The notes beneath the pieces are model-generated. The model worked only from the letters and a program-made list of their open reading frames with translations, was not told the origin of the DNA and did no database searches. Both the position numbers and the translations under genes were made by a program. Positions 1 to 64,000 of a stretch of DNA of 64,000 nucleotides are shown piece by piece. Numbering within the stretch: position 1 is the first letter of the stretch; the number at the start of each line of letters is the position of its first letter. Location: the NCBI GenBank assembly GCA_029258725.1, contig JAPDKE010000034.1:15107-79106 (forward strand), read 5' to 3'. This DNA is from a bacterium (GTDB lineage Bacteria; Hydrothermota; UBA3072; JAPDKE01).

Positions 1-255
1 AAACCCATATTACCTTCATGAAAATGTTATAAATGATGCCGTAAAAAAACATAATAAGGAGAGAAAAAGTCGCAATCATCCCCGAAACATAGATATCTCT
101 AACTTTACGATGTACAATCCACCATATTATTCCGGTAAAAGAAAGGAGAAGAGTCCATGGCAGAAATAACTCTACAGCACTAACAAAACGAATGTTCAAA
201 GAATAAAGGGAAAGAGGAAAGTAAATAGAAAAAAGAAGAGGATGATACACTCTTT

Positions 256-1632
256 TCATGTCTTCCCTTCCATTAGATACATTACTCTTGAAGAACCCGT
301 GAGCACTCTTTTTTCTTGAATCTCAAAGAAAGCGGAAAAGGCCCTTTCAAAATTTTCCATGCTGTACCATTCAAAGTTTTCTTTTTTTCTGGATAACAGA
401 AGTTTTACCCTTTCATCGTCCGGTGGAATAAACTCTATAATGAGATTTTTGCATATCCTTGAGAAAAATTGTGCCATTTTCCCAAAAGGAACATTGCAAC
501 CTATTGCAAGGTGGTGAACGAGAGCAAGAGCAAGGGCAGTATTACAGGGACCCCTTTCCATGAAAGATTCTCTTTCTTTGTTTTCCCATCCTATCCCGGG
601 GGATGGATTTGTGAGATCCATTACCAGAGGAAGAATATTTACTTCTTCCTTCTTTTTGCACTCCGTGTAGTTCAGCTCAACACAGACAGGGTCCATATCA
701 AAGGACACAGTGAAGACACCACAGGATGCAGATATCCTGCTGAATATTCCAACATTTGCACCCAGGTCCCATACGGTGGATGGGGAGAGTTTTTTAATCC
801 ATTCCTCAACCACTTTCTTTTTATCCTCAAAAGCCCCGGATGTATAACTCAGCTGTTCATAATACGATGACCAAACGCTTTTTTTAATTTTGGGTTTTAA
901 ACCCTCTACAATGCCTTGAAGTGCCTCAACAAGGCCATAAAGCGCATTTTTTCCTATTTTTCTTTCAGGCAGTTGAGACATTCCCATTTTCGTCTGTAAA
1001 CCTGCATGAAGGTGGATATGCGTGAAGATTCCGGGCCTGAATTTTGTTTTTGAAGGAAGAAGTGATGCCACGAAATCAAGAGGATATTCTTCATGGAAAA
1101 TGCGAAAAAGAGAAAGGGTCCTGAGGTCAGTGTATGCTGCAAGAACAAGAGGGGCAAGAAATCCCTGACAGAACTGCCGGTAAGCCCTCCAGGGTTCTCC
1201 GTCCCGATAGATTTCAAAGGAAAGTGTATCAATCAATACCGGTTTTCCTTTATAGAACTGGATATTATAAGGAGTTGCATCCTTTAAAACCATTCCATGG
1301 TTAAGCGCTGTTTTCTGTATTTTCAGGGTAATAAGAGCGGCATCTTTGAGCTGGGAAAAACACCACTCATAAGGATAGGAGGTAAAGGGTATTCTTTCAG
1401 GTTTTATTACTCTGTGTACCCGAGAGGGTTCAGGAGAGGGAACGTTAACTTCTTCATGAGGGATTAAGAGGTCTTCCTTAACGAGTTTTTTATAAAGACC
1501 CGATGAGATGAGATAATCGTAATGTTCCCTGTAGCATAAATTTACCTGCCTGTATAACTCTCCCTCATGAAAAAACACAAAACCGCATGGATCGCGATAA
1601 GAGGCAGGATGTTTACTGTTTTTCTTCTTCAT
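256..1632 (-). CDS. Class I SAM-dependent methyltransferase with an N-terminal extension domain
   Basis: 458-aa ORF. It has a glycine-rich SAM-binding motif (DLGANVGIFS) followed by an acidic residue pattern (SFDMD) typical of Rossmann-fold methyltransferases. The N-terminal block YRDPCGFVF...GELYRQV resembles NoeA/SAM-MTase N-domains. Confidence 0.55.
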   Translation of the reverse strand: MKKKNSKHPASYRDPCGFVFFHEGELYRQVNLCYREHYDYLISSGLYKKLVKEDLLIPHEEVNVPSPEPSRVHRVIKPERIPFTSYPYEWCFSQLKDAALITLKIQKTALNHGMVLKDATPYNIQFYKGKPVLIDTLSFEIYRDGEPWRAYRQFCQGFLAPLVLAAYTDLRTLSLFRIFHEEYPLDFVASLLPSKTKFRPGIFTHIHLHAGLQTKMGMSQLPERKIGKNALYGLVEALQGIVEGLKPKIKKSVWSSYYEQLSYTSGAFEDKKKVVEEWIKKLSPSTVWDLGANVGIFSRISASCGVFTVSFDMDPVCVELNYTECKKKEEVNILPLVMDLTNPSPGIGWENKERESFMERGPCNTALALALVHHLAIGCNVPFGKMAQFFSRICKNLIIEFIPPDDERVKLLLSRKKENFEWYSMENFERAFSAFFEIQEKRVLTGSSRVMYLMEGKT

Positions 1633-1785
1633 TGCCCTTTCTGAATGCCTTTTTTATCCTTTCCTTCAACCTTCTCCACGCCCCCTTTATCGTGAAAAGG
1701 GCGCCAAGTATAAAGGCAAGCAGAATTTGCAAAAGAAAACTCCCACTCCCAGGGTCTATGTATCCATGGATTAAGAAAAATCCCA
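1629..1785 (-). CDS. Small (52 aa) hydrophobic membrane peptide, translationally coupled (ATGA) to the downstream methyltransferase
   Basis: Not in the ORF track because it is under 60 aa. AAGGAG lies 6 nt before the ATG at 1785. It translates as MGFFLIHGYIDPGSGSFLLQILLAFILGALFTIKGAWRRLKERIKKAFRKGNE, one TM helix with a basic tail. Its stop TGA overlaps the ATG of the 256..1632 gene. Confidence 0.35.
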
Positions 1786-1835
1786 TTTTATCTCCTTTTT
1801 CAAAAAATAATAAACGAATTTCGTTATGTCAAGAC

Positions 1836-3908
1836 TCACTCTATTTCCACCCTTACAATCTCCTCAGGAATGCCTATGGATAAAGAGGGGGAGGAGAAGT
1901 TCTTAACGTGCCTTATGAGAGTCTTTCCGCTCCTGAGATGAACCTTTATAACCTCTCCGGGCAACATTCCTTCCACCCTGAGCCACCGTGCCTTACTTTC
2001 GTTCTTAAAAACCCTCACACCCTCTGAACTCCCCACAACCAGGTCAGGGTCTCCATCCCTGTCCAGGTCCCCACATGCAACACCCCATGAGTTATAAACC
2101 CTCACCCCGGCAGGATATGTGACATCGTAAAACTTTCCATTTCTGTTCTCATAAAGAAAAGACCTTCTTTTTGGATAAATGGACGTTATGTAAAGGTCCA
2201 GGTCTCCATCCCCGTCAAAATCCCAGAGCAGCGGAAAGGAGTGGGTTTCCTCATACTTTATCCCCAGTTCTTTTCTTCTATCCATGAATCTCCCATCTTC
2301 ATTTATATAAACCATCGTCATATTTGAAAACTCAATATACCTTGGATGTGCAAGATTTGCGGTTATCAGGTCAAAGTCCCCATCCCCATCCACATCCCCA
2401 AAATCACTTCCTATTGTATGCCCCCACCATCCATCAACCTCCTTTCCTGCCACCCCCATTTCCTCTGCCTTTTCTATAAGTTTTCCGTGTTCATTCACAA
2501 AAAAGAAATTTTCCTGGAGCCTGTAGTTGGACACATAAACATCAACATCTCCATCCATGTCGTAATCACACACCGTAACAGACCTTCCTGCACGCTCAGG
2601 GATATCAAGCGGAATTTCAACCCATCCACTGTCCGTGTTTAAAAACAGCCTGTCCCTGAAGTAAACGTGCCTGTTCCAGTTTTCATAGTTTGCAAGATAA
2701 ATCTCAAGGTCTCCATCCCCATCCAGGTCAAAGGCACCGCATCCCTCGGTGGGGAAGGTATCAGGGGGGAAGGGAACCTCCTGGAATCTCCCTCCCTCAT
2801 TTATAAAAAGCCTTTCCTTTTTCCCAAAAACAAAAAGGTCCTGGTCCCCATCCCCATCAACATCCAAGCACATTCCCTTTCCCTTAACCTCTGAAAAGCC
2901 AAGTTCTTCGGTCACATCAATAAATTCTTTACCCTTTACATTCTTAAAAATCCGTATTCCAGAAACCACCAGGTCATCAAATCCATCCCCGTCCATATCT
3001 CCAAGTGCAACCACCCCTCCTTTCACTCCTGAAAGTCCCATTTTTTCTGTAACATCCATAAACCTCATCCCGGTATAGTTCAATATTCGCCTTGCCTCCT
3101 CTATAGGGTTAGGAGAAAGCAATCTCATAAGGGAATCTGCCTTAAAGGTCCAGGTTCCTCTCATATCACCCTCAACCAGGGCAAGGGATAGATACCTTTT
3201 TGCACTCGCGGTGTCTCCCTTTTCAAGAAAAATCCTTGCCTTCGCAAAGTAAAGTCCTGCGTGGGTTCCGTAGTGATCGGGACCAAATTCTATTTTTAAT
3301 GCCTCTTCAATCACTGAATCCGCCTTGCCATACTCCTTTCTTTCAATGAGGAAAAGAGAAAGATAAAGCCTTTTATTTACTTCGAGTGATAGTGAATCCA
3401 TCCACCACTGGATGGAAGGATAGTTTTGTGGTCTTTTACCAGTGGAAAGAGAGCATGCAATCATGCTTTCTTTGTATCCTTCCTCAAATCTTCTGTGCTT
3501 GTAGAGATAAACCGAAAGAATGTAATGGGGGAGAGGGGAGTTTTTCTTTTCGCTTATCCATCTTCTTCCATACTCAAAGAGACCAGCAGTGTCCCCGGTC
3601 TCATCAAATGCATGCATGAGATAAAGATATGCCTTATCCCTCCAGAGTGTCCTTGGATACCTTGAAAGAAATCTCTCAAGCACCGGAATCCATGCCTTTT
3701 TATCCTTCCATACCGGATAGAGGGAATCGTAAAACTCCTCACCTATGAGCTCGTACCCCTCTGGAGAGGTGGGGTACTTTTCCTTTATCACCGGGGCAAG
3801 TTTTTTCATGGTTAAAGTATCCCCCTTCTCCTCCGCTTCCCGGTATAAATCAGGAGGAGACCTCAAAAAGGGAACACATGCAAGGAAAAGATAAAAAATC
3901 CACCTCAT
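1836..3908 (-). CDS. CRTAC1/ASPIC-UnbV family protein: signal peptide, TPR-like N-region and FG-GAP repeats
   Basis: 690-aa ORF. The hydrophobic N-terminus (MRWIFYLFLACVPFL) is followed by repeated D.DGDGD.D.(LV) calcium-binding FG-GAP motifs (DMDGDGFDDL, DVDGDGDQDL, DLDGDGDLEI, DVDGDGDFDL, DFDGDGDLDL, DLDRDGDPDL) on the 20..3 end of the CDS. Confidence 0.75.
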   Translation of the reverse strand: MRWIFYLFLACVPFLRSPPDLYREAEEKGDTLTMKKLAPVIKEKYPTSPEGYELIGEEFYDSLYPVWKDKKAWIPVLERFLSRYPRTLWRDKAYLYLMHAFDETGDTAGLFEYGRRWISEKKNSPLPHYILSVYLYKHRRFEEGYKESMIACSLSTGKRPQNYPSIQWWMDSLSLEVNKRLYLSLFLIERKEYGKADSVIEEALKIEFGPDHYGTHAGLYFAKARIFLEKGDTASAKRYLSLALVEGDMRGTWTFKADSLMRLLSPNPIEEARRILNYTGMRFMDVTEKMGLSGVKGGVVALGDMDGDGFDDLVVSGIRIFKNVKGKEFIDVTEELGFSEVKGKGMCLDVDGDGDQDLFVFGKKERLFINEGGRFQEVPFPPDTFPTEGCGAFDLDGDGDLEIYLANYENWNRHVYFRDRLFLNTDSGWVEIPLDIPERAGRSVTVCDYDMDGDVDVYVSNYRLQENFFFVNEHGKLIEKAEEMGVAGKEVDGWWGHTIGSDFGDVDGDGDFDLITANLAHPRYIEFSNMTMVYINEDGRFMDRRKELGIKYEETHSFPLLWDFDGDGDLDLYITSIYPKRRSFLYENRNGKFYDVTYPAGVRVYNSWGVACGDLDRDGDPDLVVGSSEGVRVFKNESKARWLRVEGMLPGEVIKVHLRSGKTLIRHVKNFSSPSLSIGIPEEIVRVEIE

Positions 3909-4816
3909 TGGCCAAGCATGTTTTCGATCCTTTCAAGTTCCTGATGGACCCTTGACCGGGGAACTTCCGGTGTTTTTATCTCAAATGTCTGAAATCTCAG
4001 GAAAAGAGAGGCAGCAAATATAATCCCTGCAAGAATATTCATTATTACTTCCACGGGAATCCTTATCTTCTTCCTCTTTTTCTCCTTTTTCTTCTCCTCC
4101 TTTTTCTTTTTCCCCTTTTTCCTTACAGCACCCATTTCAAGCAGGTTATAAATCGCCTGATAGGTCCTGAACTTTCCGAGTCCGCTTGTTTCAACCAGTT
4201 CCTCAAGACTCTTTTCTCCATCTATCATTGAAAGTATCTTTTCCTCCTCAGGACCCATCTCAACCGAGACAGCCGGTTTTTCGGTCTTTTCAAACACCTC
4301 TTTCGGGTCATTCAGGGTTGCCTGTATTCTGGGCCATTCATCAATTCTCCTCATTCCCTCAAGCAGGAGAGCATTCGGGTCAACCGAAACCTTAAACCTG
4401 CTCTTTACGTAAAGTGCCTTTCCGGGTTCAAACCTGTACTTCCCCTCCTTCCACAAAAGAACTTCATCCACTATCTCCTGAATTTTGAAGTAAATAACCT
4501 CTTCAAGTTCCTGGTGCGTGAGTATTCCTTCCCTGAGCAAAATCTCATCAATTGGAATCTTTGTTTCTTCCGCCTTTTTCTTTATCTCATTGAACTTTTC
4601 TTTTGTTATTTTTCCCGATTTTACAAGATACTCTTCAAGAGGAAGCTCCACCCCTCCCTTGCCTGCAACTGCCGCAGTTATCCTTCCTTCCTCAAAGGAA
4701 AGGGAAATCGTATCACCCTTTGAGTAAAAGGTTAAAACCCCTGTTGACTGGTTCAGGGCAACAAACTGGATGACCTCTGCTGCACCAAATGCCTTCAGGT
4801 TTCCTTCAAAAGCCAT
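3905..4816 (-). CDS. DUF4388 (PATAN-like) domain protein with a Lys-rich linker and a C-terminal TM segment
   Basis: 303-aa ORF. The N-terminal GNLKAFGAAEVIQFVALNQSTGVLTF motif is characteristic of DUF4388. It carries a KKGKKKKEEKKKEKKRKK low-complexity stretch and a terminal hydrophobic helix. It overlaps its neighbours by 4 and 22 nt. Confidence 0.5.
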   Translation of the reverse strand: MAFEGNLKAFGAAEVIQFVALNQSTGVLTFYSKGDTISLSFEEGRITAAVAGKGGVELPLEEYLVKSGKITKEKFNEIKKKAEETKIPIDEILLREGILTHQELEEVIYFKIQEIVDEVLLWKEGKYRFEPGKALYVKSRFKVSVDPNALLLEGMRRIDEWPRIQATLNDPKEVFEKTEKPAVSVEMGPEEEKILSMIDGEKSLEELVETSGLGKFRTYQAIYNLLEMGAVRKKGKKKKEEKKKEKKRKKIRIPVEVIMNILAGIIFAASLFLRFQTFEIKTPEVPRSRVHQELERIENMLGQ

Positions 4817-6756
4817 TTTTTACCCTCCCATATGGTTACATGGACAAGATAGATATAGAAAAGTCCTGTAATGATGTAGAGAACGAGGTTTCCAACATAA
4901 GGAGGAACAGGTCTTGCAAACGGTTCAGGAAGGAAGAGATATTTTGAAAGAAAGGCGGAAAGAAGCAGGGAAAAGACGAAGACATAAACCACAGCCCTTC
5001 CCTTTTTCTCAAGGATGTAAAATCCGGTCCCTGGAAGCAGAAGATTCAACAGGAGTGCCTTCCATATAAAAAGCTCCCTTCTCTTCATCCTTATCTTTCT
5101 CTTTAATCTTTCCCTTATCCCCTTTGACTTGGTTGCGATGAGTTTTGTATAGCATCTTGTACACACTTCAAGGTCATCTATCCCTCTTTTCTTTTTGAAA
5201 ACAGGAGAGAGGCAGAGAGAGCACCTCTTTTCTTCAAAACTTTTAAAGAAGAAAGAAAGAGCAAAGATAAGGATGGGGAAGAGGAAAAAGACAAAAAGGG
5301 AAAGGTTGAAAATGGTGGATGGAATGTAAAAGGATGAGAAAAGCCTCCTCAAAACTTCCCCTTTCCCTGGTCCCATATCAACCGGCAGAGGATTTTCCTT
5401 TATCTGAATCTCGGTAAGAGAATAGTCTATTCCTGTTGCTATCTTCATCTCTTTCCGTGCATTTTCAAACATGAGTTTCTTGAGGTAAACAAGTCCAAGG
5501 TTAAAATGAGGTTCAGCCCTGTGGGGAGCAAGTTCTGCTGCCTTTGAATAGTAATAGAATGCACTATCATACTCCTGCCATATGTAGAATATGCTCCCGG
5601 TATTGTTGTAAAAGTGCGCTGCATGGGAGGAGTTGTAGCCCCTTCTGTAAATCTTGAGTGCCTCCTCAAATCTTTTTTCCTTTTTGAGTGAATTACCGTA
5701 TGCAAGGAGATAAACAGGGTCCTTTTCGTATCTTTTATCAATCACAAGTGGAGAGTATGGTTCAAGTTCAAGAGTTATTATGGAATGAACCCTTCCCCCC
5801 TCACTTCCCTCTATCTCAAAAGTTTTATCCACGGAAAGCAGAAAAGGAAGAAGGAATACAAAGGAAAGCGGGAGAATGAGATACCCTCTTTCAGAGCGGG
5901 GAGAGAAGAAGAAAACCAGGAATATAAGGACAAATAGGGAAAGAAGGGGATGGAGCCACACCACAAGAGAAAGCAAAAGAAAAGAGACCATGAAGCGTGT
6001 TAAAGGAGTTTTTTCCTCAAGAAAAACAGAGAGGTTTGGAAGGTTTCTTGAAAGAAAGTAAAGTATGAAGGAGAGGGAAAGAAGGGAGAGGAAGAGAATG
6101 AGTATGCGGTAAGAAAAATGAAAAAGATAGGGGAGGTTGGGGAAGAGGAAAAGGGAAAAGAAGTATCTCATAAGCCAGTTGAATCCCTCCCTTTTATCCC
6201 TGAAGAATGTAACCTTTGCAAGCTTGAGAATAAGGGACCTGCGGTAAGGGTCCAGTTCGTGTGAGAAAAGGTAGTCTCTTATTCCCTCTTCCTCCATTCC
6301 GAGTTTAATCAAACTGTCTCCCTCGTTCTCGTAAAAGAGAGAAAGCAGACAGAACTTCTCATTACCCTTTTTTCTCAATATCTCAATAATTTTCTTTCTC
6401 GTTCTTTCCTTCCAGGTATCAAGTCCGGAGGAGTTGAAGATTCTTTCGAGCAGGAAAAGGCTCCCAAAGTCCCTGGAATACTCTATCGCCTTTCGGTAAT
6501 ATTCTGAGGCAATCTCAGGCTTTTTCATGTACCGGTATGCCTCCCCAATTGCAAGATAGATATAAGGATTGAAGGTGGGAAGATGCCGGGTGTAGGTCTT
6601 TACCACATCCTCCAGGTCAATTGCAGGGAGGTATCCCTTTCCATCCAGGACTTCACCAAAGGATGGATAGATACGCTTTGTGTCCTCCCACTGAGCAAGA
6701 GCCCGGTCAAGCTGAACCAGAAAACCACTGAAGATAAAAACAATCATTCCAGCCAC
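4795..6756 (-). CDS. Polytopic membrane protein with TPR repeats and an internal C4 zinc-ribbon
   Basis: 653-aa ORF. It has several long hydrophobic segments, TPR-like YY..A/Y.KA motifs, and CSLC...CTRC (Cx2C-x17-Cx2C). Confidence 0.5.
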   Translation of the reverse strand: MAGMIVFIFSGFLVQLDRALAQWEDTKRIYPSFGEVLDGKGYLPAIDLEDVVKTYTRHLPTFNPYIYLAIGEAYRYMKKPEIASEYYRKAIEYSRDFGSLFLLERIFNSSGLDTWKERTRKKIIEILRKKGNEKFCLLSLFYENEGDSLIKLGMEEEGIRDYLFSHELDPYRRSLILKLAKVTFFRDKREGFNWLMRYFFSLFLFPNLPYLFHFSYRILILFLSLLSLSFILYFLSRNLPNLSVFLEEKTPLTRFMVSFLLLSLVVWLHPLLSLFVLIFLVFFFSPRSERGYLILPLSFVFLLPFLLSVDKTFEIEGSEGGRVHSIITLELEPYSPLVIDKRYEKDPVYLLAYGNSLKKEKRFEEALKIYRRGYNSSHAAHFYNNTGSIFYIWQEYDSAFYYYSKAAELAPHRAEPHFNLGLVYLKKLMFENARKEMKIATGIDYSLTEIQIKENPLPVDMGPGKGEVLRRLFSSFYIPSTIFNLSLFVFFLFPILIFALSFFFKSFEEKRCSLCLSPVFKKKRGIDDLEVCTRCYTKLIATKSKGIRERLKRKIRMKRRELFIWKALLLNLLLPGTGFYILEKKGRAVVYVFVFSLLLSAFLSKYLFLPEPFARPVPPYVGNLVLYIITGLFYIYLVHVTIWEGKKWLLKET

Positions 6757-7412
6757 ACCCTGTCGTAATCTATCATTATTCTTTCTCTTCCAGCCTCTAT
6801 TTTAAAAGAGAAAGGAAAGTAGCCTCTTTCAGTCTTTCTGTAATTCCTGAGTTCCACATTTATCGTAAGTCTTCTTGTTTTCACAATCAGTTTTGAAGGC
6901 AAAAACTCCCGATTGACACAAACATCAAGGGAGGGTGAAAGTAACCAGTATCCATTTTCACCCGCTATACATTCACCCTCAGGTAACTCCATCTTTCCCG
7001 CTATTATAGATGCAAGTCTTTCCTTCCCGAGTTCTCTCACTATCTCAAGGGTATCTATGGAAATATACTTTTTTTCTCTTGTGAGATAAACATAGGCAGA
7101 ATCATGGGAGATTTTAAGTCTCGCTCCCACTATTCCCAGAAATCCTTTAAGTTCTCCCTCAAGCAGGAAGGGGTTTTCCCGGTAACGTATGCTCCCGTAT
7201 GCACTTATCCTTATCCCTCCTTTCCATACTATTTTCCCGTGTCCCTCCATCCCTGAGAAAACTGCAAGTTTTTCCTTTACTCTTCTTCTCACCTCTTCCC
7301 CAGAAAGTGAGGGAATCACGGTTTTCCGGGGAGCACATGCGAGGAGCAGAAGGAAAACGAGAGCAATTCTTGACATCACCTGAAAATTATGATAAAAGAA
7401 TTCCCGTGTCAA
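6744..7412 (-). CDS. Lipoprotein, LolB-like / DUF4292 outer-membrane lipoprotein-sorting fold
   Basis: 222-aa ORF. Signal peptide with lipobox LLLACAP. Size and composition fit LolB/DUF4292-type proteins. Confidence 0.4.
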   Translation of the reverse strand: MTREFFYHNFQVMSRIALVFLLLLACAPRKTVIPSLSGEEVRRRVKEKLAVFSGMEGHGKIVWKGGIRISAYGSIRYRENPFLLEGELKGFLGIVGARLKISHDSAYVYLTREKKYISIDTLEIVRELGKERLASIIAGKMELPEGECIAGENGYWLLSPSLDVCVNREFLPSKLIVKTRRLTINVELRNYRKTERGYFPFSFKIEAGRERIMIDYDRVWLE

Positions 7413-7858
7413 GAGGAAAAATCATCGTGGTTGCAACAAACAGAAAGGCTTACCGGGATTATCACATAATAAAGACCTTTGAGGCAGGGATTGTGTTGCT
7501 GGGAAACGAGGTGAAATCCCTGAGACAGCGCAAGGTGGGGATGAAGGATGCCTATGCAAAGGTGGTGAATGGGGAGGTGTGGTTATACAACCTTCACATA
7601 TCCCCATATGAGAAGGAATGCATTCACACAGACCCTGAAAGACCAAGGAAACTTCTGCTTCACAAGTCCGAGATAAAGAGGCTTTACGGTATGGTAAGTG
7701 AAAAAGGGTACACCCTTATCCCCCTGAAAATATACTTCAACGAAAGGGGAGTGGCAAAGGTTGAACTTGCGGTGGCAAAGGGTAAAAAGCAGTACGAAAA
7801 GAAAGAGGAACTCAAGAGAAGGATTATGGAAAGAGAGATGAAGGAGGAGGGATGGTAA
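7406..7858 (+). CDS. smpB: SsrA-binding protein SmpB
   Basis: Conserved SmpB core (VATNRKAYRDYHII..FEAGIVLLGNEVKSLR...KLLLHKSEI). The track ORF begins at 7199 but overlaps the convergent gene. The likely start is GTG at 7406, giving an N-terminus of M/V-SRGKIIVVATN. An alternative start is ATG at 7337. Confidence 0.8.
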   Translation: MSRGKIIVVATNRKAYRDYHIIKTFEAGIVLLGNEVKSLRQRKVGMKDAYAKVVNGEVWLYNLHISPYEKECIHTDPERPRKLLLHKSEIKRLYGMVSEKGYTLIPLKIYFNERGVAKVELAVAKGKKQYEKKEELKRRIMEREMKEEGW

Positions 7859-9195
7859 CGCTTCTTTTATCCCTTGTCATAATCTATCAGGGGGAAAGAT
7901 ACGAAATTCCTGAGGTTTCCGGATATGTGAATGTTGCGGACCTTCAGGAGGTGATAGGATTTTCGACCCGGTGGGATAGAGAAAAGAAGTTCCTTTACAT
8001 AAAGAAGAATATGGAGTTAAAACTCATGCCCGACAATACATTTTTTGAGGCAGGGAAAGAAGTTTATCAATTATCAAAACCCATGAAACTCATAGAAGGA
8101 AAACTCATGCTTCACCGTGAAACCCTTCCGGAATTGCTTTCCCTTCTTACAGGGGAGGAGTTTTTTGAGAAAGGGGGGACCATTTATGCAGGAAGAAATG
8201 TTAATGTGCTTGGGGTGGATATTGAGGAGAAGAAGGGTGTAACAAAGGTGAAAATAAAAATCAAGGGGAACCTCAGGTTTTACTATGAGGGGAAGGATAC
8301 CCTGTGGAAACTTACAATTTTTGATGCTGTCCCCACTCCCGGGATGGTTCTTATACCAAAAGGATTTGTTAAAAAGGTAAAAATGGAAGAAAAGGAGAAC
8401 TACATTCTTTTCACATTTGTAATAAAGGACGGGAATAAGGATGTGGACGTAAGGAAGGATAAGGATGCGATAATTTTTGAGGTAAAAGAGAGAGAAAAAA
8501 GGGAAATAAAAACCATTGTGATAGATGCAGGACATGGAGGGAAGGACCCCGGGGCAATAGGTCCTTCTGGATTGAAGGAAAAATACGTTACACTTGATGT
8601 TGCAAAAAAACTTGCCGCAATTTTGAAAAGAAAAGGATTTAACATCATAATGACACGAACGGATGATACCTTTATTCCTCTCAAAGAAAGAACAAGGATA
8701 GCGGATGAGGCAAGGGCTGACCTTTTTATAAGCATTCACTGCAATGCAGTTCCAAAAAGAAAAAAGAAAGAAGTAAAGAAAGGGGTTGAGGTTTACTTTC
8801 TTTCTGCAGCAAAGACCGACTGGGAGCGTGCAGTTGAGGCAAGGGAGAACTCTTCCATAGAGTTTGAAAAAACAAATTCCGTCCCTGTCCCTGAACTTGA
8901 ATACATACTCTGGGACCTTGCACAGAACATATTTCTTGAGGAATCAAGTGAGCTTGCAATTGCAATACAGGAAGAACTCTGCAAGACCACAGGACTTTAC
9001 AACAGGGGAGTGAAACAGGCAAACTTCTATGTTTTAAGGCTCAACTACATGCCTGCGGTTCTTGTGGAAATAGGATTTATATCAAATCCGCACGAGGAAA
9101 AGTTGCTCAAATCTTCCTCTTTTAGAGAAAAAATTGCAGAAGGAATAGCAAGGGGAATTGAAAGATTCGTAAGGGAGTATGAGAAAAAGTACTGA
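7852..9195 (+). CDS. amiC: N-acetylmuramoyl-L-alanine amidase (Amidase_3, AmiA/B/C family) with an N-terminal AMIN-like domain
   Basis: Catalytic core IVIDAGHGGKDPGAIG ... FISIHCNA ... matches the Amidase_3 zinc-binding motifs. Confidence 0.85.
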   Translation: MVTLLLSLVIIYQGERYEIPEVSGYVNVADLQEVIGFSTRWDREKKFLYIKKNMELKLMPDNTFFEAGKEVYQLSKPMKLIEGKLMLHRETLPELLSLLTGEEFFEKGGTIYAGRNVNVLGVDIEEKKGVTKVKIKIKGNLRFYYEGKDTLWKLTIFDAVPTPGMVLIPKGFVKKVKMEEKENYILFTFVIKDGNKDVDVRKDKDAIIFEVKEREKREIKTIVIDAGHGGKDPGAIGPSGLKEKYVTLDVAKKLAAILKRKGFNIIMTRTDDTFIPLKERTRIADEARADLFISIHCNAVPKRKKKEVKKGVEVYFLSAAKTDWERAVEARENSSIEFEKTNSVPVPELEYILWDLAQNIFLEESSELAIAIQEELCKTTGLYNRGVKQANFYVLRLNYMPAVLVEIGFISNPHEEKLLKSSSFREKIAEGIARGIERFVREYEKKY

Positions 9196-9976
9196 TCCTA
9201 TTGGAGTATTTGACTCAGGAATAGGTGGATTAACCGTTGTAAGGGAGATAATGCGGGAACTGCCGGATGAGAGCATTATTTACTTTGGTGATACCGCACG
9301 GGTTCCGTATGGAACAAAGTCAAAGGAAACGATAGAGAAATTTGCGGTGGAGGATGTTGAGTTTTTACTGAAATTCAATGTAAAAATCATCGTGAGTGCA
9401 TGTTTCACGGTTTCTTCCAATGCAATGGATGTTCTGAGGGGGAAGTTCAACATCCCCATTTTCGACATGATAGAGCCAGGTGTGAGGGCTGTGAAGAGGA
9501 CGGGAAAGAGAAGGATAGGAATTATAGGCACATACGCAACGATTGAGAGCAGGGCTTATGAAAAAAGGATAAGGGAGGAAGTGCCGGATGCGGAGATATT
9601 CACCCGGCCTGCCCCTTTATTCGTTCCACTCGCAGAGGAGGGGAAAACACGGGGGAAGATTGCAGAGCTTGTTGTAGAGGAGTATTTAAAAGAACTGAAA
9701 GGGAGGGTGGAAGTTCTCGTTCTTGGATGCACCCATTATCCACTGCTTAAGGAAACGATAAAGGATTTTATGGAGGAGGTTATTCTCGTGGAACCGGGGA
9801 AGGAGGTTGCGGGAATGCTCAAAGAATACCTGGGAAAAGAAGGATTGTTATCCTCAGGACCTCCCCGGTATTCCTTTTATCTTTCTGATATTCCGCGGAA
9901 ATTCGGAGAGATAGGGGAGAGATTCCTTGGAAGAAAACTTGAGGGAATAAGGGTTGTGAGGGAGTGGATTACCTGA
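9179..9976 (+). CDS. murI: Glutamate racemase
   Basis: IGVFDSGIGGLTVVREI N-terminal motif, the two catalytic-Cys regions (SACFTVSSNA, LGCTHYP), 265 aa. Confidence 0.9.
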   Translation: MRKSTDPIGVFDSGIGGLTVVREIMRELPDESIIYFGDTARVPYGTKSKETIEKFAVEDVEFLLKFNVKIIVSACFTVSSNAMDVLRGKFNIPIFDMIEPGVRAVKRTGKRRIGIIGTYATIESRAYEKRIREEVPDAEIFTRPAPLFVPLAEEGKTRGKIAELVVEEYLKELKGRVEVLVLGCTHYPLLKETIKDFMEEVILVEPGKEVAGMLKEYLGKEGLLSSGPPRYSFYLSDIPRKFGEIGERFLGRKLEGIRVVREWIT

Positions 9977-11765
9977 AAATTTTCCTTTTCACAGGTCTCT
10001 TTTTTGGAATTATTCCTATATCCATCTCCTTTTTCCTATCCCCCGGTCTCAGGTAGATGTAAAGCAAAAGGTCGGGAGGATTCAGGGTATAGCCGGGTGG
10101 AAGATTCCTCACCCCCAGGATGTAGAATCCAGGGAGCAAATTTCCCAGAATGTAATCCCCTTTTGAATCGGTTATCGTGAAGTAATGGGTATCTTTTATG
10201 TAAATCACGGTATTTGGAACCCCCTCCTCTCCATAGTCCCATCTTCCATTTTCATTTCTGTCATAAAAGACCTTTCCTGATATGTATGCGAGGGTGGTTA
10301 TTGGGAAATCAATCCTCACTTTATCAAACCACCCCACCCTGAACTTCTTTTCCTCAAACCGTGCACCATAAGATGCGGGTAAATTCCCCAGGTCTATGTA
10401 AACTCTGTGGAATCCAGGTGCAAGTCTTTCAAATCTGTATCTCCCTGAATAGTCTGTCTTGACAGTATCCTTATCATCCAGAACCATTCTCACTCCCCTT
10501 ACCACAGGTTCTCCCTTATCGTATTTTTTATTGTTATTCTCATCATAGAATACAATCCCCTCCACTCTTCCAAATCCCCTCTTTTCTATCTCTCCCCCCT
10601 GCCCAAGGTAGAAAGAAAGAGAGGTTGATGATGGACAGCGTGATATGTCCATGTTGATGGAAAAACTTTTCCAGTAAAAGGAAAGTCCAAAGTCTGCGGA
10701 AGAGAATTCACGATTAAAAAAGTTGAGGTTAAAGGAGGTGGAGAGAGAGGGAACGGGCTTCACCCTGAGATAGAAAGCAAATCTTGAGGAATTTATATCG
10801 TTTCTTTTTACTTCACTCCTTATCCCGGTGGAGTAGTAGGGAGAGGGGGAAAGGAATAGACCAATGGATACCCTTTTTTCAGGATTTGCACCCCATACTG
10901 CATCTCCATGAAGTTCTCCTTTCACAAATTTATATTTTTTGAATAAAGACCCTCCCATTCCAAAGAATCCTCCATCCTGGAATCCCTCCCTGAATCTCAA
11001 GGAAAAGAAATTATACGAAAATGTATGGAAGAATTTTATATATCCGGTTTTCTTTATTCCAGCGGATATTGCGTGGAACATATTTATAAAAGGAAAACGG
11101 TAACCAAGACCTCCGGTGAGGGAAAGATTGAAAGAGGGGGTTCGTGAAAGATAGGACGAAATATAATGAGAGGAATAAACCCTCAGGGTTCCAAAAAGGT
11201 AAAATGGGTCGGTTTTTGAGTACTTCATAAATAATCCAGAAAATGGACGCATGGCAGACGTATCCCTCCATATACCCCCCGTAAAAACACCTCTGAAATG
11301 TCCTGTCTTTATTCTCAGGTTGAGTCTGGATATAAACAGACCATTATTTTCCTGCCTTATCACTCCCTCTGTTTTTATGAACTTCATTACGGAGTCCACA
11401 CCAAAGAAGAGGAAAAACTTATTGTCCTGGAAAGTAGGTGAGAAAGAAGACAGGAGGTCCTGGAGTTTACCTCCGCCTCCATAACATTTTTTATATTTTA
11501 CACCAATTCCCAGCATTCTTGGATAACCTCCAGATGGAAGTTCAATCTCCGGGCGGAATATACCTGCCTCAAATCCCCTGTACCTGAAATAAACGGTTCT
11601 CATTCCCTTTTCCAAGGGAGTCCTTCCACCCTCTATGAGGAAGTTCCACCCGGGTTGATAAAGGGAGAGGAGTATGGAACCCCGGTATTCTTTTTCTTCC
11701 ATAAACGTTGTTAATTGATGGGATGTCTCCCACCGGTACGAGATAAAAGAAAGAATAAGAATCAT
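9969..11765 (-). CDS. Putative outer-membrane beta-barrel protein with two C-terminal CarboxypepD_reg/CNA-B-like beta-sandwich domains (usher-like?)
   Basis: 598-aa ORF. About 380 aa is rich in alternating aromatic/Gly beta-strand pattern. It is followed by two about 90-aa repeats (GRYRFERLAPGFHRVYID ; GDYILGNLLPGFYILGV) of the transthyretin/SdrD-B-like fold. ATGA coupling to the upstream PapD-like gene. Confidence 0.45.
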   Translation of the reverse strand: MILILSFISYRWETSHQLTTFMEEKEYRGSILLSLYQPGWNFLIEGGRTPLEKGMRTVYFRYRGFEAGIFRPEIELPSGGYPRMLGIGVKYKKCYGGGGKLQDLLSSFSPTFQDNKFFLFFGVDSVMKFIKTEGVIRQENNGLFISRLNLRIKTGHFRGVFTGGIWRDTSAMRPFSGLFMKYSKTDPFYLFGTLRVYSSHYISSYLSRTPSFNLSLTGGLGYRFPFINMFHAISAGIKKTGYIKFFHTFSYNFFSLRFREGFQDGGFFGMGGSLFKKYKFVKGELHGDAVWGANPEKRVSIGLFLSPSPYYSTGIRSEVKRNDINSSRFAFYLRVKPVPSLSTSFNLNFFNREFSSADFGLSFYWKSFSINMDISRCPSSTSLSFYLGQGGEIEKRGFGRVEGIVFYDENNNKKYDKGEPVVRGVRMVLDDKDTVKTDYSGRYRFERLAPGFHRVYIDLGNLPASYGARFEEKKFRVGWFDKVRIDFPITTLAYISGKVFYDRNENGRWDYGEEGVPNTVIYIKDTHYFTITDSKGDYILGNLLPGFYILGVRNLPPGYTLNPPDLLLYIYLRPGDRKKEMDIGIIPKKRPVKRKIFR

Positions 11766-12472
11766 CTCACCAGTATCTCTCTTTCCCCCTCAAGGATTTC
11801 AAGACCACCGTAGTCTATCCGCGCAATAACCCTGAATCTTCCCTTCTTTTTGAAGGGAAAGGCAAACACCCGCCTGGAATGCCTCAGGACCGTTTCCCCC
11901 TCCACCTTTTTCTCATAAACCTTCTCCGCACCATCCCATACGGTTATAGTTACAGATGGTTTCAGCCTGCAGTTTCCATCATTTGAAAATTCAACAAAAA
12001 TTGTATCTCCTTCATATGTTATATTCTTTATATCCCCGTTTTTCACAACCGTATTCGCAGCCTTGATGTAAAGTGCACAAACGACCTCACCTTCCAGAAC
12101 CACGGTTGGTTTCCACACCTTTGGAAGCCTCACGGACCGGAAGACAAGAACACCTGAATATTCTCCACGGGCATTCTGAGGCAAATTTACCGTAAATCTC
12201 ACGGTTTTTTTCTCCCCGGGGAGAATTGTGAATGAAAGGGGGTTTACCTCAACATATTCGTGACAGGAAAATGGATACACTCCCGGGTCAAGCCATTTAA
12301 CCTTGCCCCTTGCATCTATTACAAAATCCTCTTTTTTAACCTCGATGAACAGTGTTTCCCTGCTTACATTGGTAATTCTTATTGATTTTGTGACTGCTCT
12401 TCCTGGAAATACAACTAAATCAAAAGAAGGAGGGGAAAGGAGAAATCCAAACCCTGAGAGAACAAATAGCAA
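11762..12472 (-). CDS. Secreted two-domain Ig-like protein, PapD/MSP-like periplasmic chaperone fold (putative)
   Basis: 236-aa ORF with signal peptide. Domain 1 is VVFPGRAVTKSIRITNVSRETLFIEV...FTILPGEKKTVRFTV, the classic PapD-like/CARDB-like strand pattern. A second beta-sandwich follows. Its size matches pilus chaperones. Confidence 0.4.
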   Translation of the reverse strand: MLFVLSGFGFLLSPPSFDLVVFPGRAVTKSIRITNVSRETLFIEVKKEDFVIDARGKVKWLDPGVYPFSCHEYVEVNPLSFTILPGEKKTVRFTVNLPQNARGEYSGVLVFRSVRLPKVWKPTVVLEGEVVCALYIKAANTVVKNGDIKNITYEGDTIFVEFSNDGNCRLKPSVTITVWDGAEKVYEKKVEGETVLRHSRRVFAFPFKKKGRFRVIARIDYGGLEILEGEREILVR

Positions 12473-12497
12473 GGATTCCTCCCTTCCCCTTTACCTT

Positions 12498-13040
12498 TTA
12501 CAGTGCGTAGACCCTGTATCTGACCCAGGTGGTGTATGTTCCTGCCGGGTCGTCAGCCTGTGCCTCAAATCTGTAATCCTCGTCGTGGGCTTCCCATCCC
12601 GTGGTTTTTGAACCACTTGCATGGTTTGTCCAGCCATTGCTGAAGTCCTCGTATGTTCCATCCCCCGCAGGACTCCACTCAAGCTGGGTTATTGGAATGT
12701 CTGCGTCAAAGTCATCACCGCATGCATCAAGATACCAGGTCTTTGTTGGAGAGTTGGAGAACACCTCTATGTCCACGGTTGGGCTGGTTGCAGGGTCTGT
12801 GGGGTCATAGTACGCGGGGAAGGAAGCAGGAGGATAACCAGCAGCATCAAGGTCAAATACCACAATATCGCCTGAGGCATCGGTTTCAAGATAGAGTCCT
12901 ATTCTTTCGGGGATGATAACCTGAACCTGAACGGAGTCAACCAGTGTGTCTGGAGGAGCACCTATCTGGCGACCAAGTCCAAAAAGGTTGAGGGGTAAAA
13001 CTACCAGAGCAAAAAGGAAAATGCACTTCCTCATACCCAC
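12498..13040 (-). CDS. Secreted acidic protein (candidate structural subunit), atypical composition
   Basis: 180-aa ORF with a clear signal peptide (MGMRKCIFLFALVVLPLNLFG). The mature part is Asp/Thr/Pro/Gly-rich with only 3 Lys, which is strikingly unlike the flanking K/E-rich proteins. The DNA is visibly GC-richer. Confidence 0.5.
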   Translation of the reverse strand: MGMRKCIFLFALVVLPLNLFGLGRQIGAPPDTLVDSVQVQVIIPERIGLYLETDASGDIVVFDLDAAGYPPASFPAYYDPTDPATSPTVDIEVFSNSPTKTWYLDACGDDFDADIPITQLEWSPAGDGTYEDFSNGWTNHASGSKTTGWEAHDEDYRFEAQADDPAGTYTTWVRYRVYAL

Positions 13041-13047
13041 CTCCTTT

Positions 13048-13476
13048 TTAATCGTTTGCCCTCAAGACAAAGATAAAGGGAACGGTAAACCTTCCCGCCC
13101 CTATCTCCCAGCCTACCCTTATCTTGAGGTCAAGGGTTATGAGTTTTTCCTCCGTGGGACCTCCCTTTGCTATGTCAAAGTTTTCATCCTTTCTCAGGGG
13201 GCGATACTCTCCATCAGGAAGTTTCCATTCCATTATATCCAGGGGAATGATTTTCCCGGTTTCATCCCTGAACTCTTCAGGGACCTTAAAGGAAAGAACC
13301 CAGTCGGTGTTTGCCTTTACCCTCAACCTTATCGCCCCCCTCTTTTCCACATCCTTTCCAGGGTCTATCTCACCGAAGTCCACAAACTTCGTAAGAACCT
13401 CCAGCGAGATGGTTGGCTCCACCTCAAACTCAACAACCGCCCTGTCCTCAACGGCAAAAAGCAGTAGCCACAGCAT
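13048..13476 (-). CDS. Small secreted beta-rich protein (candidate minor subunit), first gene of the operon
   Basis: 142-aa ORF. AGGA lies 5 nt before the ATG. It has a hydrophobic N-terminus and all-beta-like sequence (WVLSFKVPEEF...MEWKLPDGEY). Confidence 0.45.
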   Translation of the reverse strand: MLWLLLFAVEDRAVVEFEVEPTISLEVLTKFVDFGEIDPGKDVEKRGAIRLRVKANTDWVLSFKVPEEFRDETGKIIPLDIMEWKLPDGEYRPLRKDENFDIAKGGPTEEKLITLDLKIRVGWEIGAGRFTVPFIFVLRAND

Positions 13477-13537
13477 CTCATCCTAAATTTAATATCAAAA
13501 AGCAAATTTGTCAAGTTCTGGTTTAAGTTTTTGCTGG

Positions 13538-13566
13538 ATTGACAAAATAAAAGAGGGGGGTATAAT
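13538..13566 (+). promoter_or_regulatory. Sigma70-type promoter (TTGACA - 16/17 nt - TATAAT) for the trmH-like gene
   Basis: ttgacaaaataaaagaggggggTATAAT sits immediately upstream of the start at 13575 and is read directly from the sequence. Confidence 0.55.
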
Positions 13567-13574
13567 GCAGATGG

Positions 13575-14150
13575 ATGACAGAAAGAAGAAAAAGAAGGAT
13601 AGAGGAGGTTTTATCAAAAAGACAGCATGACCTTGTTCTTGTCCTGGAGGACCTCTACAAAGAGCATAATGTGAGTGCAATTATAAGGTCTGCGGATGCA
13701 TTTGGGGTCCTGAGGATTTATGTTGTCAAGGAGGGAGAATTCAGGTATGCCCCTTCAGTTTCACGGGGTTCTGAGGAGTGGGTTGATGTTATCGTAACAT
13801 CGTCTATAGAAGACGTTCTTGTGGAATTAAAGGGCAAGGGATTTCAGATAGTTGCAACATACCTTGGAGAGGGAACAGTGAGACCTGAGGAGGTTGATTT
13901 TACCCTTCCCACTGCAATAGTTCTGGGAAACGAACTTGAGGGGGTGAGTGAAAAGGTGATTGAAATCTCGGATGTGAGGGTAAAGATACCCACCATAGGT
14001 ATGGTTACGAGCCTCAATGTCTCTGTGGCATGTGGAATATTACTTTACGAGGCGATGAAACAGAGGGAAAGGAAGGGGTTCTTCAGGGAAAGAAGACTCC
14101 CTCCTGAACTGTACGAGTGGATGAGGAAAAGATGGATGGAGAATACCTGA
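13575..14150 (+). CDS. SpoU/TrmH-family RNA 2'-O-methyltransferase
   Basis: Motifs HNVSAIIRSADAFGV, IVLGNELEGVS and VTSLNVSVACGILLYE identify the SPOUT class. 191 aa. Confidence 0.8.
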   Translation: MTERRKRRIEEVLSKRQHDLVLVLEDLYKEHNVSAIIRSADAFGVLRIYVVKEGEFRYAPSVSRGSEEWVDVIVTSSIEDVLVELKGKGFQIVATYLGEGTVRPEEVDFTLPTAIVLGNELEGVSEKVIEISDVRVKIPTIGMVTSLNVSVACGILLYEAMKQRERKGFFRERRLPPELYEWMRKRWMENT

Positions 14151-16120
14151 GGTATCTTGAGGAGCATTTTGGTAAAAGAGAAAAGGTCCTTTTTGAATAT
14201 GCAAAACCATTTATTGAAAAATACCTTCTTATTCCCGAGGAGATAAAAAATCCACCTTACATCATTATTACTGAAAGAAAAGAGAGGGAAAGAATACTTG
14301 AAATGATCAGGGGAATGGAGGAGTATATCTCAGAGGGAAGAGAGGAGGCATGGGAGGAGAAGGGAGCCTCTTTTTTAACCTATCTCTCCGAACTTTATCC
14401 TGAATGGGAGAAAACCTATGGGAAACCCGTGCTGCTGGAGCTTGGATTGAGGAATCTTATTGCCCACAGGATATCCCCATCCTCTCTCTTACCCGAATTC
14501 TCAGAGCGTATAAATGCGGTGTTTCACTGGGCAAGAGAAAAAATGCCTCCCCATCCGCTCTTTTCCAGAGTGAGGAAATGTTTTCTTATTCCCGATGATG
14601 CCTTCAATCTTAAAAGAGAATCCATTGAATTTTTTGTTTCTCCCTATATTCCCCCTTCCCTTTTCTGGAAAATCCTGGAAGAGGTGAAGGTGGAAAGAAT
14701 GGAAAAGACAGAAGAGGAGGTGAAAAAGGAGGTCGAACCCTCTATTTCCCTTCTTTTGAAAGGTATAGAACCACTTCTCATGGATTTCCCTCATTCTGCA
14801 GGGGAGATAATAAAAAGGCTTGAAAGAGCGAAGGAAAGCCTTGTTCTGAAAGAGCAGGAGTTCAGGGAGAGGAAAAAGAAAAGGGAAATAGCAGTCTCAA
14901 TACCGGAGTTCCTGAGAAAACTCATCCACCTTCCTGAACTCGAACACGAGGTCGTTATGGATATTCTGAGAGAGAGTATGCCTGAAAAGTACACAAAAGG
15001 TAGATTGAGAAGGGAGGTGGATTTTGATGCATTTGAGCAGGATTACCGTGCCTTACTTGACAGACTTCTTCCTTCCATTGCACTCAAGGTTCTTGAAACA
15101 ATGGTGAGGGTGTGGATACCTGAAAAAATCATCCTGGATGAGGCAAGGTACTTTGGATTTAAGATGAGAAAAAAGGAAGTATTTTTTATACCACCAAAGG
15201 ACTATCATGAAATAAAGGAAGAAAAATGGGAAAGAATAGTTGCGGTCCTTGTCTATGATATAAGGGGGTCGTCATTCATGGGAGAAAAACTTGGATGTGC
15301 AAAAAAGGAGAGTGAGATAAGGAATCTATTTCAGGAAAGGATGGCGAAGGTTGGGAGGAAGTATGGAGCTTTTCTCCTGAAGGATACAGGGGATGGCGGA
15401 ATTTTCTTTTTCTCAGAAAACTCGGACTCCCTTTATCTTTCCTATCTCTCTGCAAGGGAGAAGGGGAGATACCCTGAACCTCAGGAACTCATACCAGGGG
15501 AGGATGCAGGATACAGGGCTGTTCTCTGCGCGCGCGACATGGTGGTGGAAGCGGAGAAGTTTGTAAAGGAACATCTTGAGAAGTATGCAGAGTGGTTCAC
15601 GGAGATTGAGGAGAAAAAGATTGAATTTGGAGGGATTGTTTATCAGCGTCTTCCTCCATCCTATAGAGAAATATTCAGAATAGGAGTGGGAATAGCAGGA
15701 GGATTGCCTCCAGATGATGTGTGGTTTGAGATAAATGCCTTTGGGGATGGGGACCTTACCGGAAGGCTTGTGAGGGATGCGACCCTCTTCTCAAAGGCAA
15801 AACACCCTGAAAGGTCGGTAATACTTGCAGATGAGCTTGTTGTGAGTAATTTTATACTGAGGGTTGAATCCTTTGAGTATGAAAAGGAGGAAAAAGAAGA
15901 GGGTATGGCCCCGGAAAATCCCGAGGTCCTTTTCCTTCACGAACTTTTCACCTGGTACCGGGGAGGAAAGAACTATAAGGTAAAACAGGCAAGGGTAAAA
16001 ATAGAAAGGGTAATGAAGGAAGGCATGGAGTATGAGGGAATGAGGATAGGGGAGAGGAAGGAGGGAGTGGACAGAAAGAGCGGGAAGGTGAAGAGTGTCT
16101 ATGAAATCCTGGTAACATAA
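14117..16120 (+). CDS. Large cytoplasmic protein with a class-III nucleotidyl cyclase (CHD)-like domain after a 370-aa helical N-region
   Basis: 667-aa ORF. The C-terminal half has VAVLVYDIRGSSFMGEKLG (like F.DI.GFT), LLKDTGDGGIFFF (like K.IGD..MAVF), RIGVGIAGG (like R[IV]GIH.G.V..G) and FGDGDLTGRLVRDAT (like GD.VN.A.R.E). It overlaps the trmH-like gene by 34 nt. Confidence 0.5.
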   Translation: MDEEKMDGEYLRYLEEHFGKREKVLFEYAKPFIEKYLLIPEEIKNPPYIIITERKERERILEMIRGMEEYISEGREEAWEEKGASFLTYLSELYPEWEKTYGKPVLLELGLRNLIAHRISPSSLLPEFSERINAVFHWAREKMPPHPLFSRVRKCFLIPDDAFNLKRESIEFFVSPYIPPSLFWKILEEVKVERMEKTEEEVKKEVEPSISLLLKGIEPLLMDFPHSAGEIIKRLERAKESLVLKEQEFRERKKKREIAVSIPEFLRKLIHLPELEHEVVMDILRESMPEKYTKGRLRREVDFDAFEQDYRALLDRLLPSIALKVLETMVRVWIPEKIILDEARYFGFKMRKKEVFFIPPKDYHEIKEEKWERIVAVLVYDIRGSSFMGEKLGCAKKESEIRNLFQERMAKVGRKYGAFLLKDTGDGGIFFFSENSDSLYLSYLSAREKGRYPEPQELIPGEDAGYRAVLCARDMVVEAEKFVKEHLEKYAEWFTEIEEKKIEFGGIVYQRLPPSYREIFRIGVGIAGGLPPDDVWFEINAFGDGDLTGRLVRDATLFSKAKHPERSVILADELVVSNFILRVESFEYEKEEKEEGMAPENPEVLFLHELFTWYRGGKNYKVKQARVKIERVMKEGMEYEGMRIGERKEGVDRKSGKVKSVYEILVT

Positions 16121-16125
16121 AGGAG

Positions 16126-16998
16126 GTGGATATGGGAGAGCATCCTGTGGTTGAGGAAAGTATATCTCTTTTTAAGGAGGCTGGAGAACGCGCCCCGGAA
16201 CTTGAGGGTGTTCCAACCGGGATAGAGGGGCTTGATGACCTTTTCTTCACCGCGGTTATGAAAAAGGGAAACCCCAAAAAGATATCCCTTGGAGGAATTC
16301 CAAGATACGCAATATTCAATCTCACAGGAATTGCGGATACCGGTAAAAGTCTTATGGTTGAGCAGTTTGCAATAACACGTGCGGGGGCAGGGGAAAAGGT
16401 TGTTTTTATAACGGTTGAATCACCGGCTCCCTTTGTTGCAGCAGGGATGAAGGAAAGGGCGAAGATAATGGGTGTACCGGAGGAAAACGTTGAGGAGAAT
16501 ATAATCTTCATAGATGCTGCATCCTATCATGTGGTAAGAGAGGATATTCTTTCATTACTTAATACCCTTGCACATGTGATAAAAACCTACAAAACCCAGC
16601 ACGTCGTTGTTGACTCAATAACAGGGCTTTATGAAAACAGGGAAATGATGGCAAGGCAGGTTGTGAGGCAGATATTCAACTTCCTGAAGAAGTGGCACCA
16701 GACAGGTCTGCTTGTATCCCAGAAGCGTTCAGGACACGAGGCATTCTCATCAGAGGCGGCAGGGGGTTATGCGGTTGCACACATAGTTGATGGGACTTTT
16801 GTTCTTTTCAAGGAGACGATAGATTCAAACTACAAGGAGAGAATGTACGGATTGCCCATAGGGGAGATGGTGAGGTTATTCAGGATAGATGGATGCAGAC
16901 TGTGCGGTCACGATGCAGAGACCCATTTGTTTGAAATAACAGAGGGAGGACTTGTCCGTATAGGTCCATCTCTTGCTGAATTGAAAAAGAAGAAATGA
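16126..16998 (+). CDS. KaiC/RadA-like single-domain RecA-superfamily ATPase
   Basis: PTGIEGLDDLF...G...YAIFNLTGIADTGKSLMVEQFA matches the KaiC-domain N-terminus including Walker A. A Walker B-like motif is HVVVDSITGL. There is a C-terminal CRLCGH motif. It begins 6 nt after the cyclase-like gene. Confidence 0.75.
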   Translation: MDMGEHPVVEESISLFKEAGERAPELEGVPTGIEGLDDLFFTAVMKKGNPKKISLGGIPRYAIFNLTGIADTGKSLMVEQFAITRAGAGEKVVFITVESPAPFVAAGMKERAKIMGVPEENVEENIIFIDAASYHVVREDILSLLNTLAHVIKTYKTQHVVVDSITGLYENREMMARQVVRQIFNFLKKWHQTGLLVSQKRSGHEAFSSEAAGGYAVAHIVDGTFVLFKETIDSNYKERMYGLPIGEMVRLFRIDGCRLCGHDAETHLFEITEGGLVRIGPSLAELKKKK

Positions 16999-18062
16999 TA
17001 CTGAGAAGATATGTCCTCAGGGAATTTTTCATTGCCTCCCTTTACTCGGGATTCGCATTTGTATTCATATATCACATAACCCACCTTTTTGAACGCATAG
17101 GGAAGTACATAGACAGGAAAATACCCATTCATAAATTGCTTGTTTTTTACCTTTACTTCACCCCCCAGGTTCTTTCCCTTATACTTCCCTTGATCTTCAT
17201 GCTCGGTCTTTTTTTCTCGCTCGGGAAATTATCCAGAAACAATGAAATCCTTGCTGTGAGGTCTCTTGGAATATCTCCGGCTGTTCTTGTAAAACCCATT
17301 GTTTTCATCGGGGTTATCACGATTTTTTTATTCGCCTGCTTTAACCAGTTTTTGGTTCCTCCCTCAAACTTCAAAATGAGAAAGTGGGAGCAGGAGAATC
17401 TTTATGGAGTAAAGAGGGGAAAGAAAAGATACTTTCATCATCTTGAGGTCCTTGACGAGAAGGGAAGGATGATAACCGTGGGATTTTATGATGCAAAAAA
17501 GAGGGTGATGAGGGATGTTGAGGTAACCCGATATAAAGAGGGAAGGATAACCGAAAATCTTTATGCAAAAAGAGGTGTGTATAAGGGTAAGCTGTGGAAA
17601 CTTACGGAGGTCTGGAGAAGAAAATTTCATAAAGAGCAGGAAAAACTTGAGCATCTTGACTCACTTTACCTTGACCTTCCACCCCCTCTTTATTTTGAAA
17701 GGGAAAAAAGGAAGCCGGATGAGATGGCATTTTTTGAACTCTACTCTCACATAAAAAGAGTGGAAAGCACAGGAGGGGTTGCAACCGGAGAAAAAATAGA
17801 GCTCTACATGAGGTTTTCCTATGCCTTCATCCCTCTGATTCTTATTTTCTACGGTGCTCCCCTTGCAGTGAGTGTCAAAAAGAGAGGGTTTGGTTTTGGA
17901 TTTGGATGGACCTTGTTTATTTCATTTATTTACTGGGGAACGCTCGAAACCTTCAGGGCAATGGGGGTAAAGGGAAGCCTTCCCCCCGCACTTTCCGCAT
18001 GGATTCCAAACATCATGTTTTTCCTGGTGGGACTCTTCATCAATCTCTGGAGGAGAATATGA
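16995..18062 (+). CDS. LptF/LptG-family (YjgP/YjgQ) LPS export permease
   Basis: N-terminal MILRRYVLREFF, a six-TM layout with a large periplasmic loop, 355 aa. ATGA-coupled to the KaiC-like gene. Confidence 0.8.
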   Translation: MILRRYVLREFFIASLYSGFAFVFIYHITHLFERIGKYIDRKIPIHKLLVFYLYFTPQVLSLILPLIFMLGLFFSLGKLSRNNEILAVRSLGISPAVLVKPIVFIGVITIFLFACFNQFLVPPSNFKMRKWEQENLYGVKRGKKRYFHHLEVLDEKGRMITVGFYDAKKRVMRDVEVTRYKEGRITENLYAKRGVYKGKLWKLTEVWRRKFHKEQEKLEHLDSLYLDLPPPLYFEREKRKPDEMAFFELYSHIKRVESTGGVATGEKIELYMRFSYAFIPLILIFYGAPLAVSVKKRGFGFGFGWTLFISFIYWGTLETFRAMGVKGSLPPALSAWIPNIMFFLVGLFINLWRRI

Positions 18063-18681
18063 CCCTTACCTCCTTAACATCCCACAGAGGTGAAAGGGTT
18101 TCCTCAATCTCCTCCTTTATATGGGATGCAAAGTCCCTCTGTGCTGGAATGTTTAAGTAAACAGTGACAACCCCATCCTTTATCTCATAATCCTTAACCG
18201 TCCCAACCCTTATAACATCCATCCCTGCCGCAGGGTCAATAACATGCTCAAGCCTTTCTCTTATAACCTCCTTATCCGTTGGCTTTTTCTCCTTCAATAT
18301 TCCGTGTGTATGCTCGTAGTTCTCTATTGCCCTTTTTATGGCATCCACCGCAAGAACCGCACAGTGAACCTTCACAGGAGGCAATCCTCCAAGGGCATCC
18401 ACAACATCCTTCCATGAAATCTTCTTTGCCTCCTCAAGGGTCTTTCCCTTTACCATCTCGGTTGCCATGGATGCCGTTGCTATGTTGGATGCACATCCAA
18501 AGGATTCAAACTTTATATCCTCAATCACCAAAGTTTGAGGGTTTACCTTTAAATAAACCCTGACCATATCCCCACATGCAGGGCTTCCCTCAGATGCCTT
18601 TGCATCAGGATTTTCTATCTTTCCAGCATTCCTTGGATTTAGAAAGTGCTCAATTACCTTCTGAGAATAGGGTGTCTTCAT
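18040..18681 (-). CDS. nifU: NifU/IscU-type Fe-S scaffold fused to a C-terminal DUF59-like domain
   Basis: The IscU core has the three Cys motifs (PACGDMVRV, GCASNIA, VKVHCAVLA). The C-terminal 85 aa (VIDPAAGMDVIRVGTV...) parallels the standalone DUF59 gene at 19832..20131 but lacks its Cys. Confidence 0.85.
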   Translation of the reverse strand: MKTPYSQKVIEHFLNPRNAGKIENPDAKASEGSPACGDMVRVYLKVNPQTLVIEDIKFESFGCASNIATASMATEMVKGKTLEEAKKISWKDVVDALGGLPPVKVHCAVLAVDAIKRAIENYEHTHGILKEKKPTDKEVIRERLEHVIDPAAGMDVIRVGTVKDYEIKDGVVTVYLNIPAQRDFASHIKEEIEETLSPLWDVKEVRVIFSSRD

Positions 18682-19898
18682 TCCTTCCTCCCGAGAGGGC
18701 TTATTTTTCTCAACCTTTCGACAACCTCTTTAAGCCTTGAAACTGCCTCATCTATCTCTTTTTCGGTTGTGAACCTTGATATTCCAAATCTTAAAGAGCC
18801 ATGGGCATCTTCATATGGAACACCCATTGCCCTTAAAACATAACTTGCCTCAAGTTTCCTGGAAAAGCATGCGGAACCCGTTGTAACAGAAACACCCAAA
18901 AGGTCAAGCTGAATCACAACTGCCTCTCCTTCCACGTATCTTATTGTGACATTGAGATTTGCAGGATGTCTCTCCTCGGGTCCATTGAGTTTGATATCCT
19001 CTATCTCTTCTTTCAATCTCTTCCATAAATAGTCTCTTAGATATTTAACCCTCTCTCTTTCCTCATCATCCATGAGTTCAAGAGCCTTTGCAAATCCTAT
19101 GATTCCGGGAATGTTGGGTATTCCTCCTCTCAACCCATACTCGTGAAATGTTCCATCTATTAGTGGCTTTATCTTTATCCCATCCCTTATCCATAATGCT
19201 CCCGTTCCCTTTGGTCCATGAACCTTGTGGGCTGTGAGGGTAACCATGTCTGCTTTCCAGTTTTCAACTGAGAAGGGAATCCATCCTGTTGAATATGCTG
19301 CATCAACGTGGAAGGCAATCCCTTTCTCTTTCACGATTTTCCCTATTTCCTCAATCGGCTGTATCACACCAACTTCAGGATTTGAGTGCTGTAGGGTAAC
19401 AAGTATTGTGTCTTCTCTTATGTTTTTCTTCACATCATCCGGATCAACGTATCCTTCAGGGGAAACAGGAAGGTATGTTACCTCAAATCCCTCTTTTTCA
19501 AGGGTATAAAGTGTATGCCTCACGGACTGATGCTCTATGGAGGAACTTATTATGTGCATCCCCTTATCCCAGTTTTCTCGTGCAAATCCCTTTATTGCCA
19601 GGTTGTTTGCCTCTGTTCCTCCTGATGTAAAAATAAGTTTCCCTTCCTTTCCATCTATATATCCCTTTATAAACTCCCTTCTCTTCTCTATCTCCTCCTC
19701 AATGGCTTTCCCGTGAGAATGGGAAAATTGAGAAGAGGGGACCGCATACTTTTCAGTGAAATAGGGAAGCATCTCTTCCAGAACCTGAGGGTCCGTGCGG
19801 GTTGTGAGTGTTCCGTCAAGATATATTCTACTCACTGTATTCCAAACCTCTTTTTTACCTCCGGGGATACCATGGAGGGATTCCATGGGGGGTCCCAC
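18678..19898 (-). CDS. nifS: Cysteine desulfurase NifS/IscS
   Basis: PLP-lysine region TLTAHKVHGPKGTGALWIRDG, catalytic SACFS near the C-terminus, 406 aa in the track. The real start is probably GTG at about 19827 (protein then starts SRIYLDG), which removes the overlap with the DUF59 gene. Confidence 0.9.
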   Translation of the reverse strand: MGPPMESLHGIPGGKKEVWNTVSRIYLDGTLTTRTDPQVLEEMLPYFTEKYAVPSSQFSHSHGKAIEEEIEKRREFIKGYIDGKEGKLIFTSGGTEANNLAIKGFARENWDKGMHIISSSIEHQSVRHTLYTLEKEGFEVTYLPVSPEGYVDPDDVKKNIREDTILVTLQHSNPEVGVIQPIEEIGKIVKEKGIAFHVDAAYSTGWIPFSVENWKADMVTLTAHKVHGPKGTGALWIRDGIKIKPLIDGTFHEYGLRGGIPNIPGIIGFAKALELMDDEERERVKYLRDYLWKRLKEEIEDIKLNGPEERHPANLNVTIRYVEGEAVVIQLDLLGVSVTTGSACFSRKLEASYVLRAMGVPYEDAHGSLRFGISRFTTEKEIDEAVSRLKEVVERLRKISPLGRKE

Positions 19899-20131
19899 AC
19901 GAGTTCAACCTCAACCTTTTTTACCCCCTCTATCTTTTCCACCCTCTCCTTAACCTGCTGGGTTAAGAAATGGGCGAGGGGACATCCTTTCACCGTGAGT
20001 GTCATCCTTATCTTCACCTCCTCCGGAGAGGGACACTCAATCCCGTATATAAGCCCCAGGTCCACCACATTGATACCGAGTTCAGGGTCAACAACCTCCT
20101 TCAGTGCCTCTCTTATTTTTTCCTCCATCAT
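19832..20131 (-). CDS. DUF59 (MIP18/SufT-like) Fe-S assembly protein
   Basis: 99-aa ORF with VVDPELGINVVDLGLIY ... TVKGCPL. It sits directly between the tRNA-Leu and nifS. Confidence 0.8.
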   Translation of the reverse strand: MMEEKIREALKEVVDPELGINVVDLGLIYGIECPSPEEVKIRMTLTVKGCPLAHFLTQQVKERVEKIEGVKKVEVELVWDPPWNPSMVSPEVKKRFGIQ

Positions 20132-20141
20132 TCCTCCAGGA

Positions 20142-20227
20142 ATGCCGGAGGCCGGACTCGAACCGGCACGGGGATTATTCCCCAGCGGATTTTAAGTCCG
20201 CTGCGTCTACCAGTTCCGCCACTCCGG
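20142..20227 (-). tRNA. tRNA-Leu (anticodon UAA), 86 nt, no encoded CCA
   Basis: Hand-folded from the reverse complement. The acceptor stem is GCCGGAG/CTCCGGC with discriminator A. The anticodon arm is GCGGA-CTTAAAA-TCCGC. A long variable arm is GGGGAATAATCCCC. The T-arm is GCCGG-TTCGAGT-CCGGC. Confidence 0.85.
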
Positions 20228-20266
20228 CACCGTTTAAATTTTACGAAGTTTTTATCCATTTTCAAG

Positions 20267-22453
20267 TTATTTTAAGAAAAGCCTTACGAGGGTGAACTTC
20301 ACAACAAATCCTGCGAAAACGATGGATACCATGGACATGAGTTTTATGAGAATATTCAAGGATGGACCTGCTGTATCCTTGAGAGGGTCACCAACCGTAT
20401 CACCGGTAACCCCTGCCTTGTGCGCATCGCTTCCCTTCCCCCCATAGTTTCCCTTCTCTATATATTTTTTTGCATTATCCCATGCACCACCGGCGTTTGC
20501 CATGAATATTGCAACTGCAAAACCGGAGGTCAGAACCCCTGCAAGCAGTCCCATAACTCCATTTGGTCCTGCAAGATATCCAACGATGATGGGAGTGAGC
20601 AATGCGGTCATTGCCGGAAGAATCATCTCGCGCTGTGCAGCCCTTGTGCATATGTAAACTGCCCTTCCATACTCCGGTTTTGCCTTCCCCTCAAGCAATC
20701 CCTTTATCTCCTTAAACTGCCTTCTCACCTCCATCACAATCTCACCCGCAGCCCTGCTCACAGCCCTTATTGCAAGTGCACTGAAGGCAAAGGGAAGCAT
20801 CGCACCTATGAATATTCCTGCGAGGGTGAAGGGGTCGGTCAGGACAGGTTTTATAAATTCCCTGAGATGGGAAAGCCCCATCCTCTCTGCCCAGAGCAGG
20901 ATGTCGTGATAGTACGCTGCGATGAGTGCGAGTGCTGTGAGTGCGGCAGAGCCAATTGCAAATCCCTTTCCTGTTGCTGCGGTTGTGTTTCCGAGAGCGT
21001 CAAGTGCATCGGTTCTTTCCCTTACACAGTCAGGCAGACCTGCCATCTGTGCGTTTCCACCTGCATTGTCAGCAACAGGCCCATAGGCATCGGTTGCAAG
21101 GGTTATTCCCAGGGTTGAAAGCATTCCAACGGCTGCAAGTCCAACACCATAGAGTCCCATGCTGAAGTTATGAATTCCTCCTGAAACCACGAAACTTGCA
21201 ATGGTCGCCAGAACAACCGTGATAACCGGAATTGTGGTTGAAAGCATTCCCACACTCAACCCCTCAAGGATGTTGGTTGCATATCCGGTTGTGGATGCCT
21301 GTGCTATCCTTCGGGTTGGAGGATATGTATCAGAGGTGAAGTATTCTGTGGAGAGACCTATTATGAGCCCTGCTCCAAGTCCTATCACCATTGCCCAGAA
21401 TATGTTGAAGTGCTCGGGTAACATGTATTTCATAACGAAAAAGTTTGCAATCACGATGATGATACTGCTTCCCCATATTCCCCTTCTCAGTGCCATGAGC
21501 AGTGCATGCTGGGATACCTCTTCCCTTGTCTTTACAAGAAATATCCCTATTATGGATGCAATTACACCAATTCCTGCAAGAACCATGGGAACGAGAACTC
21601 CTTTTATTCCAAGCCTTGCGGATGCGGCAAGGGACATGGTTGCAACGATGGAATCAACATAGGATTCATACAGGTCGGCACCCATTCCCGCCACATCTCC
21701 CACATTATCTCCAACATTATCCGCAATGGTTGCAGGGTTTCTGGGGTCATCCTCAGGTATGTTTGCCTCTATTTTTCCAACAAGGTCTGCACCAACATCC
21801 GCAGCCTTTGTGAATATTCCTCCTCCAACCCTTGCAAACAGTGCCTGCGCAGATGCACCCATTCCGAAGGAGAGCATGGTGAAGGTTATTGCCTCAAGCA
21901 GTTTATCTCCCGTCATTCCCTGCTTTATCCGGTAAAACCAGTCAAGAATCCTGAACCATATGCTCAAATCCAGGAGTCCAAGTCCAACAACCGTAAGCCC
22001 CATCACCGCCCCTGCTGAGAACGCAATCTTCAATGCTTTATTGAGACTTTCCCTTGCAGCATTTGCAGTCCTTGCACTTGTTCTCGTTGCTATGGTCATT
22101 CCTATGAATCCTGAAAGACCGGAGAAGAAACCTCCGGTGAGGAATGCAAATGGAACAAATATAGGCTGCAATCCCGATACGGCAAGGATGAGGAGAAGAA
22201 TAAAGGCAACCACAAAGAAGATGGCAACGACCGAATACTGCCTTTTGAGATACGCCCTTGCACCTTCCCTCACTGCCTCTGCTATCTCTATCATTTTTTC
22301 AGTGCCCTCACTTTCCCTGAGGGCTCTTTTTGCAAGATAAAAAGCAAATAAAAGGGCAAGCATGGAACCTGCCGGAGCGAACCAGTAAAATCCGCTCATT
22401 TTCACCTCCTGGGATTTTTTTGGATATTTAACAGATTTGTAAGGGAAAATCAA
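20267..22453 (-). CDS. hppA: Membrane-bound H+(or Na+)-translocating pyrophosphatase
   Basis: 728 aa, polytopic. Signature GDTVGDPLKDTAGPSLN and the DNVGDNVGD motifs. Confidence 0.95.
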   Translation of the reverse strand: MIFPYKSVKYPKKSQEVKMSGFYWFAPAGSMLALLFAFYLAKRALRESEGTEKMIEIAEAVREGARAYLKRQYSVVAIFFVVAFILLLILAVSGLQPIFVPFAFLTGGFFSGLSGFIGMTIATRTSARTANAARESLNKALKIAFSAGAVMGLTVVGLGLLDLSIWFRILDWFYRIKQGMTGDKLLEAITFTMLSFGMGASAQALFARVGGGIFTKAADVGADLVGKIEANIPEDDPRNPATIADNVGDNVGDVAGMGADLYESYVDSIVATMSLAASARLGIKGVLVPMVLAGIGVIASIIGIFLVKTREEVSQHALLMALRRGIWGSSIIIVIANFFVMKYMLPEHFNIFWAMVIGLGAGLIIGLSTEYFTSDTYPPTRRIAQASTTGYATNILEGLSVGMLSTTIPVITVVLATIASFVVSGGIHNFSMGLYGVGLAAVGMLSTLGITLATDAYGPVADNAGGNAQMAGLPDCVRERTDALDALGNTTAATGKGFAIGSAALTALALIAAYYHDILLWAERMGLSHLREFIKPVLTDPFTLAGIFIGAMLPFAFSALAIRAVSRAAGEIVMEVRRQFKEIKGLLEGKAKPEYGRAVYICTRAAQREMILPAMTALLTPIIVGYLAGPNGVMGLLAGVLTSGFAVAIFMANAGGAWDNAKKYIEKGNYGGKGSDAHKAGVTGDTVGDPLKDTAGPSLNILIKLMSMVSIVFAGFVVKFTLVRLFLK

Positions 22454-22505
22454 GTATTTTTTGGAAAAATAACTCGTATCCCCCTGAAAAAATCGTCTGT
22501 TCTGG

Positions 22506-22534
22506 TTGACAACCGCTGAAAAATCTGTTAATAA
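22506..22534 (+). promoter_or_regulatory. Sigma70-like promoter (TTGACA-17-TAATAA) upstream of the zinc-ribbon ORF/proS
   Basis: ttgacaaccgctgaaaaatctgtTAATAA. It is followed by AGGAGG (22547-22552) and a GTG start at 22558 (or 22552). Confidence 0.45.
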
Positions 22535-22551
22535 AATCAGTAAGAAAGGAG

Positions 22552-22755
22552 GTGGATGTGGAGATTAGGTTTCCTCAGTGCCTTAAGTGCGGGAAAGGCG
22601 TTCTCGTCCCCCTCTCCGATTACGGGAGGGATGGGGCATCCATAATGTATAAAGCATGGGTTTGCACAAATCCCGAGTGCGGGTTTCATCTCAGGATAGA
22701 TAATGGAGACGTAAGTTTTGGAACAAGGATAGGGGAGAGCCCGAAGCAGCGCTAA
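22552..22755 (+). CDS. Small zinc-ribbon protein (Cx2C...Cx3C)
   Basis: 67 aa with CLKCG...CTNPEC. It has its own promoter and a strong RBS, and lies 20 nt upstream of proS. Confidence 0.5.
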   Translation: MDVEIRFPQCLKCGKGVLVPLSDYGRDGASIMYKAWVCTNPECGFHLRIDNGDVSFGTRIGESPKQR

Positions 22756-22776
22756 AACTCCCCGGAAAGGAGAGAG

Positions 22777-24468
22777 ATGAGGTGGAGTGAGGCTTTCATC
22801 CCCACTCTGAGGGAGGCCCCAAAAGATGCGGTTACGGTAAGTCATCGCCTTCTTTTGAGGGGTGGTTTCATAAAATCCCTCGCAAGTGGTATTCATACAT
22901 ACCTCCCCCTCGGATGGCGGGTTTTGAAGAAGGTTATGAGGATTATAAGGGAAGAGATGGACAGAATTGGGGGTCAGGAACTCCACATGCCCGCCCTGAC
23001 CCCTGCTGAACTCTGGGAGGAGACCGGAAGGTGGGAGGAATACGGGGACGAGATGTTCAGGGTAAAGGACAGAAAGAAGCGCGATTATGCCCTTGCCCCA
23101 ACCCATGAGGAGATAATAACAGAACTTGCAAGAAAGGAAATAAGGTCCTACCGTGACCTTCCCCAGATTTGGTATCAGATACAGATGAAGTTCAGGGATG
23201 AGCTGAGACCCAGGGGTGGGGTTTTGAGGGCAAGAAGTTTTTTGATGAAGGATTCCTACTCCCTTGACAGGGACTGGGATGGACTTGCAAGGAGTTATGA
23301 ACTGCACTATGAGGCATATACAAGAATTTTTGAGAGATGCAAACTTCCAGCAGTTGTTGTTGAGGCATCTGCTGGAATAATGGGAGGTTCTGAATCACAC
23401 GAATTCATGGTTCTTTCGGAGAGTGGGGAGGATTCCCTTGTTATATGTTCATGTGGATACAGTGCAAATACAGAGGTTGGAGAGGCGGATCCGGTCCCGG
23501 TTGAATTCAAGGATGGGGAACTGAAAAAGGTGCATACCCCGGTTGAGGGAACGGTTGAAAAGATAACCGAATTTCTGGGAATACCCGCATATCACCTCAT
23601 GAAGTCTCTCATGTATGTTCATGAAGGAAAACCGATATTTGTGGTGATAAGAGGGGATTATGATATTGATGAGAGGAAGCTTGTGAGTATATTTCCAGGA
23701 ATAAGACCTGCACATCCTGAGGAGATAAAGGAATGGACAGGTGCTCCTGCTGGATACATAAGCCCTGTTGGACTGAACATTCCGGTTTACGCTGATTTGA
23801 GCCTCAAAGGAGGGAAGGGGTTGACCTCAGGGGCAAACGAGGAGTTTTATCATTTAACAGGAATAAGCCTTGAAAGGGATGTTAAGGTTAAGGAATGGGT
23901 GGATGTGAGACTCGTAAAAACAGGAGACAGGTGCAGGAGGTGCGGAAAGGAAGTTGAGGTCAGGCGTGCAATAGAACTTGGTCACATATTCAAACTCGGA
24001 ACAAAGTATTCAGAGGCGATGCGTGCAACATTTCTGGACAGGGATGGGAAGGAAAAACCCATAGTCATGGGAAGTTATGGTATAGGGGTGGAGAGAATAA
24101 TGGCAACCGCAATAGAGGTTTACCACGATGAGAATGGAATAATATGGCCCATAAGCATAGCACCATACGAGGTTATACTCCTTTCACTCAATCCATCAAA
24201 TCCTGAGGTAAGAGAGACTGCGGAGCGCATATACAGAGAACTTGGAAATGTTGAAATCCTTTACGACGACCGGGACGAACAGCCTGGAGTGAAGTTCAAG
24301 GATGCGGACCTTATCGGAATACCCGTAAGGGTTGTTGTGGGGGAGAGGGGATTGAAGCGGGGGGTTGTAGAGGTGAAGAAGAGGAAGGAAAAAGAGAGTG
24401 TTGAGGTGGAACCGGGAAAGGTAAAGGAAGTGGTAATGAAAATGAGAGAGGAACTTTATGGATATTGA
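22777..24468 (+). CDS. proS: Proline--tRNA ligase (bacterial type with editing domain)
   Basis: 563 aa. N-terminus MRWSEAFIPTLREAPKDA...SHRLLLRGGFI and class II motifs. Confidence 0.95.
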   Translation: MRWSEAFIPTLREAPKDAVTVSHRLLLRGGFIKSLASGIHTYLPLGWRVLKKVMRIIREEMDRIGGQELHMPALTPAELWEETGRWEEYGDEMFRVKDRKKRDYALAPTHEEIITELARKEIRSYRDLPQIWYQIQMKFRDELRPRGGVLRARSFLMKDSYSLDRDWDGLARSYELHYEAYTRIFERCKLPAVVVEASAGIMGGSESHEFMVLSESGEDSLVICSCGYSANTEVGEADPVPVEFKDGELKKVHTPVEGTVEKITEFLGIPAYHLMKSLMYVHEGKPIFVVIRGDYDIDERKLVSIFPGIRPAHPEEIKEWTGAPAGYISPVGLNIPVYADLSLKGGKGLTSGANEEFYHLTGISLERDVKVKEWVDVRLVKTGDRCRRCGKEVEVRRAIELGHIFKLGTKYSEAMRATFLDRDGKEKPIVMGSYGIGVERIMATAIEVYHDENGIIWPISIAPYEVILLSLNPSNPEVRETAERIYRELGNVEILYDDRDEQPGVKFKDADLIGIPVRVVVGERGLKRGVVEVKKRKEKESVEVEPGKVKEVVMKMREELYGY

Positions 24469-24757
24469 CACTGAGAGAAAAGTGTTTACAATTATAAAAA
24501 GGGTTCTTGATATGGAGGAGTTTTCCTCCGAGGGAATAGAACTTATAGACTTTGAAATAAAGGGAACAGGCTCAAAGACACAGGTAAGGGTTTTCATAGA
24601 CAAACCAGGAGGTGTAACGATAAAGGATTGTGTAAGGGTTTCACAGGTGCTTTCGGTCGAACTTGATGTTGAGGACCCCATTCCTCACTCTTACACACTT
24701 GAGGTATCCTCACCGGGCGGGAGAAAGAAAAGAAACTGGGAGGAAGAATGGGAGTAA
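24458..24757 (+). CDS. rimP: Ribosome maturation factor RimP, N-terminal domain only (C-terminal Sm-like domain absent)
   Basis: 99 aa ending just after the conserved TLEVSSPG motif. The nusA start follows immediately. Confidence 0.7.
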   Translation: MDIDTERKVFTIIKRVLDMEEFSSEGIELIDFEIKGTGSKTQVRVFIDKPGGVTIKDCVRVSQVLSVELDVEDPIPHSYTLEVSSPGGRKKRNWEEEWE

Positions 24758-26007
24758 ATCTTCAGGTTGTTGAAATGCTATCAGAGATAGCAAGCCAGAG
24801 AAGGCTTGATAAAAAGTTTGTTGTGGAGAGTGTAAGGGAGTCCTTCTTGAAGGCGATTGATAGATATTTTGGGGGAAAAGGGGAGTTTGAGGTTGAAATA
24901 TCCGAGGCATCGGGTGAGGTGAAGATATACCGGAGGATGAAGGTTGTTAAGGAAGTTAAGGATGAGACTACGGAAATAACTCTGGAAGAGGCAAAAGCAC
25001 ACTCCGCCACCGCAGAGATTGGAGGAGAAGTCCTGGTTGAGATTCCCCTTGAGTCTCTTGGAAGGGGATTCATAAGAATGGTCAAGCAGAACCTCCTTCA
25101 GCGCATGAAGGAGGCGGAGAAGGATATTGTTTATGAGGAATACCGGGAAAAGATAGGAAGAACCGAGATGGGACATGTTGCAAGGGTTGACAGAAAAGGG
25201 GTTTACGTCCACCTTGACAGGGCAGCAGAGGGATTCATGCCCAGAGAGGAGCAGATTCCCAGTGAGTTTTACCGTCAGGGAATGCAGATAAAGGCGCTAA
25301 TAATAGACGTTGAGAGGAAACCAAAGGGACCTGTTGTATATCTTTCAAGAACCCATCCTGACTTTTTAAGAAGGCTGCTTGAGTTTGAGATACCCGAAAT
25401 AAGGGAAGGAATTGTGGAGATAAAGGGTGTTGTGAGGGACCCCGGAAAAAGGGCAAAGGTTGCGGTTTATTCCAAGGATCCAAAGATAGACCCGGTTGGT
25501 GCATGTGTGGGGATGAGAGGTTCAAGGATTCAGGCAATTGTAAGGGAACTCAATGGTGAGCGAATAGATATTATAGCCTGGTCTGAGAATCCCGAGGTAT
25601 TTATAGCAAGGGCACTTGCCCCTGCAAAGGTTTTGAGAGTTATTATAGTGGATAGAGAGAACAAAGAGGCAAGATGCCTTGTCCAGGATGAACAGCTATC
25701 CCTTGCGATAGGGAAAGAGGGGCAGAATGTTACACTTGCTGCAAGGCTCACAGGATGGAAGATAGATGTGAAGGCACAGAGTGCATATCACAAGGAGGTT
25801 GAAGAGGAGAAGCGCAGCAAACTCACGGTTGACCAGCTTCCAGTATCAGACAGAATAAAGAAGATACTCAGGGAAGCAGGTTATCCAACTGCGAAGGAGA
25901 TAATGGCTGCATCCAAGGAAGAACTCATGAAACTTCCAGGGCTTGGGGATAAGACCGTGGACAAGATATACAGGGCAATATACGAACTTCTGAATGTTGG
26001 AGGATAG
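24748..26007 (+). CDS. nusA: Transcription termination/antitermination factor NusA
   Basis: S1 plus two KH domains, ending in an HhH region, 419 aa. The true start may be the ATG at 24775 (MLSEIASQ). Confidence 0.95.
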   Translation: MGVNLQVVEMLSEIASQRRLDKKFVVESVRESFLKAIDRYFGGKGEFEVEISEASGEVKIYRRMKVVKEVKDETTEITLEEAKAHSATAEIGGEVLVEIPLESLGRGFIRMVKQNLLQRMKEAEKDIVYEEYREKIGRTEMGHVARVDRKGVYVHLDRAAEGFMPREEQIPSEFYRQGMQIKALIIDVERKPKGPVVYLSRTHPDFLRRLLEFEIPEIREGIVEIKGVVRDPGKRAKVAVYSKDPKIDPVGACVGMRGSRIQAIVRELNGERIDIIAWSENPEVFIARALAPAKVLRVIIVDRENKEARCLVQDEQLSLAIGKEGQNVTLAARLTGWKIDVKAQSAYHKEVEEEKRSKLTVDQLPVSDRIKKILREAGYPTAKEIMAASKEELMKLPGLGDKTVDKIYRAIYELLNVGG

Positions 26008-28150
26008 TTTGGGTAAGAAGAGGGTTTACACCCTTGCAAAGGAACTCGGGCTCTCCTCCAGGGAACTGGTGGAGATAATAAGAAATATGGGAATAGAAAT
26101 AAAGAGTCATTCAAGCACGGTTACAGAGGAAGAGGAGGAGAGGATAAGGAGGTTTGTAAAAGGGGAAGAAAAGAAAAAGAAGGAAGAGGTAGAAAAGGTG
26201 GAGGAAAAAGAGGAAAGGAAGGAGGTAAGGGAAGAGAGACCTGTTGCGGTTACCATAAAGGAAAAGAGAAGAAGACCGAAGAGACCACAGGTTGACAGAC
26301 AGGAGGTGGAAAAAAAATTAAAGGAAACACTTGCAAAACTTGAAAGGGGTGAGAGGCTTCCAAAGAGGAGAAAGAAGAAAAAGAGAGAGGTGGAGGAGGA
26401 AGAGGAAGAAAATGTGGTGAAGGTGACAGAGTTTATTTCTGTTGCGGAGTTTGCAAAACTCATTCAGGTTGACCCAACCGAGATAATAGCAAAGTGCCTT
26501 GAGATAGGTCTTCCTGTAACAATAAACCAGAGGCTCGATTTTGATACTATTTCCATGATTGCGGAGGAGTTTGGTTATAAGGCAGTCCTTCACGAGGAGT
26601 ACGAGATTGAAGAGATTGAGGAAGAAAGTGAGTATGGAGAGGAGAGGGAAAGACCTCCTGTTGTTACCGTAATGGGGCATGTGGACCATGGAAAGACCTC
26701 TCTACTTGACCGTATAAGGCAGACAAACGTTGTGGCTACTGAAAAAGGAGGAATCACCCAGCGCATAGGTGCATATCATGCTGAGTATGATGGTAAAAAA
26801 ATAACCTTCATAGACACTCCAGGACACCATGCATTTACTGCAATGAGGGCAAGGGGGGCACAGGTTACGGATATAGTCATTCTTGTGGTTGCAGCAGATG
26901 ATGGTGTGATGCCCCAGACCATTGAGGCTCTTAACCATGCAAAGGCAGCTGGAGTCCCCATAATAGTTGCAATAAACAAAATAGACCTTCCTCAGGCAAA
27001 TCCAATGATGGTGAAACAGCAGCTTGCAGAACACGGGATTCTCGTGCAGGAATTTGGAGGGGATGTTCTGTGTGTTGAGGTATCTGCAAAAACAGGGCAG
27101 GGAATAGATGAACTGCTTGAGGCAATTCTTTTGCTTGCAGAGGAGCTCAAACTCACCGCTCCTTTTGAGGGACCGGCGACGGGTGTTGTTCTTGAGGTGA
27201 AGAAGGAGAAGGGAAGGGGAAACGTGGTTACGGTGCTTATTGAGAAAGGAAAACTTAAAATAGGAGACGCATTTGTTGCAGGAATTGCACATGGAAGAGT
27301 CAGGGCGATGTTTGATGAGTGGAGAAGGAAAATGAATGAGGCAACCCCTTCAACCGCAGTTGAAATTCTTGGATTTGATGAGTTGCCCGAGGTTGGAGAC
27401 AGGTTTGTTGTGGTTGAGGATGAGAGGAAGGCAAGGGAAATAGCAAATAAAAGAAGGGCGGTAAAGCGTGAACAGGAGAGAAGAAGGCCGGTATTTGGTC
27501 TTGAACTCTTCCAGGAGGAATTGAAGAAGGGGGAGGTTAAAGAACTCAAACTTATTGTTAAGGGAGATGAAGCAGGACCTGTTGAGGCACTTGCCGATGC
27601 AATACAGGACCTTTCCACAGAAGAAGTCAAGGTGAATGTTATTCACAGAGGGGTTGGAGAGGTTTCTGAATCCGATATTCTTCTTGCATCTGCCTCCAAG
27701 GCAATTGTTGTTGCGTATCATGTTGGTGCTCCACCCCAGGTCAGGGAACTTGCAAAGAGGGAGGGGGTGGAGATAAGGACCTATCATATAATATACGATG
27801 CACTGAATGATATAAGAAGTGCAATGGCAGGATTGCTTGAGCCCATAGAGGTTGAGGAGGAGATAGGGGAGGTGGAGATAAGGCAGCTATTTAAGGTTCC
27901 AAAGGTTGGAATTGTTTTTGGATGTTATGTGAGGCAGGGGAGGATAGTGAGAGGAAACCCTGTGAGGGTTTACAGGGGAGAGGAGCTTATAAAGGAAACG
28001 AAGGTGAGTTCTTTAAAGAGGTTCAAGGAGGATGTGAAGGAGGTTGAAGAAGGGTATGAGTGTGGTGTTGGGCTTGAGGACCCGAAGGGAATAAAAGAGG
28101 GAGATATAATAAGGGTTTATGAAATAATCAAAAAAGCGAGGGAGTTATGA
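25994..28150 (+). CDS. infB: Translation initiation factor IF-2
   Basis: K/E-rich N-region, GTPase motifs ([18 protein letters not shown]) and conserved C-domains, 718 aa. Confidence 0.95.
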
Positions 28151-28428
28151 TAGTGGGGGTTGGGGAAATAGACATACACATTCCGGGAATAAGGTCTTTA
28201 AAAGAAAAAAGAAGGATAATAAATGAGATAAAAAACAGGATAAAAAACAGATTTAACGTCTCCATAAGCGAGGTTGATTACCATGACCTGTGGCAGCGTG
28301 CCTTGCTTGGAATTGCTGCCGTTGCAACCGATGGGAAGGGGGTGGATGTGGTGATGAGGAGTGTTCTTTCGGAAATAGAAAGAGACATGAGGATACAGGT
28401 GCTTGATTACAGGTTTGAGGTGAGGTGA
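28147..28428 (+). CDS. DUF503 family protein (YlxP-like), canonical infB-rbfA spacer gene
   Basis: 93 aa, [23 protein letters not shown]. Confidence 0.8.
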   Translation: MIVGVGEIDIHIPGIRSLKEKRRIINEIKNRIKNRFNVSISEVDYHDLWQRALLGIAAVATDGKGVDVVMRSVLSEIERDMRIQVLDYRFEVR

Positions 28429-28775
28429 TGACCCACAGAAAAGAGAGGGTCTCCTCCCTTATCCTGAGGGAGGTTTCAGAGATAATAGAAAGAGACCTCC
28501 AGGACCCAAGGCTTGGATTTGTTACAGTAACCGGGGTTAAAATAACCTCTGATTTGAGGCATGCAACCATATTTATCACCGTTCATGGAACAGAGGAGGA
28601 AAGAAAGGAAACCCTTGCTGTTTTAAATTCCGCAAGAGGATACATAAGAAGGGAATTTGGAAGGAGGGTCAGGTTGAAATATACCCCGGAGATAGATTTT
28701 GAGTATGATAATACATTCGAAGAAATGGAAAGGATAAACAAACTTTTTGAGTCCCTGGAGGAGAATGGTGGATGA
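28425..28775 (+). CDS. rbfA: Ribosome-binding factor A
   Basis: 116 aa, KH-like RbfA signature (RVSSLILREVSEII...GFVTVTGVKITSDLRHATIF). Confidence 0.9.
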   Translation: MMTHRKERVSSLILREVSEIIERDLQDPRLGFVTVTGVKITSDLRHATIFITVHGTEEERKETLAVLNSARGYIRREFGRRVRLKYTPEIDFEYDNTFEEMERINKLFESLEENGG

Positions 28776-29706
28776 GGTGAGGGAGATAATAAAAAAAGGA
28801 GATAATTTTCTCTTAACCACACACATTCATCATGATGGAGATTCCGTTGCATCCGAGTTAGCCCTTGCCCTTACATTAAAAAAACTTGGAAAGAGATTCC
28901 ATATATTCAACAACGACCCGGTTCCATACAGGTATAAAAATTTCCCATACATAGAACTTGCAACCACTCAACCCCCTCCTTTTGATTATGAATTCATCTT
29001 TGTCCTTGACTGTGCCTCACTTTCAAGAACAGGAAAGATAAGGGAAAAAATAAATTTTGAAAATAAAACTGTAATAAACATAGACCATCATATGAGCAAT
29101 GAAAGATTTGGTGATATAAACATTGTCCAGCCTGTTTCTTCCACTTCGGAGATAATATACGATATAATAAAAGACCTGGTGGAAATAGACAGGGATATTG
29201 CAACCTACATATACATGGGAATTTCAACCGATACCGGTGGATTCAGGTATCCCAATACAACCTCCCACTCCCTTGAGATTGCCTCTTTAATGGTGAAACT
29301 GGGGGCGGATCCAGGAAAAATAGGCGAACTTGTATGGTTCACAAATCCTGAAAGAAGGATAAAACTTCTTGGAAAGGTCTTGACAACCCTTGATGTCCGG
29401 GATGGTGTTGCCTTTATACATGTTACAAGGAGGATGATGGAGGAACTCGGGGCAAACGAGGATGATACGGAAGAATTCGTTGACTTCCCCCTTTCCATTG
29501 AGGGGATAAAGGTTGCGGTATTCTTAAAAGAAAGAGATGGAGGGGTTATAAAGGCATCCCTGAGGTCAAAAAAGGGAGTGAATGTGGAGAAAGTGGCAAG
29601 AGAGTTTGGAGGAGGAGGGCATAAAAATGCATCAGGATTTGAGGTGAATGGATACGATATGGAGAAACTCAAGGAAGTTTTGATGGAGAAGATATGTTTA
29701 TCCTGA
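28747..29706 (+). CDS. nrnA: DHH/DHHA1 phosphoesterase, NrnA-type oligoribonuclease / pAp phosphatase
   Basis: DHH motif (HIHHDGDS), DHHA1 with GGGH near the C-terminus, 319 aa. Confidence 0.8.
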   Translation: MSPWRRMVDEVREIIKKGDNFLLTTHIHHDGDSVASELALALTLKKLGKRFHIFNNDPVPYRYKNFPYIELATTQPPPFDYEFIFVLDCASLSRTGKIREKINFENKTVINIDHHMSNERFGDINIVQPVSSTSEIIYDIIKDLVEIDRDIATYIYMGISTDTGGFRYPNTTSHSLEIASLMVKLGADPGKIGELVWFTNPERRIKLLGKVLTTLDVRDGVAFIHVTRRMMEELGANEDDTEEFVDFPLSIEGIKVAVFLKERDGGVIKASLRSKKGVNVEKVAREFGGGGHKNASGFEVNGYDMEKLKEVLMEKICLS

Positions 29707-30884
29707 CGGCGTATGTTCTAATTGCAAGATATGATGGAATAATAGGACCCGTTGCGGAGAGATACATAGCAAGAGGAATTGAGAAGGCAGAAAGGGAAAA
29801 AGCGGATGCATTTATTCTCATGCTTGATACCCCTGGAGGATATGATGAGGCAATGAGGGGCATTGTCAAAAAAATCCTTTCAAGTAAAGTTCCCGTGATT
29901 GTTTATGTGTATCCTTCAGGGGGAAGGGCAGCATCTGCTGGAGTATTCATATGCATGGCAGCTCACAAGGTTGCAATGGCACCCGGAACAAACATAGGGG
30001 CGGCTCATCCTGTTTCCATAGGGAAGGAGGTTTCGGAGGAGATGAAGGAAAAGATTACCAACGATGCGTGTGCATATCTTCGCTCCATCATGGAGAAGAG
30101 GGGGAGGGACGCGTCATGGGCGGAGGAGGCGGTTGTGCACTCTTCATCCTTAACCGAGAAGGAGGCACTTGAGCGCGGGATAATAGACTGGGTGTGTGAG
30201 GACCTGGATGATTTGCTTGAGAAGGCAGGCCTTCAGGATAAGGAAAGAATTGAGTTTCCGTTGACCATGAGAGAAAGATTTCTTTCAAGGCTTGCAAATC
30301 CAAACATAGCATACATCCTCTTTATCATTGGATTTTACGGAATCCTCTTTGAGGTTACCCATCCAGGTGCAATAGTTCCGGGAGTGGTGGGCTCTATTTC
30401 CCTCATCCTTGCCTTCTTTGCCTTTCAGACTCTCCCCATAAACTATGCAGGGCTTTTGCTCATAGTCATGGGGATTGTGATGTTTATTCTTGAGGCGATA
30501 ACACCAACCAACGGTCCTCTCACCATAGGAGGTGTTGTGTCCATGGTTCTTGGTTCAGTCATGCTTATAAACACCGATGCCCCTTTTCTTAAAATCTCAT
30601 GGGGTGTTATAATAGCAGCAGTGGCAACAACTGCTGCATTCTTCATCTTTGCGGTTGGAATGGGGTTGAGGGCATTGAAAAGGAAGCCTGTTTCAGGGAC
30701 TCAGGGACTGGTGGGGGAGGAGGGAGAGGCAAGGACAAACATAGATAAGAAGGGGGGCACGGTTTTTGTCCATGGGGAGCTATGGGATGCATGGGCGGAT
30801 GAGAAAATTAAGAAAGGAGAAGCAGTTATCGTGGTGGAGGTTAAGGGACTGAAGTTAAAAGTCAAACGAAAGGAGGTATCATGA
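29694..30884 (+). CDS. nfeD: NfeD-family membrane-bound ClpP-class serine protease (stomatin operon partner)
   Basis: N-terminal ClpP-like domain (GGYDEAMRGIV...SGGRAASAGVFI), central TM bundle, C-terminal OB domain, 396 aa. Confidence 0.8.
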   Translation: MFILTAYVLIARYDGIIGPVAERYIARGIEKAEREKADAFILMLDTPGGYDEAMRGIVKKILSSKVPVIVYVYPSGGRAASAGVFICMAAHKVAMAPGTNIGAAHPVSIGKEVSEEMKEKITNDACAYLRSIMEKRGRDASWAEEAVVHSSSLTEKEALERGIIDWVCEDLDDLLEKAGLQDKERIEFPLTMRERFLSRLANPNIAYILFIIGFYGILFEVTHPGAIVPGVVGSISLILAFFAFQTLPINYAGLLLIVMGIVMFILEAITPTNGPLTIGGVVSMVLGSVMLINTDAPFLKISWGVIIAAVATTAAFFIFAVGMGLRALKRKPVSGTQGLVGEEGEARTNIDKKGGTVFVHGELWDAWADEKIKKGEAVIVVEVKGLKLKVKRKEVS

Positions 30885-31612
30885 AGAAAAGAAGAATGAG
30901 AATTGCAAAAGGTGTGTTTCCCAAGGCAAGCTTTGAGAGCATGAGGCATGCACTCATCAAGATGGAGCCCGGGAAAAGGTACACCGTAAACGAACTGAGG
31001 AAGCTGCTTGGAGTTGGAACAGCCAACCGCGTTATTGATATAATGTCCACTCCGAAAATTCTGGGATTCGTAAAGCGGGCTGAAGGAAGGGGGTACATTC
31101 TCACCGAAGAGGGTATAAAACTCAGGGAACTTCTCAGGAGAAACGACGAGACAGGAGTGAAGCGTATGCTGAGGGAAGCAATAAAGCGCTCTGACTTCTA
31201 CTCCTTCATTGAGAGCCTCAGGAAAAAGGATGTCTCACTGGATGAGATGGTGAAGGAGACCATGGAAAAATACAACTACAAGACAAAAGATATCAAAGGA
31301 TTCAAGTACAGGGTGGTGGGAGCTGCAAGAAAGCTGTGTGCCTATGCCTATGAAGGAATGGAAGTAAAGGTGGAAAGGAAGGAACATCTTTATTACATGC
31401 TTGGAAAGATGGCGGGGCTCGTGCTCAAAACAGGTAAGGATATGGAAACGAAAGCCACTCTTGAGGAGTTTGAAAAACTGCTTTACAACCTCCCCGTCGA
31501 GGATATACTTCTCAAACTTTTTGAAAAAGAGAAAAAGGTCATCCTTAAAAGGGACGACCTCTCACTCCTTGAACCTTTCCTTGAGGTCCTGGAGGAGGAG
31601 CTCATGAAATAG
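30881..31612 (+). CDS. Hypothetical protein with an N-terminal winged-helix-like segment, inserted between nfeD and the SPFH gene
   Basis: 243 aa. YTVNELRKLLGVGTANRVIDIMSTPKILGFVKRAEGRGYILTEEG looks like a wHTH. The remainder is K/E-rich and helical. No recognisable family. Confidence 0.45.
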   Translation: MKKRRMRIAKGVFPKASFESMRHALIKMEPGKRYTVNELRKLLGVGTANRVIDIMSTPKILGFVKRAEGRGYILTEEGIKLRELLRRNDETGVKRMLREAIKRSDFYSFIESLRKKDVSLDEMVKETMEKYNYKTKDIKGFKYRVVGAARKLCAYAYEGMEVKVERKEHLYYMLGKMAGLVLKTGKDMETKATLEEFEKLLYNLPVEDILLKLFEKEKKVILKRDDLSLLEPFLEVLEEELMK

Positions 31613-31621
31613 GAGGCGTGT

Positions 31622-32380
31622 ATGGGCATGATCATAACCATCTTCATCATTGTTGTTTTCATCCTTGCAAATGCGATAAAGGTGCTCCAGGAGTATGAAA
31701 GGGGTGTGGTTTTCAGACTTGGAAGATATGCAGGAGTTAAAGGTCCTGGTCTTGTTCTGATAATCCCGATAATTGACAGGCTCGTGAGAGTTTCTTTAAG
31801 AACGGTTGTGTTTGATGTCCCACCCCAGGATGTGATAACAAAGGACAACGTATCCGTGAAGGTGAATGCGGTTGTTTACTTCAGGGTGATGGACCCTGCA
31901 AAGGCGGTGATTGAGGTTCAGGATTACATATACGCAACCTCCCAGATGGCACAGACAACCCTGAGAAGCGTTCTTGGAGAGGCTGAACTTGATGAACTGC
32001 TTGCCGAGAGAGAGAAGATAAATCAGAAACTCCAGCAGATAATAGATAAGGAAACCGACCCATGGGGAGTGAAGGTTTCTGCAGTTGAGATAAAGCATGT
32101 TGACCTTCCTCAGGAGATGCAGCGCGCAATGGCTGCTCAGGCTGAGGCAGAAAGGGAAAGAAGGGCAAAGATAATCTCAGCAGAGGGAGAATATCAGGCA
32201 GCAAGGAGGCTGCGTGAGGCGGCTGAGATGCTTGAGGAACATCCAATAGCACTGCAACTGAGATACCTCCAGACCCTTTCAGAGGTGGCTGCTGAGAACA
32301 ACTCAACAACCATATTCCCTGTCCCCATAGACCTGTTCAAGCCATTCCTTGAAGGAATGGCAAAGAAGAAAAAGAAGTGA
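31622..32380 (+). CDS. SPFH/band-7 (stomatin-like) protein
   Basis: N-terminal TM helix and an SPFH core ([16 protein letters not shown]...[11 protein letters not shown]), 252 aa. Confidence 0.9.
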
Positions 32381-34956
32381 TATTCCTTTTGTTTTGCTCC
32401 CAGACCCTGGGGGAGGTCTTAAATATCCTTGACCTCCCCCCTTCCTCCTACATATTTGAAAGACTTGAGTGGAGAGAGGGAGAGACAAAATGCGTTCTTC
32501 CTGCGGTGGAGGAATGGGTTAAAAACCCATTGGAGGCTGTTGAATGGGTGGAAGAATTTGAAAATCAAACACCCTCCTTCTGTGTGAAAAAAGGGCTTGA
32601 AATCCTTGAAATAAAACCACCCGGAATACCAAAGAAGAAAAAAACACTTGAGGAACTCATTTCGCTTATTGAAAAGATTGACATGGACATAAAGAATATA
32701 ACTTCAAGTATTCCTGAAAATAAACTGAAGAAACTCCTTTACAAACTTCCTCTTTTATGGGTGGACGATACCCTTGATGCGTGGGTTAAGGGAGTTCTGT
32801 GTGAGAATCCGGATACATTAAAGTGGGTTGAGGATTCTGTTTTCTTTTATATGGGGAAGATAAACTGGAGGAGGATAGTGAGGGATGGTGTGGAGCTCTT
32901 TTTCTTTTTGATGGAGAATGGGGAGGAATTGAAAAAGTCTCTACCAGGGACCCTCACGATTATCCCTTTCTCTTCAGGAACTCTTGTGCTTGGAACTCCT
33001 GGAGCCGATGTTTATGAAAATGCAGGGTTTGTCATAGACCCTGGTGGTGATGACGTTTACAGGGGAAGGTGTGGGGGAGGGGTGCTGCATGCTGGATTTG
33101 TGCTTGATTTTGGAGGGAACGATTATTATGAAGGAAAGATTGTCTCCCTTGGTGCAGGGTTGCTTGGATGTGGGGTTCTTATAGACCTTGGAGGAGATGA
33201 TGTTTACTGTGCAGGTCCCTATTCCCTTGGATGTGGATATGGAGGGTGCGGCATTCTCTATGACAGGGAAGGGAATGATAATTACCGGGGATATGTGATG
33301 GGTGTGGGGGCAGGAAACTTTGGTGAGGGAGTACTGATTGATGAGGGAGGAAACGATATTTATTCAATCTATTCCTGGGGTGAGGGATTTGGTGGGTCTC
33401 TTGGATGTGGTATTCTTTACGATAAAAGGGGAAGCGATGTATATCACGCAGGAGGAAGATATTATCACAGACCTCTTCATCCTTCATCCTTCAGGTCCTT
33501 TGCGCAGGGATTTGCCATAGGTGAAAGACCCGGGTATGGAGGTGGGGCTGGGATTCTTTATGATGGAGAGGGAAATGATTTCTACAATGCGCAGATTTAT
33601 GCCCAGGGCTGTGCCTACTGGTTTTCGTGTGGTATCCTTTATGATGGGAAAGGAGAGGACCACTATGTTGCAACCGAGTATGCCCAGGGCGCTGGAATTC
33701 ATCTTGCATGCGGAATTCTTGTGGATAGGGAAGGAAATGACCTTTACTTTTCCAGGTATGGACCTTCTCTTGGTGAGGGGCATGACCTCTCCTGTGGAAT
33801 CCTGCTTGATGGGGGAGGGGATGACTGGTACTGTGTGAGTGGTGGAATAGGGGTTGGGATAAACAATTCCTTTGGATTTCTCCATGATGCAGGTGGAGAT
33901 GATGTGTATGCTGTTACGGAAGAACTCGGTGTTGGAGATGTAAACTGGGGGAGGAAGTTTGCATCTCTTGGTGTTTTTGTTGACGATGGTGGAAAGGATT
34001 ACTATCTCAATTCTCCCGGGAGGGATGACAGGGGGTGGGTGCAGAAGGGCTATGGAATAGGGGTGGACAGAAACAGTGAGAAAAAGGAGGAGAAAAGACA
34101 GAGGCCGGTTCCTGATTTTTCAAAAATGACCACCGGGGAGGTTTTTGAGATAGCATCCGAGTGGGGTGTGGGGGAGAATGAAAAAAGGGTAAAGGCTGCA
34201 AGGGAGGAACTTGCAAAGAGGGATGATGTTCTTGATTACATTTTTAAAAACAAAATGGATACGGAAAGCGGACTTGATTTGAGGGCAATTAAGGCGGTTT
34301 TTGAAAAGAAGGGGAAGGAGTGCTATCCAGGGCTTTACAGGGCATTGAGAGGGAAAAAGGAGGAAGTAAAGAATGCCCTTTATCTCATAGGGGAACTTGA
34401 ATTTAAGGAATTTGAGGATACGCTTCTTTCAATGCTTGATAGAAAGGAATACACCCGGTATGTGATCTCTGCTCTTGGAAAGATTCATTCAAAAAAGGCG
34501 GTGGGAAGGATTAAGGAGTATTTAAAGAAAGGGGAGGAGAGGGTCAAGGTTGTGGCAGCCCTTGCCCTGGGAAGGATAAAGGACCCTGAGGGACTGCCCC
34601 CTCTGCTTGATGCGCTTTCCTCACCCTCCTTAATCGTTCGCTCCGCATGTGAGCATGCGCTGGGAGAATTTGGAAAGGATGCCATAGAGGAGATAGAAAA
34701 AAGGCTAAAAAGGAGGGAAAACGTTATTTATCTTTTGAGGGTTCTGGGAAACATAGGGGATGGGAAGGAGGATCCTGAAGTAAAGGCTTTAATTTACCCA
34801 TTCCTGGAGGACAAGGATCCAAGAATAAGACTCTTTGCCGTCCGTGCACTTGTAAGGTGTGGTGGTGAGGATGTGAAGGAGGTATTGAAGATAATGAAAG
34901 GAAAAGAAACCGACCCATGGGTGAGGGGGGAGATAGAGAGGTATTTTGAGAAATAG
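32377..34956 (+). CDS. Large protein with an about 190-aa N-domain, about 12 tandem 27-aa G(ILV)L.D..G.D.Y beta-solenoid-like repeats, and C-terminal HEAT (PBS-lyase-type) repeats
   Basis: 859 aa. Repeats include [94 protein letters not shown] and GGKDYYLNS at a regular period. The C-terminus has [22 protein letters not shown] / [16 protein letters not shown] repeats. ATGA-coupled to the SPFH gene. Confidence 0.6.
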
Positions 34957-34958
34957 TC

Positions 34959-35861
34959 TTATGGCCGCAGGAGAAGAGCATTAATCACGGGTGAGATATC
35001 CTTTCCAAGGCTGAAAAATACCTTCTTATTGTTCACCGGTGATATTGCTATCAGTTTTCCTTTAAATATAATTCCCGCATAATTCTTAAATCCATGATGA
35101 ACAACCACAACCGCGGTTTTTCCCATCGGGTCAGTCGTGATGTAAGCAGTATCAGGGGGGAGGGGGAGTGTATCCACTACATACACACATACCGCAGGAT
35201 TGTCCTCAAGGCATACTGGATTTCCCTCTCCTTTCCATTTGACATTCACAAGCACCGGAGGCTTCCCGGAAAGAAGTTCGATATTTTTAATTTCCCTTCC
35301 CTTATACCTTACCTTTCCTTTCTTAACCTCCACAACCTTCCTTCCCATGCATTCTATCCTCCCTGCAAGCACGGAGTCTCCAGAAACAACGTATTCAGGT
35401 TCAGGCAGGGGTTTTATCTCCATCTTAATCCACATTCCATTCTTCTTTCCCTCAACAACAAAACCATCGTGATGGATCGTGATAATTCCCTCTCCCTCCC
35501 CTTTCACCGGGTCAAGCAGGTAAAGATTTGCGGTGAATTTATATACCCCTTCCTTTTCCTTTTTCCAGTCCCTTTTTCCGGTCAGGGCAAGGAGCAACCG
35601 GTGGGGGTCAATTCCTGAAAGCCCCTCCACTTCAAAGGAATCGGGCGAAAAGACCTTCCCTTTCCCTTCCATATCAAGGGGAGGATACATGCCTTTTTCC
35701 CTGTGCAATTTCAGGGTAAACTGGTAGGGAATTGCCTCCGCCAGTGCGGTATCGGGGTCAGGAAGTGGCTGGTGGGCGCAGTTCAGTGCCGCAAGGCACG
35801 AAATATACAGTATCCAAGCCCACCGAATATGATTAAAAGACCGAAGATTAAAGTTGCCCAT
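34959..35861 (-). CDS. Hypothetical lipoprotein
   Basis: 300 aa, lipobox LAALNC, beta-rich mature domain. No family assignment. Confidence 0.45.
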   Translation of the reverse strand: MGNFNLRSFNHIRWAWILYISCLAALNCAHQPLPDPDTALAEAIPYQFTLKLHREKGMYPPLDMEGKGKVFSPDSFEVEGLSGIDPHRLLLALTGKRDWKKEKEGVYKFTANLYLLDPVKGEGEGIITIHHDGFVVEGKKNGMWIKMEIKPLPEPEYVVSGDSVLAGRIECMGRKVVEVKKGKVRYKGREIKNIELLSGKPPVLVNVKWKGEGNPVCLEDNPAVCVYVVDTLPLPPDTAYITTDPMGKTAVVVVHHGFKNYAGIIFKGKLIAISPVNNKKVFFSLGKDISPVINALLLRP

Positions 35862-35871
35862 GCCGATGGGT

Positions 35872-37335
35872 TCATTCCTCCCTCCTTCCCTTTATTCCCA
35901 TGAGTATTCCACAGAGGAGAACCACTCCAAGGTATGCAACTCCAAGTGCCAGTGCACCTTTTGGATATCCCTCGTATGGGCTTTTTATTTCGGTGTAGAG
36001 GGAGAATCCGAGACTCCATATAAGAACGAGAGGAATTACCACCCTTATCATCGCATCCCACCACTTTCCTATCTTTATCTCCGAGAGTTCATTCACATAC
36101 TCTCTTATCACCTTTGGTCCAAGGAGGTATCCCACGAATATTGCCTCAATCAGTCCAACAAGAACAAGTCCGTAGTTTGAAATAAAGTGGTCTGCTATGT
36201 CAAGCCAGAAGAGTCCGGAACGGGTTGTGAATATGAGTCCGGGTATGAAGGCCGCAAGGGATATAAGGAAGTTGAGAACCGGTCTCGGGAGTTTCCACTT
36301 TTCCATTCCCGCCATTGAAAATGCCTCAACGAGAGAAAATGCAGAGTCAATCCCAAGGGTGAGCAACATCAGGAAGAAGAGGCATCCAAAGAGGGGTCTT
36401 GCAAAGGGAAGGAGGTTTATTATGGTTGGATAGGTTACAAACGCAAGCCCTGGTCCGGATGCGATAACATTCTCAACAGGGACTCCCTGCATCTTTGCCA
36501 GGTATCCAAGGGTTGAGAAGACCGCAATCCCGCCCAGGAAACTTGTCCCGGTATCTGCAAGACCTATTATGAATGCGTTGTTCACTATGTCTGATTTTGG
36601 CGGGAGGGATGATGCATATGCTATCATCACTCCAAATCCAATGGAGAAGGAGAAGAAGATCTGGGAGTATGCGTTGAGCCACACCATCGGGTCTTTGAGT
36701 GCCGCAAAGTTTGGTGTGAGGTAGTATCTCAATCCCTCAAGTGCCCCCGGAAGGGTTATTCCTCTTATGATGAAAACAAGAAGGATAATCCAAGGAAGGA
36801 CCACGGTAACATAAACAACCTTTCCAACCGATTTTACTCCCTTTATGATGGAGAGATATATCCACACCCATGTGAATACAAGACCAATGACTATGAGCAT
36901 CTTAAATCCACCGAATTCAAAGGGTCCCTGGGTGAGTCCCAGGAAGCGGTTGAAGAAGAAGTCTTTGGTGTTTTCTCCCCATGAGAGTTTGAAGGAATAG
37001 AAGAAGTAGTTGAAAGCCCACGACATTATAACCGCATAGTAAATAACGATTCCAAAACCCACAAACACAGCACACCATCCCAGGTATCTCCAGTTTTTCC
37101 TCATGCTTTCAAATGCAAGGGGTGCTGCATGCCCTGTTTTGTGCCCAAGACCAAATTCAAGGATAAGGAGGGGTATTCCCGCTGTTATCATTGCAATGAA
37201 ATACGGGATTATAAATGCCCCTCCACCGTACCGGTAGGCAATGTAAGGGAACCTCCAGATGTTCCCAAGTCCAATTGCAGAACCTATGGCGGCAAGTATG
37301 AAGGAGACTCTCGTATCCCAGTATTCTCTCTGCAT
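35872..37335 (-). CDS. Sodium-dependent transporter, SNF/NSS family
   Basis: N-terminal W..R..FILAAIGSAIGLGNIWRFPY signature, 12-TM, 487 aa. Confidence 0.9.
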   Translation of the reverse strand: MQREYWDTRVSFILAAIGSAIGLGNIWRFPYIAYRYGGGAFIIPYFIAMITAGIPLLILEFGLGHKTGHAAPLAFESMRKNWRYLGWCAVFVGFGIVIYYAVIMSWAFNYFFYSFKLSWGENTKDFFFNRFLGLTQGPFEFGGFKMLIVIGLVFTWVWIYLSIIKGVKSVGKVVYVTVVLPWIILLVFIIRGITLPGALEGLRYYLTPNFAALKDPMVWLNAYSQIFFSFSIGFGVMIAYASSLPPKSDIVNNAFIIGLADTGTSFLGGIAVFSTLGYLAKMQGVPVENVIASGPGLAFVTYPTIINLLPFARPLFGCLFFLMLLTLGIDSAFSLVEAFSMAGMEKWKLPRPVLNFLISLAAFIPGLIFTTRSGLFWLDIADHFISNYGLVLVGLIEAIFVGYLLGPKVIREYVNELSEIKIGKWWDAMIRVVIPLVLIWSLGFSLYTEIKSPYEGYPKGALALGVAYLGVVLLCGILMGIKGRREE

Positions 37336-37389
37336 ACCACCTCCTTTTTGGTGTATTTTATCAGGAGAAATAAGTATGTCAACAGAATT

Positions 37390-38043
37390 TTATTGAGTTT
37401 CTTCTTCAATTCTCCCCTTTACAAGATATACTATTCTTTCACATATATTTGTGATTCTGTCTCCTATGCGTTCCAGGTTGTGGGCAACCCAGAGCAAATA
37501 GGTTGCCCGGGTTATCGTTCTTGGGTCCTCTATCATGTAGGAGAGAAGTTCCCGGTAAATCTGTTCATAAAGCATGTCAATTTCATCATCCTCTGCGTGT
37601 ATTTTTTTCGCACTTTCCACATCGCGCCTCAAAAATGCCTCAAGACTCCTCCTTAACATATTCACTGCTTTTTCCGCCATTCTTGGAATATCTATGAGAG
37701 GTTTTACAAGGGGTTTTTTACCGTGCATGAGGATGATCTTGGCAATTCCTTCGGCATGGTCTCCCATCCTCTCAAGGTCCGTAATAATGCTCAGAATAGC
37801 GATGAATTCTCTCAATTCAGTTGCCACAGGTTGCTGAGTTGCTATGAGATTTACACATTTCTCTTCCATTTTCCATCTCTTTTCATCTATTTTCCGGTCA
37901 CCTTCTATTATTTTCTGAGCCTCCTCCATGTTGAGTTCCTTCAATGCAAGTATGGCTTTCTGAATGGCGTTTATGACCATGTTTCCCATCTCAACCAGGT
38001 CTTCTTCCAGTTCTTTTATCTTTAAATGAAAGAATTCCCTCAT
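37390..38043 (-). CDS. phoU: Phosphate signalling complex protein PhoU
   Basis: Two PhoU repeats. The track ORF extends to 38133 but the conserved PhoU start is MREFFHLKIKELEEDL at 38043. Confidence 0.85.
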   Translation of the reverse strand: MREFFHLKIKELEEDLVEMGNMVINAIQKAILALKELNMEEAQKIIEGDRKIDEKRWKMEEKCVNLIATQQPVATELREFIAILSIITDLERMGDHAEGIAKIILMHGKKPLVKPLIDIPRMAEKAVNMLRRSLEAFLRRDVESAKKIHAEDDEIDMLYEQIYRELLSYMIEDPRTITRATYLLWVAHNLERIGDRITNICERIVYLVKGRIEEETQ

Positions 38044-38056
38044 TCTGTCCTCCTTT

Positions 38057-38836
38057 TTATCCAAAACGTCCGCTGATGTAATCTTCTGTGAGTTTATTTT
38101 CCGGATTGGTGAAAATACGGTCTGTCTCACCAAACTCTATCAGTTCTCCAAGATACAGAAACCCTGTGAAGTCGGAAACCCTTGCGGCCTGCTGCATACT
38201 GTGGGTGACAAGCACAAGTGTATATTCTTCCTTTAATTTAACCATGAGTTCCTCTATTCTGAATGTGCTTATAGGGTCAAGTGCAGAACAGGGCTCGTCA
38301 AGCAGAAGGACCTCTGGCTCAACTGCTATAGCCCTTGCAATGCACAGTCTCTGTTGCTGTCCTCCAGAAAGTTCCAGTGCAGAATGGTGTAATCTTTCCT
38401 TCACCTCATCCCACAACCCAACGTGTTTCAGGACCTTTTCAACAATCTCATCTATTTTTCTTTTACTTTTTATCCCGTTTATCCTCAATCCGTAGGCTAT
38501 GTTTTCATAAATGGAAAATGGAAAGGGATTTGGCTTCTGAAAAACCATTCCTATTTTTCTCCTTATTTCTACCACACTCACATCTTTTGAATGGATATCC
38601 TTTCCATCAAGCAAAATGCTTCCTTCAATTTTAAATCCTGGAACAAGGTCGTTTATTCGATTGAGTGTGCGAAGCAGTGTTGATTTCCCGCATCCAGATG
38701 GACCTATAATTGCAGTTATTGCATGCTCCGGTATTTTAAGGGATATGTTTTTCAGAACATGATGCTCACCAAACCACACATTCAGATTTTTTATCTCCAG
38801 TTTTACCATGCTCTCCTCCTTCTGTATCGGAGCCAT
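38057..38836 (-). CDS. pstB: Phosphate ABC transporter ATP-binding protein
   Basis: Walker [10 protein letters not shown], signature LSGGQQQR, Walker B LLLDEP, 259 aa. Confidence 0.95.
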
Positions 38837-39645
38837 ATGGCGAAAGAATTTATTCCCAGAACGAGCAGCAACAAGACCACAGCAGTTCCAAATGCGATAG
38901 GAACCTGTTTTTCAGGAAACGTTCCTTCCGTCATCAGGGCATAAATGTGATAGGGAAGAGCCATAACTTCATCAAACAGGGAGCGGGGAAGATGTGCAGT
39001 ATAGAAGGTTGCGGCAGTAAAAAGTATGGGGGCAGTCTCACCCGCGGCTCTTCCCACCCCAAGTATTGCTCCTGTAAGGATTCCAGGAAGTGCGGAGGGA
39101 AGAACCACGTTTTTCACGGTCTGCCATCGTGTTGCTCCCAGTGCAAGAGATGCCTCCCTGAGTTCCCGGGGAACTGATTTAATTGCCTCCTCGGACGCCC
39201 TTATGATTACCGGGAGTATCAGGATTCCCAGGGTTAGAGAGCCTGAAAGAACAGAGACGCCAAAGCCCAGTAATTTTACAAACACAGCGAGACCAAAAAG
39301 TCCAAAAACAACCGACGGAGTTCCGGCAAGATTGTTTATTCCTATCCTGATCAGTTTTACAATTCTTCTGGATGTGGCATATTCGGTGAGATAAACAGCC
39401 GTCATAACTCCAAGAGGCAGAGAGAAAAAGACGGCACCAAGGGAAAGGAGGAAGGTGCCCACAATGGCAGGAAATATTCCTCCTTCGGTCATTGCCTTCC
39501 TGGGAAAATCAAAGAGAAAAGAGGGGGAGATTACCTTTATTCCATTGATAAATATGAAGAAAAGGATAAGGAACAGAGAGAGAAGCGCAAACAGGACCGA
39601 AATCAAACAGAAGGCAATACCCCCGATCTCCACTGCCTTCCTCAT
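38803..39645 (-). CDS. pstA: Phosphate ABC transporter permease PstA
   Basis: Six-TM permease with an EAA-like loop. Third permease-order gene of pstSCAB. Confidence 0.9.
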
Positions 39646-40499
39646 CCTTCTCTCCCTTTTATCCTTTCAGCAAGAATATTGAAGCAGAGGGTGGAAAGGA
39701 AAAGTACTGCTGCGAGTGCAAAAAGCGCATGGTAATGGACACTTCCCATTGCCACTTCTCCCATCTCTGCCGCTATGGTTGCAGTGATGGGTCTTACCGG
39801 CTGGAATATGGAACGTGGTATTACTGCAGCGCCTCCTGCCACCATGAGAACCGTCATGGTCTCTCCTGCAGCCCTTCCTGCTCCCAGGACTATGGATGTG
39901 AGTATTCCGGATTTTGCAGCAGGGAGAACAATCCTCGTTGCGGTCTCCCATTTCGTTGCACCAAGTGCAAGGGATGCCTCTCTCAGGGTAACTGGAACCG
40001 AGTTTAAGGCGTCTTCTGCAATGCTTGCAATGGTGGGGAGGGTCATCACTCCAAGAAGGAGTGATGCGGTGAATGCATTGAGACCAACCGGGACCCGGAA
40101 GATTTTCTGGACGAGGGGAGCGAGTATAACCATTCCAAAAAACCCGTATATCACGGATGGAATCCCCGCAAGAAGTTCTACGAAGGGTTTGAGAATCTCA
40201 CGGACACCCGGTTTTGCAAATTCGGAGAGATAGAGGGCGGTTCCAAGACCTATGGGAAGGGAAACAAGCATTGCCCCAATGGTCACCACAATGGAGCCCG
40301 CAAGAAGAGGAAGCAGACCAAAACATGGAGGTTCAGATGTGGGATACCAGCGTTTTCCGGTAATGAAATCAAGAAAGGGAACCTCACGGAAAAAGGGGAT
40401 AGCCTCCCCAAAAATGGAGAGGACTATCCCCATGAGGGACACGAGGGAGAAGAGAGAGACTGTACACAGAAGAATTTCTATTATGGATTCCCTCTTCAT
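39642..40499 (-). CDS. pstC: Phosphate ABC transporter permease PstC
   Basis: 285 aa permease immediately downstream of pstS. Confidence 0.9.
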   Translation of the reverse strand: MKRESIIEILLCTVSLFSLVSLMGIVLSIFGEAIPFFREVPFLDFITGKRWYPTSEPPCFGLLPLLAGSIVVTIGAMLVSLPIGLGTALYLSEFAKPGVREILKPFVELLAGIPSVIYGFFGMVILAPLVQKIFRVPVGLNAFTASLLLGVMTLPTIASIAEDALNSVPVTLREASLALGATKWETATRIVLPAAKSGILTSIVLGAGRAAGETMTVLMVAGGAAVIPRSIFQPVRPITATIAAEMGEVAMGSVHYHALFALAAVLFLSTLCFNILAERIKGREG

Positions 40500-41308
40500 T
40501 TCTCTTCCGGAAGTCTTACCGGAACAAAACCGAGTTCCTTTACGATTTTCTGCCCTTCAGGGGAGAGGATGAAGTCTATGAACTCCTTGACAACCCCTGA
40601 AGGTTTACCCCTGGTATACATGTATAAAGGGCGTGCGAGTTTGTACTTTCCCGATACCACGCTTTCAGGAGAGGGATATACTCCATCGACCTTCACTGCC
40701 TTTACATCACTGGAGAGATAGCCAAGACCTATGTATCCGATTGCGCCCGGGGTTTTTGCAACTGTCGTAAGGACTGCCTTGTTTGATGCAGCCATTATCG
40801 CATCGGGTCTCACTTTCTCTCCTTCAAGCACCATCTTCTTGAAGACCTCAAAGGTCCCTGAGGAGTGGTCCCTTGAAACAACCACTATGGTTCCTGGGTT
40901 ACCTCCCACCTCCTTCCAGTTGCTTATTTCTCCTGTGTATATTTTTCTTATCTGTTCCAGGGTCAGAGCCGTTACAGGATTTGAGGGATGCACTATCACA
41001 GCTATACCATCTTTTGCTATAATCGTTGCCACGGGATTTATTCCCTTTTCTTTCGCGCGCTTTAACTCCTTTTCCTTTATGGGTCTTGATGCATTCGCTA
41101 TGTCAGTTGTCCCATCCAGCAGATTTGCAATTCCAACTCCGGAGCCTCCACCTCTTACCGAGATATTTACCTCAGGATTTCTCTGCATGAATATCTCCGC
41201 CGCATACTGTGCAATGGGAAGCACGGTGGTTGAGCCTGTGATGGTTACGGTTTTGCTTCCGTAAAGTGGGAAAAGAGAAAAAAGAATGAACAGACAGAAC
41301 CTTCTCAT
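40496..41308 (-). CDS. pstS: Phosphate ABC transporter substrate-binding protein
   Basis: Signal peptide, TITGSTTVLPIAQ..., SRDHSSGTFEVF phosphate-binding motifs, 270 aa. Confidence 0.9.
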   Translation of the reverse strand: MRRFCLFILFSLFPLYGSKTVTITGSTTVLPIAQYAAEIFMQRNPEVNISVRGGGSGVGIANLLDGTTDIANASRPIKEKELKRAKEKGINPVATIIAKDGIAVIVHPSNPVTALTLEQIRKIYTGEISNWKEVGGNPGTIVVVSRDHSSGTFEVFKKMVLEGEKVRPDAIMAASNKAVLTTVAKTPGAIGYIGLGYLSSDVKAVKVDGVYPSPESVVSGKYKLARPLYMYTRGKPSGVVKEFIDFILSPEGQKIVKELGFVPVRLPEEK

Positions 41309-41320
41309 GTGCTCCTCCTT

Positions 41321-42271
41321 TTATATTTTTGTTGCAAACTCCCAGCGAATCTGGAACATTAACCTGTCCTTCATTTTTTCAGGTTTTCTTTCCCAGGCAG
41401 TCTGGAGAACAATCCCTGGTTTTCCCTTTTCTCTACGCAGGATGTACCAGTTGAGGCCTGAGAAAAGAAGATTTTCCTCATTCCATCTGTCCCATCTGAG
41501 CACAAATTGCAGGTCTTTCTTTACCAGTTTTTTCAGATTAAAGAAGAACATAGCCATAAATCCCTGCTTTGCCTCCCCGTTTTCTTCTGTGTAAAGGTAT
41601 TCTCCGGTGATAGAAACAGGGTCCTTCCTGATCTTTACCACACCCGCTGCATAAAGCTCGTATGGAAGGGTATCAACCGGTGGTTCATAAATTAAAGAGC
41701 CACCAAGGGTAATGCCGTAAATGGGAGTAATTCTCAGATGCACACCCGAGGCGGGGGAGAGGTCAACATCTCTTCCGGTTTTCCTGTATCCTTCACCATT
41801 CAACAGAAAGACCGCATATTCCCCATATTCTCCCGGGAAAGAGCCGGAGAGGGAAAGTCCGTAATCCGTTGAGGAGACTGCGTGATAGAGGTCTTCCGGT
41901 GCCTTTTCCATACACGTGTAATCCCATTCGTATACAGTTCCAAAGTATGTTTTTACAAGTCCCCATGTGAATCTGGAGTGGGGGATGAGGAGGTCTTTGA
42001 ACTGCACATAAGCATACTTCACCTTCACACCGGCTCCATCGGGATATCTCTCGCTTGAGAAGAAATCAAGATTGAACCTTGCGGAGACTCTGTCTGAGAA
42101 GGAGTGGTTGATGCGAAGGTACGCTCTCTTTAGCGCAAACTCACTTCCTTTGAGGTTGAGTGAATCGAAATCAGCAGTGTACCTGTTCCATACATAAAGC
42201 TCGAGAGAGGTGCTCTGGGCAAAACCGCTTATCAGGGGTAAAAGGCAAAGGAACACAACCGGCTCTCTCAT
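41321..42271 (-). CDS. Putative outer-membrane beta-barrel (possible phosphate-selective porin), first gene of the pst operon
   Basis: 316 aa with signal peptide and alternating beta-strand pattern. It lies between the Pho box and pstS. Only position and composition support a porin role. Confidence 0.35.
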   Translation of the reverse strand: MREPVVFLCLLPLISGFAQSTSLELYVWNRYTADFDSLNLKGSEFALKRAYLRINHSFSDRVSARFNLDFFSSERYPDGAGVKVKYAYVQFKDLLIPHSRFTWGLVKTYFGTVYEWDYTCMEKAPEDLYHAVSSTDYGLSLSGSFPGEYGEYAVFLLNGEGYRKTGRDVDLSPASGVHLRITPIYGITLGGSLIYEPPVDTLPYELYAAGVVKIRKDPVSITGEYLYTEENGEAKQGFMAMFFFNLKKLVKKDLQFVLRWDRWNEENLLFSGLNWYILRREKGKPGIVLQTAWERKPEKMKDRLMFQIRWEFATKI

Positions 42272-42315
42272 AAAAACCTCCTGTTTGTGGTTTCCACAGG
42301 AAAGTTAAGAAGGGT

Positions 42316-42355
42316 GTGTTAATTGAGAATTAAGATTGTGTTAAAAAAGTGTTAA
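42316..42355 (-). promoter_or_regulatory. Pho-box-like operator: three TTAACAC direct repeats in 11-bp helical phase (Bacillus PhoP-type TT(A/T/C)ACA)
   Basis: On the minus strand TTAACAC starts at 42355, 42344 and 42322 (plus-strand GTGTTAA at 42316, 42338, 42349). The spacings are 11 and 22 nt. The site is 45 nt upstream of the porin/pst start and overlaps the phoR stop codon. Confidence 0.55.
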
Positions 42356-44079
42356 TTCTGGGGAATTATTACGGTAAATGTGCTTCCCTTTCCTGGCGTG
42401 CTTTCAACAAAAATTTCCCCTCCATGAAGTTCTACAATGTGCTTTACTATGGATAAACCAAGACCTGTTCCTCCAAGTTCCCTTGACCTTGCCTTGTTCA
42501 CCACATAAAACCTCTCAAAAATTCTCGGAATGCACTCAGGGGGTATCCCCATTCCAGTATCCCTCACTCTGAATTCAATGTTCTTTTTTTTCTTTCTTAC
42601 CAGGATTTCCACCTCTCCACTCTCTGTATATTTTATGGCATTGTCCACCAGGTTCAGCAGCATCTGCTCCAGTCTAAACCCATCTCCCTTCATGTGGAGG
42701 TTTTCAGGGACACTCGCCTTGAGCATGATTCCCTTCTCCTTTGCTTTTTTCTCAAAAAACTTCATTATCTGATTCACCATTCTGGTAATATCCACATCCT
42801 CGTAATCGATCTCTCCCTTCTTTTCCAGTTCCGAGAGAGTCAGGAGGTCGTTCACGAGATTGATCAGCCTCCAGGTATGTTTTTTTATAATGTCCACATA
42901 GTGCTTTTTTTCTTCTTCCATTTCCTCTTCCAGGGTTTCCAGATATCCGTATATTGCCGTGAGTGGGGTCCTGAGTTCGTGTGATACATTCATGACAAGG
43001 TCTTTTTTGAACTCCTCAAGTTTCTTCAGTCTGGTTATGTCATGAAGGACAAGCACCACCTCATTTTTTGTCTTCATGTGGGTGATGCTTGAGAGAAAGC
43101 GTCTATCACCGATGGAAACCTCTTCGGTCATACTTTTTCCAGTTTCTATAGAGTTTTTTATGAGAGAGGAAATAGAAGGGGAATTGAGAAGGAAGATTTC
43201 CCAGAACATCTTCCCTTCCATATCAGAAATTCCGGTGATCTTTTTCATGCTTTTATTTGCCCTGATAATTTTCCCATCTTTGCTCATCACGACAAGACCT
43301 TCCTGGATGGAGGAGAGAATCCCATCAAGTTCTTCCTTCTGAAGCGTTATGGTGGTAAAGAGTTTTTTAATCTCCCCTGCCATGTGATTGAAACTTACTG
43401 CAAGTTCCTGGAGTTCGTCCCTGTTTTTGAGGTCAACCCTCACATCAAAATCTCCCGATGCTATTTTTCTTGCTGCGATGGAAAGTTTCCGGAGAGGAAC
43501 GGATACGGTTCTTGTTATAAAAATAGCACCTATGAGGGAAAGCAGGAGCACCACCCCTGCTGTTTCCAGTATCTTTCTCCTCAAATTGTGAAGCAGGGTG
43601 TTTATCTGTTTCAAAAAGAGGCTTGTTCTTACAACCCATTTCACTTCTCCATTTCTTTCTAAAGGAATCGCAACATAGAGCATCGTTTCTTTTACCGTGG
43701 TGCTGAATCTCAGAGACCTTCCTGTTTTGCCTTTGTATGCCTCTCTTATTTCAGGTCTGTTGCTGTGATTTTCCATGGTTTCAGGATTCTTTTTTGAATC
43801 TGCAATCACCACTCCATCTTTATCAATCACGGTTATACGCACGTTTATTTTCTCTCCCATCTGTTTTATGAAATTATCCAGTTCTTTGCCTTTTCCTTTT
43901 TCAAGAAATCTGTAAACACTTGGTTTAAGAGCGTTTCCGATTCTTTCAAGGTTCTCTGCAAGAGAATCAAGATAATGGGCCCTGATAACCTTGAAGGAAA
44001 AGGAAAGAATAAATCCCGAAAGGAAGAATGTGAGGAGAAGGTATCCTGCAAAGATTCTGGAGAATATGCTTTTTCTCAT
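42352..44079 (-). CDS. phoR: Phosphate-regulon sensor histidine kinase (TM-HAMP-PAS-HisKA-HATPase)
   Basis: H-box SHELRTPLTAI, N/G1/G2 boxes (LVDNAIKYT, DTGMGIP, GGTGLGLSIV), PAS segment, 575 aa. Confidence 0.9.
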   Translation of the reverse strand: MRKSIFSRIFAGYLLLTFFLSGFILSFSFKVIRAHYLDSLAENLERIGNALKPSVYRFLEKGKGKELDNFIKQMGEKINVRITVIDKDGVVIADSKKNPETMENHSNRPEIREAYKGKTGRSLRFSTTVKETMLYVAIPLERNGEVKWVVRTSLFLKQINTLLHNLRRKILETAGVVLLLSLIGAIFITRTVSVPLRKLSIAARKIASGDFDVRVDLKNRDELQELAVSFNHMAGEIKKLFTTITLQKEELDGILSSIQEGLVVMSKDGKIIRANKSMKKITGISDMEGKMFWEIFLLNSPSISSLIKNSIETGKSMTEEVSIGDRRFLSSITHMKTKNEVVLVLHDITRLKKLEEFKKDLVMNVSHELRTPLTAIYGYLETLEEEMEEEKKHYVDIIKKHTWRLINLVNDLLTLSELEKKGEIDYEDVDITRMVNQIMKFFEKKAKEKGIMLKASVPENLHMKGDGFRLEQMLLNLVDNAIKYTESGEVEILVRKKKKNIEFRVRDTGMGIPPECIPRIFERFYVVNKARSRELGGTGLGLSIVKHIVELHGGEIFVESTPGKGSTFTVIIPQN

Positions 44080-44756
44080 GGCTCAAGTTTGTATCCGACG
44101 CCTCTCACATTTTTGATAAATCTTCCTGCCTCTCCAAGTTTTTCCCTCAGGTGCTTTATGTGCACATCCACGGTTCTTTCAAGCACGATTTTGTCGTTTC
44201 CCCAAAGATATTGAAGTATCTGCCTTCTTGAAAAAACCCATCCTTTTCTTTCTGCAAGCAGGGAGAGTATTTTGAATTCAGTGGGAGTGAGTTCAATCTC
44301 TTTTTTATACACCCATACCTTATGTCTTGAAAGGTCTATTTTCACTACATCCCCGATATTCAGGATTTCAGGGGTTTCCTGCTTTTCCGCTCTTCTCAAA
44401 ACAGCCTTCACTCTTGCGACGAGTTCTCTTGGAGAGAATGGCTTTACAATGTAATCGTCCGCTCCAATTTCAAGTCCAAGAACCCTGTCCGCCTCTTCTG
44501 ACCTTGCGGTGAGCATTATTATTGGGATGGTGGAATACCTTTTGTTTCCTCTGATAAATTTACATATTTCAATGCCATCCATATCTGGAAGCATGAGGTC
44601 AAGGATGACAAGCGCAGGTGTTTCATATTCAAGAAATTGAAGGAAAGAAGAACCATCGGCAAATTTTTTGACCCTGAAATTTGCCTTTTTCAGGTGAAGT
44701 TCCACAAGATTTGCAATGTCGCTTTCGTCTTCCACCACCGCAATCAACCTGCTCAT
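44076..44756 (-). CDS. phoB: OmpR/PhoB-family response regulator
   Basis: Receiver domain (LIAVVEDESDI...DLMLPDMDG) plus winged-helix output. Probable start is MSRLIAVV at 44756. The track ORF extends to 44819. Confidence 0.9.
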   Translation of the reverse strand: MSRLIAVVEDESDIANLVELHLKKANFRVKKFADGSSFLQFLEYETPALVILDLMLPDMDGIEICKFIRGNKRYSTIPIIMLTARSEEADRVLGLEIGADDYIVKPFSPRELVARVKAVLRRAEKQETPEILNIGDVVKIDLSRHKVWVYKKEIELTPTEFKILSLLAERKGWVFSRRQILQYLWGNDKIVLERTVDVHIKHLREKLGEAGRFIKNVRGVGYKLEP

Positions 44757-44812
44757 ATTATCTCCTTTTGCGTATTTTAACACACAAAAACCTTCTGTCA
44801 ACCTGATGGTTA

Positions 44813-44841
44813 TTGACATTGTTCAGTAAGTATCTTACACT
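44813..44841 (+). promoter_or_regulatory. Sigma70-type promoter (TTGACA-17-TACACT) plus AGGAGG RBS for the nitroreductase gene
   Basis: ttgacattgttcagtaagtatctTACACT, then AGGAGG at 44849-44854 and ATG at 44859. Confidence 0.5.
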
Positions 44842-44858
44842 GAGAGAAAGGAGGAAAC

Positions 44859-45431
44859 ATGCTTTATCTTCTTTTCCTCACCTCACATGATTTTCATGAA
44901 TTCATCCAGGCAAGAAGAAGCATAAGGAGATTTGGGGAAGAGATGCCTCCTCTCTCCTCCATCATGAAGGCGATAGAGGATGGTATGTATGCGCCATCTC
45001 CTGTTAATTCTCAGCCCTGGTATTTTGTGGTGGTGATGGGGGAGAGGGAAAGGAAAGAAATTGAGGAAAGAATAGAGTGGCTCATTCCCCCGCAGGGGAA
45101 GCGGGCATACATTGTGGTTTTGTGGGATTCACTGAAGACACCGGGATGGGCAGGAATTGCATGCATGGGAGCATGCTGTGAGAATATCCTTTTAGGACTG
45201 CATGCAGAAGGACTTGGAGGATGCTGGATAGGTTCAATAAAAGAAAAGGATAGCCTCAGAACTATCCTTAAAATTCCTCAGCACCTTTCCATCTTTTCAA
45301 TCATTGCGTGTGGATATCCTCAGGAGAAACCGTTGATAGAAACAGGGGAGGGGAGACCGTATCTTGATAAAAAGAAAGTTCTCCACGTGCCAAAGGTTCC
45401 AGTTAAGGAAAGGGTAAGGGTGATAGAATAG
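44859..45431 (+). CDS. Nitroreductase-family FMN oxidoreductase
   Basis: RRSIRRF near the N-terminus, 190 aa, nitroreductase-like size and pattern. Confidence 0.75.
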   Translation: MLYLLFLTSHDFHEFIQARRSIRRFGEEMPPLSSIMKAIEDGMYAPSPVNSQPWYFVVVMGERERKEIEERIEWLIPPQGKRAYIVVLWDSLKTPGWAGIACMGACCENILLGLHAEGLGGCWIGSIKEKDSLRTILKIPQHLSIFSIIACGYPQEKPLIETGEGRPYLDKKKVLHVPKVPVKERVRVIE

Positions 45432-45467
45432 TTAAACTTTTCTATATGTTTCAAGGAATTCTTCTCT

Positions 45468-45679
45468 TTTAATTCCTGCTTGTCTGCAAATCACCCTTAG
45501 AGTAGAACCCTTTATCCTCTGCACCAAATGTCTCTATGTGAAACTTTATCGCTGATTTTACATTTTCAAGAGCCTCTTCGCATGTATCTCCTTCTCCTAC
45601 TATAATTCCCTTTAAGTCCCACAGGATATGCAACATAACCTTCAGGATGTTTCTCCACTATTATTTTAACCTGCCTCAT
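45468..45679 (-). pseudogene. HicB-like (UPF0150) antitoxin with a +1 frameshift in a GGG run (orphan, no adjacent hicA)
   Basis: AAGGAGG then ATG at 45679. It reads MRQVKIIVEKHPEGYVAYPVGLKG, then shifts frame at about 45608-45612 to continue IIVGEGDTCEEALENVKSAIKFHIETFGAEDKGFYSKGDLQTSRN. The joined product has the HicB N-domain pattern (VIEK..G.Y.A.VP.L.G ... EEALEN.KEAI..H.E). Confidence 0.5.
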
Positions 45680-45731
45680 TTTTTGACCTCCTTTTTAATT
45701 AATTACTCTGTATCTCTTTTCTCTCAACCCC

Positions 45732-47300
45732 TCAGTGCCTGAAGTGCCTCTTTTTTGTGAAAACAAGGGCTATGTCATGCTCATTTGCCGCATCTATAAC
45801 CTCTCTATCCCTTATAGAACCTCCTGGCTCTATAACTGCGGTAACCCCTGCCTCTGCCGCAAGGTCTATTGAATCACGGAAGGGGAAGAATCCATCAGAG
45901 GCAAGCGCTGTCCCTCCGGTATAATGTCCCTGAGAATGAGCCTTCTTTATTGCAAGTTCCACGGCATCCACCCTTGAGGGTTGCCCTCCACCAATTCCCA
46001 GGGTCCGGTCTTGGATTGCAAGAACGATTGCATTTGACTTGACCCACTTCACCACCTTCCACGCAAACTTCAGGGCCTCCCATTCACGCCGGGTTGGTTC
46101 CCTGTCAGAGACAACCTCCCACATGGACGGGTCGTCTTCCTCCCAGTCTGCATCCTGAACAAGCAACCCACCCCTTATCTTCCTCATGTCATAAAAATGC
46201 TCCCTTTTATACTCATCAAGGGGCACCTCAAGAATCCTCAGGTTTTTCTTTTTCTTCAAAGTATTGAGAGCCTCTTCCTCATAAGCAGGAGCAATGACAA
46301 CCTCAAAGAAGGAAGAGGTTATCTCATTTGCAACCTCAAGCGTGAGAGTGCGATTCAATGCTATGATCCCTCCAAAGGCAGAGGTCGGGTCTGCAAGATA
46401 TGCCTTCCTGAACGCATCAAGGATGTTATCCGCCTTGCCAACCCCACAGGGACCATGATGCTTGACAATACAGGCACAGGGTTCCTCAAATTCAAGAACG
46501 AGGGAAAACGCAGCATCCGCATCCAGAATGTTATTAAATGATAACTGCTTTCCATGGTGCTGATATGCTGAAAGGATGGGGGAGAAGCCAGTCCCTTCTT
46601 CCCTGTAAAGGCATGCACGCTGATGTGGATTTTCTCCATATCTTAAATCCATAACCTTTGCAAAATTGAGCGTGAGAACCCCGGGGAATTCCTTCTCCTC
46701 TTCCTTTTTTCCAAGGATACCAGCAAAAAATCCCTCAATTATCCTGTCATAATGGGAGGTGAGCCTGAATGCCTCCCTTGCAAATTTCATTCTGGTTAAG
46801 AGAGAAACCTTTCCATCCCTTTCCCTCATTTCCTCCATGAGCACATCATACTGCTCGGGAGATGTAACCACCACACATTCCCTGTAATTTTTTGCAGCAG
46901 CCCTTATGAGACTAACACCACCAATGTCAATAAGCTCTATCAGTTCCTCCTCGGGTCTTCTCATCCGGTAAGCCCTCTCAAATGGATAAAGATTAACCAC
47001 AACAAGATCAATCTTTGAAATTCCAAACTCCTCAAGAGTTGCCATATGCGCCCCATTCTCCTTCAGTGCAAGTATTCCACCGAAAACCTTTGGATGAAGC
47101 GTCTTAACCCTGCCATCCAGTATTTCAGGAAATCCTGTATAATCGCTTAAATTTATAACATCTATCCCTTTTTCTTTCAATAACTTATAGGTTCCACCAG
47201 TTGATATGATTTCCACTCCCATGTCTCTTAGGAATCTCGCAAGGTTTACCACGTTTTTCTTTTCGTAGACCGAGATGAGAGCCGTTTTTATTCTTTCCAC
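45732..47300 (-). CDS. purH: Bifunctional AICAR formyltransferase / IMP cyclohydrolase
   Basis: 522 aa. MGS-like N-domain (ALISVYEKKNVV...ISTGGT) and AICARFT C-domain. Confidence 0.95.
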   Translation of the reverse strand: MERIKTALISVYEKKNVVNLARFLRDMGVEIISTGGTYKLLKEKGIDVINLSDYTGFPEILDGRVKTLHPKVFGGILALKENGAHMATLEEFGISKIDLVVVNLYPFERAYRMRRPEEELIELIDIGGVSLIRAAAKNYRECVVVTSPEQYDVLMEEMRERDGKVSLLTRMKFAREAFRLTSHYDRIIEGFFAGILGKKEEEKEFPGVLTLNFAKVMDLRYGENPHQRACLYREEGTGFSPILSAYQHHGKQLSFNNILDADAAFSLVLEFEEPCACIVKHHGPCGVGKADNILDAFRKAYLADPTSAFGGIIALNRTLTLEVANEITSSFFEVVIAPAYEEEALNTLKKKKNLRILEVPLDEYKREHFYDMRKIRGGLLVQDADWEEDDPSMWEVVSDREPTRREWEALKFAWKVVKWVKSNAIVLAIQDRTLGIGGGQPSRVDAVELAIKKAHSQGHYTGGTALASDGFFPFRDSIDLAAEAGVTAVIEPGGSIRDREVIDAANEHDIALVFTKKRHFRH

Positions 47301-47302
47301 CT

Positions 47303-47590
47303 TTAACCTCCGAGTATTTTTTTTATCTCTTCAAGTTCTTTTATTATTTCTTCTATAAGGGTTTTTTTCTTCAGTTTTTTCCGCGCACCCTCTATTGTAT
47401 ATCCCTGATTATGCAGAAGATTTTTTATTTTTTCAACCATCTCTATGTCTTTTTTCCGATATCTCCTTCTGCCCTTTGAAGTCCGCACCGGTCTGAGTTC
47501 GGGGAAAACCTTTTCCCAGTAACGGAGGGTGGAGGGTGGAAGCCCTGTTATTTCACTTACTTCTTTAATGGTGTAATAAAGTTTCTCCAT
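47303..47590 (-). CDS. MerR-family HTH transcriptional regulator (short)
   Basis: YTIKEVSEITGLPPSTLRYWEK...GRRRY HTH, 95 aa. Confidence 0.8.
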   Translation of the reverse strand: MEKLYYTIKEVSEITGLPPSTLRYWEKVFPELRPVRTSKGRRRYRKKDIEMVEKIKNLLHNQGYTIEGARKKLKKKTLIEEIIKELEEIKKILGG

Positions 47591-47591
47591 T

Positions 47592-48587
47592 TCAGTCTTC
47601 CTCCTTCAATGCCCTTCCCATCAGATTCCTGACTCCCTCCTTCGGTTCTTTTCCCTCGAAAAGAACCGCATGAACCTCCCTTGCAATGGGCATCTCAACC
47701 TGATACTTTTCCGCAAGTCTCACCACGGATTTCGTTGTTCTCACTCCTTCTGCCACCATTACCATCTCAGAGAGAACCTCATCAAGTTTTCTTCCCTTGC
47801 CGACCTCCTCACCAACATGTCTGTTCCTTGAATACCTGCTGAATGCAGTCACAAGAAGGTCTCCCATCCCGGAAAGCCCGCTGAAAGTCTCGGGTCTTCC
47901 TCCCATAGCCACACCAAGCCTTTTGAGTTCCGCAAGCGCACGTGTTAAAAGAGCAGCCTTTGCATTTGCACCAAACCCAAGCCCATCGCATATTCCTGCT
48001 GCTATTGCATACACATTTTTAAGTGCGCCTCCAAGTTCCACTCCCACAATGTCCTTACTCCGATAAACCCTGAAATATGGGGTGAAGAATACCTCCTGAA
48101 CCTTTCTTGCGTTTTCCTCGCTTATGGATGCAGCAACCACTGAGGCAGGCATTTGCTGTGCAACCTCACGTGCGATGGACGGACCTGAAAGGACCACAAC
48201 CTTATTTTTCACATGGGGTATCTCTTCCTCAATAACCTGGGACATTCTCAGGAATGTATTTTCCTCAATCCCTTTTACAACCGATACACAGATGGAGGTG
48301 GGGGAGAGGTGGGGGGAAGAGAGAGAGGCAACGTTTCTCAATGCATGAGAAGGAACGGCAAAAACCACAAGGTCCTTTTCCTGGAGCGCCTCCTCAATGG
48401 AGGATGTTATCTTTATTTCCCGGGGGATGGGAAAGCCAGGTAAAAATTCCTTATTTTCCCTTTCTCTTTTTATCCTCTCCGCCCTCTCGGGAAAGAACTC
48501 CCAGAGAGTTACCTCATAACCCTTCCCGTGGAGGAGAAGGGCAAGGGTTGTTCCCCAGTTTCCTGCGCCAAGAACTGCTATCTTCAT
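47592..48587 (-). CDS. gpsA: NAD(P)H-dependent glycerol-3-phosphate dehydrogenase
   Basis: [16 protein letters not shown] Rossmann N-terminus, 331 aa. Confidence 0.95.
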
Positions 48588-48790
48588 TTTTTATAAAGTT
48601 CAAGAAACCTCTCTATGGAACGGTCATAGGTCCGCTCAACCTCTGGTGGGAAGAAGCATGCAGGCAATTCACCCTGTGATAGATGATAGCGGAGACATTC
48701 ACAGCATATTCCCTTCTTTGAACATGGCTCATACGTGCAGTTGCACCTTTTAAGATTTTCCTCCCTTTTGCACTCCATATTCACCTCCAT
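48584..48790 (-). CDS. Small Cys-rich protein (7 Cys in 68 aa), probable metal-binding
   Basis: [36 protein letters not shown]-coupled between the GT2 gene and gpsA. Confidence 0.45.
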
Positions 48791-49449
48791 ATCCAGATTT
48801 TAAAAAGGGTCCACAATGCAATAACTCCGTCCTTCCATCTTATCTTTTTTCCCTTTGCAACACTTCTTCCTTTATAGGATATGGGCACTTCCTTTATCTT
48901 ATATCCAAGCCTCAGGAGTTTTGCAGTGACCTCTGGCTCAAATTCAAACCTATTTGCCTTAAGCCTGAGTTTTTTAAGCAGGGAAACCGGAAGGCACTTG
49001 TAACATGTTTCCATATCGGTTAGTTTTCCATTGAAAAGCAGATTCGTCACAAAGGTGAGAATCTTATTTGCAATATAACTCGCACGTAAAAACTCACCTC
49101 CGCCAAGAAACCTTGAACCATAGACAACCACTGCCTCGCCTCTGAGAATGGGGGAAAGGAGCTTCCCGTATTCCTCAGGATTGTATTCAAGGTCCGCATC
49201 CTGAACCACCATGTAATCTCCAGTCGCATACCTTATTCCTGTTCTTATCGCAGCACCCTTTCCCATATTCCTTTCATGCCTCACCAGCTTTATTCCCGGT
49301 ATCCTTTTCAAAACCTCATAGGTTCCATCCGTGGAACAATCGTCCACAACCACAAGTTCATAGACCTCAGGAACCTTTAACACCCGCTCAACAATCTCCT
49401 TCACCGTCTCCCGCTCATTATAAACCGGCATCACCACCGTCAGTTTCAT
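48781..49449 (-). CDS. Family-2 glycosyltransferase (polyprenyl-phosphate sugar transferase type)
   Basis: VVMPVYNE...[11 protein letters not shown]...DAD motifs, 222 aa. Confidence 0.85.
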
Positions 49450-49489
49450 TTCCCTCCTCTTTGGTTTACATAATATATATTATCAGACA

Positions 49490-50728
49490 TTACCATGAGT
49501 ATCCTATCCAGCCTCTGAATGCCTTTTCCCATCCGAGTTTCATGTACCAGTTTCCGGAGAAGAAGGTTATGTATGCTCCACCCTCAACTTTTGTTGTAAC
49601 CTTCCCTGTGAGAAACCATTCCTGGAATGCGGTATCTGCATCCTCTGAATGGACGTCCGGATATGGAGTAAATGGTGTATTCTCTCCCTTCCTCCAGTAT
49701 CTCAGGACTCCCTCAATCATGCATTCCGGTGAAAGTTCCTTTCGTGCCTCAATCACAAGGAGGTCGGCATCCGGACCGTATTTTGAGCCTATTATTCTTC
49801 CATGATGCACGTATCGGTTCCTTGGTCTTGGCTGGTTATAGACCCAGGCGCATATGGCACCATATTCAATTCTGAGGTAGTCAAGGTCCGGCAGCGAAAG
49901 TAAAACTCCTGCAATTCCTCCGAGCATGGGAGATTCCACATCCTCCGGGTTGTACTGGAAGTCATCAACAAGCAGTTCTCCATAAACCTGAAGCGATGGT
50001 TTATGAACGTATCTTATTTCAAGGTCCCAGAGGATATTGTCGTCAATGTGCACGTTGTACTGCTCCCCGTAGAAAAGAAGCAGGGGATTCATGTAGTACA
50101 GTTCAGGCTGTCTTCCCTTTCCTCCGTAGAGCACAACCTCGCTGAATGCAAACTTTAACTTTCCAAAATCAAAGTCAAGCCGGTGTCCTGTAAGGTATCT
50201 TCTTTCCGGTCCGATGGCTGTGTCCATCACGCTTCTTTCAAGAAAGGATGAGAAGGATGTGAGGGTGAGGATTTTCGGGAACCTGTATGAGAACAGATAG
50301 AACATGTCCATGGATGGATGGTCGGCTCCAAGGAGCAGTTTCTGGTATCCAGGACCCCATATCGGTTTTTCTCTTCCCAGGAGCAAATACCAGTTTTCAT
50401 TTTCAAGCAGAAAGTACCCGCGGGGAAATGTTGCGCCAAGAATGCTGTCCTGAGATGGCCAGGGTCTTTCTTCCGGTGAAGAGGGACGGTCTACTCTTAT
50501 ACCGAGGGTAAATGGAGAAAGGTTGAGTTCTGTGTAAAGATAGAAGGTATCTCCATTGAAGTATCCCTCCGCTCTTCCATTTCTTTCCGGGATTTCTCCT
50601 TTTACCATCCTGGAGGAGACAGGAAAAACCGAGAGATTGTATTCTATCTCTCCGCGCAGGACTGCGTTTTCAATGAAGGGAAGCCCGGGGTCGTCCGGGG
50701 TTAAAAGAAAGGAAAGGATAAGTATCAT
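49490..50728 (-). CDS. Hypothetical outer-membrane beta-barrel protein (possibly Wzi-like)
   Basis: 412 aa, hydrophobic N-terminus, Tyr/Gly/Trp-rich, ends in aromatic YSW. It is adjacent to the GT2 gene. Confidence 0.35.
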   Translation of the reverse strand: MILILSFLLTPDDPGLPFIENAVLRGEIEYNLSVFPVSSRMVKGEIPERNGRAEGYFNGDTFYLYTELNLSPFTLGIRVDRPSSPEERPWPSQDSILGATFPRGYFLLENENWYLLLGREKPIWGPGYQKLLLGADHPSMDMFYLFSYRFPKILTLTSFSSFLERSVMDTAIGPERRYLTGHRLDFDFGKLKFAFSEVVLYGGKGRQPELYYMNPLLLFYGEQYNVHIDDNILWDLEIRYVHKPSLQVYGELLVDDFQYNPEDVESPMLGGIAGVLLSLPDLDYLRIEYGAICAWVYNQPRPRNRYVHHGRIIGSKYGPDADLLVIEARKELSPECMIEGVLRYWRKGENTPFTPYPDVHSEDADTAFQEWFLTGKVTTKVEGGAYITFFSGNWYMKLGWEKAFRGWIGYSW

Positions 50729-51621
50729 ATCATCTCCTTCATGAGTTTTACAATCTCCTCACCCACTCTCCCCTGCCCTTCCTTTGTGCTTGCACCAATG
50801 TGAGGGGTGCATATGAAGTTGGGAAGTGTGAAGAGGGGATTCTCTCCGGGAGGTTCGGTCTCAAATACATCAAATGCAGCCCCTGCTATTTTTCCCTCTT
50901 TCAGTGCGTTGTAGAGTGCTGTCTCATCAACTATTCCACCCCTTGCGCAGTTTATGAGGTATGCGGTGGGCTTCATTTTTGAAAGTTCCTTTTCTCCTAT
51001 CATGTGTCTGGTCTGGTCGGTGAGGGGCACATGAAGGGTAACATAATCGGATTTTTCAAGCAGGGTATCCAGGTCAACCATTTCAACATCCATGTCAATT
51101 TTCTTCCGAGAGGGGTGATATGCAATGACCTTCATCCCCAGTGCAAGTGCCCTCTTTGCAACCTCTCTTCCTATTCTTCCAATTCCGATAATTCCCAGGG
51201 TCTTTCCGTAGAGTTCAAATCCCTTGAGTTTCTTTTTCTCCCACTTTCCTTCTCTTAACGTTATGGTTCCGGTAACAATGTGCCTTGAAAGTGCAAACAT
51301 AAATCCAATCGCGAGTTCTGCAACAGAAATGGAGCTTGCCGCAGGTGTGTTCAGAACCTTTATTCCCCTGCTCTTTGCATACTCAACGTCTATGTTGTCA
51401 AGACCAACCCCTCCCCTTATTATCACCCTGAGATTCTCCGCCGCATCTATTATCTCCTTCCTCACCTTCGTTGCACTTCTTACAATTATGACCTCATAGG
51501 GAGGTATGGTGGACTTCAGTTCTTCCGGGGACATTCCGGTCTTCACGGTGACCTCATGCCCCATCTTCTTAAGTTCCTCAATTGCCCTTTCATCAATGGG
51601 ATCACATACAAGAACCTTCAT
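50725..51621 (-). CDS. D-isomer-specific 2-hydroxyacid dehydrogenase (PGDH/GyaR-like)
   Basis: NAD Rossmann GIIGIGRIGREVA, catalytic R/E/H pattern, 298 aa. Confidence 0.85.
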   Translation of the reverse strand: MKVLVCDPIDERAIEELKKMGHEVTVKTGMSPEELKSTIPPYEVIIVRSATKVRKEIIDAAENLRVIIRGGVGLDNIDVEYAKSRGIKVLNTPAASSISVAELAIGFMFALSRHIVTGTITLREGKWEKKKLKGFELYGKTLGIIGIGRIGREVAKRALALGMKVIAYHPSRKKIDMDVEMVDLDTLLEKSDYVTLHVPLTDQTRHMIGEKELSKMKPTAYLINCARGGIVDETALYNALKEGKIAGAAFDVFETEPPGENPLFTLPNFICTPHIGASTKEGQGRVGEEIVKLMKEMI

Positions 51622-51784
51622 ATTCCACCTCCTGTTTTGTTTTAAAGTTTTTGTTTAAATTAATCATATAACATCTGGATTTACATGTCAATAGTTTTAT
51701 GGAAAAAATTAAAAAGTTCTTTATCCTGAATGTGGTCGGTAAGATGTTGACATTGGGAAAGAGAAGAATAAAATTATAAAGGCG

Positions 51785-52111
51785 GTGGACCGAAAGGAGG
51801 TGAATATGATGGAAGAAAAGGAAAAGGCAATGCAGACCGGATTCATACTGGATACTTACATTGATGAGGCGCTTAAGGTTCTGGAAAAATTAAATCCCGT
51901 GCATACCCTCATCCCCCTTATTGTAAGCAAGGAGAAGGGGGCTGAACCTCTGGTGGACCCCAGAGACAATCGTGTAAAGGCAATCGTTGATACATGGCTT
52001 ACCATGTTTGACAATGTCTTAAAAGAGGGAAAGGAACTTCCCGTTGACCTCATAGGAAGAGCGGCTGAAATTGCAAAATCTTTAAGAGAAAAGAAAACCC
52101 CTCAGACATGA
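51785..52111 (+). CDS. Hypothetical protein
   Basis: 108 aa in the track. A TTGACA-16-TAAAAT-like promoter lies at 51747-51774. AGGAGG at 51795-51800 favours the ATG at 51806 as the real start (MMEEKEK...). Confidence 0.4.
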   Translation: MDRKEVNMMEEKEKAMQTGFILDTYIDEALKVLEKLNPVHTLIPLIVSKEKGAEPLVDPRDNRVKAIVDTWLTMFDNVLKEGKELPVDLIGRAAEIAKSLREKKTPQT

Positions 52112-52350
52112 GGGATACAGGCAGATATTGCAGGATAGCAAAACTTCTTCTTGGTAAGGCAAATCCCGTGGTCCACCGCCTCATAGACTCAACTCCCTAT
52201 CCCGGGAGAGGTCACAGGATTGTAAACCATTCTGTAAAGATACTGGACGCAATAGAAATCCTTCTGGGAGAGGGGGCAAGAAAAGAAGCACTCCTTCACC
52301 TTCTGTTGGATGCCGGAATACTTGACTTCAAGGATTTTTTGAAGTTTTGA
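52108..52350 (+). CDS. Hypothetical small protein (faint HD-domain-like pattern)
   Basis: 80 aa, ATGA-coupled to the previous ORF. RIVNHSVKILDAIEIL....ALLHLLLDAGIL vaguely resembles an HD-domain helix pair but lacks the His-Asp pair. Confidence 0.3.
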   Translation: MRDTGRYCRIAKLLLGKANPVVHRLIDSTPYPGRGHRIVNHSVKILDAIEILLGEGARKEALLHLLLDAGILDFKDFLKF

Positions 52351-53821
52351 AAGGTCTCACAAATACAACCTTCTCCCTCTCAATCCTCACAAGACCCTTT
52401 TTCCCTTTTATTCCATGAACATATCTTCTCTCGGTATAACTTACGGGAACAACCGAGGATGTTCGCATTTTGCTGTGATATGCAGCAATTGCTGCTGCTT
52501 CCTCAATATCCTTCATGGGGGGCATCTTTCCTTTTTCAGGGATTCTCATGATGGTATGTGAGCCAGGAGCCTCCCTGACATGGAAAAACAAATCCCATGG
52601 TCTTGCAAAGCCAAAAGTGAGTTCCTCGTTCTCCTGTGCATTTCTTCCCACGTAAACCCTGTATCCTCCTGATGTGATGTAACATTTGAACTTTTCAACC
52701 CTTTCCTCCTCCCTCACCCTTTCCCTTACCTCTCCTTTTAAAATCCTTTCTTTCTCCTCCTCAAGTTTCTTCAATTCCTCCTCCATCCTTTTTCTCAACT
52801 CTTCCTTCCTTTCCCTCTTTTTCCTTTCCTTTTTTGCCTTCTTGAAATAGTTTTGCGCGTTATCAACCGGAGAAAGGGAGGGGTCAAGTTCAATTTCGTA
52901 TTGCCTTCCTTCCCAGTCCTCAAGAACAATTTTCTCCATTCCCTTTTTTATCCTGTGCTGATTCATGAGTATGAGTTCCCCTTTCCTCTGGAGTACCTCA
53001 GGATTCTCTCCTTCCCTTTCAACCTGCAGGAGTGAATACCTTAGATTTTCAATCCTTCTCTCAATTTTTTTCAATGCTTCCTTTATCTTTCTTTCCCTTT
53101 CCTCCCTTCTTTCCAGTTCCTCAAAAGCCCATGAGACTGCATCGTTTAGAGAAGAAAATCTCCTTTTCTCCATCCCCAGTTCAACCTCAACAGGCAAAAT
53201 GAGATAGGGTTTCTCATCCTTTATGTAAACACAGGGGGACAGTTTTCCCTCTCTCAGGTCCCTGAAAAATCTCTCTCTTTCTTCCGGGGGAAGGGAAAGT
53301 AAATGCTTCATGCTTCTTCTTCCAAATCCAAGCACGGATGAAGAAAAGGGGGCTTCTGGAGAAAATGGTGAAACTCCTTCAACGGGAGGAAGTTCCCTCA
53401 CCTCTCTCAGGGAGAACACCACCTCTCCCCCATCCCTTATAATCAGGTTTGCACCTTTGCCTGCAGGGATAAATTCAATTTTTTTCCCGTCCCCGGTTTC
53501 AACCACAACCACCCGGTCCATGTCAACCTGTTCAAGTTTTTTGATCTTCCTTCCCCTTAAAAGTGTTGTGAAAAATCCCTGCCCTTTCCCCTTCCCTATT
53601 TTCATGTGTGCATATCTCGGGTGAAGATTGAAAATGAGGGATGTCCGGGAAAGGACAAGGGAAAAATTCCACCCATCCTTCAGGAAGTCCTTTATCCATT
53701 CTTTTTCCTTTTTCACCTCGCGCATGAGGAAGTGGAGTAAAATACCATCAAACATTTCTCCTCCCCAGGAATGAGAAGAGAATTCCAAGGAGATAAAGGA
53801 AGAATAAGGGAAGGGAAACAA
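52328..53821 (-). CDS. rqcH: NFACT-family protein (RqcH / FbpA-like ribosome quality control factor)
   Basis: NFACT-N-like N-terminus, long K/E coiled coil, and an NFACT-R/DUF814 block (ITSGGYRVYVGRNAQENEELTFGFARPWDLFFHVREAPGSH). Start probably at M23 (MFDGILL). Confidence 0.7.
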   Translation of the reverse strand: MFPFPYSSFISLEFSSHSWGGEMFDGILLHFLMREVKKEKEWIKDFLKDGWNFSLVLSRTSLIFNLHPRYAHMKIGKGKGQGFFTTLLRGRKIKKLEQVDMDRVVVVETGDGKKIEFIPAGKGANLIIRDGGEVVFSLREVRELPPVEGVSPFSPEAPFSSSVLGFGRRSMKHLLSLPPEERERFFRDLREGKLSPCVYIKDEKPYLILPVEVELGMEKRRFSSLNDAVSWAFEELERREERERKIKEALKKIERRIENLRYSLLQVEREGENPEVLQRKGELILMNQHRIKKGMEKIVLEDWEGRQYEIELDPSLSPVDNAQNYFKKAKKERKKRERKEELRKRMEEELKKLEEEKERILKGEVRERVREEERVEKFKCYITSGGYRVYVGRNAQENEELTFGFARPWDLFFHVREAPGSHTIMRIPEKGKMPPMKDIEEAAAIAAYHSKMRTSSVVPVSYTERRYVHGIKGKKGLVRIEREKVVFVRPFKTSKNP

Positions 53822-54455
53822 GAATCTGGGTTACAACATCCACGGTAGGGGTGATAACTGCGGAAAAAACAAGGATTGCAACAACCGCAAATCTCCATCC
53901 TTTTAAAAGCATTCCCGGGGTGACAATTCCAAGTTTTGAGAGAAGAAGGAGAACACCGGGTATCTCAAATCCAAGCCCGAGTCCCAGGGATATCCAGAAA
54001 AGAAAGGAGAGGTATCGTGAGATGTTTATCATGGGAGAGATGGAAGGGGTTGAGAAAGAGAGAAGAACATGGATAATGTATGGAAGGAAGAAAAAGGAAA
54101 CCGCAACCCCAAGGTAAAAGAGAAGGACAAAGATAAGCAAAAAAGAGCGAACATACTTTCTTTCTTCAGGATAAAGCCCGGGTGCAACAAAAAGCCATCC
54201 CTCCATCAGTGCGTAAGGAAAAGAGATGAATAAAGAAAGAAAAATTGATATTTTTATCCTCACCAGAATTGCCTCCTGGGGGGAGAAGAAGTAGGTTTTT
54301 TTAATGGGAAGGGTTAAAAATTGAAGAATCCTGTGGCTCACCGGGTATATGAAAAGGGAAGCGAAAACAACAAATCCTATAACATGGAGGATTCTTCGCC
54401 TCAGTTCCTCCAGGTGGTCAATGAGATTCATTTCCCGTAAAGTCTTTTCCTCCAT
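53748..54455 (-). CDS. tatC: Twin-arginine translocase subunit TatC
   Basis: N-terminal DHLEELRRRIL, six-TM, 235 aa. Confidence 0.9.
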   Translation of the reverse strand: MEEKTLREMNLIDHLEELRRRILHVIGFVVFASLFIYPVSHRILQFLTLPIKKTYFFSPQEAILVRIKISIFLSLFISFPYALMEGWLFVAPGLYPEERKYVRSFLLIFVLLFYLGVAVSFFFLPYIIHVLLSFSTPSISPMINISRYLSFLFWISLGLGLGFEIPGVLLLLSKLGIVTPGMLLKGWRFAVVAILVFSAVITPTVDVVTQILVSLPLFFLYLLGILFSFLGRRNV

Positions 54456-55246
54456 GCCTCTAAGAATTCCTCCTTTTCCCCTGCAAATGCGGCAGCAGTA
54501 AGGATTTTTATCCCTCTTTTCTCCCCTTCTTCAAGAAACTCCCTTATTTTCTCTCTCCACTCTATATCCCTTGTGAGGTGGTGGTCTATAATTATAGCCT
54601 CAAGTTCTTTTATTTCAAGGATTTTCATCATGTTCTCCTTTACCCTTTCAATGGGTTTGAAGTCAAGGTAGGTGGGGGGACCGTCAAGGTAAAGGATATG
54701 AGGTGAGGCATCAAGAATGAACCTTAACTGGTCCTCACTCACAGGACCGCACACATCCGACGTAAATAAAAATCTTTTCTTTTCTTCAATGAGAACTGAT
54801 ATGATGACTGCGGGTCCTTCACCATGGAGAAACGGGGGTGAAAAGTGGATGGAGAAGTTTTCAAATTGGAAAGATTTTCCATCTGCGGGTGTGAATTCCT
54901 TTCCCGGTAAAAATTTACCTGCCCGGAATTGCTGGGAATGGTTTATGTTGTTCTCAGGGTCCTTCACAAGGAGTTTTTTCCCCACAAATGCCTCCGGGTG
55001 CCTGTAAAGATAATGGTCGCGGTGGAAGTGGGTAATTATCACGTATTTACATGTTTTGAGTTCCTCAAGGATTTTCCGGGTGTGAATTTCTCTTCTTTCC
55101 TCCTCAATGGGATGGGGTCTTAAACCATACCTCCACGGACCCAGGGCAACCCCGGGGTCAATAAAAATCCTCTCCTCCCCCACCTCAACCAGGGTTGCCA
55201 TACTCCTGGTTCCCATTGACTCGGACGCAACAGGTATGATTTTCAT
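54428..55246 (-). CDS. Metallo-beta-lactamase-fold hydrolase
   Basis: HxHxDH motif (ITHFHRDHY), 272 aa. Confidence 0.7.
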   Translation of the reverse strand: MKIIPVASESMGTRSMATLVEVGEERIFIDPGVALGPWRYGLRPHPIEEERREIHTRKILEELKTCKYVIITHFHRDHYLYRHPEAFVGKKLLVKDPENNINHSQQFRAGKFLPGKEFTPADGKSFQFENFSIHFSPPFLHGEGPAVIISVLIEEKKRFLFTSDVCGPVSEDQLRFILDASPHILYLDGPPTYLDFKPIERVKENMMKILEIKELEAIIIDHHLTRDIEWREKIREFLEEGEKRGIKILTAAAFAGEKEEFLEAWRKRLYGK

Positions 55247-55629
55247 CTTATTTCATATTCCCAGTTTACCTCCACCCCACCCCTTTTCAGCATTATGGAA
55301 ACAGAGCAGTATCTCTCCTGTGAGAGTTCTATTGCCCTTTTCAGTTTTTCAGGGTTTACCTTCCCGTAAACGATGAATTTAAGATTTATCCTTGTAAAAA
55401 CGCGTGGATGCTCCTCCTTTCTTTCTCCTTCCACCTCTATTTCCATTTCCTCAACAGGCTCTTTCATCTTTTGAAGGATTGAGATAACATCCATTCCCGT
55501 GCATCCACCCAGGGAGAGGAGGAGCATCTCCATGGGAGAGATTCCCTCTTTTGAAAGCGTGGTTTTGCTTCCTTTTTCGTTTTCTCCCTCAAATGTGAGG
55601 TTTCCCTTCCATACGAGTCTTCCTTTCAT
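55243..55629 (-). CDS. OsmC/Ohr-family peroxiredoxin-like protein
   Basis: LLLSLGGCTGMDV and the second Cys region, 128 aa. Confidence 0.85.
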   Translation of the reverse strand: MKGRLVWKGNLTFEGENEKGSKTTLSKEGISPMEMLLLSLGGCTGMDVISILQKMKEPVEEMEIEVEGERKEEHPRVFTRINLKFIVYGKVNPEKLKRAIELSQERYCSVSIMLKRGGVEVNWEYEIR

Positions 55630-55630
55630 T

Positions 55631-57106
55631 TCACCTCCTTTCTATGAGCAATGAGAGAAGGAAAAAGAAGAGGGAAAGGCAGAGAAAGAGATAGAAGGCA
55701 TCTCTTCTCCCTGTATCCTGGAAAATCCGTGCCGCCTCTTCATCGGAAAGTACTGAAATGTCCGATTCCTCAGGCAACTGGTTCACTGCAAAGATTATAT
55801 CCGTATCCTTCACGCGATAGATTCCCTTTTTTCCGGTATTCCTGAACACAAACCTTCCTTCTTCCTTTCTCACCCTGTATTTTCTTCCATCCGGGGCAAT
55901 CACCGTTGCTATATTTTTCTCGGGAAGGTCAAAGATGTACGGTTCGTCCATTCTTATCATGCATTTTTTTTCTCCTGCAAGATAAAGGAGGAGGGAATAG
56001 ATAAGGGGTGGGAAGAAGGGAGAGAAGGTGAGAGAGGAGGAATCAAGGGGAAGGGGGAAGTAAATGACACCGTCCTTTTCCACCACGAAGGGAGTCCCAT
56101 CCTCAAGCATTCCCAGGACTTTCCCTCCCTTTATTTTTTCAGTGTATTCAATCACCTTTCCTTCTAAGTATGGATTCAAAAACTCCACGGGTCCTGAAAG
56201 CCACTTTACCGGGGATTTTCCTATAGGTTTCCCTTTTTTTCCACATATACCCCTGAGCCCTAAGGACCTGAGGTATTCCTCCTCTCCCCTATCCGGGAGT
56301 ATGAAGAGGGATGCACTCAATTTTTTTTCGGGACGGAATCCCATGGATGTAATAAGGTCATGCAGGATTCCGGAGTCGGGGAGGAACACCGGAATGTTTT
56401 TTTCCTCTGGAAAGACAAAGTAAAGGGTATCGTCAAAGGTGAGGGAATCGTCTTCAATCACGATGTATCCCGATGGTCTTCCCTGAAAATTCACGGGAAT
56501 TTCAATCATGTTCTTTCCCTCCCTGAGATAACACCTGGTTTTTGCAAGAAGTCTCTTTCCCGAGAATACCTTTACTTCCATGGATTTACTCTTTCCCCAC
56601 ATTCCGCATAGAACTCTGAGTTTTCCACGGGTGTAAAACGCATCAAGGACTCCTGCATTCCAGGATGGAAGGGGGATCCTTTTTATCCTTATTCCCTTTA
56701 CGGGTTTGAGTTTTTCAAAGTTTATCCTCTGCAGGTCTGTTATGAGGACTGCGGGCTTTTTTATTTTCTCCGGGTCAAACTGCAGGACCCCTCCCCTTGA
56801 TGGAAGTGGTATTCCCTTTTCTTTTGTTTTCCCCATGGAAAGTGAGGTATCAAGGTAAACATTCCTCACGGGTTCGGGAAGAAAGGGAATGGGAAGGGAG
56901 GGATGTAAAAAGGAAAGGACTAGGAATCCCACGGTGAGCATTCTTGAAAGAAGCAGCACGTATTCCCTGATTCTGTGCCAGGTGAGTCTTCTTTTTTCCA
57001 TGGAGAGGAGGAAGAAAAGGGAGGGGAATTTTACTCTTTTCATGGTTCTTCTGGAGATGAAGTGGATTATCACAGGGACGAGAAGAAACAGAAAGAACCA
57101 GCTCAT
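55631..57106 (-). CDS. BatA-like / N-terminal double-TM domain protein (aerotolerance-operon type)
   Basis: N-terminus with two TM helices around the RR..RVKFPSL motif typical of the BatA N-domain family, 491 aa. ATGA-coupled to the DUF58 gene. Confidence 0.55.
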   Translation of the reverse strand: MSWFFLFLLVPVIIHFISRRTMKRVKFPSLFFLLSMEKRRLTWHRIREYVLLLSRMLTVGFLVLSFLHPSLPIPFLPEPVRNVYLDTSLSMGKTKEKGIPLPSRGGVLQFDPEKIKKPAVLITDLQRINFEKLKPVKGIRIKRIPLPSWNAGVLDAFYTRGKLRVLCGMWGKSKSMEVKVFSGKRLLAKTRCYLREGKNMIEIPVNFQGRPSGYIVIEDDSLTFDDTLYFVFPEEKNIPVFLPDSGILHDLITSMGFRPEKKLSASLFILPDRGEEEYLRSLGLRGICGKKGKPIGKSPVKWLSGPVEFLNPYLEGKVIEYTEKIKGGKVLGMLEDGTPFVVEKDGVIYFPLPLDSSSLTFSPFFPPLIYSLLLYLAGEKKCMIRMDEPYIFDLPEKNIATVIAPDGRKYRVRKEEGRFVFRNTGKKGIYRVKDTDIIFAVNQLPEESDISVLSDEEAARIFQDTGRRDAFYLFLCLSLFFFLLSLLIERR

Positions 57107-57978
57107 CTCCTCACCCCCATGAGCATTGCCGTATCGTAGGGGGTGGTGGTGGAAATGAATACATATCTTATGTCAGAGGAAACAAATCCCTGCCTGAGTT
57201 TTTCAAGGTATCTTTCCAGAAGCTTTTTATAATCCCTTTTTACGGCAGATGGGTCAACCGGAAGAAGCCTTTTTGTTTCCATATCCTCAAAATAGGTTGC
57301 TTTTTTATAGGGAAAATCCTGTTCCTCGGGTGAGAGGATGTGAAATACAATTACTTCGTTTTTCCTTGTTCTCAGGAGCCTGATGGCGTTGAGGGTCTCT
57401 TCGGGTGAATAAAGGAGGTCCGAGACAAAAATAACAAGCCCTCTTTTTTTCATTGTTCCTGCAATCTTCCTCACCACCTCGGCTATTCTGGTCTTTCTTC
57501 CGGGTTTGAGGGAAGAAAGTGTGTGGAGAAGTGTGTTCAGGTGTTCCTTCCCTGAGGATGGGGGGATGTATTTCTCTATTCTATCTGAAAAGGCAACAAG
57601 TCCTGCGGAGTCCCTCTGGTGTATGAGGAGGTAAAAGAAGGCAGCAGCAAGGGTTACTGCGTACCTCATTTTGGTTACAGGTTTTCCAAAATCCATGGAG
57701 TTGCTCACATCCAGGAATACCGTTGCCCTCAGGTTTGTCTCTTCTTCAAATTCCTTCACAAAGAACCTGTCGGTTCTTGCATACACCTTCCAGTCAACGA
57801 GTTTTATTGAATCCCCTGGAAGGTATGGGCGGTGTTCTGTGAATTCAAGTGAAAAACCACGAAAAGGGCTCCTGTGGAGCCCCGATATAAATCCTTCAAC
57901 AACAAGCCGTGCCCTCAGATTGAGGGATGATATTTTTTCTATAAGTTCCGGCTTGAGGAGTTCAGTTGTGGAGAACAA
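57103..57978 (-). CDS. DUF58 (vWA-like, MoxR-associated) protein
   Basis: 291 aa, GxSxxM..D.S.SM region (VFLDVSNSM). Confidence 0.8.
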   Translation of the reverse strand: MFSTTELLKPELIEKISSLNLRARLVVEGFISGLHRSPFRGFSLEFTEHRPYLPGDSIKLVDWKVYARTDRFFVKEFEEETNLRATVFLDVSNSMDFGKPVTKMRYAVTLAAAFFYLLIHQRDSAGLVAFSDRIEKYIPPSSGKEHLNTLLHTLSSLKPGRKTRIAEVVRKIAGTMKKRGLVIFVSDLLYSPEETLNAIRLLRTRKNEVIVFHILSPEEQDFPYKKATYFEDMETKRLLPVDPSAVKRDYKKLLERYLEKLRQGFVSSDIRYVFISTTTPYDTAMLMGVRR

Positions 57979-58471
57979 AGATGTGTTTTTTCTTTCCCGG
58001 GTCTATGTAAAATATTGGCTCCCCGTTTTTGTTGAATCCCACAAGCCCGTACGCTGTGGGAAGGGTATCTCCTGGAGGGATGAAGAATGCATAAACAATG
58101 TGTCCCGGTTCTCCCCTGAATTTTCCATTTACACCGTTGGGAGAGTCATCCTTCGGGTCTGTTGGGGCTATGTACTGATGGGTTTTTATATCATCCTTTG
58201 TAAGTGGGGAGCCTGTGTAGGGATTTACAGGGAACTTCCCTTCATGGAGGTATGGGATGAAGTCATCAACGCTTTTCGGGAAGTATCCGTTGTTGTATGC
58301 TGCATACTGTTCAACCGCACACCTTATCTCATAGAGGTTTGCCTTGACCTTTGCCTCAAGGTTCTTTTCCTTTATGCTTGTGTACTGTGGCCACACAAGC
58401 ATGTAGATAAGGTAGATAAAGGCAATGGCAATCAGTGCATCCAGTATTCTGTTCACCTTTTCCATCTTCAC
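57962..58471 (-). CDS. Pilin/pseudopilin-like protein lacking a prepilin-peptidase site
   Basis: 169 aa. An N-terminal hydrophobic helix (ILDALIAIAFIYLIYMLVWPQY) is followed by KANLYEIRCAVEQYAA, which mirrors the GspG/type IV pilin alpha1 helix (KA.L..L..A.E.Y). There is no G/FTLIE leader motif. It overlaps the DUF58 gene by 17 nt. Confidence 0.4.
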   Translation of the reverse strand: MKMEKVNRILDALIAIAFIYLIYMLVWPQYTSIKEKNLEAKVKANLYEIRCAVEQYAAYNNGYFPKSVDDFIPYLHEGKFPVNPYTGSPLTKDDIKTHQYIAPTDPKDDSPNGVNGKFRGEPGHIVYAFFIPPGDTLPTAYGLVGFNKNGEPIFYIDPGKKKHIFVLHN

Positions 58472-58697
58472 CTCAACCTCCTTTTTTAGGCGATTGTAAT
58501 AAAAATACAGGAAATGTCAAGCGCAGAGTTTTTTCTCCTCTTCCAGAAGATGCTTCTCAAGTTCCCTCAGGTTTTTTATGAAAAACTTTTTTATCTCTTC
58601 CCATTCCACGTGTAAGAAGACGGTGCAGGGTGTCGGGGGAGATTCTATTTCCTGATATTCTCCGGTAAGGTGAGGGACTTTCCATGCAAGATACATT

Positions 58698-59888
58698 TTA
58701 CAGGTCGGTAGCCAGAATAACATGTTCATTTTCAACATAATTTTCTGAGACGATATAGAACTCTTTCAGGGAAAGTTTCTCTGCTGTTCTCTTTAGTTTT
58801 CTTATATCGGCAGGGGTGGGGGTTGACTTCACTTCAACGGCAATTTCTAAATTAAAGATAAAGTCGATCTCGGCCACCTTGTATTTCTCATAATAGTTTA
58901 TTTTCCCTTTTATCTTTAAACAGTTGAAAACAGCATTTTCAAAAAGATTTCCCCTGGAGATTCTGACAAGATAATTCAAAAGTCCGGTATCGCAGAAATA
59001 AACCTTTTTCGCGCCCCTTACCTCTCCATTTATTCTCCTGGAATACGGAGACACAAGAAATATAAAGTATGTCCTTTCCAGAAAATTGAGATAGGAGTAA
59101 AGGGTAGTCCTTGAAATACCTATTTCAGATGCAATTTTTGAAATGTCAAGTTTTGCTCCACATCTTCCAGCAAGAAGGAGGATGGTATCCCTTAGTTTGC
59201 CTATATGCTTAAAATCTGCCAGTGATCGCACATCTTTTTCAAAATAGGATTTGAAAATATCCACGATGATTGCTCTTTTTCTTTCGGGGTCCTCTTCACG
59301 AACCACAGCAGGAAATCCTCCGTAAGATAAATATTCATCATAGAGAGGTTTGTAAATCTCATAATTCATCCGGTTTTTGCTTTTAGCTTTTTCTCTGAAG
59401 CTTTCTTCAAACGTTTTTTTCTTATTCTTAAACACAAGGAACTCCTCAAAATCCAGAGGAAAGAGCTCATATATGATTTTTCTTCCCGCAAGGGATTCAG
59501 GGAAAAGACCCTTGAGGTAAAAACTGCTTGAGCCCGTGAGGAAAAACTTAATAGAGTAGTGATCGTAAAGATACTTGATTGGCTTTGTGATTTCGGGCAT
59601 CAACTGGATTTCATCAATGAAAATGTAACTTTTTCTATCAGGTTTTATACCGAACTCCTTTAAATTAAGCATTATATTGTCATAATTCTTTTCCTCAAAA
59701 ATTTTCTGGTACAGAGGATTTTCAAGGTCAAGGAAAACCTTATTATCGCTCTTAACGGAATTAAATATGTCCTTCATGAGGGTGGTTTTACCCACCTGCC
59801 TCATGCCCGTAATGAGCACAATCTGGGGCTTCTCCATCTCCCGCAATAAATACCTTCTCAACTTCCTGGGATATATCTTTTCTTCCAT
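58698..59888 (-). CDS. AAA+ ATPase with C-terminal DUF4143 domain (COG1373-type)
   Basis: Walker A ITGMRQVGKTT, Walker B YIFIDEIQ, 396 aa. Confidence 0.85.
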   Translation of the reverse strand: MEEKIYPRKLRRYLLREMEKPQIVLITGMRQVGKTTLMKDIFNSVKSDNKVFLDLENPLYQKIFEEKNYDNIMLNLKEFGIKPDRKSYIFIDEIQLMPEITKPIKYLYDHYSIKFFLTGSSSFYLKGLFPESLAGRKIIYELFPLDFEEFLVFKNKKKTFEESFREKAKSKNRMNYEIYKPLYDEYLSYGGFPAVVREEDPERKRAIIVDIFKSYFEKDVRSLADFKHIGKLRDTILLLAGRCGAKLDISKIASEIGISRTTLYSYLNFLERTYFIFLVSPYSRRINGEVRGAKKVYFCDTGLLNYLVRISRGNLFENAVFNCLKIKGKINYYEKYKVAEIDFIFNLEIAVEVKSTPTPADIRKLKRTAEKLSLKEFYIVSENYVENEHVILATDL

Positions 59889-59977
59889 TTTTGTTCATTT
59901 ATACTATACAAATTTATACCAATTTTGTCAAGTGTTACTTAACAAATCTTTCTTTCCGGGATGGGTATGGGTTGAGG

Positions 59978-60268
59978 TTATGAATTCCACTCTCTTGTTT
60001 TCTTCTGCAGGGGGAGTGGCAAACTTTCTATGTGGTTTTCCCAGTATGCCTTCCAGCCGAAAATCCAGAGTGCCACAGGGGTTTTATCGTCAAATTCTGT
60101 AAGGATACCGACAGGTGGTATCTCATAGTTTCCCTCCACCAGCCATTCTCCGATGTTGCTCGTCATGGCGTTACCGAATGCCACGCACAGGATATCCTCA
60201 TCTTTCCAGTACTCTATTCTTGCGTCTTGCAGGAGTTCTTCAAGGTTAAGTTTCATATTCCTCCCCAT
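59978..60268 (-). CDS. Hypothetical small protein (possibly DUF2283-like)
   Basis: 96 aa with a DARIEYWKDEDILCVAFGN pattern reminiscent of DUF2283. Weak. Confidence 0.3.
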   Translation of the reverse strand: MGRNMKLNLEELLQDARIEYWKDEDILCVAFGNAMTSNIGEWLVEGNYEIPPVGILTEFDDKTPVALWIFGWKAYWENHIESLPLPLQKKTREWNS

Positions 60269-60627
60269 GGTTCAGTGAGCCCTGCAACCCATAATCTCAG
60301 AAGCACAGTTATTATACCTATGAATCATGAAAAATGCAAATCTCGCTGAATTCACCATTGCGGAGAAAAATAGATTGAGAATCAAATCTTCAGTGTCCGG
60401 GGAAAAGAGTAAAGAGTAGGAGTTTCCCTCAAGGGATCTAAAGAGGTACCTGAGATGTTCAAGAAATATAGAGGGTGATTGAGAGTCGGACATTTAATTT
60501 TTAATTTTTCACTCTCTTGCCGGTAAATAAAATTGGGAAACGTGAGTGCCTGGCTCTGCAGAGTTCCCCGGGGAGAAAAGAATAAAGAGGATGGCTGACT
60601 CTTCCCCAGGGGTAAACACCATTTGAA

Positions 60628-61206
60628 TTATTTCCTCAGATACCGGTAAAGGGAGAAGGCAAAAATGGGAGCACAACCAAATTCCCCATCGCAAATAACA
60701 CCTATGCAGCCAATGATGATGGAACCACCCCAGTTTCCAAATTCATCATGAAATTTTATCGTTGGCTCCAGGGTGAAGGCTTCAGACGTATATCGTTCTG
60801 CGGACAAAAGAATTTCATACGTATACACAGAATACCCGGCACCCAGATTTAGCGAAATATTATTCCCTATCTGGAGATTTCCCCTTATTCCATAACCGCT
60901 TCCCAACAAAAAATAGTAAAGAACAGGTCCGCATGTAAGGGTCATATAGGGATGCTTCCAGAGTTCCTTTCTTACATCACAAGAAATATAGGGAATACCA
61001 AGTGAAATACCTCCCTCCCACCCATTACCAAATCCCTTTCTTACAAAAAGGATAGAGTTTTCACAATAAAAGTCCCCTCCTTCTTCTCCCGGACTTACTC
61101 CGGCCCCAATTCCCACAGCCATTTCTCCCGGTTCAAGCACGCTGGCGGGATAAAAGGGAAGAAGACACCCCTGAAGGAAAAGAAAGAGAAAAGGAAGTTT
61201 TTTCAT
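60628..61206 (-). CDS. Hypothetical Gly-rich lipoprotein
   Basis: 192 aa, lipobox FLQGC, Gly/Tyr-rich beta-like mature region. Confidence 0.45.
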   Translation of the reverse strand: MKKLPFLFLFLQGCLLPFYPASVLEPGEMAVGIGAGVSPGEEGGDFYCENSILFVRKGFGNGWEGGISLGIPYISCDVRKELWKHPYMTLTCGPVLYYFLLGSGYGIRGNLQIGNNISLNLGAGYSVYTYEILLSAERYTSEAFTLEPTIKFHDEFGNWGGSIIIGCIGVICDGEFGCAPIFAFSLYRYLRK

Positions 61207-61678
61207 ACTCCTCCCCTTCTTTAATTTTATTATACATTACCTTCTCTCTTTGAGCCTGTATAAAGAAACGACAACCAAAATGAAAACTCCTGTACTGCCA
61301 CATCACAGCCACCTCTTCCTTTTCTTTTTCAGTTCTATCACCAGGTTCTAATCTTTTATTATCTCCTCAGGAATTCTCTCCTCTCCAAGCCTTCCGAGTA
61401 TCAATTCCACCAGAATCCATATTCTTTCCTTCATAAATCTTGCAAGAGAAAAAAATTGTTAACTGTTAATGTCTGACCCTGGGGGATTCTCAAGGTTTGC
61501 GGTATCCAGGAATATCTTCATTCTCACCTCCTCTTTTTGGTAAAGAATAAAGGTATTGAAAAATTTGTCAAGGTGGGGAGTTGCTGAATTGAATTTTGAT
61601 AAGAAGTATGGCTTTTAAAATTTTTAAGGATTTACCAACATGTATATGTCTGTGGAAGATTGAAAATGAAAAAGTTAG

Positions 61679-62616
61679 TTAAAAACTTTTAACCCTACAT
61701 TCATTCCTTCCCTCGTGCAATTTGATGATTCTTAAACCTCCCCTTCCATCCGCTACATATGCATAGTTACCAGAAACAAAGACATTCCATGCTCCGTGCG
61801 GTAGATCGCAATAGCCGACCTCGTGAGGAGAAGAAGGATCGGAAACGTCTATAATGTAAAGCCTTCCATTCCATTCATAAAAGTTAGCAATATCTGCCAC
61901 AGCGACATAGGCATAATGCCTAGAAACGAAAACATCTCCTGCCCAGCCCGGAACATTGCAATAGCCTACCTCCTGGGGTGAAGAGGGATGGGAGATGTCT
62001 ATAACCCTTAAACCTGCATCCCAATCCGCCACATACGCATAGTTGCCTGAAACAAAAACATCTCTTGCAGAGCCTGGGGTATCGTAATAACCAACCTCAG
62101 AAGGAGAAGAAGGTTGGGAGATGTCTATAACCTCTAAACCTACCCACCACTCCGCCATATATGCATAGTTACCAGAAACAAAAACATCCTCTGCAGGGCC
62201 CGAGGTATCATAATAACAACCTTTTGAGGAGATGAAGGATGGGAAATGTCTATAATCCTTAAGCCTGCCTTCCCATTCGCCACATACACATAATTGCCAG
62301 AAACAAAGACATCCTTTGCAGGGCCTGGCGTATCGTAATAACCAACCTCCTGAGTTGAAAAAGGATTTGAAATATCTATGACGCTTAAACCTGCCCTCCC
62401 ATCCGCTACATATGCATAGTTGCCTGAAACAAAAACATTATACGCATATCCCGGGGTATCGTAATAACCAACCTCTACAATCTCTATTTTCTCTCTCTTC
62501 ATTTTCTCTCTCTTCTTCTTTTCTAGGTTTTCCTTCCTTACCTCCATCCCTACACATCCTCCCAGCCCCACAGTCATTATCATTAACCATTTTATCACTC
62601 TCATATTTTTTCCCAT
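61679..62616 (-). pseudogene. LVIVD-repeat lipoprotein split by a 1-nt deletion (or assembly error)
   Basis: Two track ORFs (62140..62616 and 61679..62158) both consist of about 42-aa LVIVD repeats ([36 protein letters not shown]). At about 62215-62221 aacaacc replaces aaccaacc. Restoring one C gives a continuous repeat protein of about 310 aa. The signal/lipobox is LGGC. Confidence 0.6.
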
Positions 62617-62617
62617 C

Positions 62618-62896
62618 TTACCTCCCTTTTTCCTTTAACTTCTTCTCATACTCCTTCTGCCCCATCGGACAATCAATAAGGTCTATAAACTCAGGGAGAG
62701 AAAGCTTTAACTGACGCGCCATCAGACACAACATTTTATTTCCATATTCTTTACTTCCATGACTTACTTTTGTGAAAATTCTTGTTTTTTCCTTTTTTAG
62801 GGTATAATAATGAAGATACACATGATCACTATCTTTCCTTATAAATCCCTTCTTTAACAATCCCTTTATTATTTCTCCTGTTTTACGAGACGGCAT
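62618..62896 (-). CDS. HicA-like (YcfA family) toxin
   Basis: 92 aa. [21 protein letters not shown]....[29 protein letters not shown] parallels HicA (ELIKLL.K.GF...R.KGSHH.F.H......VP.H.gKei..Gtl.sIlKqaGl). Confidence 0.5.
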
Positions 62897-62899
62897 TTT

Positions 62900-63916
62900 T
62901 TACTCCTTTCTTACCTCGATAACCATTTCGCAAAGCAGTGTTTTCAACTTTTTCGCCTCCACATCCAGCAGTTCTTCCTTTTCTTTCCCTATCTCTTTCC
63001 AGAGATATGAAAAATCTTCACGGAAACTCTCCCATGCAATATCGAATCTTTCTCCCCAGGCAATTATTCCCAGTGTCTTATTCTCTAATATCCATAAATC
63101 ATCTTCATAACTTATCTCTATCTTTAAAGGCTCTCCTAAAAGAAACCTTTCATTTTTATATTCTATTTCTTCCACCTCAAAACTGTTCTCCTCAAGAGAT
63201 TCTATATCCAGAACTTCCATTACTTCCACCTTTCCGGTCTCTTCCTCTTTTTTTATCAGTATTCTCACCCTTACCACTTTTGAAAGATTTTCTATCACCA
63301 CTTCCAGAAATTCATCTGTGAGAGGCATCTTTCTTATTTTTCCATCGTGTAAAATCCCAAAATACGCATTATCAATAAGTTTCACTTCTATTATAGGACC
63401 AATAAGTTCCTCCTCTTTTTGCGTGGTAGTGATTGCCAGTATTTCTCTTATACTCTTTACAAAATCAGCAGAGATCTCTTTCCCATTCAATCTTAATCTC
63501 TTTATGCGAGGAGAATGCATATCTTTAAGATCCATAAGGACTTTTCTTCTTAACTTCTCATCTGGCAAAAGGTTTCTTATTTCTTCTTTCTTATCAGGAA
63601 TGCTTTCCACTACTTCTACCAACTTTGCAAGATCTCTTTGAGGAGTTTGAAATAAATCTGTAGAAGGTAACTCTAATTCTACATCCAGACTTCCTTTTGA
63701 AACGGAAACTATCCTCAGAGTATATGCTTTCGCAACCCCTTCAGGCAATTTTCCCTTTTCTCTCCTTATTTCTCCCCGGATGGAATACTCTCCTATTTTC
63801 CAGAACGCACGCTGAAAAGCACTGAGAACTCTGGAAAGTGTCTCTACTTCTATTCCTTTCCCACTTTCCGGTTCAAATGAAAACCTTACCTTCTTTATAC
63901 CTTCTCTATTCATCAT
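62900..63916 (-). CDS. Hypothetical 338-aa acidic protein immediately upstream of the HicA-like gene
   Basis: No recognisable motifs, E/K-rich, predicted cytoplasmic. It is 4 nt from the HicA-like gene. Confidence 0.45.
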   Translation of the reverse strand: MMNREGIKKVRFSFEPESGKGIEVETLSRVLSAFQRAFWKIGEYSIRGEIRREKGKLPEGVAKAYTLRIVSVSKGSLDVELELPSTDLFQTPQRDLAKLVEVVESIPDKKEEIRNLLPDEKLRRKVLMDLKDMHSPRIKRLRLNGKEISADFVKSIREILAITTTQKEEELIGPIIEVKLIDNAYFGILHDGKIRKMPLTDEFLEVVIENLSKVVRVRILIKKEEETGKVEVMEVLDIESLEENSFEVEEIEYKNERFLLGEPLKIEISYEDDLWILENKTLGIIAWGERFDIAWESFREDFSYLWKEIGKEKEELLDVEAKKLKTLLCEMVIEVRKE

Positions 63917-64000
63917 CTACATTTTACTCCGATCTATTTATTTGTCAAGAATAAGAAGGGTGTATAATAAAAATATCTGATAAATATCCAGGGTTATCCA

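Follow-up and report, generated by a model that had tools for sequence, protein, structure and literature searches.

The four-gene operon described here encodes a module whose closest family, as judged by profile comparison, is the WxLIP/WxL system of Bacilli, a relationship absent from the preliminary description of the locus. Its third product, c236, is a soluble homologue of WxLIP; it has two domains with a PapD-like fold and lacks a transmembrane helix. Its gene is preceded by those of two small secreted proteins (s142 and s178) and translationally coupled to the gene of a larger protein, b598. With about even confidence, we regard the locus as a WxL/WxLIP-type envelope complex that has been rebuilt for an outer-membrane-bearing host. 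In public records the proteins are labelled ‘hypothetical protein’, and three of the four have no Pfam family.

Organization of the operon

The four minus-strand open reading frames (Table 1), the 25-nt gap between the s178 stop and the c236 start and the 4 nt (ATGA) shared by the c236 and b598 genes are all found where the preliminary description had placed them in the window, i.e., the whole stretch of 64 kb that was analysed. The second product is acidic and of the secreted type, as proposed there, and its length is indeed 180 amino acids from the GTG start, but 178 from an ATG that is preceded by a GGAGG site. The gap between s142 and s178 amounts to 7 nt with the GTG start or 13 nt with the ATG start. 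Downstream of the operon promoter, a ribosome-binding site (AGGATGAG) lies directly ahead of the first ATG, and a TTGACA element is also found upstream of homologous WOR-3 operons. At its 3' end, the b598 gene shares 8 nt with the end of the convergent murI. The mature small proteins are acidic (pI of 4.05 for s178 and 4.87 for s142) and the two larger ones basic (9.4 for c236 and 9.75 for b598). In three of the four proteins the signal peptide is very short and lacks a basic n-region; those of homologues elsewhere are normal.

Table 1. Features of the operon, with positions numbered along the window.
Feature	Position	Strand	Remarks
Promoter TTGACA-17-TAAATT	13486..13514	-	sigma-70-like; consensus match only
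s142 gene	13048..13476	-	142 aa; first in operon
s178 gene	12498..13040 (GTG start) or 12498..13034 (ATG start)	-	180 aa or 178 aa
c236 gene	11762..12472	-	236 aa; TTG start after GGGAGG
b598 gene	9969..11765	-	598 aa; last in operon
b598 N-terminal domain, residues 1-392	10590..11765	-	orphan; putative outer-membrane beta-barrel
b598 SdrD_B/CnaB-type beta-sandwich domain 1, residues ~399-490	10296..10571	-	
b598 SdrD_B domain 2, residues ~494-587	10005..10286	-	
b598 basic C-terminal tail GII.K.RPVKRK[IV]F and stop	9969..10004	-	conserved

Distribution and host

The order of subunit gene(s), a gene for a protein of ~240 amino acids and one for a protein of ~600-660 amino acids is seen again in some ten diverged lineages from metagenomes. 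Since independent loci keep the same order at 26-43% identity, the open reading frames are real genes. The order from subunit(s) over c236 to b598 is kept wherever the contig permits, and the stop codon of one gene usually overlaps the start codon of the next. The four genes form a co-conserved secreted-protein module, which supports this part of the preliminary description. Two small proteins accompany one WxLIP-like protein in six lineages (the locus described here, L007, L008, L013, L017 and L019). The relatives that carry the module are WOR-3 metagenome-assembled genomes (MAGs), one of which has two copies. The operon is rare and its host is an uncultured thermophile with two membranes: LptF/G is encoded within the window, and the host therefore has an LPS outer membrane.

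A sigma-54 promoter was sought upstream of all operons and found, as a perfect match, only in L007, while the operon described here has a sigma-70-like promoter. Genes for sigma-54 activators adjoin the cluster in L007, L008 and L019, and a strong hairpin follows the major subunit gene in L019. In L001 and L007 the operon lies among envelope and polysaccharide genes (glycosyltransferases, heptosyltransferase, Poly_export). No LPXTG gene is present at the locus.

c236 is a WxLIP homologue

Members of the WxL/WxLIP system, also called Csc, are identified by PF13731 (WxL), PF06030 (WxLIP_PGBD or DUF916) and DUF3324 (WxLIP_HBD), with PDB entries 9i1y and 9i25. An hhalign comparison of 13 c236 homologues with four annotated ‘DUF916 and DUF3324’ proteins gives a probability of 96.2% (E = 2.3e-9) over 237 columns that span both domains. 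PF06030 is detected below its gathering threshold in nine of the 13 members (best E = 1.9e-6), and 9i25 (9i25_C) and 9i1y are the best Foldseek matches of c236; sequence and profile searches of c236 against the PDB returned nothing useful. All 13 homologues end directly after domain 2 (…DYGG.E[IL]L[EQ]GE…), followed in L016 by a TPR-like tail. The C-terminal helix of WxLIP is lacking in the family, whereas the WxLIP alignment extends ~60 residues further and includes this helix. Residues 116-127 (LPKVWKPTVVLE) form the inter-domain loop and are the only internal stretch with a pLDDT below 50; they are a candidate for a complementing strand in the predicted model.

Chaperones of chaperone-usher pili, such as PapD and FimC, comprise PF00345 and PF02753, and their Arg8/Lys112 pair anchors the C-terminal carboxylate of the subunit; ushers belong to PF00577. 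The two-domain PapD-like fold that had been proposed for c236 holds, but the implied family is not supported. None of the 13 family members has a PapD_N or PapD_C match in Pfam, and a comparison by hhalign with five E. coli chaperones yields a probability of only 14% (P = 0.002), with an alignment that is collinear over 190 columns and takes in the C-terminal DYG motif. In this register, the Arg8 position is occupied by K or R in most homologues and by Ser in c236 itself (PPSF), and the position of Lys112 varies. Between WxLIP itself and the chaperones of chaperone-usher systems, profile comparison reveals no similarity. Because WxLIP also binds its partner by beta-strand completion, the idea that c236 may work like a chaperone survives.

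Small secreted proteins

The first product, s142, is a small secreted acidic beta-rich protein, a minor-type subunit. Its short signal (MLWLLLFAVE) leads into an N-terminal strand of amphipathic character (AVVEFEVEP); the sequence also has DWVL as its W-x-L motif and a strand at the C-terminus (...GAGRFTVPFIFVL). Homologues are also the first gene in L008 and L017, and searches of Pfam and NCBIfam with s142 gave no match. The major-type subunit, s178, has a normal signal peptide, a conserved amphipathic N-terminal strand (DTL[IV]D-x-VxVxIxIP), a W-x-L motif (TWYL) and the C-terminal sequence DDPAGTYTTWVRYRVYAL; its family is present at all loci whose upstream DNA is long enough. Both families merge in iterated HMM searches; s142 and s178 are paralogues. 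A second subunit type without the conserved N-terminal strand occurs in L007, L013 and L019. Subunits terminate two to three residues past a conserved aromatic residue.

Compared with Pfam at E <= 10, 12 subunits show no WxL (PF13731), SCPU or fimbrial match, and sequence and profile searches against the PDB returned nothing useful. The mature subunit family does align with seven real WxL domains (hhalign, P = 0.0018, 93 collinear columns; P of 0.13-0.41 for reversed and pilin controls), which brings the first W-x-L motif and the C-terminal AG.Y strand into register. A comparison of the two subunit types with each other gives a signal of the same strength (P = 0.0029). The WxL set comprises real annotated WxL genes on plasmids, found with an approximate WxL-like query; used against the PDB, this query found no WxL chain. 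The first W-x-L is present in eight of the 12 subunits, with an invariant Leu; in place of the second stands [YF]-x-[LVI]. From this weak but collinear alignment, the subunits may be distant WxL-like beta-sandwiches. A match between subunits and seven type 1 pilins in a first hhalign comparison (P = 0.0022) was due to aligned signal peptides and disappeared after these were removed (P = 0.41).

An orphan domain followed by two SdrD_B domains

The N-terminal domain of b598 (~390 amino acids) is rich in aromatic residues, Ser and Gly, and shows large lineage-specific indels. An exhaustive HMMER search of 1.84 billion proteins retrieves only six clusters. No match was found in profile searches against the PDB or in Pfam, hhalign against five ushers gives 0.1-0.2%, and AF2 produced no fold (pLDDT of about 25). 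Two home-made strand heuristics find it unusually rich in strictly alternating hydrophobic segments (12-19 segments, at 3.0-4.2 per 100 amino acids compared to 0.8-2.7 in controls), but they undercount the strands of FimD and OmpA and thus neither discriminate nor prove a barrel. From its composition, strand periodicity and signal peptide, b598 is probably an outer-membrane protein with a putative barrel. The alternative that it is a fragment of a TonB-dependent receptor, which has a plug and a 22-strand barrel, or of OMP85, with POTRA and a 16-strand barrel, finds no match in Pfam or NCBIfam at E <= 1, nor in PDB profile searches.

As described earlier, b598 ends in two CNA-B-type beta-sandwiches. 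These are SdrD_B domains, with the prealbumin-like beta-sandwich and D-x-N-x-N-G calcium loop of the SdrD_B/CnaB type. Domain 1 carries the conserved calcium-type motif D-x-N-x-N-x(3)-D (D408 and N410, with N412 and D416 nearly invariant), and domain 2 a conserved motif of D502, N504, G507, D510 and E513. In the basic tail that follows, all 10 sequences compared have P591, K595 and F597. The b598 homologues P0009 and P0013 and, as mentioned, the c236 homologue of L016 bear an additional TPR-like tail, which suggests that the C-terminus of b598 and c236 share a compartment.

Proposed mechanism and alternative explanations

In a WxL/WxLIP-type complex adapted to a diderm, all four products would be exported via Sec. 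Basic c236, soluble in the periplasm, would bind both acidic small proteins and insert its flexible inter-domain loop as their missing beta-strand, as WxLIP does with WxL. A C-terminal helix anchors Gram-positive WxLIP in the cytoplasmic membrane; the helix-less c236 may instead rely on b598, to which it is translationally coupled. The amphipathic-beta domain of b598 would reside in the outer membrane, while its C-terminal part, with both calcium-binding SdrD_B domains and the basic tail, would face the periplasm and dock the complexes of adaptor and subunit. The small proteins would thereby be handed to, and kept at, the cell surface. The complementary charges of subunits and partners speak for such a complex; the weak link between subunits and WxL domains and the pre-sequence of c236, which has only nine residues in this locus, speak against it.

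Peptidoglycan binding is ascribed to WxL domains and to the first domain of WxLIP (DUF916, WxLIP_PGBD; PMC10599100), which would fit a purely periplasmic role equally well. One such role is that of an envelope scaffold or a tether that links peptidoglycan to the outer membrane: with b598 as the outer-membrane anchor, c236 and the WxL-like proteins would attach non-covalently to peptidoglycan, and nothing would be exported. The basic c236 and b598 tail agree with it, as does the position of the operon amid envelope and polysaccharide genes in L001 and L007. Nonetheless, we consider it quite unlikely. The module has a very sparse and patchy distribution (six representative clusters), occurs twice in one WOR-3 MAG and is under sigma-54 or two-component control in some lineages, all traits of an accessory system rather than of core envelope architecture. 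Moreover, strongly acidic subunits would be odd ligands of peptidoglycan, and the binding of WxLIP itself to peptidoglycan was predicted by docking. It is highly unlikely that b598 is an adhesin of the inverse-autotransporter type that exports itself. Here the N-terminal barrel of b598 would display the SdrD_B domains outside, and the other three genes would be accessory or unrelated neighbours. The architecture of a barrel first and Ig-like domains last is appropriate, SdrD_B domains are typical of surface adhesins and their calcium motifs suit an extracellular site. Yet, synteny and translational coupling of b598 with c236 are strictly kept across all lineages, the TPR-like tails point to a periplasmic location, no intimin/invasin, LysM or autotransporter match is found for b598, and its N-terminal domain is much bigger than a 12-strand barrel.

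A genuine minimal chaperone-usher pilus, as envisaged in the preliminary description, is unlikely as well. It would take c236 as the chaperone and b598 as an usher of ~24 strands without plug or N-terminal domain, its two sandwiches being CTD1 and CTD2, and the subunits would polymerise into a surface fibre by donor-strand exchange of the conserved N-terminal amphipathic strand. This would explain the order subunit-subunit-chaperone-usher, the fold of c236 and its collinear alignment with E. coli chaperones. Major-type subunits with the VxVxIxIP strand next to a second type without it, as in tip subunits, would also be expected, as would the fixed distance of the C-terminus from the conserved aromatic residue. 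The b598 N-terminal domain has approximately the size of a plugless usher barrel, and the sigma-54 promoter, the neighbouring activators and the hairpin after the L019 major subunit gene point the same way. On the other hand, no sequence signal connects b598 to ushers, the subunits do not resemble pilins, the anchoring residues of c236 are not retained, and its nearest family, WxLIP, is not similar to these chaperones by profile. The PapC match ranks below many generic prealbumin-fold matches, and polymerisation is pure inference. It is also rather improbable that the locus is a living intermediate between WxL/WxLIP and chaperone-usher systems, in which a WxLIP-type chaperone and a minimal plugless usher assemble a WxL-like fibre by donor-strand exchange. 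If true, it would imply a common origin of both systems and the smallest known usher. 

Strong matches to WxLIP and weak ones to pilus chaperones make the c236 family a possible bridge between two families that do not match each other, and raise the question of a common ancestor of Gram-positive and Gram-negative strand-completing surface chaperones. In the literature, no paper was found that connects chaperone-usher systems with WOR-3, or donor-strand mechanisms with WxL, except for a single general review.

Comparison with known systems

Known ushers combine a 24-strand barrel with a plug, an N-terminal domain and CTD1/CTD2. Compared to these, b598 is ~250 residues shorter, has no recognisable N-terminal domain or plug, is not recognised by PF00577 and has a barrel fold that is putative. 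For none of the four proteins does the sequence support family-level membership in a chaperone-usher system. What the locus does share with chaperone-usher pili is the gene order, the two-domain PapD-like fold of c236 with its weak collinear profile match, and subunits with an amphipathic N-terminal strand and a fixed C-terminus. Among chaperone-usher systems, the archaic Csu is nearest by Foldseek. SdrD/Cna B-repeats (PF17210) are known from Gram-positive MSCRAMM adhesins; in b598, they occur in a diderm, C-terminal to a putative outer-membrane domain, and lack both an LPXTG anchor and a ligand-binding A region.

WxL/WxLIP clusters are described almost only in Lactobacillales and Bacillales, where adhesins are held on the cell wall (PMC10599100, PMC9772566). 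In contrast to these monoderms, the host described here belongs to the WOR-3 radiation and is a diderm with LPS, c236 lacks the C-terminal transmembrane helix, ‘large WxL’ proteins and the LPXTG protein that known clusters often include are missing, and a coupled protein of 600-660 amino acids with an orphan domain and two SdrD_B domains is added. The subunits stay below every Pfam threshold and miss the second W-x-L. Two small proteins and one WxLIP make up the commonest type of WxL cluster (PMC10599100, section 2.2), the homology of c236 to WxLIP covers both domains, c236 is likewise basic, and the small proteins carry a W-x-L motif and a C-terminal AG.Y strand that align in register with WxL domains. 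The WxL sandwich receives its completing strand from a disordered hairpin of WxLIP (PMC10599100, section 2.4), and the disordered loop of c236 lies at this very site. A WxLIP homologue in deep-branching, uncultured, LPS-bearing thermophiles would extend the WxL system to diderms, in a form without membrane helix and always coupled to a new protein of the outer-membrane type.

Operon layout and conservation

All four minus-strand open reading frames of the operon were recovered in an ORF listing, and the 25-nt gap followed by a 4-nt ATGA overlap, as reported in the preliminary description, is present in the sequence. The genes encode two small secreted proteins, s142 and s178 (the major subunit type), the 236-aa protein c236 and the 598-aa protein b598. 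For the second gene, a start at ATG 13034 behind a GGAGG site is more likely, which would give 178 rather than 180 aa. The c236 gene begins at a TTG preceded by GGGAGG, and a stop codon lies in frame a short way upstream. In their mature form both small proteins are acidic (pI 4.05 and 4.87), and c236 and b598 are basic (pI 9.4 and 9.75). Exported proteins of this organism carry unusually short signal peptides without a basic n-region (window 7852-7900, 11720-11765, 12440-12472 and 13440-13476), for example MVTLLLSLVIIYQG in the amidase, MILILSFISY in b598, MLFVLSGFG in c236 and MLWLLLFAVE in s142, whereas homologues from other lineages have normal ones; the short signals may be a lineage trait or reflect start-codon choice.

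Features of the operon in the window
Feature	Position	Strand	Description
Promoter, sigma-70-like	13514..13486	-	TTGACA-17-TAAATT
s142 gene	13476..13048	-	142 aa ORF
s178 gene	13040..12498	-	180 aa ORF
c236 gene	12472..11762	-	236 aa ORF
b598 gene	11765..9969	-	598 aa ORF

Homologues are very rare but informative. For c236, a word-indexed search returned four relatives. One, at locus L004, is a 97%-identical copy that has all four genes around it; the remaining relatives share 39-42% identity and lie in MAGs of candidate division WOR-3, inside a trio of genes for 198, 278 and 627 aa. More distant loci were added by a search with the 598-aa protein and a metagenome scan, and local BLAST and iterated HMM searches were run over all fetched loci. 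On contigs of sufficient length, the order subunit(s), ~240-aa protein, ~600-690-aa protein recurs in about ten lineages (26-43% identity), and the stop and start codons of successive genes usually overlap. The genes are therefore co-conserved, as the check put forward in the preliminary description required. The s142 and s178 families merge in iterated HMM searches and are thus paralogues; six lineages have two subunit genes. One WOR-3 MAG (S014_22) holds two diverged cluster copies (L005 and L006; WFRC01000004.1 and WFRC01000173.1), with major subunits 62% and 43% identical to that of the window.

Relationship of the 236-aa protein to WxLIP

The AF2 model of c236 (pLDDT 72) comprises two all-beta domains with a single internal low-confidence segment (residues 116-127). 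In Foldseek, 9i25_C (WxLIP bound to long WxL) and 9i1y rank first (E 4e-11 to 5e-10), followed by CsuC, CfaA, Caf1M, FimC and PapD (E 2e-8 to 6e-7), all alignments spanning ~236 columns. These matches agree with the two-domain, PapD-like character noted in the preliminary description. PapD_N of Pfam is matched by none of the 13 family members, and WxLIP_PGBD (DUF916) is matched below threshold by nine of them. Comparison sets for profile-profile alignment consisted of five E. coli K-12 chaperones, plus ushers and pilin sets, and, from plasmids of Bacillus, Enterococcus and Companilactobacillus, of seven WxL proteins and four proteins annotated as 'DUF916 and DUF3324'. The c236 family aligned to WxLIP with 96.2% probability (E 2.3e-9) over 237 columns covering both domains, and to the pilus chaperones with 14% probability (P 0.002) over 190 collinear columns with the C-terminal DYG motifs aligned; WxLIP and the pilus chaperones aligned to each other with 0.3% probability (E 0.24) over 13 columns. 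From these comparisons it follows that c236 is homologous to WxLIP and has a PapD-like fold.

The small proteins and the 598-aa protein

The small proteins matched no Pfam, NCBIfam or PDB family. Their alignment shows a W-x-L motif whose Leu never varies, the C-terminal strand DDPAG.Y… and a C-terminus fixed 2-3 residues past an aromatic residue. Major-type subunits also share an N-terminal amphipathic strand, DTL[IV]D-x-VxVxIxIP, which the second subunit type of loci L007 and L013 lacks. In hhalign, subunits trimmed of their signal peptides aligned to WxL domains with P 0.0018 over 93 collinear columns, an alignment that keeps the first W-x-L in register as well as the AG.Y strand; reversed-sequence and pilin controls gave P 0.13-0.41 and short alignments only, and the two subunit types, known relatives, reached just P 0.0029 against each other. 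A WxL-like ancestry of the small proteins is suggested, not proven, by these alignments.

The N-terminal ~390 residues of b598, a 'hypothetical protein' in public records (RKZ26198.1), form an orphan domain. Exhaustive HMMER searching of 1.84 billion representatives returned six clusters, all of the b598 family, and neither PDB nor usher similarity was found in sequence searches. AF2 gave no confident fold for this domain. Aromatic residues, Ser and Gly abound in it, its large indels are lineage-specific, and strictly alternating hydrophobic segments number 3.0-4.2 per 100 residues (0.8-2.7 in controls). Together these traits of composition and sequence pattern suit, but do not prove, a membrane beta-barrel. 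The host encodes LptF/G, and an outer membrane therefore exists. A basic tail, RPVKRK[VI]F, is conserved at the end of the b598 family proteins and is followed in some homologues by a TPR-like tail that is also fused to the c236 homologue of locus L016; this common tail speaks for a shared periplasmic location of the b598 C-terminus and c236. In L016 (17-268 and 315-1310) the module (~55 residues, …G.Y..A..I[FW]..[IL]L…[RK]RT…LE.[LM]RK) occurs in the c236 homologue and in the ORF just upstream, and it also occurs at the C-termini of the b598 homologues P0009 and P0013, after their RPV.KK.F motif. The neighbouring L016 gene carries a C-terminal domain that is type IX secretion-like.

Regulation and genomic neighbourhood

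Sigma-70-like promoters occur at the window and WOR-3 loci. In L007, a perfect sigma-54 promoter, TGGCACGATTTTTGCA (6030-6050), precedes the first subunit gene by 93 nt, and NtrC-type sigma-54 activator genes adjoin the cluster in three lineages (L007, 11928-13301; L008, 5461-8110; L019, 4017-5390). A histidine kinase also lies beside the L008 cluster. In both L008 and L017, the subunits are preceded by an ORF for a CheY-like receiver. The stretch between the major and next subunit genes of L019 (~75-125) contains a strong hairpin, rich in GC (GATCATGCCCTTCCCCTCC…GGAGGGGAAGGGCATGATC), that resembles attenuators found after major pilin genes.

Housekeeping genes (spoU-like, murI, amidase, smpB) surround the window operon, which gives the impression of a self-contained unit. 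Convergent with b598 is the glutamate racemase gene (murI, 9179-9976); the two genes share 8 nt at their 3' ends (9969-9976), and no terminator-like hairpin was detected between them. In the divergent intergenic region (13477-13574), a perfect 12/12 plus-strand sigma-70 consensus (TTGACA-16-TATAAT, 13539-13566) ends 8 nt ahead of the ATG of the SpoU-type methyltransferase (13575); its mRNA would therefore have almost no leader, unless the gene truly starts further downstream. A possible two-gene module at 14117-16998 consists of a 667-aa ORF without Pfam match and, after a 5-nt gap, a gene for a single-domain KaiC/RecA-like ATPase (PF06745, 8e-54). On the minus strand (1836-6756), genes with overlapping ends for a 690-aa FG-GAP-repeat protein, a DUF4388 protein of 303 aa and a TPR protein of 653 aa may constitute another envelope or surface operon.

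Proposed mechanism and comparison with known systems

Among the rival readings, a true miniature chaperone-usher pilus is unlikely; that the locus is a genuine minimal usher system bridging the WxLIP-type and chaperone-usher worlds seems rather improbable. A periplasmic tether between outer membrane and peptidoglycan is quite unlikely as well, and an inverse-autotransporter-like adhesin is very improbable.

Nearly all reports of WxL proteins concern Lactobacillales and Bacillales (PMC10599100; PMC9772566), and our literature search found no paper tying them to diderms or chaperone-usher systems. In WxLIP, a hairpin that is disordered at first turns into a strand and completes the WxL beta-sandwich (PMC10599100, section 2.4), and a WxLIP-WxL complex has since been solved (PDB 9i25, by its entry title). 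By homology, c236 would do likewise in the periplasm with both acidic subunits, which would be either just displayed or polymerised by N-terminal strand exchange. We assign the locus to the WxLIP-type strand-completing chaperone systems, as a variant: WxLIP has a C-terminal membrane helix, whereas c236 has none, and b598 may substitute for it as an outer-membrane platform.

What the first reader, a model, noticed from the sequence alone, without database searches (positions are those of the whole stretch)
14117..16998. CHD nucleotide-cyclase-like protein coupled to a KaiC/RecA-like ATPase
The 667-aa protein carries recognisable class-III cyclase homology-domain motifs (VLVYDIRGSS, KDTGDGGIFFF, RIGVGIAGG, FGDGDLTGRLVRDAT) behind a 370-aa uncharacterised helical N-region. 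Its stop is 6 nt from a 290-aa KaiC-domain ATPase with an intact Walker A (GIADTGKS). CHD cyclases make cAMP/cGMP, and also cCMP/cUMP in Pycsar anti-phage systems. Pairing a cyclase with a KaiC-like ATPase instead of a TM or TIR effector is not a described arrangement. The pair is wedged between a tRNA-methylase gene and lptFG, which suggests insertion. It could be a signalling or defence module of unknown type.
Basis: partly seen in the sequence, partly recalled or inferred. Interest (0 to 1): 0.65.

Follow-up and report, generated by a model that had tools for sequence, protein, structure and literature searches.

The report
Divergent cyclase-like gene beside unrelated KaiC ATPase
The first gene really does encode a very divergent relative of adenylate/guanylate cyclases and the second a KaiC-type ATPase, but the two sit together only in this one organism, so they are most likely just neighbours in a tightly packed operon, not a new signalling or defence module.

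Summary
Both ORFs exist as described. The likelier starts are ATG 14132 and ATG 16132.

**KaiC.** The 288/290-aa protein is a standard member of the thermophile KaiC family TIGR03878 (416 bits, cutoff 232).

**The pairing is not conserved.**
- None of 76 GTDB loci carrying a cyclase-like homologue has a KaiC gene within 8 kb.
- None of the five further homologue loci from the protein database has one either.
- None of seven independent KaiC-side loci has the cyclase-like gene.
- The closest relatives show trmH-CHD-valS. Paralogues show a tandem pair followed by GAF-GGDEF.

**Insertion is not supported.** The trmH-CHD junction is ancestral, GC content is unremarkable, and one promoter-like site precedes four tightly packed genes.

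**Verdict.** A lineage-specific divergent cyclase-like protein beside an unrelated KaiC. Modest interest.

The parts
13539..13566 (+). Sigma-70-type promoter-like site (TTGACA-16-TATAAT, 12/12), 9 nt upstream of trmH. It is the only strong + strand promoter match before the four co-directional genes.
   Evidence: This is a consensus match only, and the number of sites in the region is not above shuffled expectation.
13575..14150 (+). SpoU-family RNA 2'-O-methyltransferase (TrmH-like), 191 aa. Its 3' end overlaps the start of the cyclase-like gene.
   Evidence: PF00588 E 1.2e-35. NF008295 TrmH at 185 bits, below the 227-bit cutoff. The same gene lies directly upstream of the homologue in L007, L013 and L014.
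14117..16120 (+). Cyclase-like protein, 667 aa from GTG 14117. The likelier start is ATG 14132 (662 aa).
   Evidence: An identical 662-aa product, P0001, is called on a 140-kb public contig.
14141..15106 (+). N-terminal all-helical region (residues ~9-330), including long helices 192-223 and 225-270. No family match, and poorly conserved among homologues (14-23% identity).
   Evidence: AlphaFold model secondary structure and pLDDT. No Pfam or NCBIfam hit. N-region alignment A5. No separate structural match.
15224..15871 (+). Divergent class III cyclase homology domain (residues ~370-585). Metal Asp D381 and D426, base-specifying K422 and D546, R553 at the Asn position, L557 at the Arg position. 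Family-specific insertions lie between beta3 and beta4.
15965..16117 (+). C-terminal small beta-rich region (residues ~617-667). It is present across the family (K659 in at least 90% of members). Function unknown and model confidence mixed.
16121..16126 (+). Shine-Dalgarno AGGAGG immediately after the TAA stop, 5 nt before ATG 16132.
16132..16998 (+). Single-domain KaiC/RecA-like ATPase of the thermophile AF_0795 family (288 aa; 290 aa if read from GTG 16126). Walker A GIADTGKS is encoded at 16327-16350.
16995..18062 (+). LptF/LptG-family LPS export permease, 355 aa. Its ATG overlaps the kaiC stop (ATGA).
   Evidence: PF03739 E 1.1e-76. TIGR04408 at 195 bits, below its cutoff.

Best explanation
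The first gene encodes a soluble member of a small, lineage-restricted family of very divergent class III cyclase-homology-domain proteins. Its named members come from candidate division WOR-3, Stahlbacteria, TA06, Cloacimonadota and Edwardsbacteria. Its architecture is a variable helical N-region, then a CHD with two family-specific insertions, then a small C-terminal beta region. Shown here: the fold, the homology to CHDs, and the invariance of both metal-binding Asp and of the Lys/Asp pair that specifies adenine in canonical adenylate cyclases. Also shown: the loss of the canonical transition-state Asn/Arg pair. Inferred: like other class III enzymes it acts as a head-to-tail dimer that binds metal-NTP, most likely ATP, at the interface. 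It then either cyclises the nucleotide with non-canonical transition-state stabilisation (my preferred reading, roughly 55%) or serves as a nucleotide-binding regulatory pseudo-cyclase (roughly 30%). In relatives the family's recurrent partner is a GAF-GGDEF diguanylate cyclase, so the family belongs to nucleotide second-messenger signalling. The second gene is an ordinary member of the thermophile-specific single-domain KaiC family TIGR03878, whose neighbours elsewhere are quite different. The juxtaposition here is a species-level rearrangement downstream of an ancestral trmH-CHD(-valS) arrangement. The genome is densely packed and the genes probably share one transcript (trmH-CHD-kaiC-lptF/G). 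It is not a dedicated two-gene module, an inserted island or a defence system.
Against: The CHD stop and the kaiC start are only 11 nt apart with a strong SD, so the two are very probably co-transcribed and could be translationally coupled. The pair is stable on several contigs of this species-level cluster. KaiC-like ATPases are associated with signalling genes elsewhere; for example the Kryptobacter locus L091 has a response regulator and a sigma-54 activator downstream. A lineage-specific functional link therefore cannot be excluded by synteny alone. No relative closer than 41% identity exists in the databases, so synteny at short evolutionary distance cannot be assessed. Cyclase activity is unproven, and absence of the Arg in every member argues against efficient canonical catalysis. 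The full-length model is of moderate quality (pLDDT 72, pTM 0.52).
Confidence: 0.62

Rival explanations
1. One reading: the CHD protein and the KaiC-like ATPase form a functional two-component signalling module in this organism. For example, KaiC ATPase or autophosphorylation state would gate the cyclase, or the cyclic nucleotide would control KaiC.
For: The 11-nt gap with a strong SD and the shared orientation suggest co-transcription. The pair recurs on several contigs of the same >=90% clusters. This KaiC family sits next to signalling genes in at least one other lineage (L091).
Against: No conservation of the pairing from either side: 0/76 GTDB loci, 0 of five other homologue loci, and 0 of seven KaiC loci. 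The same presumed transcript also carries trmH and lptF/G, so operon membership here is not function-specific. Tight spacing is the norm on this contig. Both families have different recurrent partners elsewhere.
Confidence: 0.08
2. A Pycsar-like or other cyclic-nucleotide anti-phage defence system carried on an inserted island, with KaiC as a novel effector.
Against: The PycC hit covers only the generic beta1-beta3 part of any CHD. There is no TM or TIR effector, and KaiC has no PADLOC hit. The family occupies conserved housekeeping neighbourhoods (rpoA-rplQ-trmH-CHD-valS; yceG-pair-GGDEF-rpsP) across many species, which is unlike patchy defence islands. No GC anomaly, tRNA or integrase lies at the locus. 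K422/D546 resemble the purine (adenine) specifying pair.
Confidence: 0.02
3. The CHD is a catalytically dead pseudo-cyclase that only binds metal-NTP and acts as a nucleotide sensor or scaffold. The precedent is the class III cyclase-like ATP-binding protein of P. aeruginosa (PDB 6yii). This reading is compatible with the adjacency to KaiC being coincidental.
Against: Absolute conservation of both metal Asp, of the Lys/Asp pair and of the GDGG hairpin over sequences only 25-50% identical points to selection for chemistry, not just binding. An active cyclase lacking the Asn is documented: Ma1120 has Ala there (PMC4215837). An invariant Arg (R383, 59/59) next to the first metal Asp could substitute.
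Confidence: 0.28

Closest known systems
Bacterial class III adenylate/guanylate cyclases (CHD; e.g. P. aeruginosa CyaB 3r5g, Spirulina CyaC 1wc1, Synechocystis Cya2 2w01, M. avium Ma1120 4wp3)
   Different: Not detected by Pfam PF00211. Inserted segments totalling roughly 70 residues lie between beta3 and beta4. The transition-state Arg is replaced by a hydrophobic residue, or Thr once, in every member, and the Asn is not conserved. The helical N-region and C-terminal beta region are unique. Distribution is restricted to WOR-3-related lineages.
Pycsar pyrimidine cyclases (PycC; e.g. Burkholderia cUMP synthase 7r65)
   Different: No adjacent TM or TIR effector, core-like conserved synteny and no island features. 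The base-specifying residues are the purine-type Lys/Asp.
Class III cyclase-like ATP-binding pseudo-enzymes (P. aeruginosa 6yii)
   Different: Much weaker structural similarity than to active cyclases. The WOR-3 family keeps both metal Asp invariant.
KaiC domain protein, AF_0795 family (NCBIfam TIGR03878, 'thermo_KaiC_2')
   Same: The 288/290-aa protein matches full length at 416 bits (cutoff 232), with an intact Walker A and 60-74% identity to hundreds of homologues.
   Different: Nothing distinguishes it from other members except its local neighbours. The usual neighbours (SDH_protease/NfeD-like, a conserved 124-204 aa protein) are absent from this 64-kb window.
Cyanobacterial clock protein KaiC
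   Same: RecA-like KaiC domain. The best PDB sequence matches are KaiC CI domains, E about 1e-13 to 1e-9.
   Different: It has a single domain, not the CI-CII tandem of about 520 aa, and no KaiA/KaiB context was seen. It is not a clock component by any tested criterion.

Membership tests
Class III nucleotidyl cyclase (CHD) | [quoted passage not shown] | tested here: met
Class III nucleotidyl cyclase (CHD) | Match to Pfam PF00211 Guanylate_cyc above the gathering score | tested here: not met
   No PF00211 hit for the window protein or any of 24 family members, even at E <= 1.
Class III nucleotidyl cyclase (CHD) | Statistically significant sequence homology at profile level | tested here: met
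   hhalign 99.2%, E 2.1e-19, 158 columns. Profile against PDB: CyaB E 4.5e-5. The weak tail of the library search consists of PF00211 proteins.
Class III nucleotidyl cyclase (CHD) | Two metal-binding Asp (beta1 and the beta2-beta3 hairpin) | tested here: met
   D381 and D426, each 59/59.
Class III nucleotidyl cyclase (CHD) | Substrate-specifying pair (Lys/Asp for ATP) | tested here: met
   K422 59/59 and D546 58/58, in register with the canonical positions. The spacing D...(+7)...(+4) is the same as D157/A164/R168 of Ma1120.
Class III nucleotidyl cyclase (CHD) | Transition-state-stabilising Asn/Arg pair on alpha4 | tested here: not met
   The Asn position is R553 here, and A24/R13/D10/S7/N4 across the family. 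The Arg position is L557 here, and L/F/I/V/T across the family, never Arg or Lys.
Class III nucleotidyl cyclase (CHD) | Head-to-tail dimer and NTP-to-cNMP activity | not testable with these tools
   No multimer prediction or biochemistry is available.
Pycsar defence system | PycC-type cyclase recognised by a defence-system model | tested here: inconclusive
   PADLOC PycC E 0.012, 13.1 bits, residues 336-436 only.
Pycsar defence system | Adjacent effector gene (TM or TIR type) and patchy, island-like distribution | tested here: not met
   The downstream gene is KaiC here, and valS or GAF-GGDEF in relatives. Housekeeping synteny is conserved. No GC anomaly.
KaiC domain protein, AF_0795 family (TIGR03878) | Full-length match above the curated cutoff | tested here: met
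   416.3 bits against 232.2, profile positions 1-258 of 259.
KaiC domain protein, AF_0795 family (TIGR03878) | Intact P-loop (Walker A GxxxxGK[ST]) | tested here: met
   GIADTGKS at residues 68-75.
Cyanobacterial-type KaiABC oscillator | Double-domain KaiC (CI+CII, about 500 aa) | tested here: not met
   A single PF06745 domain in 288-290 aa.
Conserved CHD-KaiC two-gene module (as proposed) | Adjacency of the two families in independent relatives | tested here: not met
   0/76 GTDB loci within 8 kb. 0 of five other homologue loci. 0 of seven KaiC loci. The pairing occurs only within the same >=90% clusters.

The most novel reading that the evidence does not exclude
In this one thermophilic lineage a divergent, Arg-less class III cyclase-like protein has been newly wired to an AF_0795-type KaiC ATPase. 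The two are translationally coupled and physically interacting, so that KaiC nucleotide or phosphorylation state controls production of a cyclic (or other) nucleotide signal. That would be a KaiC-gated cyclase with no described precedent.
Probability: 0.07. Interest if true: 0.6.

Novelty: new variant of a known kind. Interest (0 to 1): 0.3.

Why it matters
The proposed cyclase-KaiC module would have been a new kind of signalling or defence system, but the evidence says it is a chance neighbourhood, which removes that claim. What remains has modest value. It is a compact, sharply delimited family of cyclase-homology-domain proteins that standard domain models miss. The family keeps the metal and base-binding residues but has lost the canonical transition-state pair in every member. 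In most WOR-3-type genomes it occurs as a tandem paralogue pair directly upstream of a GAF-GGDEF diguanylate cyclase. If these proteins are active, they would show how class III cyclases can work without the conserved Arg. They might also define a cNMP-to-c-di-GMP relay in an uncultured phylum-level lineage. If inactive, they add a conserved pseudo-cyclase family.

Tried and rejected
- **Pfam, NCBIfam and PADLOC scans of the 667-aa protein.** No usable family hit. The weak Hemerythrin, DUF6247 and PycC hits were rejected as sub-threshold.
- **Full-length family profile against PDB.** It was swamped by coiled-coil hits from the N-region. Redone with the C-domain only.
- **Metagenome scan with the KaiC protein.** It returned only three loci, one of them the same organism, so it added little.
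- **afdb50 fold library.** Unavailable.
- **Usual KaiC partners and other genes in the window.** I searched for an SDH_protease/NfeD-like gene, the conserved 124-204 aa protein, a GGDEF gene, valS and a second CHD paralogue. None was found.
- **Rfam and tRNA scans.** Nothing at the locus.
- **Paper PMC2447327.** The held text lacked the passage on catalytic residues. PMC4215837 was used instead.
- **NKFDE-type cNMP-binding motif in the neighbouring GAF domains of relatives.** Only a partial, non-diagnostic resemblance, so no claim is made.
Full report
**Observation**

The window carries the two ORFs exactly where stated: 14117-16120 (+, 667 aa from GTG) and 16126-16998 (+, 290 aa from GTG).

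- Public gene calls on a near-identical 140-kb contig start the genes at ATG 14132 (662 aa) and ATG 16132 (288 aa).
- The sequence supports those starts. GAGGA precedes ATG 14132. A perfect AGGAGG at 16121-16126, directly after the TAA stop, precedes ATG 16132. The intergenic gap is therefore 11 nt.
- Upstream lies a SpoU/TrmH-type methyltransferase (13575-14150), whose end overlaps the cyclase-like gene.
- Downstream lies a single LptF/G-type permease (16995-18062), whose ATG overlaps the kaiC stop.

**Is the first protein a cyclase-homology-domain protein? Yes, but a very divergent one.**

Standard libraries fail. There is no Pfam or NCBIfam hit for the protein or for any of 24 homologues, and only a 13-bit partial PADLOC PycC hit. 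More sensitive methods agree that it is a CHD:

- A profile of the conserved C-terminal domain (residues 366-592, alignment A3) hits P. aeruginosa CyaB in the PDB at E 4.5e-5. YDIRGS aligns to DIRGFT and KDTGDGG to KFVGD. Several other class III cyclases follow at E 0.035-1.2.
- Searching the same profile against 1.84 billion representative proteins gives a sharply bounded family: 40 clusters at E <= 1e-30. After a large gap comes a weak tail, and six of the nine tail proteins scanned are ordinary PF00211 cyclases.
- Profile-profile comparison with an alignment of those canonical domains gives 99.2% probability, E 2.1e-19 over 158 columns.
- An AlphaFold model built on 59 homologues has mean pLDDT 72, with blocks of 85-96 over much of the CHD core. 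It shows the CHD strand-helix order between residues 374 and 582.

**Catalytic residues**

The register comes from the hhalign alignment. It matches the D157/A164/R168 spacing described for the active cyclase Ma1120 (PMC4215837). The tally over 59 sequences is:

| Canonical role | Residue here | Across the family |
|---|---|---|
| Metal Asp 1 | D381 | 59/59 |
| Metal Asp 2 | D426 | 59/59 |
| Substrate Lys | K422 | 59/59 |
| Substrate Asp | D546 | 58/58 |
| Transition-state Asn | R553 | A24, R13, D10, S7, N4 |
| Transition-state Arg | L557 | L46, F6, I3, V2, T1; never basic |

Four of the six canonical residues are therefore under absolute conservation, and the Asn/Arg pair is missing. Ma1120 shows that an Ala at the Asn position is compatible with activity, but Ma1120 keeps the Arg. 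An invariant Arg (R383) next to the first metal Asp is a candidate substitute; that is inference only.

The strict conservation of the metal and base-binding residues, across sequences only 25-50% identical, favours retained chemistry. I put an active non-canonical cyclase at about 55% and a nucleotide-binding pseudo-cyclase at about 30%. Lys/Asp points to ATP as ligand.

The N-terminal ~330 residues are predicted all-helical with two long helices (192-270). They are poorly conserved (14-23% identity) and match nothing. A ~50-residue beta-rich C-terminal region is shared by the family.

**Is the second protein a KaiC-type ATPase? Yes, and an ordinary one.**

- It matches PF06745 at E 7.9e-54 and NCBIfam TIGR03878 ('thermo_KaiC_2', AF_0795 family) full length at 416 bits, against a cutoff of 232.
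- It has more than 1500 homologues. The listed best 120 are 54-74% identical, and those carrying a source name come from WOR-3, Hydrothermota, Thermotogae, Kryptobacter and a deltaproteobacterium.
- The closest solved relatives are KaiC CI domains and the single-domain archaeal proteins PH0284 and SSO2452.
- It is single-domain and is not a clock KaiC.

**Are the two genes a module? The evidence says no.**

From the cyclase side:

- A scan of one genome per GTDB species found 76 loci encoding a homologue. tblastn finds no KaiC within 8 kb in any of them.
- 15 loci, including the best-scoring matches to the window protein, have valS immediately downstream. Two of these (L013, L014) and the closest database homologue (P0002, 41% identity, L007) also have the SpoU methylase immediately upstream. 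The ancestral arrangement is therefore trmH-CHD-valS.
- 53 loci have a GAF-GGDEF gene downstream, usually after a tandem pair of ~806 and ~755 aa paralogues, and 40 of the 76 loci have yceG upstream. Several are followed by rpsP.
- Other homologues are followed by a metallophosphatase or, in L010, by valS again.

From the KaiC side, seven independent loci show these neighbours and never the CHD gene:

- an SDH_protease/NfeD-like gene (L087, L089);
- a conserved 124-204 aa unknown protein (L089, L091);
- a response regulator plus a sigma-54 activator (L091);
- a ClpB-like cluster (L087, L096, L098).

The pair recurs only on contigs belonging to the same >=90%-identity clusters, meaning the same species-level population.

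**Is it an insertion? The evidence is against it.**

- GC content across the pair (0.42-0.48) matches the flanks.
- No tRNA or mobile-element signature lies at the locus. The only tRNA in the window is at 20142-20229.
- The left junction (trmH-CHD) is conserved in relatives. What differs is the gene downstream of the CHD gene: valS in relatives, kaiC-lptF/G here. That indicates a local rearrangement in this lineage.
- The tight spacing is not informative. On the public contig almost every same-strand gene pair overlaps or is 25 nt or less apart.
- A single perfect -35/-10 match lies 9 nt upstream of trmH (13539-13566). No + strand terminator-like site separates the CHD gene, kaiC and lptF/G. 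The four unrelated genes probably share a transcript, and that weakens any functional reading of co-transcription.

**Defence reading**

A Pycsar-like system needs a cyclase with an adjacent effector and typically shows patchy, island-like distribution. Here there is no effector, and KaiC has no PADLOC hit. The family also sits in conserved ribosomal, tRNA-synthetase and cell-wall gene neighbourhoods across many species. I consider this essentially excluded.

**What remains uncertain**

No relative between 41% and 90% identity exists in the databases, so short-range synteny cannot be judged. A species-specific functional link between the two co-transcribed genes cannot be excluded (about 7-8%). 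Activity of the CHD is unproven. The full-length model is only of moderate confidence outside the CHD core.

**Comparison with known systems and novelty**

The protein works, as far as can be inferred, like a soluble class III cyclase with a regulatory N-region. It passes the fold, profile-homology, metal-Asp and Lys/Asp tests. It fails the Pfam threshold and the Asn/Arg test.

Some database sources already label members 'class 3 adenylate cyclase' or 'Guanylate cyc...', so the general kinship is not new. The consistent Arg-less active site, the insertions, the restricted distribution and the tandem-pair-plus-GAF-GGDEF arrangement make the family a new variant of a known kind. The cyclase-KaiC 'module' itself is not a real feature.

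Divergent, previously unrecognised CHD-like families have precedents, such as DUF2652 (PMC4886424).

**Verdict**

Noticed in passing
L003-L006 and 53 of the 76 GTDB loci L011-L086 (e.g. L004:6001-11755): In most WOR-3-type genomes the family occurs as two tandem paralogues (~806 aa then ~755 aa, overlapping stop/start). A GAF-GGDEF protein (motif GGDEY) follows directly. Where the flanks are present the block is wedged between yceG/mltG and rpsP-KH-trmD-rplS. This suggests a heterodimeric CHD pair feeding a GAF-regulated diguanylate cyclase. Both paralogues keep all the invariant residues, so there is no C1/C2-style complementary degeneration.
   Followed up: partly
L007:1427-6803; L011-L019, L027, L058, L061, L062, L068, L074: The subgroup closest to the window protein is immediately upstream of valS in 15 species spanning WOR-3, Stahlbacteria, TA06 and Cloacimonadota. 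Three loci also have trmH upstream, and L007 has rpoA-rplQ before that. Why a signalling-type protein keeps such a conserved place among translation genes is unexplained.
   Followed up: partly
L087:4134-5903; L089:5001-7334; L091:5001-6289: The AF_0795-type KaiC family has its own recurrent neighbours. One is an SDH_protease/NfeD1b_N (ClpP-fold) protein, lying on either side of kaiC in two unrelated lineages. The other is a conserved unknown protein of 124-204 aa (58-60% identical between a WOR-3 bacterium and Kryptobacter). Neither is present in this 64-kb window.
   Followed up: partly
L087, L096, L098 (e.g. L096:8891-13406): In the lineage with the closest KaiC homologues (74% identity) kaiC lies convergent to a 207-aa unknown gene, a ~1080-aa ClpB-like double-AAA protein and a 219-aa unknown gene. 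All three loci come from closely related genomes (ClpB 90-92% identical), so this counts as a single observation.
   Followed up: partly
window 13539-13566 (+): A perfect sigma-70 consensus (TTGACA, 16 nt, TATAAT) lies 9 nt upstream of trmH, in the divergent intergenic region between the minus-strand cluster ending at 13476 and trmH.
   Followed up: no
window 9969-13476 (-): Four co-directional genes of 142, 180, 236 and 598 aa lie here. The largest has SdrD_B/CarboxypepD_reg-like repeats (public annotation) and the other three have no Pfam hit on record. The set may be a surface-structure or adhesin assembly cluster, and it was not examined.
   Followed up: no
protein P0220 (1573 aa) from the representative search: A 1573-aa protein with no Pfam hit matches the CHD profile in 17 separate stretches. 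The best stretch covers only profile positions 11-27, the beta1 'YDIRGS' region. This may be a repeat protein built from a CHD-beta1-like motif, or a compositional artefact.
   Followed up: no
window 18040-22453 (-): Downstream on the opposite strand lie a NifU-like scaffold, an IscS/NifS-like cysteine desulfurase and a small FeS_assembly_P protein, then tRNA-Leu(TAA) at 20142-20229 and a membrane H+-pyrophosphatase. This is ordinary housekeeping context, consistent with a chromosomal core region.
   Followed up: no
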